From contig DAOMZT010000001.1 of the NCBI GenBank assembly GCA_035400625.1, positions 120,001 to 152,000 of the forward strand: a stretch of DNA of 32,000 nucleotides, written 5' to 3'. Below the pieces are notes generated by a model. The model searched no databases. It was not told where the DNA came from and saw only the letters and a list, made by a program, of their open reading frames with translations. Origin of the DNA: an archaeon (GTDB taxonomy: Archaea; Iainarchaeota; Iainarchaeia; Iainarchaeales; CSSED10-239). Of the stretch, positions 1-32,000 are shown piece after piece (position 1 is the first letter of the stretch; each line of letters starts with the position of its first letter). Made by a program: the position numbers and the translations under genes.

Positions 1-44
1 CCTAGAGAACTAGAAGCAACTAGATTAACAATTTTATATTCCAT
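1..44 (-). CDS. tbp: TATA-box binding protein, first 15 codons only (gene runs off the left edge)
   Basis: Reverse complement of 1-44 reads MEYKIVNLVASSSLG. I-V-N-[IL]-V-A-S is the hallmark start of the first TBP repeat. Only 15 residues are visible, so this is tentative. Confidence 0.4.
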   Translation of the reverse strand, partial: MEYKIVNLVASSSL

Positions 45-289
45 GTTATTTTCTCCTTTATATTATAGTAAAAAGCAAATATTTATATATATAATTTATA
101 TACCCAAGCATTTATAAACTGCTTTTTTGGTGTTTTTCATTAACCTTTTGTGCAGTTTTGGTTAATATTGCTAATTTTTGTGATTGGTTTTGTTAGGGTT
201 TTATTTCGTATGTAGTGCCTTATAAAAGCTTTTTGCCTCAATAATTATATATTAAATTTTAAAAAAATAAAAAAAGGAATGAGATAAAA

Positions 290-604
290 ATGGCAAACAA
301 AAAGGCAAAAGGAAAAAGATCTTTAACACGAAGAAGATTTAAAAGAAATGTAAGAGACAAGACAACAGTTAATCAATTGATTAAACCAATAAAAGTTGAT
401 GATGTTGTTCAAGTAAATGTAAATAGTTCAGTTCATTCTGGTATTCCACACAGAAGAGTAGACGGGATTACTGGAAAAGTTATTGGCTTTCAAGGGGATT
501 GCCCAATAGTTCAATTAAAAGAAGGAAACAAAACAAAAAAGATAATAACACACAGAGTGCATCTTAAAATAATCAAACAAATAGCAAAAGGTGAAAAAAA
601 ATGA
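290..604 (+). CDS. rpl21e: 50S ribosomal protein L21e
   Basis: 104 aa, basic N-terminus. SVHSGIPHRRVDGITGKV and a GNKTKKIITHRVHL tail match the L21e pattern (PSVHKGMPH..FHG.TG). AGGAATGAG Shine-Dalgarno-like (SD) sequence upstream. First gene of the conserved archaeal L21e-RpoF-DUF655-KsgA operon. Confidence 0.9.
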   Translation: MANKKAKGKRSLTRRRFKRNVRDKTTVNQLIKPIKVDDVVQVNVNSSVHSGIPHRRVDGITGKVIGFQGDCPIVQLKEGNKTKKIITHRVHLKIIKQIAKGEKK

Positions 605-933
605 TAAATAACCCAACCTATGTTGATGATTTAAGTCTTGCAGAAATTAAGAAAATCTTAACTGAAAAAGGAAAAGACAAAGAACTTAATTATGAGCAGA
701 AGATGGCACTAGAACATGCAAAGCAATTTGCAAAATTAACACCATTAAAAGCAGAAAAACTGAAAAAGGAATTGCAAGACATGGAATTGCCTAATGAGGT
801 GGCAACTAAAATTGTAGATATCTTGCCTAATGCAGTAGAGTTGGATTTGATTGCAGAAAAAAACAAGGCAATAACAGACGATAACAAAGAGAAAATATTA
901 ACTCTTGTAAACAAATACAAAAAGGAAGAATAA
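601..933 (+). CDS. rpoF: DNA-directed RNA polymerase subunit Rpo4 (RpoF)
   Basis: 110 aa helical acidic/basic protein. ATGA overlap with L21e stop. Conserved position between L21e and DUF655/KsgA. LSLAEIKKIL...NYEQKMALEHAKQFAKL resembles Rpo4/Rpb4. Confidence 0.75.
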   Translation: MINNPTYVDDLSLAEIKKILTEKGKDKELNYEQKMALEHAKQFAKLTPLKAEKLKKELQDMELPNEVATKIVDILPNAVELDLIAEKNKAITDDNKEKILTLVNKYKKEE

Positions 934-941
934 GTAAAATT

Positions 942-1472
942 ATGATAGAAATAAAAAAAGAAGCAATTGTTCTTGACAGAGCAACAAAAGAAGTGCAATT
1001 CAAGCACACGCCAGTAATTCAGTGTATTGGTGTCTCTAATTTTTCCTTACTTGAAATGTATAGTGATGACACGCCAAAATTACAAGAAGTTATAAGCACA
1101 GAAGACAAGCCAATAAAAAGAATACCTTATGATAGGCTTACAACAATAGCAAAAAAAGAACTAGAAAAGGCAGTAGAGACAATTGTTAATAATAACCAAG
1201 AAAGATTTGTTGCTTTCTTTAATAATGCTAGGCCAATAAATGCCAGAAGACATCAGCTTGATTTGCTTCCAATGATTGGGAAAAAACACAGAATGGCATT
1301 AATGAGCTATTTAGAGAAGAACGGACCAATAACTTCCCTTGATGATCTTAAAAAGATAGATTTGTTTCCAGATCCAATAAAAGTAATTGTAAATAGGGTA
1401 ATTACAGAAATAGAAAACAAAGAAGATGAGAAATTCTTTTTGTTTACTGTTCCTATTGTTAAAAAATTCTGA
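942..1472 (+). CDS. DUF655/COG1491 nucleic-acid-binding protein (OB fold plus helix-hairpin-helix)
   Basis: 176 aa. RRHQLDLLPMIGKKHRMALMSYLEKNGPITSLDDLKKI looks like an HhH module. Conserved operon position upstream of ksgA in archaea. Confidence 0.7.
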   Translation: MIEIKKEAIVLDRATKEVQFKHTPVIQCIGVSNFSLLEMYSDDTPKLQEVISTEDKPIKRIPYDRLTTIAKKELEKAVETIVNNNQERFVAFFNNARPINARRHQLDLLPMIGKKHRMALMSYLEKNGPITSLDDLKKIDLFPDPIKVIVNRVITEIENKEDEKFFLFTVPIVKKF

Positions 1473-1483
1473 ATTCTTAAAAT

Positions 1484-2290
1484 ATGATCAAAGAACTTTA
1501 TTCTCAAATGCTAAAATATAATTTTAAACCTAGTCATAACTTGGATCAAAATTATATTGTTGATGACAAAGTGATTGAAAAGGTTATAGATTTACTAGAT
1601 ATCAAGAAAACAGATGTAATCTTAGAAGTCGGACCAGGAACTGGCTTTCTTACAAAACAAATACTATTAAAGGCAAAGCAAGTAATTGCTATAGAAAAAG
1701 ACAAAAAGATGTTTGAGATTTTAATGCAAGAATTTAAATCAGAAATTGAAAACAAAAAACTGCTTTTAATAAATTCTGATATTCTAAAAATAAACTTTTC
1801 AGATTATAAGTTTAATAAGATTGCAACCTTCTTGCCATATTCAATATCTCTTCTTTTTACTGAAAAAATACTTGATTGTAATTGCTTGATTGTTGAGATT
1901 GTTCAAAGGGAATTTGCAGAAAAGCTAGTTTCAATCCCTGGTTTTATTAATTACAATGCAATTTCTGTTCTTGCTCAAAGCTATTATGATATAGAAATTA
2001 AGAAAAATGTTTCCAAAAAATGTTTCTTTCCGGTTCCTGCTGTTGACTCATCTATCTTAGTTTTAAAGCCAAATAAAAAAGATTTTGATAAAAGATATAA
2101 TGATTTTGTAAAAGGGGTTTTTAGATATCCTAACAAAGATGTAAGTAATGCGCTTAATCTTTTCTCTAGAGATATTAAAGATAGAAACATTTCTGAGAAA
2201 AGCAAAAACATAGATGACAAGATACGCGATAAAAAGATAAGGCAATTAGAAATAAAAGATATTGAAAAAATATATTCTGTAATTTACTGA
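1484..2290 (+). CDS. ksgA: 16S rRNA (adenine-N6,N6)-dimethyltransferase KsgA/Dim1
   Basis: LDQNYIVD start motif and SAM-binding motif VILEVGPGTGFLT. 268 aa, typical size. Confidence 0.9.
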   Translation: MIKELYSQMLKYNFKPSHNLDQNYIVDDKVIEKVIDLLDIKKTDVILEVGPGTGFLTKQILLKAKQVIAIEKDKKMFEILMQEFKSEIENKKLLLINSDILKINFSDYKFNKIATFLPYSISLLFTEKILDCNCLIVEIVQREFAEKLVSIPGFINYNAISVLAQSYYDIEIKKNVSKKCFFPVPAVDSSILVLKPNKKDFDKRYNDFVKGVFRYPNKDVSNALNLFSRDIKDRNISEKSKNIDDKIRDKKIRQLEIKDIEKIYSVIY

Positions 2291-2293
2291 ACA

Positions 2294-3271
2294 TTAAGTA
2301 ATTATTTTCTCTAATTCCTCTTTTGTTGGAAGATATAACTTATATTTTGAAACAAAAAGATTATTTGTTATTCCTCCAAAAGCATACTTTACAAGTAAAT
2401 CGTTTTTGTCTGCAGAAAGAACAATTCCTATCGGTTGATTGTCTTCAGGGCCATTTTCTTCTTCTTTAAAGTAATTAAGATACATGTTCATTTGTCCAAT
2501 ATCTGAGTGATTTACTTTGCCTGTTTTTAAATCTATTAATATAAAACATTTTAATATCCTATGATAAAATACTAGATCAATATAATAATCAACATTATCT
2601 AAAGTAATCCTATATTGTCTTTTAACAAAAGTAAATCCTTTGCCTAATTCTAAAAGAAATTGTTGTAATTTATTTATTATTTTTGTTTCTAGTTCTTTTT
2701 CTGATAATTTGTAATTTTCAGAAATATTTAAAAATTCCAAAATATATGGATCTTTTATTATGTCTTTTGGTTTTTCTATTAGTTGCCCACAATTTGACAA
2801 TTGCTTTTTTGTTTTATTTTTTGTAGAAATTAATCTATAAAACAATCCAGAATCAATTTGGCGAGACAATTCTCTTATAGACCAATTTTCTGAAATACAT
2901 TGTTTTTCGTAAAATGATCTTTCCTCTATGGAATCCACACCTATTAACTGTATGTAATGTGACCAACTTAATTTGGCAGACACTGTCTGCCAATTTTCAT
3001 ATGTTAAATAAAATCTTCGCATATCCGAAACATTTCTGCGAGAAAATCCTTTGCCATATTTAGATTTAAGATCTTTTGATAAACTATCTAAAAGATTAGA
3101 ACCGTATTCTGCTTTTTCTTTGCCTTCTTGCTCATACTCTACTATTTTTCTTCCTATTTGCCAGTAGGTTTTAAGTAATATACTATTTACAGAAACAACT
3201 GCTTGTCTTCTTCCTTGTTCTAAAATATTTCCAATATTAGTTATTAGACCAGAATATAATCTTGAAGTCAT
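2294..3271 (-). CDS. DUF1016/YhcG-family PD-(D/E)xK nuclease domain protein
   Basis: 325 aa. LSWSHYIQL motif, and C-terminal GKGFTFVKRQYRITLDNVDYYIDLVFYHRILKCFILIDLKTGK (D...D-x-K restriction-endonuclease-like core) typical of DUF1016. Convergent with ksgA with only 3 nt between the stop codons. Confidence 0.8.
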   Translation of the reverse strand: MTSRLYSGLITNIGNILEQGRRQAVVSVNSILLKTYWQIGRKIVEYEQEGKEKAEYGSNLLDSLSKDLKSKYGKGFSRRNVSDMRRFYLTYENWQTVSAKLSWSHYIQLIGVDSIEERSFYEKQCISENWSIRELSRQIDSGLFYRLISTKNKTKKQLSNCGQLIEKPKDIIKDPYILEFLNISENYKLSEKELETKIINKLQQFLLELGKGFTFVKRQYRITLDNVDYYIDLVFYHRILKCFILIDLKTGKVNHSDIGQMNMYLNYFKEEENGPEDNQPIGIVLSADKNDLLVKYAFGGITNNLFVSKYKLYLPTKEELEKIIT

Positions 3272-3356
3272 AAATATATTATGACTTTAGAAAGAGAGGT
3301 TGTTTTCGGGAGGGTAGCTGTCCAGTGCAAGATTTAAAAAAAGATAAGTTAACCAA

Positions 3357-4868
3357 TCATTGATTAACTTCTTCTTTCATTATTTTTATAGTGTCTGTCA
3401 TTGTGTCATTTGCAAGCTCTGTTGCTATCTTTAGTTTTTCTTTGCTATTTGCGTGTATTGTAAAAATTAACTCTTTTGGTTTTACAATGTCTCCTACCTT
3501 TTTATTAAGAACAAGCCCTGCAACTTTATCATGTGGAGCACCTGCAGTTCTTGCAATCTTTGTGAGGTTTGAAACATTCATTCCAACAATCTTTCCGACA
3601 TCTTTTGCTAAAATTTCTTGCTTATAATTTGCTACAGGTATTTCTTCAGAAGAAAATATCCTGCCATTTTGTGCTTTTAATATTTCCTTAAACTTATTTA
3701 AAGCAGCTCCAGACTTTAAAGTCTCTTTTGCAAGATCATAGCCTTTCCCTGGCTCAACTCTCTCTACAAGTTCAAGAAGACGACCAGCAATCACACAAGA
3801 CTTTTCTGCAAAGTTATCAAAGTATTTATTTTCTAGAACTTCTAATGCGCCTTTTGCTTCTAGTGCTGCACCAAAATACTTACCACAAGGAACTGCCCCG
3901 TCTGATTGAACAACTTGTGCTTTAATTCCAATATCTTTGCAAATTATTAAAAACTTACTAGCCCATCTATCAACTTCTTCTTTGCTTCTAACTTTAACTG
4001 TTGGGCCAACAGGTATATCAATTATCAAGTGTGTTGCAGAAACGCTTTTCTTTTTTGCAAGAACAGAAGCAATGACTAGGCCTTCTGGGTCTAGCCCTAG
4101 GCTGTGCCTTATTTTAATCATTTTATCATCAGCTGGGCAAAGGTCTACCTTTCCATTCCAGGCAACTATTCCTCCAACTTTTGATACCATCTTTTCAATA
4201 TCTTTAACACTAAAAGAAACATCTCCTAAAACTTCCATACAATCAGCAGTTCCTGCAGCTGAACTTATGGCCCTAGATGCAGTCTTAGGCATAACATAGC
4301 CAAGAGCAGTAATGATTGGCGTAACAACAATAGAAACTCTGCCATTTATTCCGCCAATAGAATGTTTATCAAGAACTTGAGGCACATCAAACTTTATAAC
4401 ATTGCCAACTTCTATCATTGACTTACAAATATTTGTGGTTTCGTCAAGATTTAAGCCATTAATTGAAACAGCAGTTAAAAATGCAGAAATTTCAATTTCT
4501 GATAATCTGTCATTAACAACATCACTAATTATTTCATTTATTTCTGTTTCATTTAAAGCATTATTTCTTATTTTTTTAACAATATGATGAACAGAAGATG
4601 GGGATGGCACAACCTTTACTTCAACTTTATCTCCATCTTTAAGTTTTGTAACGCCTGTTACATCTTTGTAAATGCCAATTGTGTTTTCATCAATCAATGA
4701 GTCAGTGATATCTAGAATAAATATTTTTGATACTCCGTTGTTTTTAACATCTATACGGTTCAGTGCCACTGCAAGAAGATCACTTGCAGTCTTGCTGTTA
4801 AGCAAAGCAATCGGCTTATCAGCATCAATATCTATAATTTTAACAGTTAGTTTTTTAGTATATTCCAT
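3357..4868 (-). CDS. deoA: AMP phosphorylase (archaeal thymidine-phosphorylase-family enzyme)
   Basis: 503 aa, the typical size. N-terminal extra domain (KLTVKIIDIDADKPIALLN) followed by a glycosyltransferase-family-3 core with LDKHSIGG. Confidence 0.8.
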   Translation of the reverse strand: MEYTKKLTVKIIDIDADKPIALLNSKTASDLLAVALNRIDVKNNGVSKIFILDITDSLIDENTIGIYKDVTGVTKLKDGDKVEVKVVPSPSSVHHIVKKIRNNALNETEINEIISDVVNDRLSEIEISAFLTAVSINGLNLDETTNICKSMIEVGNVIKFDVPQVLDKHSIGGINGRVSIVVTPIITALGYVMPKTASRAISSAAGTADCMEVLGDVSFSVKDIEKMVSKVGGIVAWNGKVDLCPADDKMIKIRHSLGLDPEGLVIASVLAKKKSVSATHLIIDIPVGPTVKVRSKEEVDRWASKFLIICKDIGIKAQVVQSDGAVPCGKYFGAALEAKGALEVLENKYFDNFAEKSCVIAGRLLELVERVEPGKGYDLAKETLKSGAALNKFKEILKAQNGRIFSSEEIPVANYKQEILAKDVGKIVGMNVSNLTKIARTAGAPHDKVAGLVLNKKVGDIVKPKELIFTIHANSKEKLKIATELANDTMTDTIKIMKEEVNQ

Positions 4869-4877
4869 AAAAATCCC

Positions 4878-5198
4878 CTATTTATAAGAATCAACAAATG
4901 ATTTTAACATAGTTTTTGGAAGAGCACCTGTCTTTTGTGCAACCAGCTTTCCGTTTTTAAAAACCAGAATAGAAGGAATTGACATGACTCCATATTTCTC
5001 AGAAGTTACTGGTGCTTGGTCAATGTTTATCTTTGCACAAACAATATCTTTGTTTTCTTTAGAATATTCTTCATAGATCCCTGAAAACATTCTGCAAGGC
5101 CCACACCATTCTGCCCAAAAATCAACAACAATAAATTTGTTCTTTTTAATTTCGTCATCAAAATTCTTGTCTGTTAGATGTAAAATATTTTCGCTCAT
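4878..5198 (-). CDS. trxA: thioredoxin
   Basis: 106 aa, WAEWCGPCR active site. AGGAGG SD 8 nt upstream of the ATG. Confidence 0.92.
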   Translation of the reverse strand: MSENILHLTDKNFDDEIKKNKFIVVDFWAEWCGPCRMFSGIYEEYSKENKDIVCAKINIDQAPVTSEKYGVMSIPSILVFKNGKLVAQKTGALPKTMLKSFVDSYK

Positions 5199-5210
5199 TT
5201 TATTTTCCTC

Positions 5211-6020
5211 CTATAATATGCCTATCAAGATATAGGCAATACCTAAAACAAAACAGAAATATGAAAACTCAAGTTTTCTTGCAATCTTCATTAACATACC
5301 AATTGTTAGGTATCCAAATATAAAAGCCATAGCTACAGAAACTAAAATCAATGGACTAAATACAAAGCCATTAATCACTAATAATCCAATTTCTGCAATT
5401 AAAATTGTTGGAATAGAAAGTAAAAAGCTATACTTGAATGCAGTTTCTGGATTATTCCCCCTAAACAATAACACGCTTGTTGTCATTCCTGATCTGCTAA
5501 CCCCAGGGATAACAGAAAGGCCCTGTGCACTACCAACCCAGAATGCATCTTTTGCTGTAAATTTTGGAATTGCTTTTTTTGCTTTGTTAATTTTAACTTG
5601 TAATAGCCCAGTAATTATCAAAAGCACACCTATTGCAATAGTTAATATTCCAACCATCTCTGCTGTTACATTTTGTTTAACTAAGAAATATATTGGAACA
5701 CCGATAAGCAAAGTAAAGAAAACAGAAACTAAAATAAATCTAGAAACTTGAGTTGTGTTATCAAATTTTAAATTTTTATTAAATTTTAAAAGATCAGAAT
5801 AATTTGTTTTTGTAAATAATTCTTTTATGTCTTTCCAAAAATAGACTAAAGCTGCAATAACTGTTCCAAGATGTAAGAATATAGACATGTCAATAGCTAA
5901 TTGTGGCGCAACATTAAACATATTCATTAAAACCACAACAGAAATTCCTTGAGAACTAACAGGAAGCCATTCAAATATTCCTTGAATTACCCCTAAAAGA
6001 ATATATGCGATTAAATCCAT
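5211..6020 (-). CDS. uppP: undecaprenyl-diphosphate phosphatase (BacA/UppP family)
   Basis: 269 aa polytopic membrane protein. N-terminal GIFEWLPVSSQG and GVSRSGMTTS motifs are characteristic of UppP. Confidence 0.85.
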   Translation of the reverse strand: MDLIAYILLGVIQGIFEWLPVSSQGISVVVLMNMFNVAPQLAIDMSIFLHLGTVIAALVYFWKDIKELFTKTNYSDLLKFNKNLKFDNTTQVSRFILVSVFFTLLIGVPIYFLVKQNVTAEMVGILTIAIGVLLIITGLLQVKINKAKKAIPKFTAKDAFWVGSAQGLSVIPGVSRSGMTTSVLLFRGNNPETAFKYSFLLSIPTILIAEIGLLVINGFVFSPLILVSVAMAFIFGYLTIGMLMKIARKLEFSYFCFVLGIAYILIGIL

Positions 6021-6121
6021 AACTTTTCACAATTCCCCTTTACTAAAAATTATAATCCAAAACAAATATAAAGCTTTAAACATATATAATATTTATAAAA
6101 GGTTTAAAAAAAGATGCTATA

Positions 6122-6565
6122 ATGAATAAAATCAATCATATATTGTTTGCAAGCATATTGTTCATAATATTTTATATGTTCTTTGCAGACATACTTAAAA
6201 TAACTGGACCAAACACCTTTGTGGCGTACGTTATTTGTGCATTATATTCTTTGATACCTGATTTAGATCTTAAAAGCTCATGGATAAAAGGGCAATTTAA
6301 TAATTTTGTGCTTTATGCTATTGTTATACTTGGAATAATCTATCTTTTCGTATCTCAAGAAATAACACTTGTGATAATAATGGGTGTACTTGTTTTATTT
6401 GCATTGCTTTTGTTTTTGATGAAACACAGAGATGTTTTACACACTCCTCTTATTGGAGTGATATTTGCAATCCCTTTGTTATTTATTAATTATCCGGGTA
6501 TTGCCTATTTCATATCTGGATGCATCGGATTTCTATCTCATTGGCTATTAGATAAAATAACTTAA
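6122..6565 (+). CDS. membrane-bound metal-dependent hydrolase-like protein (YdjM/DUF457 family)
   Basis: 147 aa, 4-5 TM segments. IPDLDLK, HRDVLHTP and SHWLLD motifs resemble DUF457. Confidence 0.55.
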   Translation: MNKINHILFASILFIIFYMFFADILKITGPNTFVAYVICALYSLIPDLDLKSSWIKGQFNNFVLYAIVILGIIYLFVSQEITLVIIMGVLVLFALLLFLMKHRDVLHTPLIGVIFAIPLLFINYPGIAYFISGCIGFLSHWLLDKIT

Positions 6566-7503
6566 GAGCCATTTTTAGAAAAAATAATTAGTAATATTAA
6601 AATTACAAGAACCCCAAACAAAACATAAGTAAAACTACTAGATTTTGCTTTTGAAAAACTTAAAAAGCCAGTTGCTGATTTTGGTTTTTCTGTTATTGAT
6701 ATGCTTTGATTTTGGTTTTTTATTTCTTTTAAAACATCGCCAGTATATCTTAACTTAATCTCTGGTAGCTCTTGAGAAACATAGGAATTATTTAGTTTAC
6801 AAGAAACAAAGTAGTCACCTGACTTTAAATCCTTGGCTTTAGGGTCAATTGATAGCTTTATATCTGTTTTTCCTGGGCCTTGATATTTTTGTTCAACAAC
6901 TATTGCTTCATTGCTTGTTAAACAAGATAATGCAAGAGTGGAGTTATCTTCCATTTTTGTATATACAGAAATAACATCATAATCTTTTAAACCATTAATT
7001 ACTGCAACGCTTCTTGACATTGAATAGCCAGTATATCTTGGCTCTGAGTGTGTCTTTGTATATTCATAATAATTATTTGAATTGTTTGGTATGATTTTTA
7101 GATATAGGACTTTTGTGAATAAGAGATTATTATAATTATCAAAGACCTCTGCTTTTATTTGAAGATTTGCTGTTTGTGTTAATTGTTTAGTATTAAGATA
7201 AATTGTTTCTGTATTTGAAAAATTGTTTGTAAAAAATATTTCTGTGTTTGAGAGTTGAATATCTAGGCCTTTTATGTCTTTTAAAAATTTATAGCTATAA
7301 ACAATCTTTCCATCTTTTATTTCTTCAGATTTAAAATCATAGCTTACACCAAAGTTTATTTCTCTTGTTGAATAATTAGAGACATAGTAACCGTTTGTGC
7401 CAATGTCTGCAGGAGTTAACATCTTTAAGTCATTAGCAAAAACTGATGGAGCCATGCTTAAGAAAAATCCAATAAATAACAATAACAAGGTGTTCTTTTT
7501 CAT
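6562..7503 (-). CDS. secreted, C-terminally membrane-anchored protein of unknown function
   Basis: 313 aa. N-terminal signal peptide (MKKNTLLLLFIGFFLSMAPSVFA/ND), beta-rich N/Y/S/T-rich body, C-terminal TM (FTYVLFGVLVILILLIIF). Starts 40 nt downstream of the serpin on the same strand. Confidence 0.6.
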   Translation of the reverse strand: MKKNTLLLLFIGFFLSMAPSVFANDLKMLTPADIGTNGYYVSNYSTREINFGVSYDFKSEEIKDGKIVYSYKFLKDIKGLDIQLSNTEIFFTNNFSNTETIYLNTKQLTQTANLQIKAEVFDNYNNLLFTKVLYLKIIPNNSNNYYEYTKTHSEPRYTGYSMSRSVAVINGLKDYDVISVYTKMEDNSTLALSCLTSNEAIVVEQKYQGPGKTDIKLSIDPKAKDLKSGDYFVSCKLNNSYVSQELPEIKLRYTGDVLKEIKNQNQSISITEKPKSATGFLSFSKAKSSSFTYVLFGVLVILILLIIFSKNGS

Positions 7504-7543
7504 TATATAATTATAGAAAGTTAGTGCTTTTAAAGGTATGGAT

Positions 7544-8806
7544 TTATGCAGAAGGATTAGTTATCCTTCCCATAAACAAAATAGCGCCTGTGCTGTTTTC
7601 TCTTATAAAGAAAATGAACGGATGATCTGCATTAAAGACAAACCCCGCGGATGCCATTCTATCCATCATAACAACAGTTGCAGCTGTAGCTTCTGTGCCT
7701 TGCTCATCAACTTTTATAAAGGCTTTATGTAATATATTTGAAATATATAGATCTTTGGTACCTGTCATCTTTGAGAAATCAGCATTTTCTGTAGAAAAGG
7801 CATTGACCATTCCCAACTCTTTAAGCGGTTCAACAACTCTTGTTGATTTTTCAAACTCTAATTTTGGCAAATATATTTGATCTACTTTAGTTAATCTTAA
7901 GTTTTTTGTCCACTCGTTTAGTTTTTCAAAATCCATATCCTTTTCTAGATTGCTTAAGCCATATTCTTCTTTTGGCAAAAGAACAACCATAGAAAGCTCT
8001 TTGTCTTTATATGGTAATTCCAAAACCTGAAGATTATCATTTTCATAATAATTAAAATTTTCTTTTTTTGGGGCCATAAACATCATTGGAACTTTAATTG
8101 TTCCAGTAGGTGCTTTAAAATCCCTATTTTGTGTATCTTTTTTGTCAAATTCAACTTCCCATTTGCCTTTAAAATAAATTGCATTTGATATTACTAGTCT
8201 TGTTAAAGGGTTTAATTCACCAGAAGGGATAATATTTTTTATTCTGTTATTTGTTTGTTCTTCAATAAATTTGTTGATTGTGTTTCTGGACAATTCTGTT
8301 TCATTTATAAAATCAAGATTAACTGCTTTGCCTCCATAATATTTCTCAACATTTGAAAAATAAGAATCTAGAAATTTATAGTCTTTTTGTGCCCAAAGAG
8401 CATTTCCTGTTCTTAGCTCATATCGCTTATCTTTTTTGTTTATTCTGTTATATAGTTCAGCAAAATTAGGTCTTAAGACTTCATTTTCTGGAAAATAAAA
8501 CACATCTTTCATTTGCTGAGCAGTGGTTCCGTCTGCTCCTTCATAGGTCATGGCCAATGCTGAGAAAATGCTATATGAAGAAAAGAAAATATTGTTGTTT
8601 TCTGTTGTTGCTACTTTTTTGTAAAGGTCAATATTAAATTTGTTATTTGAAATAACAACTTGAGAAAGCCCATCTGGTGTTGAACCTTCTGAATTAACCG
8701 AAGGCGGGCTCGTTGGATTATAGGGCTTTAGAAAAACAACCGCCCCTGCTGTTGCTGCGCCAACAAACAACAATACAAACAATATAATTAATATTTTTTT
8801 ATTCAT
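7544..8806 (-). CDS. serpin (serine protease inhibitor) with N-terminal signal or anchor
   Basis: 420 aa. NIFFSSYSIFSALAMTYEGADGTTAQQM, NAIYFKGKWEVEF, hinge DEQGTEATAATVV, and FNADHPFIFFIRE...ILFMGRITNP are all canonical serpin blocks. AAGGAG SD upstream. Confidence 0.9.
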   Translation of the reverse strand: MNKKILIILFVLLFVGAATAGAVVFLKPYNPTSPPSVNSEGSTPDGLSQVVISNNKFNIDLYKKVATTENNNIFFSSYSIFSALAMTYEGADGTTAQQMKDVFYFPENEVLRPNFAELYNRINKKDKRYELRTGNALWAQKDYKFLDSYFSNVEKYYGGKAVNLDFINETELSRNTINKFIEEQTNNRIKNIIPSGELNPLTRLVISNAIYFKGKWEVEFDKKDTQNRDFKAPTGTIKVPMMFMAPKKENFNYYENDNLQVLELPYKDKELSMVVLLPKEEYGLSNLEKDMDFEKLNEWTKNLRLTKVDQIYLPKLEFEKSTRVVEPLKELGMVNAFSTENADFSKMTGTKDLYISNILHKAFIKVDEQGTEATAATVVMMDRMASAGFVFNADHPFIFFIRENSTGAILFMGRITNPSA

Positions 8807-8912
8807 CTTTATTTTCTCCTTTATTTTCTATAAATAAATTATGACAATTAGTTTATATAAATTATGATTTTTACTTAGGTTTAAACCTTATAATAGAAAT
8901 GAACGAGTCTTA

Positions 8913-9002
8913 CGCAAGGGATGGGATTTGAACCCATGTGCGTTTTTAAGACGCATCTAGTTTTCGAGACTAGCACCTTCAACCAGACTCAGTCACCCTT
9001 GC
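8913..9002 (-). tRNA. tRNA-Ser (anticodon CGA), class II with long variable arm
   Basis: Minus strand: acceptor GCAAGGG/CCCTTGC plus discriminator G. Anticodon stem CTAGT/ACTAG with loop CTCGAAA. Variable arm TGCGT-CTTAAAA-ACGCA. T arm ATGGG-TTCAAAT-CCCAT. 90 nt, no encoded CCA. Confidence 0.9.
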
Positions 9003-9328
9003 TTATATAATAAATCGTTTATGATCTTTAAAAGATCAGATAACATTTGCTTAGCAATTTTTTCCTGAATAGTGTCCCTTATAATTATCTTTAGAGATGA
9101 AAAAATAGTTATTGTTCCTTTCTTTGTTTTTAGAACTACTAAAAATGGAGAATTGTCTTTTTCTATATAATAATTTTTAGTTCTTATTTTCATTAATAAT
9201 TTTTCAAGATCAATCTTTATCGGTTTTTTTGGATAAAACTCAAAACCTGGCGTGGCTTTACAGCTATCCAAAATAAAAGAATCTACACTTAATGATTTTT
9301 CTTCTTTTTTCTTAAGTAGGTTTAACAT
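8993..9328 (-). CDS. small protein resembling a single TBP-fold repeat, function unknown
   Basis: ORF track starts at a GTG (9337). The first ATG is at 9328 with an AGAGTGA SD-like sequence just upstream, 11 nt after the ATPase stop. IDLEKLL...PFLVVLKTKKGTITIFSSLKIIIRDTIQEKIAKQMLSDLLKII resembles the TBP repeat hallmark (..LIFSSGK[ILMV]V.TGAK.....A...), compared from memory. The last 10 nt overlap tRNA-Ser(CGA). Confidence 0.55.
   Translation of the reverse strand: MLNLLKKKEEKSLSVDSFILDSCKATPGFEFYPKKPIKIDLEKLLMKIRTKNYYIEKDNSPFLVVLKTKKGTITIFSSLKIIIRDTIQEKIAKQMLSDLLKIINDLLYKQG
9026..9034 (-). promoter_or_regulatory. putative TATA box for tRNA-Ser(CGA), embedded in the upstream CDS
   Basis: Minus-strand CTTTTAAAG lies at -24 to -32 from the mature tRNA 5' end. 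tRNA-Ser(UGA) has a similar element at the same spacing. TATA-like strings are common in this AT-rich DNA. Confidence 0.35.
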
Positions 9329-9339
9329 ATATTTCACTC

Positions 9340-11913
9340 TTATGAATCAATGATCTGGCCAATTACAGCATCAACATAAATTTTTCTTTCGTTTGCTCTC
9401 TTGTCTTTGGAGACTATATCCCAAAGAGGCCAGAAGATCTCTGTTATTTCTGTTATCTCTATATCTGGCCATAATTTTTCTAGCCTATTTACAATAATTT
9501 CTTCAGATATTTCTTCTTGAATATCAGATTTGGAAATTAATTGTTTCTTTAATGGCAATTGGTTGATAGAAGTAAGAATTTCATATTCAGGAGCAAAAGG
9601 CAAATCTATTCTTCTCTTTATTCTAAAGCTTTCTTTTTTATTAATAATATCAACATCTGCAAGATTCCTATCAACTAAAGAAATCAAATCTTGTTTTATG
9701 ACCTTTGCATCATTCTCTAGAATCTCTGATAATTCTTGTGCCGTCTTCCATGCATAAATATTATCTAAAAGAACAAGATCATCAACACTTAACTCCTCAA
9801 CAAGCTTAAAGCCATTTGAGGATTTAAAATTTCTGCCATCAAATTGCAAAAACTCTCCAGAAACAGAATCAATAAAACAGGTTGATGGCTTGTAGTTTTC
9901 ATCTTTATCAAAAATATTAAAATTAATCTTGTAAACTTTTCTATAAATCATTGTAATTTGAGAGATAATTTCTTCTTCTTTTAAAAATAAAAATCTTTTT
10001 TTGTTTGTGCTTTTGGCAATATTGATTGCTATGTCTCTTGAGATTCTTGATGTAATTACAGGCACTGTATCAGGTTCTAGGTCTTCAGTAGGTAGTGGCA
10101 TTTCATCTGATGTTTCTGAAAGCTCATTTGACCTTTCAATTGCTTGGTTGATTGTTTGAATTTCTTCTTTTGGGATTTGTGCTTTTTCTCTTTTTGTTTT
10201 TTCTGCAAATAAAAGGACCTTATCTTTTTCTATAACACCCATCTTGCTTAGAGAAACTAAAATCTCATTAAAGGTCACATCACTATTATATTTAGAATTA
10301 ATGACATCTAGAATGTCCTTAGCATCACTTGTTTTTAAGGTTCTTGAAGACAATAACTTTTTGTAAATCATGTCTGAGCAAAAATTAATTATTTCTTTTT
10401 TGGAAAGCTTAGGCACCTCTCTAATTGTCTCTGCATCTCTGCCTTCGTGTTGGCTTAGTCTTGGCTTGATCTTTAAAATAAATGCTCTTTTGGTTTCTTC
10501 GCCTCTGTCTCCAGTTAAAGCAACACCAACAGGAAGAGTCTTAATAAAATTAGGGTCTTTATAGGCATCAGGAATTATAGCTGGCATTCTTTTTTGAACA
10601 GCGTGAATATCATCATTAAAGACTAATTTGTGGCTTATAAAAATATCAACTTGAGATAAAACTTTGGAATTGATTGCTGATGGTTGCTGTGTTGCTAGAA
10701 CCATGGAACAGCCTGGTCTTCTTCCTTGCTTAACATATTCTACGATGGCGTTAGTTGCAGGAGTGATTGTGTTTCCTGAAGGAATCAATGTGTGGGCTTC
10801 ATCTATATACACCCATGTTGGAGGAATAGATATCTCTAATAACTCATCTGGGCTTTCTGAAGCAGAATCTAATTTTTTAATAGCATCTTGTCTTGTCACT
10901 AGCTTTCTTGCTGAAAGTATTCTTCTTGCAAGTATGCCTATGACTAGAGCTGTAATATTATCATCTAAAAAACTAGTATCAAGTATTGTTAATTGCTTTT
11001 CTTTTGATAGCTTTGATAATGGAGTACCATGATCACTGAAAATACCCCATGATTTTGCTGCCTCAAATCTTGAAACTAATGCTCTTATGGAGTCTTGTTT
11101 ATATCCTGAAGAAGAAGATTTAAACTCATAGGCATTTTGCAAACAAAAAATAATATCATCTAGAGTATAGAGATTGCCTTTTGCTGGAATCTGCTCTATT
11201 GTTCTTTCTTGGTCGTTTGGATCTCCTGCCTTGTAACCGTTCTTAACAAAGGACAATGTCTTTTCTAACAGCAAACCTGTTGGATTAAACCTGTCAATTC
11301 CAAAGGTTAGGCACCAATCATCTGTAAGTAGCATAGAAGGATACATAGAAAAAGTTTCATCATATGTTTCTTTAGAAACTTTTCCAGTAACGCCTTCAGG
11401 CACAAAGACTTTTAGGTTGTCTAGACCTCTTGGCTTTTGCCCCCATTTTTCTAATTCTTCTATTTCTTTTTTTTCCTGATTTGGAAATCTCATTGACCAA
11501 AAAACCCCGACTGGATCAACAACTATTTGGCCGATATAAGGGTTATTGGTTGCAAGCTCTTCAGCAATAACACCAAGACCATAGCTTTTACCTGAACCTC
11601 TTGAACCATCAATAAATACGACATGTGGGTTTAAGCCATCTAGATAAACCTTCTTATCTCTTAAGTCATCTTCATAGACCTTACCAAGAAAAGCACAAGA
11701 TTTTGAACCATGTTCTTTTAGAACTGATTTTTTTCTTCCAATATAAACTATTGAATCATCATCAGGATCTGTTAAAAATTCAAGTTTGGGAGTGATCTCT
11801 TTTGAGATATTTGTTTTTTTTGGTTTTTCAGAAGCAGACTCATAGATGCTTTTGTCTTTCTCTATCTTATCAAAAGGATCTGTTCCATCACTTTTTGTTT
11901 TTATGGTAGCCAT
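9340..11913 (-). CDS. HerA/FtsK-superfamily (DUF87-type) P-loop ATPase with a long duplicated C-terminal extension
   Basis: 857 aa. Walker A GSRGSGKS (aa 103-110, nt 11584-11607). Walker B VYIDEAH (aa 368-374, nt 10792-10812). LATQQPSAINSKVLSQVDIFISHKL and KPRLSQHEGR are typical of the HerA/DUF87 core and its C-terminal end. Residues about 500-857 are extra. Confidence 0.85.
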   Translation of the reverse strand: MATIKTKSDGTDPFDKIEKDKSIYESASEKPKKTNISKEITPKLEFLTDPDDDSIVYIGRKKSVLKEHGSKSCAFLGKVYEDDLRDKKVYLDGLNPHVVFIDGSRGSGKSYGLGVIAEELATNNPYIGQIVVDPVGVFWSMRFPNQEKKEIEELEKWGQKPRGLDNLKVFVPEGVTGKVSKETYDETFSMYPSMLLTDDWCLTFGIDRFNPTGLLLEKTLSFVKNGYKAGDPNDQERTIEQIPAKGNLYTLDDIIFCLQNAYEFKSSSSGYKQDSIRALVSRFEAAKSWGIFSDHGTPLSKLSKEKQLTILDTSFLDDNITALVIGILARRILSARKLVTRQDAIKKLDSASESPDELLEISIPPTWVYIDEAHTLIPSGNTITPATNAIVEYVKQGRRPGCSMVLATQQPSAINSKVLSQVDIFISHKLVFNDDIHAVQKRMPAIIPDAYKDPNFIKTLPVGVALTGDRGEETKRAFILKIKPRLSQHEGRDAETIREVPKLSKKEIINFCSDMIYKKLLSSRTLKTSDAKDILDVINSKYNSDVTFNEILVSLSKMGVIEKDKVLLFAEKTKREKAQIPKEEIQTINQAIERSNELSETSDEMPLPTEDLEPDTVPVITSRISRDIAINIAKSTNKKRFLFLKEEEIISQITMIYRKVYKINFNIFDKDENYKPSTCFIDSVSGEFLQFDGRNFKSSNGFKLVEELSVDDLVLLDNIYAWKTAQELSEILENDAKVIKQDLISLVDRNLADVDIINKKESFRIKRRIDLPFAPEYEILTSINQLPLKKQLISKSDIQEEISEEIIVNRLEKLWPDIEITEITEIFWPLWDIVSKDKRANERKIYVDAVIGQIIDS

Positions 11914-11930
11914 AATTTATCAATAATATA

Positions 11931-11939
11931 TTTATATAA
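11931..11939 (-). promoter_or_regulatory. putative TATA box for the HerA-like ATPase (leaderless-type spacing)
   Basis: Minus-strand TTATATAAA at -18 to -26 from the ATG. No SD between it and the start, unlike many neighbouring genes. Confidence 0.3.
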
Positions 11940-11996
11940 GAAACTAAAGAAATATAATATATAAGGATTTTTAAAGATTTTGGATATGTAAAAAGA

Positions 11997-12590
11997 TTAA
12001 TATCTTCTAAGCTTATCTATGCCAAGAGAGATCATTTGCTTATGCATGCTTTCTGTTAGCTCTATGTCTTTTCTTAGATATTTTTCTATTTGTTTTTTGC
12101 CATCGGCCTTGTCCTCTTGAAAACAAAGACGAGAAATGTCTTTTGCTTCATTTTCGTCTAACTCAATCCCCATAGCTCTACCAAAGTCTTTAAGACTGCC
12201 TCTTGTCTTTCCTATTCTAAAAAAAGAAATTAAATCTCTTAGATCAATAATTTCGTTACCAGATATTGGAAGAACACTTACTTTGTTGATAAAACTTCTG
12301 GTGATTAAAAAAGACATATCAAAGCTTAAAATATTAAAGCCAACAATTCTTAGGCTTGTGCCATTTCCTCTTAATTTTGAAATTGTTTGCCACATTTCTT
12401 CTAGAAGTTTTTTTTCATTATCGTCTTGAAGAATGATTGTATCTTTGCTATCAGAGTATTTTAGGCCAATAGCAACAATCCTTGAATCTATTGGATTAAG
12501 CAATTTTAGCTTTGCTTCTTCATCTTCTAAAGACTCATAAAGTTCTTGATCAATTGGGCAAGTTTCAATATCAAGATATAAATAGTTCAT
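11997..12590 (-). CDS. standalone DEDD 3'-5' exonuclease, PolB-exonuclease-like (COG3298/DNA_pol_B_exo2-like)
   Basis: 197 aa. ExoI YLDIETCP (D7, E9), ExoII IVGFNILSFDMSFL (D91), ExoIII EKYLRKDIELT (Y171, D175). No polymerase domain. Confidence 0.75.
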   Translation of the reverse strand: MNYLYLDIETCPIDQELYESLEDEEAKLKLLNPIDSRIVAIGLKYSDSKDTIILQDDNEKKLLEEMWQTISKLRGNGTSLRIVGFNILSFDMSFLITRSFINKVSVLPISGNEIIDLRDLISFFRIGKTRGSLKDFGRAMGIELDENEAKDISRLCFQEDKADGKKQIEKYLRKDIELTESMHKQMISLGIDKLRRY

Positions 12591-12669
12591 AAATAATAAT
12601 GAGGGAAAACATGTTTAAACTATACTATTAGATTATAAACAATAAAGAATAAGAAAAAACCAAAGAGAT

Positions 12670-12900
12670 TTATTTTAGTCTTTGGTTTCTGTAAATTTTA
12701 GCTATTCTTTCCTGAACAAACCCTATTTTGTTTCTTTCAGACATTAGCCTTTCATAGACTTCTTTTGGGACTTTGTGGTATTGGTAAATATAGCCTAATC
12801 TATATTCTATCTCTAATATCTGACTATCAGGATCATAGCCAATTGATACTAAATTTCCTATCAATCTAGAGTCTTTGCCATCTACTGGTTGTCTTTCCAT
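12670..12900 (-). CDS. KTSC domain protein
   Basis: 76 aa. IGYDPDSQILEIEYRLGYIYQYHKVPKEVYERLM matches the KTSC pattern (..y....L.v.F..G..Y.Y..VP..vy..l). GGAGAAGG SD upstream. Confidence 0.75.
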   Translation of the reverse strand: MERQPVDGKDSRLIGNLVSIGYDPDSQILEIEYRLGYIYQYHKVPKEVYERLMSERNKIGFVQERIAKIYRNQRLK

Positions 12901-13048
12901 TTTCTATCCTTCTCCAAATATTATTTGTGTAGTTATTATCTATTTTAATAACAATAACTATTTAAAGAGATGATTTGCAATTTTATTATCTTTCCTGGCC
13001 AAATTTTGTTAATTTGTTTTTGATTAATTTAATTTTTACAGAAACAGA

Positions 13049-13369
13049 TTATTTTGAGATTTGCCAACTCCACTTTTTAGCATTTAAATCAATATCAAAC
13101 CCAAAAACATCTCTGAATTTATCTTTGTTCTCTATGATTTCTTGCCCTGTTTTTGTAAGGCCAGTTACTACAAACAAATGCAGTCTTTCAATTTTTTCTT
13201 TAGACAAGATAATTTCAATTGCATTAGTTGCCCTTAGATATCTAATTGCCCTTTCTAATCTCCAACTTCCCCATCTTGTTTCTTTAAGTAGATTTTTTGC
13301 AGAAATGGTTTGGTGATGTATTTTAGAGAAATAATGCAGTAATTCTCCTGCATCTTTTTTACTTGTCAT
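13049..13369 (-). CDS. small winged-helix-like protein, function unknown
   Basis: 106 aa with charged, coding-like composition. ISAKNLLKETRWGSWRLERAIRYLRATNAIEII resembles a wHTH. The antisense ORF 12975-13316 has S/L/F-rich noncoding-like composition. Confidence 0.5.
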   Translation of the reverse strand: MTSKKDAGELLHYFSKIHHQTISAKNLLKETRWGSWRLERAIRYLRATNAIEIILSKEKIERLHLFVVTGLTKTGQEIIENKDKFRDVFGFDIDLNAKKWSWQISK

Positions 13370-13407
13370 ATGTTTTTCACTAACAAAAAAAAGAAAAAAA
13401 GAAGCAG

Positions 13408-13713
13408 TTACTTTTTTGTAACTTTTTCTTCTTTTAATATTACTTTAGCAATCATAAATACAACAAATGCTATGATTATGAAGTTTAGAAACTCGCCTAA
13501 GAATGCACCCCAGCCTATCTTGAATGGGCCAATGGTTAATATTGCTGTTCTCCAGGCGCCTCCAGGTATCAATGGTGCGATTATTGGCATAATAATGTTA
13601 TCAACTAATGATTTTACTAAAGTTGTAATTGCAGCACCGATAACAAAAGCAATTGCTAGGCCAACCACTTTATATTCTTTTAAAAATTCTTTAAATTCTT
13701 TTAAAATACCCAT
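13408..13713 (-). CDS. mscL: large-conductance mechanosensitive channel MscL
   Basis: 101 aa. LKEFKEFLKEYKVVGLAIAFVIGAA...VDNIIMPII is the canonical MscL N-terminus and TM1. Confidence 0.9.
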   Translation of the reverse strand: MGILKEFKEFLKEYKVVGLAIAFVIGAAITTLVKSLVDNIIMPIIAPLIPGGAWRTAILTIGPFKIGWGAFLGEFLNFIIIAFVVFMIAKVILKEEKVTKK

Positions 13714-13829
13714 ATCTTAAAACCCCCTTTGGATATATAATATAATTAGATATAGTTTATAAACAGGTATTTTTATAAAAAAATAAAGCTTAAATATTAT
13801 TTGGAATATCTATTATAAAGGAGATAATT

Positions 13830-14888
13830 ATGTTAGAGAAAGTAATACTTGGAAACACCATAAGAAATTATTTGTGGTTTTTATTTTATATATTTGCAGG
13901 AATTGTGACTAGTTGGGTTGCTATTTTTATAATTAAAAATATATTTATTAAATTAACAAAATATACAAAAAACAAAATTGACGACATAATTGCTAAGATA
14001 TTATCTAAGCCTATGCCAATTAAACTGATTATACTTATTATTTTTGTTAATATTGGATTTAGATGTTTAGAAACCACTCCAACAATTGCAAAAATAATAG
14101 ACAAGGCAACATTTATTGCTGTTGTTTTAGCAATAACTTTATTTTTAATTAAGTTTTTCATAGGGTTAATAGAGGTGTATTTAGAACCAAAAGCAAAAAA
14201 GACAGATTCTAAGTATGATGATCAAGTAATCCCTGTTTTAAAATCAATAACTAAAATAATATTATTTACTTCTGCATTTTTAATTGTGCTTTCTAATCTA
14301 GGTTATAATGTTACAGCATTACTTGCAGGACTTGGTATTGGTGGTATTGCTATGGCCTTTGCAGCAAAGGACATCTTAGAAAACTTTATTTCAGGAATCA
14401 CTATTTTTATAGAAAAACCATTTAAGGTTGGTGATTTTCTAAACACCTCAGAAGGTCTTGGAACTGTTGAGGAGATAGGCATAAGATCTACAAAGATAAG
14501 AACAGCAGATAACACAATTATTGTTTTGCCTAATAGATTGTTATCCACAAACTCTGTTGAAAACATATCTGTTAGAAGAGCAAGAAGAGAAAATTTTCTT
14601 ATTAATTTGGTTTATGGAACATCTGAAAAGAAAATACAAAAGGCACAAGAAATAATTAAAAAAACACTTGTTGATAATAAAGCTGTTGAAAAGGACAGCA
14701 TAATTATGGGGTTTGAATCTTTTGGTGATTTTTCTCTAAATATAAGGGTTATATATTGGATAAAAGAAGATGATTATTCAGAATACATTAATATAAAAAA
14801 CAAAATAAACTCAACAATCAAAAAAGAATTTGAAAAAGAAAAAATAGAATTTGCATATCCTACTCAAACAATAAATATGAAGAAATAA
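13830..14888 (+). CDS. mscS: small-conductance mechanosensitive channel (MscS family)
   Basis: 352 aa. TM3/beta-domain signature GIGGIAMAFAAKDILENFISGITIFIEKPFKVGDFL...GTVEEIGIRSTKIRT.DN. AAGGAG SD upstream. Confidence 0.85.
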   Translation: MLEKVILGNTIRNYLWFLFYIFAGIVTSWVAIFIIKNIFIKLTKYTKNKIDDIIAKILSKPMPIKLIILIIFVNIGFRCLETTPTIAKIIDKATFIAVVLAITLFLIKFFIGLIEVYLEPKAKKTDSKYDDQVIPVLKSITKIILFTSAFLIVLSNLGYNVTALLAGLGIGGIAMAFAAKDILENFISGITIFIEKPFKVGDFLNTSEGLGTVEEIGIRSTKIRTADNTIIVLPNRLLSTNSVENISVRRARRENFLINLVYGTSEKKIQKAQEIIKKTLVDNKAVEKDSIIMGFESFGDFSLNIRVIYWIKEDDYSEYINIKNKINSTIKKEFEKEKIEFAYPTQTINMKK

Positions 14889-14891
14889 GAT

Positions 14892-14912
14892 TTGTAAATT
14901 AAATATTTACAA
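14892..14912. terminator. inverted repeat between convergent mscS and tRNA-Ser(GGA)
   Basis: TTGTAAAT (14892-14899) pairs with ATTTACAA (14905-14912) around a 5-nt loop. On the minus strand the tRNA 3' end is followed directly by CTTTTCTT. Function as a terminator is inferred only. Confidence 0.3.
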
Positions 14913-14918
14913 GAAAAG

Positions 14919-15001
14919 CGCAGAGGACGAGATTCGAACTCGCGTAGTCTTGCGACTCTAGCTTTCCAGGCTAGCGCGTTTGACCACTCCGCCACCTCTG
15001 C
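14919..15001 (-). tRNA. tRNA-Ser (anticodon GGA)
   Basis: Minus strand: acceptor GCAGAGG/CCTCTGC plus G. Anticodon stem CTAGC/GCTAG with loop CTGGAAA. Variable arm AGTC-GCAA-GACT. T arm GCGAG-TTCGAAT-CTCGT. 83 nt. Confidence 0.9.
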
Positions 15002-15009
15002 ATAAGACC

Positions 15010-15027
15010 CTTTTCTTGTAAGAAAAG
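15010..15027. repeat. 18-nt palindrome CTTTTCTTGTAAGAAAAG, copy 1
   Basis: 8-bp perfect inverted repeat around GT, 8 nt upstream of the tRNA-Ser(GGA) 5' end and downstream of the DUF4405 gene. An identical 18-mer occurs at 21250-21267. Confidence 0.6.
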
Positions 15028-15077
15028 TTCCTTCATCCCTAAAAGAACTTAAATTGAATCCTTTGGAAAGAAAAATA

Positions 15078-15347
15078 TTATTTTTTCTTAAATGTTGTTT
15101 TTGACATTGTTGTTAGCCACTTGAAATGCAATATTATATGAACCAATGATAAAGCAAGCATGGAAAAACCAGATATAGAGTGTATCTCGCCCCATGTGTG
15201 TTTTGTCATACCCCAAAATGTGTGATACCCTGCTTGTCTTACTCCACTTGGAAGAAAGAAAAATAATATTAGGCTCGTTATTGCTACAACAATAAATGAA
15301 ATAACTAAAAGAATATCAATAAAATAATTAATTTTTACTTTATCCAT
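15078..15347 (-). CDS. DUF4405-like small membrane protein
   Basis: ORF track gives 15078-15395. The internal ATG at 15347 (MDKVKINYF...) has a GAGAGG SD 5 nt upstream and removes the overlap with the upstream gene. Two to three TM segments with HTFWGMTKHTWGEIHSISG...HIILHFKW. Confidence 0.6.
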   Translation of the reverse strand: MDKVKINYFIDILLVISFIVVAITSLILFFFLPSGVRQAGYHTFWGMTKHTWGEIHSISGFSMLALSLVHIILHFKWLTTMSKTTFKKK

Positions 15348-15384
15348 AATTCGCCTCTCTTTTTTTATTTTATAGTTATTTAAA

Positions 15385-15723
15385 TTAATGAACACTTGCT
15401 CCTGGTTTTACTTGCTCACTTGGAAACAAAAGACCATCAACTTCTTCATCACCAATTGCCATAATCATTCCCTGACTAACAAGGCCTGCCATTTTTCTTG
15501 GCGCAAGATTAACCACCACAGGTATTTGTTTTCCTTGTAGGTCTTCAGGAGAATACTTGGTTGCAATTCCTGCAAGCACTTGTCTTTGAAAATCTCCAAA
15601 ATCTATAACTAACCTTATTAATTTCAAACTGTTTGGAACTTTTTCTGCTTCTATAACTGTCCCAACCCTTATATCAAGCTTTGAAAACTCATCAAAGGTA
15701 ATGATTGGCTTTTCTTCTGACAT
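15385..15723 (-). CDS. tRNA-binding domain protein (Trbp111/CsaA/EMAP-like OB fold)
   Basis: 112 aa. FSKLDIRVGTVIEAEKVPNS.KLIRLVIDFG...RQVLAGIA..Y.PEDL.GKQIPVVVNLAPRKMAGL.SQGMIM is the canonical tRNA_bind domain. Confidence 0.85.
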   Translation of the reverse strand: MSEEKPIITFDEFSKLDIRVGTVIEAEKVPNSLKLIRLVIDFGDFQRQVLAGIATKYSPEDLQGKQIPVVVNLAPRKMAGLVSQGMIMAIGDEEVDGLLFPSEQVKPGASVH

Positions 15724-15785
15724 AATTTATCTTCTGTGTTTTTTAAGAATTGCTTTGGAATGTAAAACAAACAATAGTTTGTAAG

Positions 15786-15868
15786 CGCAGAGGACGAGAT
15801 TTGAACTCGCGTAGTCTTTCGACTCTAGCTCTCAAGGCTAGCGCGTTTGACCACTCCGCCACCTCTGC
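15786..15868 (-). tRNA. tRNA-Ser (anticodon UGA)
   Basis: Same scaffold as tRNA-Ser(GGA), differing at 4 positions. Anticodon loop CTTGAGA. T arm GCGAG-TTCAAAT-CTCGT. 83 nt. Confidence 0.9.
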
Positions 15869-15892
15869 ATAAAAATCTTACCAAAGAAAATA

Positions 15893-15902
15893 CTTTTTAA
15901 AA
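15893..15902 (-). promoter_or_regulatory. putative TATA box for tRNA-Ser(UGA)
   Basis: Minus-strand TTTTAAAAAG at -25 to -34 from the mature 5' end. Same spacing as the element upstream of tRNA-Ser(CGA). Confidence 0.35.
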
Positions 15903-16052
15903 TATCCTTTGATAGAAACTCACTTTATTGGTCGTAAATATATATTTAAGATTAAAAAACTATATAAATAAAGCAGATTTTCTTTAGGTTTTAAAAACAA
16001 ACAACAAGGATTATAAACTGTTTATATTATAATTTTCTAAACTTCTTGTAGT

Positions 16053-17708
16053 GTGATTATTATGAACTATAAAGATATTGGTAATATTTACGATTTAGCA
16101 AAAGAAAAAAAACTAAAGCTTATTGTTGTTACTGGAGGCGTGCTTTCTGGACTTGGCAAAGGGGTATCATCATCAAGTACCGCTCTTCTCTTAGACAAGA
16201 ATCTTAAAAAAATACCAATCAAGTGTGATGGCTACCTTAACTATGATCCTGGCACTATGAACCCTATAGAGCATGGAGAAGTGTTTGTCCTAGATGATGG
16301 AACAGAAGTAGATATGGATTTTGGGCATTATGAAAGATATCTAGACATCTCTTGTAATGGCTCTCAAAATATAACTATGGGAAAAATCTATAAAGAAATT
16401 ATTGATCTTGAAAGAAATGGAATGTTTCAAGGAAGAACAGTCAAATTAATTCCAGAAGTTACTGACTACATAGAATATAGAATACTTAAGATTGCTCTTG
16501 ACAATAGTGCAGAACTTGTGCTATTAGAGATTGGCGGAACTGTTGGAGATTTAGAAAATGAACTTTATATTTCTGCTGCAAAAGGCATTAGAAAAAAGCT
16601 TGGAAAAGAAAATGTTTGTTTTGTTCATCTAGCATATGTTCCAGAGATTACACCAAGCGATGAACAAAAAACAAAGCCTGCACAAAACAGCATTTCTGAA
16701 CTTTTTAAAAGAGGAATAACTCCTGATGTCTTACTTTGTAGATCAAAAAGAGTGCTTGATAAGAAAACAGTAGAGAAATTTTGTGATAATTGTGGGCTAC
16801 ATCCTGATCAAATAATATCTGCTAATGACGTTAAAAATATTTATGAGATACCAATTAATTTTAAAAATCAAAAACTAGATGTTTTAATTTCTAAAAAACT
16901 AAACATAGACACTAATAAAGAATTTGATAAATTTGTTGAAGCAATTAAAAAAATAGAAAATAAAAGTCCGGAAAAGATTAAGATTGGAATTTGTGGAAAA
17001 TATACAAGAATGGATGATTCTTATGCTTCTGTCATTGAAGCATTGCATCATGCTAAAACAACTATTCCGGAAAGTTTGGATATAAGATTTATAAATTCAG
17101 AAAAATATGAGGATAATAATGTAAACACAGAAGAAATTAAAGAACTTGATGGGATTATTGTTCCTGGTGGCTTTGGGCCTAGAGGAGTTAAAGGCAAACT
17201 AAAAATTATTAATTTTGCTAGAACTAATGATGTGCCATACTTGGGACTTGGCTATGGTATGCAACTTGCTGTTATTGAGTTTGCAAGAAATGTTTGTGGA
17301 ATAACTGATGCTAATACTACAGAGATAGAAATTGATTGTAAAGAACCAATAATTACAATCTTGCCTGATCAAGATTATAAAACAAGTAAAAAGATGAGGC
17401 TAGGCTCTTGTGTTGCTGAACTTTTAGAAGGATCTAAAGTTTCTGAAATCTATGGTAAAAATAAAATTACAGAAAGGCACAGACACAGCTTTGAAGTTAA
17501 TCCAAAATACCATTCTGTTCTTAAAGAAAATGGGCTTGTACTTTCGGGGTTTGACCCAACTGGAGAGCTTTTAGAGTTTATAGAACTAAAGAAACACCCT
17601 TTCTTTATTGGAACGCAAGCACATCCTGAGCTTAAATCTAAGCTACTAACCCCACATCCATTATTTGTAGCTTTTATAAAAGAATGTAAAAAAAGAAAAG
17701 AAAAATGA
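16053..17708 (+). CDS. pyrG: CTP synthase
   Basis: KLIVVTGGVLSGLGKG N-terminal P-loop-like motif, GIRKKLGKENVCFVHL, glutaminase domain GIIVPGGFGPRG...PYLGLGYGMQLA and RHRHSFEVN. The track start at 16053 is GTG; an ATG at 16062 is an alternative start. Confidence 0.95.
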   Translation: MIIMNYKDIGNIYDLAKEKKLKLIVVTGGVLSGLGKGVSSSSTALLLDKNLKKIPIKCDGYLNYDPGTMNPIEHGEVFVLDDGTEVDMDFGHYERYLDISCNGSQNITMGKIYKEIIDLERNGMFQGRTVKLIPEVTDYIEYRILKIALDNSAELVLLEIGGTVGDLENELYISAAKGIRKKLGKENVCFVHLAYVPEITPSDEQKTKPAQNSISELFKRGITPDVLLCRSKRVLDKKTVEKFCDNCGLHPDQIISANDVKNIYEIPINFKNQKLDVLISKKLNIDTNKEFDKFVEAIKKIENKSPEKIKIGICGKYTRMDDSYASVIEALHHAKTTIPESLDIRFINSEKYEDNNVNTEEIKELDGIIVPGGFGPRGVKGKLKIINFARTNDVPYLGLGYGMQLAVIEFARNVCGITDANTTEIEIDCKEPIITILPDQDYKTSKKMRLGSCVAELLEGSKVSEIYGKNKITERHRHSFEVNPKYHSVLKENGLVLSGFDPTGELLEFIELKKHPFFIGTQAHPELKSKLLTPHPLFVAFIKECKKRKEK

Positions 17709-17710
17709 TT

Positions 17711-18628
17711 CTATTTCTTTGCTAATTTTTCAGAAATTTGTTTAGGGGTGTTTCCTGATTTTTCTTTTAGTATTTCTAATTGATTAGAAGATAATGATTT
17801 TTGTTTCATTGTTTGGCAATTAATTTGCTTATAAGTACTTGCGGATGTTAAAAGTTGATTGCTTGTTGTAATATCTACTGCTAAATTTACATAATAATCC
17901 AAACCATTTGCTAGGATTGTATTTGCTTCATTTGGAAAAAAGCCCGTATAAAAATAGTTTCTTTGTGGTGTTGAATCCCAATCAAAATACCAAAAATCGG
18001 CATTATTTGGATTATATATACTTAAGTAGAAATGCACATCACTAATATTTCCTGCATTTTTGTGCCCCATTTCGTATTGACCACTACAATCAAAATCGAA
18101 ATAAGTAACTTCTGCAAATTGATATCCACTTTCGTTTTCTACTGCTTCGTGATGTTTATATATCGAGTGTCCATTTTCTAAAATAAATTCTCCGTTAATT
18201 GAAGAATAAACTGCTAAATTGTTTTGATTAAATGGAATATAACTGTAAGTATATCCTTGTGTAGAATATCCATTTGATGCATCTAGTTTTAAATTATCAT
18301 AATTGCCAGTTGTATACCCCCCTACAGTAAAAGAAGAGTCTTTATTTACTGTTGCTGGCACATTTGAATTTATAAATTCCATTAGCATGTAAATATAATT
18401 TTTATAATTATATCCTGATACATTATCAAAACCTTGATCTAATCTTAAATAATCATCTATAGAAACACTTGTATTTACATTATTCATTTCATTTTTGGAT
18501 TTTGCATAAATATTCGAAGTTGCTTGTCCAGTGGTTGCTAAACTTGTTATTAATAATCCTAAAAGTATACCTATTATTAGCGAAACTAATGTCCAAAGTA
18601 TTAATGAACTATTATTTTTTTTTGCCAT
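17711..18628 (-). CDS. N-terminally membrane-anchored N/Y/S-rich protein, function unknown
   Basis: 305 aa. TM LILWTLVSLIIGILLGLLITSLA, aromatic and Asn-rich presumably extracellular body. GGAGGAAA SD upstream. Convergent with pyrG, 2 nt between stops. Confidence 0.55.
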   Translation of the reverse strand: MAKKNNSSLILWTLVSLIIGILLGLLITSLATTGQATSNIYAKSKNEMNNVNTSVSIDDYLRLDQGFDNVSGYNYKNYIYMLMEFINSNVPATVNKDSSFTVGGYTTGNYDNLKLDASNGYSTQGYTYSYIPFNQNNLAVYSSINGEFILENGHSIYKHHEAVENESGYQFAEVTYFDFDCSGQYEMGHKNAGNISDVHFYLSIYNPNNADFWYFDWDSTPQRNYFYTGFFPNEANTILANGLDYYVNLAVDITTSNQLLTSASTYKQINCQTMKQKSLSSNQLEILKEKSGNTPKQISEKLAKK

Positions 18629-18780
18629 TTATAATTTCCTCCATTTAAATTTTGTTTAAATTTGTTTTCTTATTATATATTATTAGTATAGAGGGATGGT
18701 GGGTTTTATAAATAAATCTATTTTTTGGGATTTGAAAAAAGAGAAAAGATATGAAAAAAATCGCAAAAAACGGAAAATTT

Positions 18781-18796
18781 GCTTAAAATCTTAAGC
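18781..18796 (-). terminator. hairpin plus T-run downstream of the DUF4349 gene
   Basis: GCTTAA-aatc-TTAAGC. On the minus strand it is followed by AAATTTTCCGTTTTTTGCGATTTTTTT. Located in the 228-nt spacer between two minus-strand genes. Confidence 0.3.
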
Positions 18797-18856
18797 AAGA
18801 AGTCAGACTTTTTGATGAAAATTAGGTGCAAATTACAGAAAAAGAAAAGAAGAAAA

Positions 18857-19759
18857 TTATTTCTTCTTTTGCTTTGAAGACTTGTTTCGTTTTATTGCAA
18901 CCACAATAAAATAAACAACACCTATAACAATTGCCCAAGGTAGTGTGCTTGCAATAAATCTTAATAAAGAGTTTGCACTGTTAATAAAAGCCTTAACTAG
19001 CGTTGAAAACTTTACAAAGGCAACTCCAAGATAATCTGATTTTTCTGTAATGTTTAAATTAATTGTTGAATAGTCAACTCTTTCTTCTATGCTTTTTAAA
19101 GAATCCTCTAGATATGCAATTGTCCTTTCTTGATTAAAAATCCTATCATTTATATTTAATTTATCCTCAATTTTTGTTGCTTGAGCATACATTTCCTGAT
19201 ATCTTAAAAGCCTTTTCTTTTCTGCTTCTAGCTCCAATTTATTATTTGTGTATTGACCAGTAACATCATCTTCCCCTTCATTCAAGCGAGTTACTTTTCC
19301 TAATGTTTTAAGTTTAGAAATCACATCATCGTAATCACTAGCCTTTACTTTTATTGTGTAGTTTCCATAATATATATATTTGTTGTTTGCAGTGTTTGTG
19401 GATATGTTCTCTTTAAGTATAAAAGCATTCTTACTTGAAATATATGATTTTAGTTGTGCATCTGTTTCTTGAAACTTACCAGCTTTAATTTCTAAGCCAA
19501 GACTTGAATTTTTTATAACTTGCCTGTATATCTGTTCTGGCGAAAAAGATGTGGATTTAGAATTATACACTGAATCATAATAAACTTCAGATGTAGGATA
19601 ATAAAGTGCTGCTTGGTCTGTTGCATAGTTTGCAGAACGGCCCACATAGTTTGAACCCAATCCCAACACAGTAAATAACAAAACAACCATTACTATTATT
19701 GCTAAAACCAGCAAAAGCCAATTATCTTTTATTTTTATTAATTGTTCTTTAAAACTCAT
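18857..19759 (-). CDS. DUF4349-like membrane protein
   Basis: 300 aa. N-terminal and C-terminal TM segments flank a central coiled-coil-like region (LELEAEKKRLLRYQEMY...IAYLEDSLKSIEERVDYSTINLNI), as in DUF4349 proteins. Confidence 0.6.
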   Translation of the reverse strand: MSFKEQLIKIKDNWLLLVLAIIVMVVLLFTVLGLGSNYVGRSANYATDQAALYYPTSEVYYDSVYNSKSTSFSPEQIYRQVIKNSSLGLEIKAGKFQETDAQLKSYISSKNAFILKENISTNTANNKYIYYGNYTIKVKASDYDDVISKLKTLGKVTRLNEGEDDVTGQYTNNKLELEAEKKRLLRYQEMYAQATKIEDKLNINDRIFNQERTIAYLEDSLKSIEERVDYSTINLNITEKSDYLGVAFVKFSTLVKAFINSANSLLRFIASTLPWAIVIGVVYFIVVAIKRNKSSKQKKK

Positions 19760-19824
19760 GTTTTTTCCTCCAAATAATATTTTATGGTCGTATTATTTAA
19801 ATAATGACTGAAATACTTAGGAAA

Positions 19825-21162
19825 TTACCTAATTTTTCTTGACTCAAGATAATATCTTTTTTCGTGCGCCTCGCCCATTGAAAAGGTTTTACGAGGAAGA
19901 GAACCATCAACAATAACGCTTTTGAAGAATTGCTTTTTTTGAATGGTTGGAAGATAAATGCCAGCATTATTAGGTTTTTGACCTAGAGAACACAAAACAT
20001 CGTCGCCATGAACATAATCTATTTTCTCAAAGCCGTAGTTTCTTCCGAGATTGTCCAAGAATTCCTGTATTGTTCCTACTGGAATATTTGATTTAGGATT
20101 TGTTATTTTTATTATGCCTGTTTTCTTAGGGTTATCAGTAATCAAACCAATAAAATGCTTGTCTCTGATTTTCTTAGTTTTAATAATTTTAATTACTTCT
20201 TCTTTTGGTTTTTTTGCAAATCTAAAAGAATCCCCAAAATAACTTTTCATCTCCTTAATTATGTCTTTCTTGAGATTAAACAAAACTCTGTGTATTGCTT
20301 CAAACTCTAAAGACTCGTCATGAAGATTAACAAGCTCAATTAAAGCATATCTTGCTGGATGATTCATAATCTCTTTCTTATTTGGTGCTTCATTTTTGAT
20401 TATCTCCCAGACCGCCTTAGCTGTTGCAAGAGAATGGTTACCATCACCTACTGCATAAAGAAGAGGTGGATATGCCTTATCAAGTTTATATTTCTTTTTA
20501 AACTTCTCTGGAACTATTAACTTTTCTAAAGCCCTTGTTGCTTTTTTCTCAAATTTTTTAGAAATTAAATATCCAGAAATACGCCCTCCATTTTTCATAA
20601 GCTCAAAAGAATAAAGTTTTTCAAATTCTTGTTTGTTTTCTGACATAATATTTATAACTTTTCCTTTAGGATCATCAATTAATACCATTATGTGTGGCAA
20701 CTCTAATGGAGCATCTTTTCTAATCTCTATTCTTGGTGGAAGCCTATCTAAAATTGTTCCTTCTGTTGCTCTTACAAGTGTTGTTGAGCCAACATGATAA
20801 TTATATTTTTCCAAATCTAAAGCAACAATCAATCCTTTTCGCACCTTATCTTTTATTTTTCGTTCAACATAAACAAAGCCATTATAATCTTCAAATAATT
20901 TATTAGAAATAAATTCTTTCATATTCTTTACAATAGACTTTATCCTTTCTGGCTTATCTTCATCTTCTAGATAAATTTCAGGAAAAATAATATTTAATGT
21001 TGATGGGCTATTATCTACAATCTTTTTAACTGAATTCCAATATTCTGGTTCTGAAGTGTACTGGTCACAAGCAACAACAGACCATTTTGTTAAATCAACA
21101 TTTTTTGGCAATAATACTCTTGGAGCACAAAGCCCTACATTTTCATAATATCTTAGTTTCAT
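19825..21162 (-). CDS. DUF1015 (COG4198) family protein
   Basis: ORF track extends to 21240. The ATG at 21162 (MKLRYYENVGLCAPRVLLP) has an AAGGAGAG SD just upstream and fits the usual family N-terminus. GDGNHSLATAKAVWE matches the conserved DG.HR/S block. Confidence 0.75.
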   Translation of the reverse strand: MKLRYYENVGLCAPRVLLPKNVDLTKWSVVACDQYTSEPEYWNSVKKIVDNSPSTLNIIFPEIYLEDEDKPERIKSIVKNMKEFISNKLFEDYNGFVYVERKIKDKVRKGLIVALDLEKYNYHVGSTTLVRATEGTILDRLPPRIEIRKDAPLELPHIMVLIDDPKGKVINIMSENKQEFEKLYSFELMKNGGRISGYLISKKFEKKATRALEKLIVPEKFKKKYKLDKAYPPLLYAVGDGNHSLATAKAVWEIIKNEAPNKKEIMNHPARYALIELVNLHDESLEFEAIHRVLFNLKKDIIKEMKSYFGDSFRFAKKPKEEVIKIIKTKKIRDKHFIGLITDNPKKTGIIKITNPKSNIPVGTIQEFLDNLGRNYGFEKIDYVHGDDVLCSLGQKPNNAGIYLPTIQKKQFFKSVIVDGSLPRKTFSMGEAHEKRYYLESRKIR

Positions 21163-21249
21163 ATTTTCTCTCCTTTTTAAATTTAAATTTATACTCTTTT
21201 CCTCTTTTTTTATTATTGTGTAGTTCTTTTCTTTTGGCACCTACATTTT

Positions 21250-21267
21250 CTTTTCTTGTAAGAAAAG
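21250..21267. repeat. 18-nt palindrome CTTTTCTTGTAAGAAAAG, copy 2
   Basis: Identical to 15010-15027. Lies 12 nt downstream of the tRNA-Gly 3' end (minus-strand sense) and upstream of the DUF1015 gene. Confidence 0.6.
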
Positions 21268-21279
21268 AAAAGGCAGATA

Positions 21280-21351
21280 TGCAATCACCGGGACTCGAAC
21301 CCGGGTCTCAAGCTTGGGAAGCTTACATCCTAACCACTAGACTATGATTGC
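21280..21351 (-). tRNA. tRNA-Gly (anticodon CCC)
   Basis: Minus strand: acceptor GCAATCA/TGATTGC plus A73. D arm GTCT-AGTGGTTA-GGAT. Anticodon stem TAAGC/GCTTG with loop TTCCCAA. T arm CCGGG-TTCGAGT-CCCGG. 72 nt. Confidence 0.85.
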
Positions 21352-21357
21352 TAAAAT

Positions 21358-22020
21358 TTATAATTCAATACTTTGTCCAAATTCTAAAGTTATTTGCTTA
21401 ACCTCCAGATTTTCTTTTTCTATTAATTCTTGTAATTGTTCTGGTGTGCCATAAAGGTTCATAAAGGTTTTATAATGCATGGGGATTACATATTTTGGCT
21501 TTAGTTCTTTTAAAAACTCGATTGCGCCTTTTGGATCTATAGTATACACTCCGCCAACAGGAAGAATCGCAATGTCTGGTTTAAACTTTTCAGCAATCTC
21601 TTTAATCTCTATAAAATAATCTGTGTCTCCTGCAAAATAAATTGTGTTCTCTTCTGTTTTTATAATTAACCCTGTTGCTACTCCGCTGTCCGAGCGATGA
21701 ACTGCCTTTACAAAGGTAACTTCTATGCCTTTGTAGTTGATAGTGTCTCCGACAGTCCCAGAAAGAACCCAAAGCCCTTTTGCCTTTAGTTTTTCGCCTA
21801 GACCGTTTTCACAAATGATACTGCTGTTGTTTACTTTTGCAATCTTTTCTGTATCACCAACATGATCAAAATGATCATGACTAACTAATATCAAATCAGG
21901 GTTGAAATTATCAAGGCTTGCTTTAATCAATGGGTTTTTAGAGATAAACGGATCAATCAAAATTTTATGCGTTTTGTATTCTAAGACAAAACAAGCGTGT
22001 CCTATATACTTGATTTTCAT
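21358..22020 (-). CDS. metallo-beta-lactamase-fold hydrolase (UPF0173-like)
   Basis: 220 aa. MKIKYIGHACFVLE, ILVSHDHFDHVGD (HxHxDH motif), FAGDT. Typical of the UPF0173 metal-dependent hydrolase family. Confidence 0.85.
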   Translation of the reverse strand: MKIKYIGHACFVLEYKTHKILIDPFISKNPLIKASLDNFNPDLILVSHDHFDHVGDTEKIAKVNNSSIICENGLGEKLKAKGLWVLSGTVGDTINYKGIEVTFVKAVHRSDSGVATGLIIKTEENTIYFAGDTDYFIEIKEIAEKFKPDIAILPVGGVYTIDPKGAIEFLKELKPKYVIPMHYKTFMNLYGTPEQLQELIEKENLEVKQITLEFGQSIEL

Positions 22021-22947
22021 TTATTTGTTCTCCTGACTTTTTGTTTTCTTCTGATAGTTTTCTTTAATTTCTAATATCTGATTGTATGGGCCTATAAAGT
22101 ATAGTTTCCCTATTTTTAGATAGATTACAATTTCCTTAACATATATCTTAAATCTTGTCTGCATTATGTTATCTAGCTTAGACAAAAGCAAATTCTTTAA
22201 GACGTCAATGTCTGTTAGCTTAAGCACAAAAACATTATCTGGTTTTCTTGTAAACTCTGGATGTGTTTCAAAAAGCATTCCTGAGTTTATGTCTGTTTTA
22301 TCACAATCGATTATTATTTCTGAGATGTTGTTTATTTTTAACAGTTCTTTAATAAGCGAAAATGCATTCTCATCAAGATTAATCACAAATTGGTCTTCAA
22401 AATTTAGATCTTTCAATGACTGAATCTGTCTATCAAAGGCTTGTTCAAAATTTGTTAATCTAGTTTCAATGTTTTTTTTTATATCCTCTAAATCAGATAT
22501 ATAAAATGCAGCACTTGTCTTTCCCATTTTTAGAAGTGTTTGATCTTCTTTTGATCTTTCCAAGAAAATTTGTAGATTTCTAACAATATCATCAAGATAT
22601 TGTAAAGATCTTGCAGGTGATTTTTGTAAAAGATCATTTAAGCTGTTTATGTTATTAAGCATCTTGTCCTGAAGCTTAGATTCAACTATTTTTTTTCCTT
22701 TTTCTGTTATCTCAAAGAAGTCTTCTGTTTTTTTAATATAACCAAAAGATACCAGATTTTTTATAACTCTTGATAGTGCAGCTCTTGCAGATTCAGTACT
22801 TGAATAATTAGGAATAATTCTTGTAAGCAATTCATTAAAGTTTGTTTTCTTTTGATTAATCTGTAAAAGAATAGAATCCATTACTGTCATAAATAGCCCT
22901 CTTATATATATTTTAGGGTTTTGTTTAAAAAGCTTTTGAAGCACCAT
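22021..22947 (-). CDS. winged-helix N-terminal domain protein with a long uncharacterised C-terminal region
   Basis: ARAALSRVIKNLVSFGYIKKTEDFFEITEKGKKIV is MarR/PadR-like wHTH. The rest is helical with no recognised motif. The likely real start is the ATG at 22890 (M20), preceded by AGAGGG. Its stop abuts the MBL hydrolase start with no gap. Confidence 0.6.
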   Translation of the reverse strand: MVLQKLFKQNPKIYIRGLFMTVMDSILLQINQKKTNFNELLTRIIPNYSSTESARAALSRVIKNLVSFGYIKKTEDFFEITEKGKKIVESKLQDKMLNNINSLNDLLQKSPARSLQYLDDIVRNLQIFLERSKEDQTLLKMGKTSAAFYISDLEDIKKNIETRLTNFEQAFDRQIQSLKDLNFEDQFVINLDENAFSLIKELLKINNISEIIIDCDKTDINSGMLFETHPEFTRKPDNVFVLKLTDIDVLKNLLLSKLDNIMQTRFKIYVKEIVIYLKIGKLYFIGPYNQILEIKENYQKKTKSQENK

Positions 22948-22999
22948 TTTATTATAAAAAACGTTATTTTTAGTTTAAATTAAATAAGGGGGTTATTTT

Positions 23000-23209
23000 A
23001 TGGCAGATTTACCAGTAGCAGCAATTGATAGACTTATAAGAAAGGCAGGAGCTGAGCGCGTTTCTGAAGATGCGGCAGAAGAACTTAGCAAAATACTTTC
23101 TGAGGTCGCAATAGATATCTCTAAGCAAGCAATAGAACTTGCAAAACATGCCAAAAGAAAAACAGTAACTGGCGAAGACATAAAACTAGCAACAAAGACA
23201 ATGCAGTAA
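23000..23209 (+). CDS. archaeal histone (HMf family)
   Basis: 69 aa. LPVAAIDRLIRKAGAERVSEDAAEEL...AIELAKHAKRKTVTGEDIKLA is a canonical histone fold of the HMfA/B type. GGGGG SD upstream. Confidence 0.92.
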   Translation: MADLPVAAIDRLIRKAGAERVSEDAAEELSKILSEVAIDISKQAIELAKHAKRKTVTGEDIKLATKTMQ

Positions 23210-23225
23210 ATTTTAGGTAGAAAAT

Positions 23226-24053
23226 ATGAAATGCGATTTACATATTCACACTCGCTATTCCGATGGCTTTCATTCAGTAGAGTATGTTATAGAAAAGGCT
23301 GCTTCTAAAAATTTAAAGGCAATAGCAATTACAGATCACAACTCTATTTCTGCATTGCCTGATGCACGAAGACTTGCAGAAAGAAAAAACATAGAATTAA
23401 TTACAGGCGTTGAGATTAATTGCGAAGGCACAGAAATATTAGGTTATTTTTTTGATGTAACTTATGAGCCTTTACTTAAGATTATGGAAGAAAATGCAAA
23501 GTCCATACATGATGTTACCATGCAAAAATTCTATTGGCTTAAGGACAACGGGTATGATATAGACTTAAAAGACATTATGCATTTTGTTGGGCCAAACAAG
23601 ATGCTACAAGCCACACATCTTGCTTTAGAGCTTAAAAAGAAAGGGTACGTTCCTACACTGCAAGATGCTTTTTCAATAATTATTAAGAAAATAAAAATTG
23701 ATTATAGGCCTAAAAGATATCCCACAAAAAAAGTAATATCTGAAATAATAAACGCAAATGGAGTTGCTGTTTTACCACACCCATGGTATTTGCCACCAAC
23801 TATCAGAAACGACTTTGAGGTTTACATTTCTAAACTTAAAGAACAAGGCCTTGTTGGTATTGAAACAATCGGGCCACACAATAAAGAAGATGACAAGATA
23901 ATTGCTAGATTTTCAGAGATTGCTAAAGAAAAAGATTTGGTAGAAACTGGTGGCTCTGATTTTCATGGTGCAAGTTATTTTCCAGAAAATAAACTTGGAG
24001 AATATACAGTAAATTATTCAGTTATAGAAAAGCTCAGAAAAAAAATCATTTAA
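23226..24053 (+). CDS. PHP-domain metal-dependent phosphoesterase (COG0613-like)
   Basis: CDLHIHTRYSDG, AITDHNS, GVEI, LPHP and GGSDFHG motifs. Confidence 0.85.
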   Translation: MKCDLHIHTRYSDGFHSVEYVIEKAASKNLKAIAITDHNSISALPDARRLAERKNIELITGVEINCEGTEILGYFFDVTYEPLLKIMEENAKSIHDVTMQKFYWLKDNGYDIDLKDIMHFVGPNKMLQATHLALELKKKGYVPTLQDAFSIIIKKIKIDYRPKRYPTKKVISEIINANGVAVLPHPWYLPPTIRNDFEVYISKLKEQGLVGIETIGPHNKEDDKIIARFSEIAKEKDLVETGGSDFHGASYFPENKLGEYTVNYSVIEKLRKKII

Positions 24054-24633
24054 GTTTTATTTTCTTTTTAAGAAAAGACATTGCTTTATTTTCTACTTGC
24101 TTAATTGATAATTCATTTGTATTAATTACTAAATCAAAGACCTTCTTGTCTTTTCCTAAAGTAAAGCCATATAGCTTTTTGAAATGTTCTTTTGAAAAAT
24201 TGTCTTTCTCTTTCAGTATCTTGTAAGCTTCTTTAAATGAAATCTTGTCTCTTAAAGACAATCTTTTTGCTCTTATCTTTTCTGTGCCATCAAGCCAAAT
24301 CTTAATTATATTTTGGTTGTTTTCTACAAGATATGGTAAAGTCCAAGAGTCAAGAACCATATTATCTTTGGTGTTTACTAGGTTAATCAAAAACTTATCT
24401 AGCTTTTTATCAATAGATTTGCTTTGTTGCCTTTTTTTGTCAAGACCTGAAAACTCATACCACCCTTTATTCATTTTTGTGTTTTCAATTTGTATCTTGT
24501 CTTCCGGAATGCCACAAGCAAACTGTTTAAGAATATCAGATGTGTGTATGTGCTTATACTTAAGTTTTTTAGCTACAGATTTAACAAGATAACTTTTGCC
24601 AGAAGCTGATAAGCCGCAAATCAATACAATCAT
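24046..24633 (-). CDS. cmk: archaeal-type cytidylate (CMP) kinase
   Basis: P-loop ICGLSASGKSY. IKIWLDGTEKIRAKRLSLRD...EKDNFSKEHFKKLYGF......FDLVINT matches the archaeal cmk pattern. The 3' end overlaps the PHP gene by 8 nt (convergent). Confidence 0.7.
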   Translation of the reverse strand: MIVLICGLSASGKSYLVKSVAKKLKYKHIHTSDILKQFACGIPEDKIQIENTKMNKGWYEFSGLDKKRQQSKSIDKKLDKFLINLVNTKDNMVLDSWTLPYLVENNQNIIKIWLDGTEKIRAKRLSLRDKISFKEAYKILKEKDNFSKEHFKKLYGFTLGKDKKVFDLVINTNELSIKQVENKAMSFLKKKIKLK

Positions 24634-24690
24634 AAAAAAATAATATTTGAAAACATTTAAAACTGCTTCCTTTCTTATAATATAGTAAAT

Positions 24691-25752
24691 ATGAAAATAA
24701 TATACGCAATAAATTCAGATGGATTTGGACACGTTACAAGAAGCATACCAATCATCGATCATTTGCTAAAGAAAAAACACAACATAAGTATAATTACAGA
24801 TAAAAAAGTTGCAGATTTTCTCAAAAAAAAATATCCTAAAATACCAATTACAGTTATTCCACAAATTTATTTTGAATATACCAATGATAGCGTTAAGACA
24901 TTTAAGGGCTTCTTTAAAAGTTTTAACAAACACAATTTTAGAAATCTTAAAAAAACAATACTTGTTATAAAAAATGCAAAACCAGACATAATAATATCTG
25001 ATCTTGAAAGATATTCTCTTTGGGCAGGAAAGTTTTTAGACATACCAACAATAGAAATTGACAATCACGCCACTATTTTTAGAGGGGATGTAGAATTTAA
25101 AAAGAAAGATACTGGTGATTTTCTACAAGCAAAAACAGTTTCTAAGATTGTATATCCTTTTGCAAACTATTATTTTGGGCTTTGCTTTTATAGAACAGAA
25201 ATTACAAAGAAAAATACAGAGATATTTGACCCAATCTTTTTGGATGATGTGAAAAAACATAAGCCAAAAGAGAAAGACTATATACTTGTCTATAATAGAT
25301 TCATGGACAAGACAAAGATGATCCCTGTTCTTAAAAAAATAAAAAACCAGAAATTTTTAATTTTTGGATATAATGTAGATAAAATTGATAAAAATCTAGA
25401 ATATAGAAAAACAAAACCTAACCTTTACAAAGAAATTGCAGAATGTAAGGCAGTAATAACCAATGGGGGACACACCTTAATTTCTGAAGCCATCTATTTC
25501 AAAAAACCGATATACTCTATACCAATTAAACGCCAAATTGAACAATTAATTAATGGGCATTATCTTGACCTTTTAGAATTTGGTGAATCGCACAGAAAAA
25601 TTGATGTGCAAACCCTTAGATCTTTTATTGAAAAAATACCACATTATAAAGATAAACTTAAAAAACACAAATACCAAGACAAAAAACATTTCTTAAAAAG
25701 ACTTGATGAAAAAATAAAAGATTTGATACAATTATCAAGAACCAGACAATGA
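24691..25752 (+). CDS. glycosyltransferase, MJ1255/MurG-like (GT-B fold)
   Basis: N-terminal NSDGFGHVTRSIPI and C-terminal AVITNGGHTLISEAIYFKKP motifs, typical of the TIGR00661/GT28-like family. Confidence 0.7.
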   Translation: MKIIYAINSDGFGHVTRSIPIIDHLLKKKHNISIITDKKVADFLKKKYPKIPITVIPQIYFEYTNDSVKTFKGFFKSFNKHNFRNLKKTILVIKNAKPDIIISDLERYSLWAGKFLDIPTIEIDNHATIFRGDVEFKKKDTGDFLQAKTVSKIVYPFANYYFGLCFYRTEITKKNTEIFDPIFLDDVKKHKPKEKDYILVYNRFMDKTKMIPVLKKIKNQKFLIFGYNVDKIDKNLEYRKTKPNLYKEIAECKAVITNGGHTLISEAIYFKKPIYSIPIKRQIEQLINGHYLDLLEFGESHRKIDVQTLRSFIEKIPHYKDKLKKHKYQDKKHFLKRLDEKIKDLIQLSRTRQ

Positions 25753-25850
25753 TTTTTTGCTTTTATATAGGTGTTTTTTTTGCTAAAGATTTGTTTATAA
25801 ATCTATTCTATGAATATATATTATATTAAATCTTGGACAGAGGTTAAAAA

Positions 25851-26267
25851 ATGTATACTGTTAAAGACACATTATCAGATTTTAAAAAAATAGCAAAAAT
25901 CAATTCTAATTGTGAAGAATTGCATATCACTAGGGCATTTTCCAAGAAAAATCTTATAAAGATTCTTGCAAGATGCAAGAGATTAAAGACAATAACTGTT
26001 TCTAATTCCACTAATGAAAGAATTAGTAAAGCTTTAAAGGATTTAATTAAGAAAAAGGGCATTACAATAATTTTGCGAAAAGAACAAGGAAGGCCAATTG
26101 ATATTAAGGTTGAAAAACTACAAAGGATTTTACGAGAATACAAAGATTACAGTTACAGAGACCTTGAGAAAAAGCTAGGCATTCCAAAAAGCAAGATACA
26201 CTATTTAATCAAATACTCAAAAAGAAGAAAAATAAAAGATGGAAACAAAATCATCTATCTTAAATGA
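25851..26267 (+). CDS. small protein with C-terminal helix-turn-helix, function unknown (possibly DUF1699-like)
   Basis: 138 aa. CKRLKTITVSNSTNERISKALKDLIKKKGITIILRKEQGRP followed by YSYRDLEKKLGIPKSKIHYLIK (HTH-like). The antisense ORF 25844-26143 has noncoding-like composition. Confidence 0.5.
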   Translation: MYTVKDTLSDFKKIAKINSNCEELHITRAFSKKNLIKILARCKRLKTITVSNSTNERISKALKDLIKKKGITIILRKEQGRPIDIKVEKLQRILREYKDYSYRDLEKKLGIPKSKIHYLIKYSKRRKIKDGNKIIYLK

Positions 26268-26405
26268 TTTTGTTTTTGGCTATTTCTTTATCTACAAGAA
26301 TTACACATATGTACTTGGTTCTTTCTGCTGTTAAATTGCTATATTTGAAAAAGGTATTAAAACCTATGGTAATATTATATTTATATAATATATAAGAAGA
26401 AAAAA

Positions 26406-28031
26406 ATGAGCAGAAAGAGAAACACAATAATTGCTGTAATCATTACTTTTATTATAATCTGTGTATTTGTCCTTATTTTTATGTATTCTAAAAAGCAAAA
26501 AGAAGAAGAAATGTGGAACATGGCATTAAATGCGATAAGTGATGAAGAACTTGAATATGAATTAAGTATTGAAATTCCACCAGAAAATCTGTTTAATGAT
26601 GAAACAAAAGATAATTTTGAAAAACTTATGGTTGTTGAAGACATAACAGATAACAAAGTAAAAGAAACAAACACAAAAAATAAATTAACAGGGTTAGTGG
26701 GAGCAAATAATATAAATAATATAATAAATATAAAAAGTGAAAAAAAGGAATTAAAACTAAAAAATAAAATATCTTGGGAAGATTATTACACACCAGGGCA
26801 TCGCCAAGAGTGTAGGCGTTGTGCGATAATGTCTACTGTTGCTGCATTAGAAGCGTATTTTAATAAAAAATATGAATTAGAACCAAAAATAAGTTTATCT
26901 AGACAATATTTAACATCTTATACAGATTTTTCAGGGTGTACTGGGAGATATACTTTATATTATATTAATTCAGTAACACTCAATGGAAAAAATGATAATA
27001 TAGAAACCAGAAATGAAAATTTAAAAAATAAAATTAAAAATGAGATTGATATTGCAGACCAATTTTATAAAAATTCAAAAAAATTAGAATCAAAACATCT
27101 AATGACAAGAACACAATATAGCATTGCTGCAGGAGAAGTGCCTTTTGGTATACCGAAAAATGAGCAATTGCCTTGTGTCCACTATGATGCTTGCGAAATT
27201 GTAAAAATTGACCCTGAAAATCCTGATTTTGCAGTAACAGGAATGGACTTAAGAATATTTGATGAAATTTATTTAAAACAAAAAGATTTTAAAGACAATT
27301 GGGAAGAGAGAAGAAAAACAATACTTACAAAAGAATTTTGCGCAGATAGAGGAGATAAAAAAAACAATAAATTTACCACACTTAAAAGAAATGATGATTT
27401 TGAAAAAATATTTGTGGAAAACTATTTTAAAATAGATAATTCTAAAGATAGCGCAACAACAATAAGATTAATCAAAGAAGCATTAGAAGTTTCTCCATTA
27501 GTAGTAAGAGCGCCTTTTTTTGAATCTATAAGAAAATATCAAGAAGGTGTTTGGGAACAAAAAACAGATGATAATAAAGAAAAATCTTATCATTGTTGGA
27601 TTATATCAGGATGGGGTGTTGAAGAAAATTCGGGAAGAGAATATTGGATATTAAAAAATAATTGGAGTGATAATTGGGGAGACAAAACATTTATGAGGGC
27701 TTGGATAAATGATCCGGCACTAAATATAGAAAAACAACCAATTTACGGATTTTCTGGAGAGATGGTCACAATTCCTGGAAAAGAACTTAACAAATTATTA
27801 GATGAGGTCAAAGAAGAGAAAAAATATAAAAAGGCAGAAGATTTATTTCCTAATACAATTTCGCCAACACCAGACAATATTAATGATACTGACTCAATAA
27901 TAAAAGAAGACACATCTAACAAATACCAAAATACAAGATATATCTCAGACAACAAATGCACAACAATCGTAAGTTGTATATATGATAAGTTAGCTGTGTT
28001 TTATACAGATAAACAAAATGAGTTTAGTTAA
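26406..28031 (+). CDS. membrane-anchored papain-like (C1 family) cysteine peptidase
   Basis: N-terminal TM IIAVIITFIIICVFVLIFMY. Q-E-C-R-R-C-A block (C-x2-C as in papain C22/C25). His block SYHCWIISGWG. Asn/Trp block ILKNNWSDNWGDKTFMRAW (compare KNSWG..WGE.GY.R). Confidence 0.8.
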   Translation: MSRKRNTIIAVIITFIIICVFVLIFMYSKKQKEEEMWNMALNAISDEELEYELSIEIPPENLFNDETKDNFEKLMVVEDITDNKVKETNTKNKLTGLVGANNINNIINIKSEKKELKLKNKISWEDYYTPGHRQECRRCAIMSTVAALEAYFNKKYELEPKISLSRQYLTSYTDFSGCTGRYTLYYINSVTLNGKNDNIETRNENLKNKIKNEIDIADQFYKNSKKLESKHLMTRTQYSIAAGEVPFGIPKNEQLPCVHYDACEIVKIDPENPDFAVTGMDLRIFDEIYLKQKDFKDNWEERRKTILTKEFCADRGDKKNNKFTTLKRNDDFEKIFVENYFKIDNSKDSATTIRLIKEALEVSPLVVRAPFFESIRKYQEGVWEQKTDDNKEKSYHCWIISGWGVEENSGREYWILKNNWSDNWGDKTFMRAWINDPALNIEKQPIYGFSGEMVTIPGKELNKLLDEVKEEKKYKKAEDLFPNTISPTPDNINDTDSIIKEDTSNKYQNTRYISDNKCTTIVSCIYDKLAVFYTDKQNEFS

Positions 28032-28074
28032 AAATAAATTAAAGATTTTAAAAAAATAAGAAAAAACGAAGTAT

Positions 28075-28410
28075 TTATTGTACTCCGCTCATTTTGCCTT
28101 TTTCTTCTGGTTTGTCTTTACTTTCTGCTTTGGTCTTATCATTTATCTTTTTTAAAATTACATCTTCTTGCTTTTGAATGTTTTTTATTCTTAAATCAGT
28201 TGTTTCTTTAAGGTCCTTTGTGTCCTTTAAAACATCTTCTTTGTCAGATAAGATAAAAACATTCCCAACGCCTTTATAGACCTTCTTCTCTTTTGTCTTT
28301 TCTAATTCTTTTATTGTGTTTTCTAAAACGCTCTTTTGAAATTGTAATTGTTGCTTTTGTTGTGTTAAAAACATCAATTGCTGTCTATACAAATTTACAT
28401 TATCACTCAT
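28075..28410 (-). CDS. pfdB: prefoldin subunit beta
   Basis: 111 aa coiled coil with central VYKGVGNVFILSDKEDV beta-hairpin motif. Terminal gene of the exosome superoperon. Confidence 0.8.
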   Translation of the reverse strand: MSDNVNLYRQQLMFLTQQKQQLQFQKSVLENTIKELEKTKEKKVYKGVGNVFILSDKEDVLKDTKDLKETTDLRIKNIQKQEDVILKKINDKTKAESKDKPEEKGKMSGVQ

Positions 28411-28658
28411 AAATCCACCTCATATGTTTTTTTAATCAATTCTAACAGATTAATGTAATTGTTTATTGTTGCCTTGTAAGCAGTTATGTCTTTTGCAAAG
28501 ATTGTTATCTTTAAAGTCTTTGTTTTATTATCTATTGTAATATTAGAGTCTGATCTTTTAAAGTCTTTTCTGGCCATCTCTAGATCTAAAAGCTCTTTTA
28601 GCTTATTTGGATTTTTTGTCTTGATTGTTAATTCTTCTTTAATAATAGAACCAATCAT
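28407..28658 (-). CDS. pcc1: KEOPS complex subunit Pcc1-like
   Basis: 83 aa. LKITIFAKDITAYKATINNYINLLELI matches the Pcc1/CTAG pattern (A.D..ALRA..NS.LR). 4-nt overlaps with both neighbours. Conserved superoperon position. Confidence 0.6.
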   Translation of the reverse strand: MIGSIIKEELTIKTKNPNKLKELLDLEMARKDFKRSDSNITIDNKTKTLKITIFAKDITAYKATINNYINLLELIKKTYEVDL

Positions 28659-29092
28659 TGTTTTTCCTCACATAAAATTTTAAAAGAAAATAAAATTTCA
28701 TTTTTGATTTTAAAGACAACCTCATTTTCTTTTTGTGTGGCTTTTATTTCTGAATCGCTATCTGTTTTTTCAAGAAAATAAAAAAAATTCCCTTTAGCGC
28801 TTGCGCTTGTTATCTTGTCTTTTGGTTTCTTATAAAAGATGTCTGTTAAAATAAAAGATCTGTCAGGAAAAAAACTTGTTTGCTTTCTTTTGTAAACCAT
28901 TAGCTCAAGATTTCCTTTTTTTCTTCCAACAATTAGAAGAAAATCATCACCAAGATAACTTGCCTTTTCAAAAAGCTTTCTTAACTGATGTTGTCCTCTT
29001 GGTATGTGCTTGACTTCTGGAAAAAACATTGCAAAATATTTACAAAATCTTTTCTGGAAGATATCTGCATTTCTTGAAGTTGTAATTAGCAT
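28655..29092 (-). CDS. Brix-domain (Imp4-like) ribosome biogenesis protein
   Basis: 145 aa beginning MLITTSRNA, then RGQHQLRKLFE and LLIVGRKKGNLELMVY, typical of archaeal Brix proteins. Conserved superoperon position. Confidence 0.7.
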   Translation of the reverse strand: MLITTSRNADIFQKRFCKYFAMFFPEVKHIPRGQHQLRKLFEKASYLGDDFLLIVGRKKGNLELMVYKRKQTSFFPDRSFILTDIFYKKPKDKITSASAKGNFFYFLEKTDSDSEIKATQKENEVVFKIKNEILFSFKILCEEKQ

Positions 29093-29096
29093 CTTT

Positions 29097-29225
29097 CTAG
29101 TCAGCTTTTACCTTCTTAACAATTGGCGCTCTCTTCTTGTAGAATATTCTACTAGAACAATTCTTGCATTTCTTGCTCTCTGGCATCTCGTTATAATTTT
29201 CATTACATTTACCACAATAGTACAT
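29097..29225 (-). CDS. rpoP: DNA-directed RNA polymerase subunit Rpo12 (RpoP); not in the ORF track because it is under 60 aa
   Basis: Hand translation of the minus strand gives MYYCGKCNENYNEMPESKKCKNCSSRIFYKKRAPIVKKVKAD*. This is a C-x2-C...C-x2-C zinc ribbon followed by RI.YK.R..VK.VKA, as in RpoP. It sits between L37Ae and Brix as in other archaea. Confidence 0.75.
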   Translation of the reverse strand: MYYCGKCNENYNEMPESKKCKNCSSRIFYKKRAPIVKKVKAD

Positions 29226-29234
29226 AAGTTTCAC

Positions 29235-29459
29235 CTATTTTGTCGTAGTCTTGAACTTATATGCTCCACCAGAAACCTTAGTCTTACATTTTTGACATTG
29301 ATAGATTCCTGTTGCTACTCTTTTAAGCTTGTCTTTTGTCCCACATTTTGGACAAACTTTCTTTGTTTTATCTTCTATTGCCAATAGATATTTCTTTCTA
29401 ATACCTACTCCGCCTCTAACTCCATATTTTCCTGTTTTACCTACTTTTTTTGTACTCAT
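29235..29459 (-). CDS. rpl37ae: 50S ribosomal protein L37Ae
   Basis: 74 aa. KKVGKTGKYGVRGG, then zinc ribbon CPKCG...YQCQKC. Confidence 0.9.
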   Translation of the reverse strand: MSTKKVGKTGKYGVRGGVGIRKKYLLAIEDKTKKVCPKCGTKDKLKRVATGIYQCQKCKTKVSGGAYKFKTTTK

Positions 29460-30265
29460 TGTTCCTCACATATTTTAATTTTTATATCTGAATATTTCTT
29501 ACTTGCTTCATCCATCATTGCATTTACATCTTCAATATTAAGAGTGCCATTTCCTCCGCCTTTATGATAAGCAACAACGTCGTTACCAACAACACCAATT
29601 GTAAACCTTGTGTCGCCAGCAAGTTCTTCAACTTCGGTAGCATCTGCAAAAATCTTATTTCCTGATTTCCAGAAAGTAAAGGATGCAGCTATCTTTTTTA
29701 AGTCAATATTTAATTTCTTGCCAGAATATTCATTATTGACAATGTTATTGTTTTCATCAAGCTTTGGAATCTTACAATCAAGTAAGGCAGCCATTGCTGC
29801 ATATTCTGCAGCATCAATTAGGTTACCATCAGCATTTAATGCATAACAATCAACATAAAGTATAAAAGATTTCTCGCCAGTAACAATATTAAGCTCTTTA
29901 AAGTCTATACATTCTGAAGACCTTATTACTCTGTCTACAACTCTTCCATACTCCATAGCATCAATGCTTGGTGGGCCTGTGTCAATATCAGCTGAAGCAA
30001 TCCCTGACATCTCAAGATTTAAAACAAAAGATCCCTCATCAGGAGAATCAGGATATGGGGTTCCAACAGCGAACTTAACGCCAGCAATTACCTCGGTATT
30101 GCCTAGCTTTACCCAAGCAGAACCATCTGCAGACTTCATAACATCTCTTTTAATATCTAGTGGTCTATAATCTAGTAATTGCCTGTTATCTAATCTCTTG
30201 CCTGCAACTAAAAGTTTTCTTGCCTTATCTGACTTTATTATCTTTAAAATATCTACATCACTCAT
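29456..30265 (-). CDS. rrp42: exosome complex component Rrp42 (RNase PH-like, non-catalytic)
   Basis: 269 aa RNase PH fold (GKRLDNRQLLDYRPLDI, DGSAWVKLGNTEVIAGV). 4-nt overlaps with rrp41 and rpl37ae. Confidence 0.85.
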   Translation of the reverse strand: MSDVDILKIIKSDKARKLLVAGKRLDNRQLLDYRPLDIKRDVMKSADGSAWVKLGNTEVIAGVKFAVGTPYPDSPDEGSFVLNLEMSGIASADIDTGPPSIDAMEYGRVVDRVIRSSECIDFKELNIVTGEKSFILYVDCYALNADGNLIDAAEYAAMAALLDCKIPKLDENNNIVNNEYSGKKLNIDLKKIAASFTFWKSGNKIFADATEVEELAGDTRFTIGVVGNDVVAYHKGGGNGTLNIEDVNAMMDEASKKYSDIKIKICEEQ

Positions 30266-30969
30266 TGTATACCACCTTCAACAGGATATTTGCTTACAAG
30301 TGCTTTCTTTTGAATCTCATAAACTTTTTCTGCACCTTTTAAAGCAGTTTCTAAAATCTTTGAACACTCTTTTTTATCTGCAAAACCGTCCATCTGAAGA
30401 AGAGCAAGTTCTTTTTGTGGCATTAAAAACGCACAAGCCATATCTACAGCATCTTCTGTATCTTCATCTTCTTTATTTAGATCTAGAACGATTTGTTTGT
30501 TTGCTCTTCCAGCAGCAACTGCACTTATTAAGCCTCTCATCGCAAGACCTGCGTCTGCAGCTGCAAGACTAGCTGCAGTTAAAGCAGCAACTCTAGTTCC
30601 TGCATCTGCTGAAAGAATCAAAACATTAACATCAATCATGGTGTTTGGAAATTGCTCAACCATCACAGCAGCCTCAAGAGCATGACCAGAAACTAAAGAA
30701 ATTTCTTTGTCTCTTTTTCCTGGCACTGGTGATTTTCTTTCAGGTACTGAAAATGTTGCCATCCTATATTTATAATTGATTATTGCTTTACTTGGATCTG
30801 CTAAATGTTTTGGTAAAACAGGTCTTGGGCCATTAACTGTTGCTACCACGATGTTTTTACCCCACTCTAAATAACAAGAGCCATCAGCATTTTTTGCAAT
30901 CCCTAATTCTGCTTTAATGGGACGCAACTCGTCATAAGACCTTCCATCTGGTCTTTTTGCATTACTCAT
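30262..30969 (-). CDS. rrp41: exosome complex exonuclease Rrp41 (RNase PH-like, catalytic)
   Basis: 235 aa. RPDGRSYDELRPIKAELG, DGSCYLEWGKN, ILSADAGTRVAALTAASLAAADAG. Confidence 0.9.
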   Translation of the reverse strand: MSNAKRPDGRSYDELRPIKAELGIAKNADGSCYLEWGKNIVVATVNGPRPVLPKHLADPSKAIINYKYRMATFSVPERKSPVPGKRDKEISLVSGHALEAAVMVEQFPNTMIDVNVLILSADAGTRVAALTAASLAAADAGLAMRGLISAVAAGRANKQIVLDLNKEDEDTEDAVDMACAFLMPQKELALLQMDGFADKKECSKILETALKGAEKVYEIQKKALVSKYPVEGGIQ

Positions 30970-30985
30970 ATTAAACTCTCCTCTT

Positions 30986-31594
30986 TTATTGATTATTTTT
31001 TAAATATTCTTCTATAGTATTAGTTAGATTTGATTTTTGAGAATTATTTACAATTAAAGAAATCGCATTCTCTAATAAATTTCCGTTTTTTGAAACATAC
31101 CAAATCCACCCATTTCTTCCAACCAAGATATTCGAAGATGTGTATTTCTTTAAGATATTAAGCATAGAATCATTCTTGCCAATAATTCTTGGGATCTTAA
31201 CTGAAGAAACTGCATATATAGAACCCTCTGGAAGAATGTTGATATTATCTAATTCAGAAACTTCTATACCATCAACGCCTTTAACTCTTGCAAAAAGCAT
31301 TTGCCCAATCTTTAATTCCCTTGTAACAAAAGACTTTGGAAAAAAACAATCGCTATGAGAATTGACATCAATGATATATCCATTAGCAGTGATGTTTCTT
31401 ACAACACAAACTACTGGGTCATTTTCCTTAGGAAAGTAAGGTCCATTTAATGGCACAATAGAAACAAAATCGCCTGTTTCATTTAACAATCCTAATACAG
31501 AACTATATATTTTATTTTCCTTAATAAAAACATTCTCACCGATTTTCTTTCTTTGATCTGTGATTAGTTCTCCAGGAATTACTATTTTTTTCAT
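30986..31594 (-). CDS. rrp4: exosome complex RNA-binding protein Rrp4 (S1 plus KH)
   Basis: ORF track extends to 31621. The ATG at 31594 (MKKIVIPGELI) avoids the overlap with the upstream gene. GRNGWIW KH motif and S1-like GYIIDVNS. Confidence 0.85.
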   Translation of the reverse strand: MKKIVIPGELITDQRKKIGENVFIKENKIYSSVLGLLNETGDFVSIVPLNGPYFPKENDPVVCVVRNITANGYIIDVNSHSDCFFPKSFVTRELKIGQMLFARVKGVDGIEVSELDNINILPEGSIYAVSSVKIPRIIGKNDSMLNILKKYTSSNILVGRNGWIWYVSKNGNLLENAISLIVNNSQKSNLTNTIEEYLKNNQ

Positions 31595-31607
31595 ATAATC
31601 ACACTCT

Positions 31608-32000
31608 CTATTGTTTTTCAACAGTAATTATTACTGAACCACGGGTTATGTTATTTAAATCAGTAATTAATTTTTGCTTTAAACCCATTGGCAAAGATAC
31701 CTTTGCAAACAACCCACCACTTGGCAACCATTTTTCTTCGACAATATCGTATTTGTGAAGGATAGGCAATAACTTACCTGAAAACTGAGAGGTTACTTCA
31801 ATTGATAAAATTATCTTGTCCATGGAGATTGGCAATGCTTTTTTTAAAACAAGCATAACTTGATTTAGCTCATCATCTCTTTTTCTTGAAAGATTAAACT
31901 TGAATTTTGCAGCATCTAAAGCATTGATTATTCTTTGGGGTGGAATTGGAGTCATCTCTTTAGGGTCATGAGTGTTCTTTGCTATAAAATCTATTATTTC
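31608..32000 (-). CDS. SBDS/Sdo1-family ribosome maturation protein, C-terminal part (gene runs off the right edge)
   Basis: The frame stays open to nt 32000 (EIIDFIAKNTHDPKEMTPIPPQRIINALDAAKF...). The P.T..P.P..RI..A block and its position directly upstream of rrp4 are typical of the archaeal SBDS homolog. Confidence 0.75.
   Translation of the reverse strand, partial: EIIDFIAKNTHDPKEMTPIPPQRIINALDAAKFKFNLSRKRDDELNQVMLVLKKALPISMDKIILSIEVTSQFSGKLLPILHKYDIVEEKWLPSGGLFAKVSLPMGLKQKLITDLNNITRGSVIITVEKQ

Follow-up and report, generated by a model that had tools for sequence, protein, structure and literature searches.

A HerA-clade ATPase and a single-repeat TBP-fold protein probably form a two-gene operon in Iainarchaeota, beside an exonuclease gene judged to be separate

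Canonical archaeal HerA is encoded in a herA–mre11–rad50–nurA operon. In published structures of HerA complexes, the HAS barrel is the docking site of NurA, Sir2 and DUF4297. In the anti-phage HerA systems (SIR2-HerA/Nezha, DUF4297-HerA and TdpAB), as at the locus described here, the ATPase gene stands beside that of a small non-ATPase partner. Thermococcales have monopartite TBP-domain proteins, with one TBP repeat each (Brindefalk et al. 2013, PMC3597702).

The locus lies in a 32,000-nt stretch of archaeal DNA (GCA_035400625.1 DAOMZT010000001.1:120001–152000), referred to in the following as the window. [quoted passage not shown] The small ORF opens at a GTG at 9337 (8993–9337), but relatives keep the ATG at 9328 as the start, giving 111 aa. 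The 83-nt spacing from the exonuclease stop codon to the ATPase start, the position of the small-ORF ATG 11 nt past the ATPase stop codon, the ≈360 residues beyond the ATPase core and the placement of all quoted ATPase and exonuclease motifs were likewise confirmed, and NurA, Mre11, Rad50, Sir2 and DUF4297 were recognized nowhere among the scanned genes beside the trio. A tRNA-Ser(CGA) gene (8913..9002, minus strand) overlaps the final 10 nt of the small ORF with its 5′ end and may therefore be co-transcribed with it; the same overlap is found at nine related loci (L005, L006, L007, L009, L010, L013, L021, L087 and L088).

In profile searches, the ATPase matched Pfam DUF87 (PF01935) over residues 88–332 at 2.6e-10. 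Walker A is GSRGSGKS (residues 103–110; 11584..11607, minus strand) and Walker B is VYIDEAH (residues 368–374; 10792..10812, minus strand), followed by an LATQQPS block (residues 406–412) and an RLSQHEGR motif (residues 485–492). Across 60 ATPase sequences, G103, R105, G106, G108, K109 and S110 of Walker A and I370, D371, E372, A373 and H374 of Walker B are invariant, as are the sensor and RxSQHEGR residues. The catalytic motifs known from HerA-type hexameric dsDNA translocases are all retained. The AF2 model (pLDDT 83.7) was compared with the PDB by Foldseek, and all 50 matches listed were HerA-family hexameric ATPases, including HerA proper and TdpA (best E 1e-17). There are 699 homologs, with full-length identities of 44–89% among the matches listed. 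With a P-loop core, a sensor/Arg block and the DUF87 helical insertion, the ATPase belongs by sequence and predicted fold to the HerA clade of the HerA/FtsK superfamily, in keeping with its earlier description as HerA-like and lacking a known HerA partner nearby. By family membership, it would be expected to translocate DNA.

The flanking parts of the ATPase are unusual for HerA. In the AF2 model, the N-terminus is a disordered, hydrophilic tail in which a short DxFD motif is conserved, and only residues ≈45–102 (about 60) are ordered before Walker A, forming 3–4 short strands. The HAS-barrel family was absent from the Pfam matches of 18 ATPase family members. From the predicted model and these Pfam results, the protein seems to have no N-terminal HAS barrel, although this absence is not absolute because it is model-based.

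Beyond the core, the ≈360-aa extension reads winged helix (wHTH), linker, PepSY-like domain, MarR-type winged helix and second PepSY-like domain. The first winged-helix-like domain (residues ≈500–572; 10198..10416, minus strand) is defined by AF2 secondary structure (helices 505–523, 528–542 and 548–557; strands 525–527, 560–563 and 566–569) and is basic, with a pI of 9.1. PepSY-like α+β domains A (residues ≈615–700; 9814..10071, minus strand), identified by Pfam and hhalign, and B (residues ≈778–857; 9343..9582, minus strand), identified by AF2, hhalign and Pfam, are internal duplicates (hhalign 95%, E 2.7e-8); Pfam PepSY matched 10 of 15 family members, at best with 4.4e-10. Between them lies the MarR/TrmB-type winged helix (residues ≈701–770; 9604..9813, minus strand), with a TrmB match in 7 of 15 members and PDB profile matches to ZitR/AdcR at 1e-4.

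The small protein matched Pfam TBP (PF00352) at 2e-5, and its 24.8 bits exceed the gathering score of 22.9. When its AF2 model (pLDDT 89) was searched with Foldseek, most of the 50 matches listed, including the top nine, were to one TBP repeat, with TMq ≈0.55 and a probability of ≈1.0 but E-values of only 0.03–0.2. The predicted fold is that of a TBP domain in a single copy; the tandem two-repeat saddle of true TBP (≈180 aa) is absent from the 111-aa protein, which scored 18 bits with NCBIfam TBP NF001593 (cut-off 181), and no catalytic motif was recognizable in it. Its relatives are 87–124 aa long, the exceptions being two true TBPs among the weakest matches listed, and the family appears confined to Diapherotrites-like genomes. 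Although the family is mostly basic (median pI 8.95), DNA binding is not assured for the small protein or for the second winged helix of the ATPase, since the Forterrea small protein (pI 5.4) and the second winged helix of the window ATPase (pI 4.7) are acidic.

Upstream of the ATPase gene is a conserved 29-nt element, ATCTTTAAAAATCCTTATATATTATATTT (11950..11978, minus strand), which contains a BRE/TATA-like TTTAAAAA and occurs once in the window. At six related loci (L005, L006, L007, L009, L010 and L021) it is present with 0–5 mismatches, whatever gene lies upstream. The element probably serves the ATPase operon as promoter or operator. A leaderless arrangement had been proposed from the spacing of TATA-like boxes; instead, the conserved element sits at −37 to −65, which suggests that the promoter lies further upstream and that the ATPase transcript has a leader of ≈30 nt.

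The TBP mini-protein gene lies directly 3′ of the ATPase gene in 23 of 76 related species loci, with gaps between the ORFs as called of −68 to +58 nt. In the reciprocal analysis, starting from the small gene, the ATPase was directly 5′ of it in 36 of 39 metagenome loci. In the window, the 11-nt gap contains an SD-like GAGTGA and no T-tract. These data support the mini-protein as a real, conserved and probably co-transcribed neighbour of the ATPase, in agreement with the co-transcription considered in the original prediction. The link is lineage-limited: ATPase and small gene are apart in about half of the phylum, 3.8–5.9 kb from each other in seven further loci, most of which have a convergent glmU/glmM/glmS cassette in between, and 27 loci whose sequence extends at least 5.5 kb downstream of the ATPase have no small gene in view.

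This pattern could also arise if the ATPase acted alone or with unlinked partners and its adjacency to the small gene were inherited gene order without functional coupling. The ancestral order would then have been ATPase, TBP mini-protein, DUF4013 and M50 peptidase, with the small protein having a role of its own. Distant small-gene homologs do adjoin DUF4013 and M50 peptidase genes with no ATPase within 8 kb (L129/L130), so the adjacency could be a remnant of such an order; the same triad occurs beside or beyond the ATPase in L025, L062, L067 and L078. The 27 loci without the small gene fit this explanation as well, as does its standalone form in 68 of 68 cluster representatives, none of which has an ATPase fusion. 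Against it stand the very short same-strand gaps with their SD-like motif, the reciprocal result, and the persistence of the adjacency in loci that have no other neighbour in common with the window clade (L003, L025, L066, L075 and L081). We regard inherited order without coupling as possible, if unlikely.

The species-representative genomes with an ATPase relative number at least 219, and the best 80 of these are nearly all Iainarchaeota; the ATPase is typical of Iainarchaeota/Diapherotrites, one phylum of tiny archaea. Its flanks are syntenic and housekeeping in character (UppP/BacA, thioredoxin, nucleoside phosphorylase, MscL/MscS and CTP synthase), and a search of viral contigs returned no relatives. 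Distribution and context suggest a chromosomal gene that is vertically inherited and performs a housekeeping function. Neighbour families were compared across 82 ATPase loci and a sample of the recurrent ones was scanned against Pfam, in which no NurA, Mre11 or Rad50 was recognized. An SMC-like gene occurs ≈3.8 kb from the ATPase in only 8 loci, with divergently oriented genes between.

An activity away from chromosomal DNA, in secretion, conjugation or VirB4/CedB-like DNA uptake, or as a protein or RNA remodeller, seems improbable. The HerA/FtsK superfamily does contain such ATPases, PepSY-like domains usually do not bind DNA, and there are weak Zot and FtsK_SpoIIIE matches. However, no recurrent membrane-protein partner was found beside the ATPase in the 82 loci, the structural matches listed are all to HerA-family DNA translocases, and winged helices together with a TBP-fold partner suit work on nucleic acids.

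The exonuclease matched RNase_H_2 (PF13482) at 9e-6 (26.2 against a threshold of 22) and fell just under the threshold for PolB_exo2 (PF10108; 9e-5, 22.7 against 24); PF10108 is carried by most of the exonuclease homologs listed. Homologs also have PF13482 and bear the name "YprB with RNaseH-like domain". Its motifs are DIET (residues 7–10), SFD (89–91) and YLRKD (171–175), and 20 homologs all share D7, E9, D91, Y171 and D175 within these motifs. In size and in its DEDDy ExoI/ExoII/ExoIII motifs, it is an ordinary member of the standalone PolB-type 3′–5′ exonucleases of PF10108/PF13482 (COG3298, YprB-like), with no notable difference from them. The family is broad in DPANN.

That this exonuclease replaces NurA in a single module with the ATPase and the mini-protein, serving end resection, uptake or defence, is highly doubtful and largely refuted by synteny. 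The three genes are co-directional and close together at the window locus and in L007, L021 and L087, and a distant locus (L049, ATPase identity 44%) has the exonuclease 1.3 kb upstream. Yet only 5 of 56 loci have the exonuclease within 6 kb upstream of the ATPase, and the genes between them vary (in L005, L009 and L049, an 839-aa gene, KTSC with a 242-aa gene, or an opposite-strand 381-aa gene); in two other genomes, no HerA-like gene neighbours the exonuclease homologs. In the window, a T5 tract after the exonuclease stop codon and the ATPase's own upstream element stand between the two genes. We therefore judge the exonuclease to be a separate gene, an unrelated neighbour whose adjacency reflects recent, local synteny; only the two-gene part of the proposed module holds.

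Least credible is a HerA-type anti-phage system in which a novel effector would take the place held in SIR2-HerA or DUF4297-HerA by the known ones, since the partial matches in its favour (PADLOC HerA, best 4e-18, and mad8, 2.6e-16; NCBIfam HerA_antiphage_2, 39.4 bits) span only the Walker B/sensor region and are far under the cut-offs (850 bits for the last), no enzymatic effector domain is present, and the family is strongly conserved in a housekeeping context, with no relatives found in viral contigs.

The explanation we favour, with a probability of roughly 55%, is that the region holds two independent units: an operon of the ATPase and the TBP mini-protein, encoding a housekeeping dsDNA motor, and the separate exonuclease. 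The conserved element upstream of the ATPase would probably drive the operon's transcription. The ATPase may assemble into a ring to translocate or remodel double-stranded DNA, with the mini-protein as a putative small DNA-binding or adaptor subunit; the winged helices and the mostly basic TBP-fold subunit could provide DNA recognition, bending, loading or adaptor contacts. Housekeeping maintenance of the chromosome, such as repair or segregation, would fit better than a role in defence.

Among known motors, FtsK/SpoIIIE has an analogous layout, with an N-terminal tether, a variable low-complexity linker, a hexameric motor and a C-terminal winged helix. The motors share a superfamily, and the likeness of the accessory parts is best taken as analogy rather than homology: the window ATPase has no transmembrane segments and no N-terminal membrane anchor, its core is HerA-like and not FtsK α/β, and PF01580 matched only 3 of 18 ATPase members, weakly (0.0078). 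With canonical HerA of HerA–NurA, it shares the RecA-like core, DUF87 helical insertion, Walker A, Walker B, the GR(K/R)xG...(S/T)Q(R/Q)PS block and the C-terminal R..HxG motif, and the closest folds among the matches listed are Thermococcus kodakarensis HerA–NurA (9x1m, E 1e-17) and Sulfolobus solfataricus HerA (4d2i, TMt 0.58–0.60). It is, however, only 13–20% identical to canonical HerA, scores 27.1 bits against 970 for NCBIfam helicase_HerA and 24.9 against 800 for HerA_Thermprot, has no HAS-barrel match, carries the wHTH/PepSY-like extension and adjoins no NurA, Mre11 or Rad50. Assignment as a canonical HerA, a DSB-repair helicase, was rejected on the HAS barrel, equivalog score and partner genes.

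The cores of the anti-phage HerA ATPases also match structurally. The partner in the window is a TBP-fold domain instead, with no adjacent Sir2 or DUF4297 effector and no PADLOC match for the ATPase neighbours, and the ATPase family is spread widely through one phylum in a housekeeping context rather than patchily distributed in defence islands. For the partner itself, the nearest parallels are the Thermococcales monopartite proteins (NP_578195-type), a likeness drawn from their description in PMC3597702, and the TBP-like N-domain of RNase HIII (DUF3378); these too have one TBP repeat in ≈90–110 aa, with functions that are uncharacterised or substrate-binding, whereas the window protein has an additional N-terminal β-hairpin carrying a conserved DSCKATPGFEF. 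In what is probably a tight two-gene operon, such a miniature TBP-fold protein and a HerA-clade ATPase make an uncharacterised pairing.

ORF calling in the window, which has a G+C content of ≈30% and whose proteins are matched best among the Iainarchaeota/Diapherotrites, which are DPANN archaea, returned the three minus-strand ORFs of the original prediction at the same positions: the exonuclease (11997–12590; 197 aa), the ATPase (9340–11913; 857 aa), which starts 83 nt beyond the exonuclease, and a small ORF (8993–9337). The conserved start of the last is the ATG at 9328, 11 nt past the ATPase stop codon, giving a protein of 111 aa, here called TBP-mini. All of the motifs that had been quoted were present in the proteins, and the proposed families agreed with our profile searches, which matched the ATPase to DUF87/HerA, the small protein to TBP and the exonuclease to RNase_H_2/PolB-exo.

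The ATPase matched Pfam DUF87/HerA at 2.6e-10, and its sequence matches to solved structures were confined to the Walker B-to-sensor region of HerA proteins. An AlphaFold model built on 60 sequences had a mean pLDDT of 83.7, and all 50 PDB matches listed for it were HerA-family ATPases, including T. kodakarensis HerA–NurA (E 1e-17), S. solfataricus HerA (TMt 0.58–0.60), D. radiodurans HerA, SIR2–HerA, DUF4297–HerA and TdpA. Walker A, Walker B and the GRRPG...ATQQPS and PRxSQHEGR motifs were invariant among 60 family members, from which an active NTPase would be expected. Against the curated HerA families of NCBIfam, the protein scored 25–39 bits, where the cut-offs are 800–970; by this measure it is outside these families, and public records label it merely as DUF87 or ATP-binding protein.

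The model placed ≈60 ordered residues before Walker A, and no HAS-barrel match was obtained for the family, either by family search or with the AlphaFold model. In HerA complex structures, known partners bind at the HAS barrel, and this usual partner-docking barrel seems to have been lost in the ATPase. In its disordered N-terminus (residues 1–40; 11794–11913, minus strand), an almost invariant DxFD motif precedes an E/K-rich disordered linker; the N-terminal region is ≈200–250 residues longer in some relatives. The DxFD region resembles a short linear motif held on a flexible tether. The C-terminal ≈360 residues begin with a winged helix and a long helix, after which come a PepSY-like domain, a winged helix of MarR/TrmB type and another PepSY-like domain. 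The PepSY-like pair, which flanks the MarR-type winged helix (residues 615–857; 9343–10071, minus strand), represents a duplication within the protein (hhalign 95%, E 2.7e-8). PepSY domains are extracytoplasmic as a rule, so their occurrence in a cytoplasmic ATPase is unusual. Homology between TBP-mini and these domains was considered and rejected (hhalign probability <1%).

The small ORF matched Pfam TBP at 2e-5, exceeding the gathering score, and its AlphaFold model had a pLDDT of 89. Most of the PDB matches listed for this model, including the top nine, were to a single TBP repeat, with TMq ≈0.55 and probability ≈1.0, and with E-values of just 0.03–0.2; the RNase H3 N-domain appeared lower among them. 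The protein has an additional N-terminal β-hairpin bearing an invariant motif, DSCKATPGFEF. The family is usually basic (median pI 8.95), and the Forterrea protein is acidic (pI 5.4). An exhaustive profile search gave 68 cluster representatives, nearly all standalone proteins of 87–124 aa, and none of the 68 was fused to an ATPase. Relatives carry the automatic public labels TBP, RNase HIII or ArsR-type; cluster look-ups of distant relatives otherwise gave only "Diapherotrites" or "hypothetical". Monopartite TBP-domain proteins of unknown function have been described in Thermococcales (PMC3597702).

The linkage between the two genes was surveyed in 82 non-redundant related loci, in which ORFs were called, profiles built and neighbours clustered. 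TBP-mini lay directly downstream of the ATPase, on the same strand, in 23 of the 76 loci with at least 400 nt of downstream sequence, with gaps of −68 to +58 nt between the ORFs as called. These 23 take in the whole clade of the window as well as Forterrea and five distant lineages (L003, L025, L066, L075 and L081; ATPase identity 44–48%), whose remaining neighbours differ. Seven more loci had TBP-mini 3.8–5.9 kb downstream, mostly beyond a convergent glmU/glmM/glmS cassette, and it was not in view in 27 loci with at least 5.5 kb of sequence downstream of the ATPase. In the reciprocal search, starting from the small protein, the ATPase was directly upstream in 36 of 39 metagenome loci; of the remaining three, two were too short to tell and one lacked the ATPase. 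More distant homologs of the small protein adjoin genes for a DUF4013 protein and an M50 peptidase and lack an ATPase within 8 kb, and the same two genes follow TBP-mini in the related loci L025, L062, L067 and L078. Most simply, the genes would ancestrally have stood in the order ATPase, TBP-mini, DUF4013, M50, which then eroded differently by lineage.

Two arrangements recurred among these loci. The glm cassette directly follows the ATPase in many Iainarchaeota (L004, L024, L026, L048, L049, L062, L067 and others), often with an HTH + S_layer_C gene next, and in several loci it stands between the ATPase and TBP-mini. TBP-mini, DUF4013 and M50 peptidase form the second.

It is conceivable, though we consider it unlikely, that the adjacency is a relic of synteny without functional coupling. 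The partnership is a candidate one and is not universal in the phylum. The gap between the two genes contains an SD-like GAGTGA and no T-tract; this, the very short gaps and an adjacency that outlasts everything else around it favour a functional pair.

The ATPase belongs to the HerA clade, has an intact NTPase active site and is unusual in its architecture, and with its TBP-fold neighbour it makes up a conserved, tight pair in part of the phylum. In our preferred reading, to which we give a probability of roughly 55%, the ATPase would form a ring that moves or remodels dsDNA, its wHTH domains and the TBP-fold subunit would recognise, bend or load DNA or make adaptor contacts, and the process served would be housekeeping. 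That the ATPase instead acts on a substrate other than chromosomal DNA appears quite improbable.

The exonuclease had been proposed as the third member of the module. It belongs to the PF10108/PF13482 (YprB-like, COG3298) family, which is common in Diapherotrites, Woesearchaeota and Nanoarchaeia, and its five DEDDy residues were invariant in 20 homologs. The three genes do lie in line on one strand in the window, but only 5 of 56 loci had the exonuclease upstream of the ATPase at a distance of up to 6 kb. Other genes intervene even in close relatives: an 839-aa gene in L005, KTSC and 242-aa genes in L009, and an opposite-strand 381-aa gene in L049. In two other genomes, the exonuclease homologs had no HerA-like neighbour. 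The transcription signals are also separate. A T5 tract follows the exonuclease stop codon in the window, and a 29-nt element, ATCTTTAAAAATCCTTATATATTATATTT (11950–11978, minus strand), precedes the ATPase. The element occurs once in the window and is present with 0–5 mismatches in six relatives, irrespective of the upstream gene. We infer that it is the operon's own promoter or operator, which would give a leader of ≈30 nt. The leaderless mRNA that had been suggested from a proximal TATA-like box finds no support in view of this conserved element, which sits further upstream, and TATA-like strings are common in DNA of 30% GC. Judged from synteny and these signals, the exonuclease is independent of the ATPase operon, and a three-gene module is very unlikely; what stands of the original interpretation is the conserved tight pair of ATPase and TBP-mini in part of the phylum.

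A KTSC-domain protein (12670–12900, minus strand; 76 aa, 1e-16), with a clear GGAGAAGG Shine–Dalgarno motif, has a further match to phrog_3292 (8e-9), a phage family of unknown function; its gene is near the exonuclease in L007, L009 and L010, in varying order. A 106-aa ORF (13049–13369, minus strand) had no family match and is conserved in L007 and L009 (49–67% identity). In the Diapherotrites locus L085, a 714-aa gene (10391–12535, minus strand) with a weak DNA_pol_B match lies 4 kb from an exonuclease homolog, raising the question of whether, in these archaea, the standalone PolB-type exonuclease complements a PolB that lacks an exonuclease of its own.

The protein database contained 699 relatives of the ATPase, and the 120 listed were 44–100% identical over near full-length alignments. 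When one genome per species was scanned, 219 genomes encoded relatives; the best 80 were almost all labelled Iainarchaeum, Diapherotrites or Forterrea, and a few carried bacterial labels, probably through mis-binning. Contigs L031, L037 and L069, which carry the ATPase and are filed under Chloroflexi, Falkowbacteria and Peregrinibacteria MAGs, are probably mis-binned archaeal contigs. In the window, the locus is flanked by housekeeping genes (serpin, YdjM, UppP/BacA, thioredoxin, nucleoside phosphorylase, MscL, MscS, a tRNA-binding protein and CTP synthase), in an order that recurs in relatives. This distribution and context fit a chromosomal, presumably vertically inherited gene of the lineage and not a defence island or mobile element. 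A defence system, also part of the prediction, is hardly to be expected, since PADLOC, NCBIfam and PHROGs gave partial core matches only and there is no island context. A mobile or viral origin was rejected after two scans of viral contigs gave no usable relative, the sole match (contig L126) being a 38-residue P-loop stretch, and the adjacent tRNA was ruled out as an integration scar on account of the synteny of the flanks among relatives.

This tRNA-Ser(CGA) gene (8913–9002, minus strand) overlaps with its 5' end the final 10 nt of the small ORF (8993–9002; codons KQG-stop), an overlap kept in nine related loci, and it may be co-transcribed with the ATPase operon. Within 13 kb, the minus strand carries tRNA-Ser isoacceptors CGA, GGA and UGA as well as tRNA-Gly(CCC). 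The serpin (7544–8806, minus strand), full-length (Pfam 2.8e-120) and with an N-terminal hydrophobic segment, separates the tRNA from the downstream genes that are conserved. Among related loci, a homolog was seen at that position only in L009 and L021, which suggests a lineage-specific insertion. In eight loci, an SMC-like gene, f15, lies ≈3.8 kb downstream of the ATPase; in one sub-clade (L030, L057, L060, L068 and L074) it is separated from the ATPase by a 279-aa gene without assigned function, ribosomal protein L44e and a membrane protein. It is SMC-like by its N-terminal motif (SMC_N, 4e-26), and its match to the Rad50 zinc hook, the link to Rad50, was only 0.004.

A more specific and doubtful proposal is that the ATPase and TBP-mini form an FtsK-analogous chromosome pump of Iainarchaeota. 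It is prompted by an FtsK-like order of parts, with a tether motif, a variable linker, a motor and then a winged helix. Through the DxFD motif and the variable E/K-rich linker, the HerA-type motor would be tethered to a partner in division or segregation; DNA would be read by the C-terminal wHTH domains and bent or loaded by the TBP-fold subunit. HerA-type ATPases were reportedly proposed by Iyer et al. in 2004 to replace FtsK in archaeal chromosome segregation; such a pump, if real, would be the first concrete candidate for this replacement in archaea.

The ATPase is apparently a widely conserved housekeeping protein that has gained wHTH and PepSY-like domains. Our literature search returned no paper on the ATPase family itself, and none that links HerA with PepSY or with a TBP-fold partner. 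If the ATPase and TBP-mini do work together, they would provide a first functional context for the monopartite TBP-domain proteins, a role for which has been an open question since 2013 (PMC3597702), and would represent a core DNA-handling machine specific to this lineage, in a DPANN phylum with poorly characterised repair and segregation machinery. If they do not, what is left is a conserved hypothetical ATPase with ordinary genes next to it. Known HerA–partner systems serve either DNA end resection or defence against phages, and, to our knowledge, the partners of HerA-type motors have so far been nucleases (NurA, DUF4297, TdpB) or an NADase (Sir2). Whereas those systems pair the motor with a nuclease or NADase, the ATPase described here, a HerA-family member with a new architecture, is paired with a TBP-fold mini-protein, a candidate for a new type of HerA partner.

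Follow-up and report, generated by a model that had tools for sequence, protein, structure and literature searches.

What does a protein resembling half of a TATA-box binding protein (TBP) do directly behind a large ATPase? The question was raised by a 32,000-nt stretch of an Iainarchaeota contig (the window), in which an initial annotation placed a single-repeat, TBP-like gene immediately after the gene of a HerA-type ATPase.

Coordinates and reality of the small gene

The small gene lies between a tRNA gene and the ATPase gene:

8913..9002, minus strand: tRNA-Ser(CGA) (ARAGORN)
8993..9328, minus strand: gene for a 111-aa stand-alone TBP-domain protein (ORF, homologue N-termini, Pfam, dN/dS)
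9329..9339, minus strand: 11-nt spacer from the ATPase stop to the small-gene ATG, reading GAGTGAAATAT (direct reading)
9340..11913, minus strand: 857-aa HerA-family ATPase (PF01935 DUF87, PDB HerA sequences, AF2/Foldseek)

The mechanical ORF spanned 8993..9337 on the minus strand (114 aa) and opened at a GTG at 9337. Since the homologues begin at MLNLL, the true start was placed at the ATG at 9328. This gave the 111-aa product and upheld the initially annotated limits of 8993-9328, the peptide being found in the minus-strand ORF. The ATPase gene ends in TAA (9342-9340), and the small gene opens 11 nt after this stop on the same strand. The spacer holds a Shine-Dalgarno-like GAGTGA, 5 nt ahead of the ATG.

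The small gene and the tRNA-Ser(CGA) gene share 10 nt, which are the first 10 of the tRNA gene and fall in the final three codons and the stop of the small gene; relatives at identities as low as about 60% show the overlap as well. Database versions of 123 aa were rejected as a longer form of the protein; in these the TGA stop is read through into the tRNA gene.

With a dN/dS of 0.07-0.14 against four relatives, the small gene is a real gene under purifying selection. Close homologues of its product numbered 59, and clustering at 50% identity gave about 60 clusters. The family consists of stand-alone TBP-domain proteins of about 90-120 aa, mainly from Iainarchaeota/Diapherotrites (DPANN archaea).

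The small protein is homologous to a single TBP repeat

The Pfam TBP profile (PF00352) matched the window protein at E=2e-5 and 24.8 bits (gathering score 22.9), from aa 40 to 108 in the numbering of the 114-aa ORF and from position 15 to 84 of the 85 in the profile. It also matched 30 of the 36 family members at E<=0.1. A search of the PDB with the window protein as a single sequence gave TBPs at E of about 0.3, and it was the family profile that settled the identity. With the wide-family profile, 35 TBP sequences ranked ahead of anything else; the best was that of M. jannaschii (2z8u, E=7e-12), of which both repeats were matched.

The AF2 model of the small protein (pLDDT 88.3, pTM 0.80) had the topology beta-beta-alpha-beta-beta-beta-beta-alpha. 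Its elements were predicted as follows:

aa 18-22: strand (extra)
aa 28-33: strand
aa 41-50: helix
aa 54-58: strand
aa 63-67: strand
aa 72-76: strand
aa 81-84: strand
aa 89-108: helix

The predicted core follows the TBP order S1-H1-S2-S3-S4-S5-H2, with an antiparallel sheet on two helices. Nearly all the top Foldseek matches of the model in the PDB were TBPs (for 1ais_A, prob 1.00, TMq 0.55, 81 columns, rmsd 2.7), and the N-terminal domains of RNase HIII (2d0a, 3vn5) stood below them. The protein is thus divided into two parts:

9221..9280, minus strand: family-specific N-terminal beta-hairpin, aa 17-36, SFILDSCKATPGFEFYPKKP (alignments, AF2)
9005..9220, minus strand: TBP-repeat core, aa 37-108, with H1, S2-S5 including the motif ITIFSSLKIIIRD, and H2 (Pfam, PDB profile, AF2, Foldseek)

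The homology of the small protein to one repeat of TBP is genuine. The divergent TBP-type repeat first recognised by eye was borne out by the Pfam score above gathering, the profile match, the AF2 monomer and Foldseek; the model was the alpha/beta TBP-like fold looked for in the proposed structural check, and Foldseek favoured TBP over the RNase HIII domain. The claim that there is one repeat only also held, with a single Pfam match in the 111 aa. A second repeat would not fit, because the ATPase stop codon and the tRNA gene flank the small gene.

The layout H1-S2-S3-S4-S5-H2 of the predicted core is common to TBP and the small protein. The strand of archaeal TBP reads LLIFSSGKLVV, and the IFSS-x-K-I-I-I of the small protein closely resembles it. 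On the other hand, the small protein differs from TBP in having one repeat rather than two and in carrying an extra N-terminal strand and a hairpin with an invariant Cys. In the window's clade, the Gly of SGK is replaced by Leu and the TGAK turn is lost, and the gene shares an operon with that of a motor ATPase. Both substitutions noted at the outset (Leu for the Gly of SSGK, RDT for the TGAK turn) were confirmed by alignment. All members of the window's clade have the Leu, and the wider family retains F-x-SGK-I-x-VK.

F76 and K80 are retained, and the position of the first TBP Phe aligns to Asn59. Through an alignment with the E. cuniculi TBP, F76 and K80 correspond to what we take to be F116 and K120 of yeast TBP, presumably DNA contacts. 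The paired DNA-kinking Phe residues and the F-x-SGK-x-x-x-TGAK of a bona fide TBP were not found in the window protein. Six lysines were invariant or nearly so in the alignment of the window's clade. The net charge in the family ranged from -2 to +20, with many members near neutral.

The N-terminal hairpin

The hairpin carries the motif DSCKxTPGFEFYPKK, and both its strands (aa 18-22 and 28-33) were modelled by AF2 with pLDDT >90. Cys23 was the only invariant column in the wide-family alignment. Throughout the window's clade, D21, K24, T26, P27, G28, E30 and K34 were also invariant. Nowhere else is the protein as highly conserved as in the hairpin, which had been overlooked when the sequence alone was read.

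In TBP, the edge of S1 is where the two repeats meet. In the AF2 model, the extra strand (aa 18-22) pairs with the S1-equivalent strand. Because this edge would be occupied, a simple S1-S1' homodimer is not obviously available in the modelled structure.

The canonical TBP of the same genome

A second TBP gene crosses the left edge of the window:

1..44, minus strand: first 14 codons of the canonical two-repeat tbp, MEYKIVNLVASSSL, leaving the window at its left edge (ATG at 44)

Two contigs with an identical L21e gene (loci L042 and L043) have a 180-aa PF00352 TBP at exactly the equivalent position. This, together with the minus-strand ATG, confirmed that a genuine tbp starts at nt 44. The small protein showed 29% identity to the organism's own TBP over 35 aa (E=0.096). 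A truncated tbp pseudogene was considered for the small gene and rejected on its dN/dS and this weak similarity to the canonical TBP. The small protein is an extra TBP-domain protein and not a general transcription factor, since the genome encodes a normal 180-aa TBP; the initial annotation had likewise thought such a role unlikely.

The upstream ATPase

The ATPase matched PF01935 (DUF87) at E=2.6e-10. The best Foldseek matches of its AF2 model (pLDDT 76) were HerA, 9x1m_A (4.9e-15) and 4d2i, and 450-530 of its columns aligned with HerA structures. More than 697 homologues were found. The protein consists of a core and a long extension:

10426..11778, minus strand: HerA-like N-terminal strands and RecA-type ATPase core, aa 46-496 (invariant columns, alignment with HerA structures)
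9343..10401, minus strand: C-terminal extension, aa 505-857 (AF2 secondary structure, hhalign, Pfam of homologues)

Walker A is GSRGSGKS (aa 103-110) and Walker B is VYIDEAH (aa 368-374); GxRGxGKS and IDEAH were invariant in the ATPase alignment. DUF87, the Walker motifs and the HerA structures as best fold match all agreed with the HerA type first assigned to this neighbour. A check for a HAS-barrel found just three short strands ahead of the P-loop (55-58, 75-79 and 88-92), with pLDDT of about 57-81 as means of 10-residue blocks.

The extension is laid out as a winged helix-turn-helix (wHTH, 505-570), an acidic disordered linker (572-613), a PepSY-like alpha/beta module (615-700), a second wHTH (702-765) and a second PepSY-like module (778-857). 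Homology between the two alpha/beta modules was found by hhalign (91.5%, E=8e-7), and both have a DxVxGE motif. Homologues of the ATPase carry matches to PF01978 (TrmB), PF09339 (IclR-HTH) and PF03413 (PepSY). A TBP-like module within the C-terminus of the ATPase was rejected: hhalign of the wide-family profile against each module was negative (probabilities of 0.5-4%), the modules being PepSY-like.

The two genes stay together

In the first set of loci examined, an ATPase homologue ended just upstream of the family member in 33 of 34. These 33 include all 18 of the GTDB species representatives found. The pairing was seen in every one of the 33 examined loci with a window-type or distant ATPase-linked small gene (Iainarchaeota/Diapherotrites); the scan used the alignment of the window's clade and so covers the window's subfamily. 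By the called gene coordinates, the small gene of the relatives starts 2-38 nt past the last base of the ATPase gene, on the same strand.

The pair was retained in unrelated neighbourhoods at 27% identity of the small protein and 42% of the ATPase (L012/L013), and again at 23% and 44% (L015/L016). The divergence of the small gene and that of the ATPase track each other. The flanks vary among loci (PCNA, YdjM/BacA, DUF3566-like, penicillin amidase), and the pair stays together. A reverse search, from the ATPase of a complete Ca. Iainarchaeum genome, found a family member 16 nt downstream. One ATPase-anchored locus, on a marine Diapherotrites contig (L041), had no family member within 4 kb.

The neighbourhood survey therefore supported the initial view that the small gene is tied to the HerA-type ATPase and conserved across relatives. 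The ATPase and the small gene are inherited together across the window's clade, and this suggests that the two proteins work together. In three distant genomes the pair is followed by a gene for a membrane protein with two transmembrane segments (2-TM).

Paralogues and database names

Two paralogous subfamilies stand without the ATPase. One adjoins aIF5A (L014 and L038), and the other adjoins genes for an aminotransferase, NifU, TusA and IscS (L035-L037), the aminotransferase gene overlapping the members of this sulfur-gene subfamily. Because paralogues occur without the ATPase, the TBP-like domain works in other settings too.

Family members are found in databases as 'ribonuclease HIII', 'TATA-box binding protein' and, from JGI, 'ArsR family metal-binding transcriptional regulator'. 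A scan of NCBIfam for the source of the 'ArsR' name found no such model, and returned TBP models and weak MoeB/ThiF models only. Five relatives matched the last ~70 residues of PRK12475 (MoeB/ThiF) weakly (E=9e-4 to 2e-2); the window protein itself gave no MoeB/ThiF match.

[quoted passage not shown] This domain (DUF3378, PF11858) is likewise a single TBP-like domain, and it was among the Foldseek matches above. Its profile matched 8 of the 36 family members below threshold (best 6.6e-6), and the window protein at E=0.042 and 14.5 bits, where the cut-off is 27. In RNase HIII the domain is joined to a catalytic RNase H domain, whereas here it is free-standing without one. With the DUF3378 score below the cut-off and no catalytic domain, some of the 'ribonuclease HIII' entries are mis-annotated.

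Comparison with known systems

Monopartite TBP-domain proteins have been known from Thermococcales and haloarchaea (TbpA) (Brindefalk et al. 2013, PMC3597702). These resemble the window protein in being stand-alone single TBP domains (about 90-100 aa there) far diverged from the TBP of the host. The window protein likewise has fewer than 150 aa and a lone TBP domain; its sequence diverges from that of the host TBP, and no second half is encoded next to it. The comparison was one of descriptions, and the window family comes from another lineage (DPANN Iainarchaeota); the name Thermococcales was absent among the 20 representative clusters looked up.

The words 'ATPase', 'operon' and 'gene neighbourhood' do not occur in the text of PMC3597702. 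The Cys-hairpin and the coupling to HerA are described here for the window's family and not in that paper. A literature search found no link between TBP-like proteins and HerA, although a mention in Iyer et al. 2004 or Burroughs et al. 2009 is still possible. The coupling of a TBP domain to a motor thus appears undescribed. The initial annotation had called a free-standing half-TBP coupled to a HerA-type motor unusual; the coupling does appear new, but free-standing TBP domains were already known.

On the side of the ATPase, the locus resembles HerA-NurA, Sir2-HerA, DUF4297-HerA and TdpAB, in which a HerA-family ATPase is encoded beside a smaller partner gene. The fold matches of the ATPase core were 9x1m, 4d2i, 8xau and 9c1m, and each of the solved HerA complexes among the matches has a partner protein (NurA, Sir2, DUF4297 or TdpB). 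Here, in contrast, the partner is a TBP fold free of nuclease and NADase domains, and the genomic context is one of housekeeping genes and not of repair or defence genes. At 458-673 aa, the matched HerA chains also leave no space for the ~350-aa extension with its two wHTH and two PepSY-like modules. The end-resection module HerA-NurA has an adjacent NurA nuclease, usually accompanied by Mre11 and Rad50; no domain of these three turned up among the window ORFs scanned or the genes called at the related loci. A viral origin was rejected, PHROGs giving nothing for the small protein and generic core matches for the ATPase.

FtsK is a motor with a winged-helix gamma domain for DNA recognition. By analogy, the ATPase is a motor of the FtsK-HerA superfamily followed by C-terminal winged-helix domains for DNA recognition, and the operon of distant relatives holds a membrane protein. 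Unlike FtsK, the ATPase has no membrane domain of its own and its core is of the HerA type; no evidence of a role in chromosome segregation was found for it.

What the pair may do

Most likely, we infer, the small protein is an accessory subunit of the HerA motor, which binds DNA or the motor itself. In the whole explanation that we prefer, the TBP-domain protein and the HerA-type motor would form one machine, and we consider the chances of this evenly balanced. The HerA-type hexamer would act as a nucleic-acid translocase, with its wHTH modules recognising DNA. As TBP repeats and the N-domain of RNase HIII suggest by analogy, the exposed face of the beta-sheet of the accessory subunit may bind DNA or a DNA/RNA duplex. 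F76 and K80, the six conserved lysines and the wHTH modules of the ATPase are hints of a DNA-related role. The conserved hairpin might dock the subunit on the motor, in the way that the products of other HerA neighbours (NurA, Sir2, DUF4297) assemble with the hexamer. The 2-TM protein as a third operon member in more distant relatives may be a sign that the machine operates at the membrane.

More specifically, the TBP domain may serve outside transcription as a DNA-binding, DNA-bending or loading subunit of a conserved, probably housekeeping DPANN HerA-type translocase. We regard this as possible though doubtful. Such a subunit might form dimers or be assembled on the six-fold motor.

Several observations stand against the preferred explanation. 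The invariant Cys is not explained by DNA binding, and the near-neutral charge of many members is weak for a generic DNA binder. The Gly of SGK, the TGAK turn and a counterpart of the first TBP Phe are missing in the window's clade. There are also the marine locus without the small gene and the paralogues without the ATPase.

Some of these observations would be as expected if the small protein were an adaptor for proteins or peptides, or a regulator of the ATPase, with the TBP-like sheet as a platform for interaction and no binding of nucleic acid. The operon linkage fits this equally well, the charge and the partial loss of the TBP-specific DNA-contact features agree with it, and conservation peaks in the surface hairpin rather than in the sheet. 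TBP-like platform domains do mediate protein contacts (Brindefalk et al. 2013, PMC3597702), and TBP-like interaction folds occur elsewhere in the C-domain of ZipA and the appendage platform domains of adaptin and COPG. Nevertheless, the nearest relatives in sequence are the repeats of true, DNA-binding TBPs, followed by the RNase HIII N-domains, and F76 and K80 are retained at the presumed contact positions, so we judge the adaptor rather unlikely.

Cys23, as the sole invariant residue of the wide family, also raised the question of a carrier or sensor that acts through its cysteine (in sulfur relay, redox or metal binding), kin to the C-terminal TBP-like domain of MoeB/ThiF and with a regulatory link to the ATPase. 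The weak PRK12475 matches of relatives, the subfamily beside NifU, TusA and cysteine desulfurase, and the JGI name with its 'metal-binding' regulator all point in this direction. But the window protein lacks the MoeB/ThiF match, the similarity to TBP is much stronger (E=7e-12), the ATPase-linked members have no sulfur-transfer genes nearby, and a lone Cys cannot form a metal site by itself. A carrier or sensor is therefore improbable.

It had also been proposed that a homodimer could reconstitute the saddle. A homodimeric 'mini-TBP' of this kind would be an alternative promoter-binding factor or a repressor, the adjacency to the ATPase being incidental or autoregulatory. The protein is a true TBP-repeat homologue with the sheet residues F76 and K80, and the single-domain TbpA of haloarchaea has been reported functional (PMC3597702). 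However, the pair stays linked in unrelated neighbourhoods even where the identity of the small protein is 23-27%, which points to a function connected with the ATPase; the small protein has lost the TGAK turn and the Gly of SGK, its extra strand lies on the edge at which TBP repeats pair, and no TFB-like partner was found nearby. These points make a promoter-binding dimer distinctly improbable.

If the pair were an anti-virus defence system built on HerA, with a small partner of a new kind, it would be in line with the recently solved bacterial HerA complexes, all of which are defence systems. PADLOC gave weak, partial HerA and mad8 matches to the ATPase core (best 4e-18). It gave no match for the small protein or the neighbouring genes, and no Sir2-HerA, DUF4297-HerA or MADS system with a full-length HerA match and its effector gene; the small protein has no enzymatic effector domain either. 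The pair occupies one site per locus among housekeeping genes, in 18 of 18 representatives, a pattern unlike that of a defence island, and a role in defence is highly improbable.

Finally, the ORF is short, lies in an AT-rich genome and overlaps a tRNA gene, as a spurious ORF or the remnant of a decayed tbp gene might. Both possibilities can be dismissed on its dN/dS, its many homologues, its confident AF2 fold and its low identity to the organism's TBP.

Significance

The finding corrects the names 'ribonuclease HIII', 'TATA-box binding protein' and 'ArsR family metal-binding transcriptional regulator' for this family. The preferred reading, in which the small protein and the motor form one complex on DNA, would, if true, place the TBP domain in a DNA motor instead of in transcription. 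It would add a new type of HerA partner beside the known nucleases and NADases, and a function would be gained for a large, unannotated and conserved DPANN gene. The pair is conserved across Iainarchaeota genomes of about 0.7-1 Mb, and genes retained in such small genomes tend to matter.

For the origin of the two-repeat TBP saddle, an ancestral single-domain protein has been proposed, with a few uncharacterised examples from Thermococcales and haloarchaea (Brindefalk et al. 2013, PMC3597702). The window family supplies single-domain TBP homologues with a concrete, testable partner, the large HerA-type ATPase with its winged-helix modules. If the small protein is indeed a subunit of this translocase, it would be a living, functional single TBP domain, like the proposed ancestor of the duplicated saddle.

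Fold of the small protein

The protein encoded directly after the HerA-family ATPase gene matched the TBP profile PF00352 with 24.8 bits (gathering score 22.9), over aa 40–108 in the numbering of the 114-aa ORF, or profile positions 15–84 of 85. The same profile was matched at E<=0.1 by 30 of 36 diverse family members. When the family profile was compared with PDB, 35 TBP sequences ranked ahead of all else, the best being M. jannaschii TBP (E=7e-12), with both repeats aligned.

The AlphaFold2 model from a 30-sequence alignment (pLDDT 88.3, pTM 0.80) had the element order beta18–22, beta28–33, alpha41–50, beta54–58, beta63–67, beta72–76, beta81–84, alpha89–108. The top ranks of a Foldseek search of PDB were nearly all TBPs (1ais_A: probability 1.00, 81 columns, rmsd 2.7 A), with RNase HIII N-domains below them. 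The single TBP repeat proposed in the initial annotation was thus borne out by profile and structure searches alike, and the fold assignment is solid.

The strand pair of the protein is ITIFSSLKIIIRD. The alignment confirmed both deviations from TBP that had been described, Leu for Gly and RDT for TGAK. The Leu was fixed solely in the close relatives of the protein, whereas the wider family retained F-x-SGK-I-x-VK.

The most conserved part was an N-terminal hairpin outside the TBP core (F-I-L-D-S-C-K-x-T-P-G-F-E-F-Y-P-K-K), in which Cys23 was the sole invariant column of the 36-sequence alignment (identity down to 18%). The hairpin had been overlooked in the initial annotation. In the model, strand 18–22 was an additional strand paired with strand 28–33, with the Cys in the joining loop. 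Strand 28–33 probably corresponds to TBP strand S1, because it immediately precedes H1. The two repeats of TBP meet at S1, so the extra strand would block or reshape any TBP-like dimer.

The canonical TBP

Canonical TBP genes were located as follows.
Window 1–44 (minus): start of the organism's tbp, with its ATG at nt 44; the reading frame begins MEYKIVNLVASSSL and continues past the left edge
L042 (a contig with the identical L21e gene) 2213–2755 (minus): 180-aa TBP, PF00352

The genuine tbp had been placed at nt 44, and contigs with an identical L21e gene did carry a 180-aa PF00352 TBP exactly at the equivalent position. This gene is divergently placed from an L21e-Rpo4-DUF655-KsgA cluster.

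The small protein shared 29% identity with the canonical TBP over 35 aa (E=0.096), and the profile comparison gave E=3.4e-5. With a separate TBP encoded, the small protein is not the general transcription factor, in agreement with the initial annotation, which had thought such a role unlikely. It represents an old lineage of its own rather than a recently formed tbp fragment.

Gene start and overlap with tRNA-Ser

The genes concerned are:
8993–9328 (minus): small gene
9340–11913 (minus): ATPase ORF, 857 aa, ending 11 nt before the small gene
8913–9002 (minus): tRNA-Ser(CGA), overlapping the small gene here and in L006, L009, L017–L020, L022 and L024 (related loci)

The ORF with the originally quoted peptide spans 8993–9337, 114 aa counted from GTG. 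Since close homologues all start at MLNLL, the true start is the ATG at 9328 (111 aa), the one annotated initially. The spacer to the ATPase gene is GAGTGAAATAT; in it, GAGTGA lies 5 nt ahead of the ATG and resembles a Shine-Dalgarno motif. Against four relatives (77–86% protein identity), dN/dS was 0.07–0.14. This is a real gene.

The tRNA gene begins 10 nt before the small-gene end, and the final codons (Q-G-stop) double as its acceptor stem. An overlap of 7–11 nt was retained in relatives to ~60% protein identity. If the two were co-transcribed, RNase P cleavage would strip the mRNA of its stop codon. In the 123-aa database versions (P0001, P0003–P0005, P0014, P0024, P0030), the TGA stop was read as Trp, extending the protein 12 codons into the tRNA gene (...YKQGWLSLVEGASLEN). 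The extension looks like an artefact of gene calling in which an alternative genetic code was applied to a low-GC contig.

Linkage with the ATPase

The gene linkage to a HerA-type ATPase, noted initially, was conserved among relatives. An ATPase homologue ended just upstream of the small gene in 33 of the 34 first-fetched loci having a family member; these 33 covered all 18 GTDB species representatives found. By called gene coordinates, the small gene started 2–38 nt past the final base of the ATPase gene. The pair stayed joined while the flanks varied (PCNA, YdjM/BacA, tRNA, penicillin amidase). A search begun from the ATPase in a complete Ca. Iainarchaeum genome found a family member 16 nt downstream.

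The pairing extended to a distant group in unrelated neighbourhoods, with small proteins of 27% (L012/L013) and 23% identity (P0135 of L015/L016) and ATPases of 42–44%. In three of its genomes, the small gene was followed by the gene of a conserved 107–116-aa protein, which is predicted to have two membrane helices and weakly matches DUF3566, forming a three-gene operon:
L012 5949–6275
L015 6343–6666
L040 7519–7869

No homologue of this third gene was seen in the fetched loci of the window's clade. L041, a marine (TARA) locus with a Diapherotrites ATPase homologue, had no family member within 4 kb; its ATPase gene was followed instead by:
L041 7133–7762: very Cys-rich, acidic 209-aa protein

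The partner ATPase

The central domain of the ATPase is DUF87/HerA, and Walker A (GSRGSGKS) and Walker B (IDEAH) were invariant across 35 homologues. Its AlphaFold2 model (pLDDT 76) best matched HerA of Thermococcus kodakarensis and Sulfolobus solfataricus (PDB-entry name) and bacterial defence HerAs, with E down to 4.9e-15 over 450–530 columns.

Beyond residue 500 the model showed two winged helices, each followed by an alpha/beta module, with an acidic disordered linker separating the first winged helix from its module. The two modules were mutually homologous (hhalign E=8e-7), both with D-x-V-x-G-E, which we take to be a typical PepSY signature. Homologues had precomputed TrmB-HTH, IclR-HTH and PepSY matches. 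The tail is an internal duplication:
9343–10401 (minus): aa 505–857, duplicated unit of winged helix plus PepSY-like module

Modules of this PepSY-like type would be unusual in the ATPase, which apparently lacks a signal peptide and a membrane segment. Neither module is TBP-like.

The ATPase family comprises more than 697 proteins of 850–1120 aa. The best 120 of these matches, where named, were all Diapherotrites/Iainarchaeota or unclassified archaeal MAGs.

Neighbourhood of the operon

The window has ~30% G+C and many archaeal housekeeping genes (L21e, Rpo4, KsgA, exosome subunits, prefoldin, CTP synthase). The names given to relatives are Candidatus Iainarchaeum, Diapherotrites and Ca. Forterrea, which all belong to the DPANN archaea. 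Other features of the window were:
2294–3271 (minus): YhcG/DUF1016 PDDEXK nuclease, between KsgA and an AMP-phosphorylase-like gene
7544–8806 (minus): full-length serpin (E=2.8e-120), N-terminal hydrophobic segment
11997–12590 (minus): 197-aa stand-alone PolB-exonuclease/RNase_H_2-like 3'-5' exonuclease, directly upstream of the ATPase
12670–12900 (minus): 76-aa KTSC-domain protein, upstream of the ATPase
8913–9002, 14918–15001, 15785–15868 (all minus): tRNA-Ser CGA, GGA, TGA, within 7 kb around the operon
26406–28031 (plus): 541-aa protein with papain-family C1 peptidase domain

The KTSC gene also adjoined the ATPase in L006 and L008, where the exonuclease was absent. This tRNA-Ser trio also flanked the operon in several relatives (L006, L009, L024). 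KsgA and the AMP-phosphorylase-like gene were direct neighbours in L001 and L009, and the nuclease occurred also in L042 and L043; it looks like a lineage-specific insertion. Serpins and papain-family C1 peptidases are uncommon in archaea.

Possible function

We infer the function of the pair solely from gene context and analogy. The two proteins may assemble into one machine with the small protein as accessory subunit, a reading to which we give an even chance. The hexameric motor would act on DNA, as is the case for every characterised HerA relative known to us; the presence of wHTH modules agrees with this. The sheet face of the small protein would bind nucleic acid, and its hairpin would bind the motor.

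By alignment through E. cuniculi TBP, F76 and K80 correspond to yeast TBP F116 and K120, a kink-inserting Phe and a phosphate-contacting Lys. Six lysines were invariant or nearly so. These residues modestly favour a DNA-side role; against it stand the near-neutral charge of many family members, the missing TBP-specific turns and the invariant Cys, which such a role leaves unaccounted for. A pure protein adaptor or regulator is the next candidate, though a doubtful one.

A Cys-based carrier or sensor, kin to the MoeB/ThiF C-terminal TBP-like domain, is improbable. Relatives matched that domain weakly, at about 1e-3, and one subfamily had sulfur-gene neighbours. In this subfamily (L035–L037, Thermoplasmata/Euryarchaeota or Thermoplasmata-like MAGs), a PLP-dependent aminotransferase gene shared its final 4 nt with the small gene, which lay convergent with genes for NifU, TusA and a cysteine desulfurase-like class-V aminotransferase. 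This context and the invariant Cys hint at sulfur transfer.

This sulfur-gene subfamily is an exception to the ATPase linkage. A further exception is a paralogous subfamily that retained the SGK motif and lay 5–78 nt past aIF5A:
L014 5521–6294
L038 5600–6282

In both loci the pair followed a conserved DUF2226-ParA/MinD-like-LSM block, from which the ATPase was absent; aIF5A and the small gene are a second conserved gene pair of the family. An alternative transcription factor is slightly less probable again than a Cys carrier. A defence system is very improbable, given a small partner with no PADLOC match and a housekeeping, vertically inherited context.

Comparison with known proteins

Stand-alone TBP domains have been reported as Thermococcales proteins of 82–136 aa and haloarchaeal TbpA (Brindefalk et al. 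2013, PMC3597702). The words 'ATPase', 'operon' and 'gene neighbourhood' do not occur in the text of that paper, and our non-exhaustive literature search found no link between a TBP-like protein and a HerA-type ATPase. The initial observation was confirmed and its interpretation largely supported. Coupling of a single TBP domain to a motor appears to be undescribed, and what appears new beyond the known stand-alone domains is a DPANN family that adds a Cys-hairpin and a conserved HerA-family partner.
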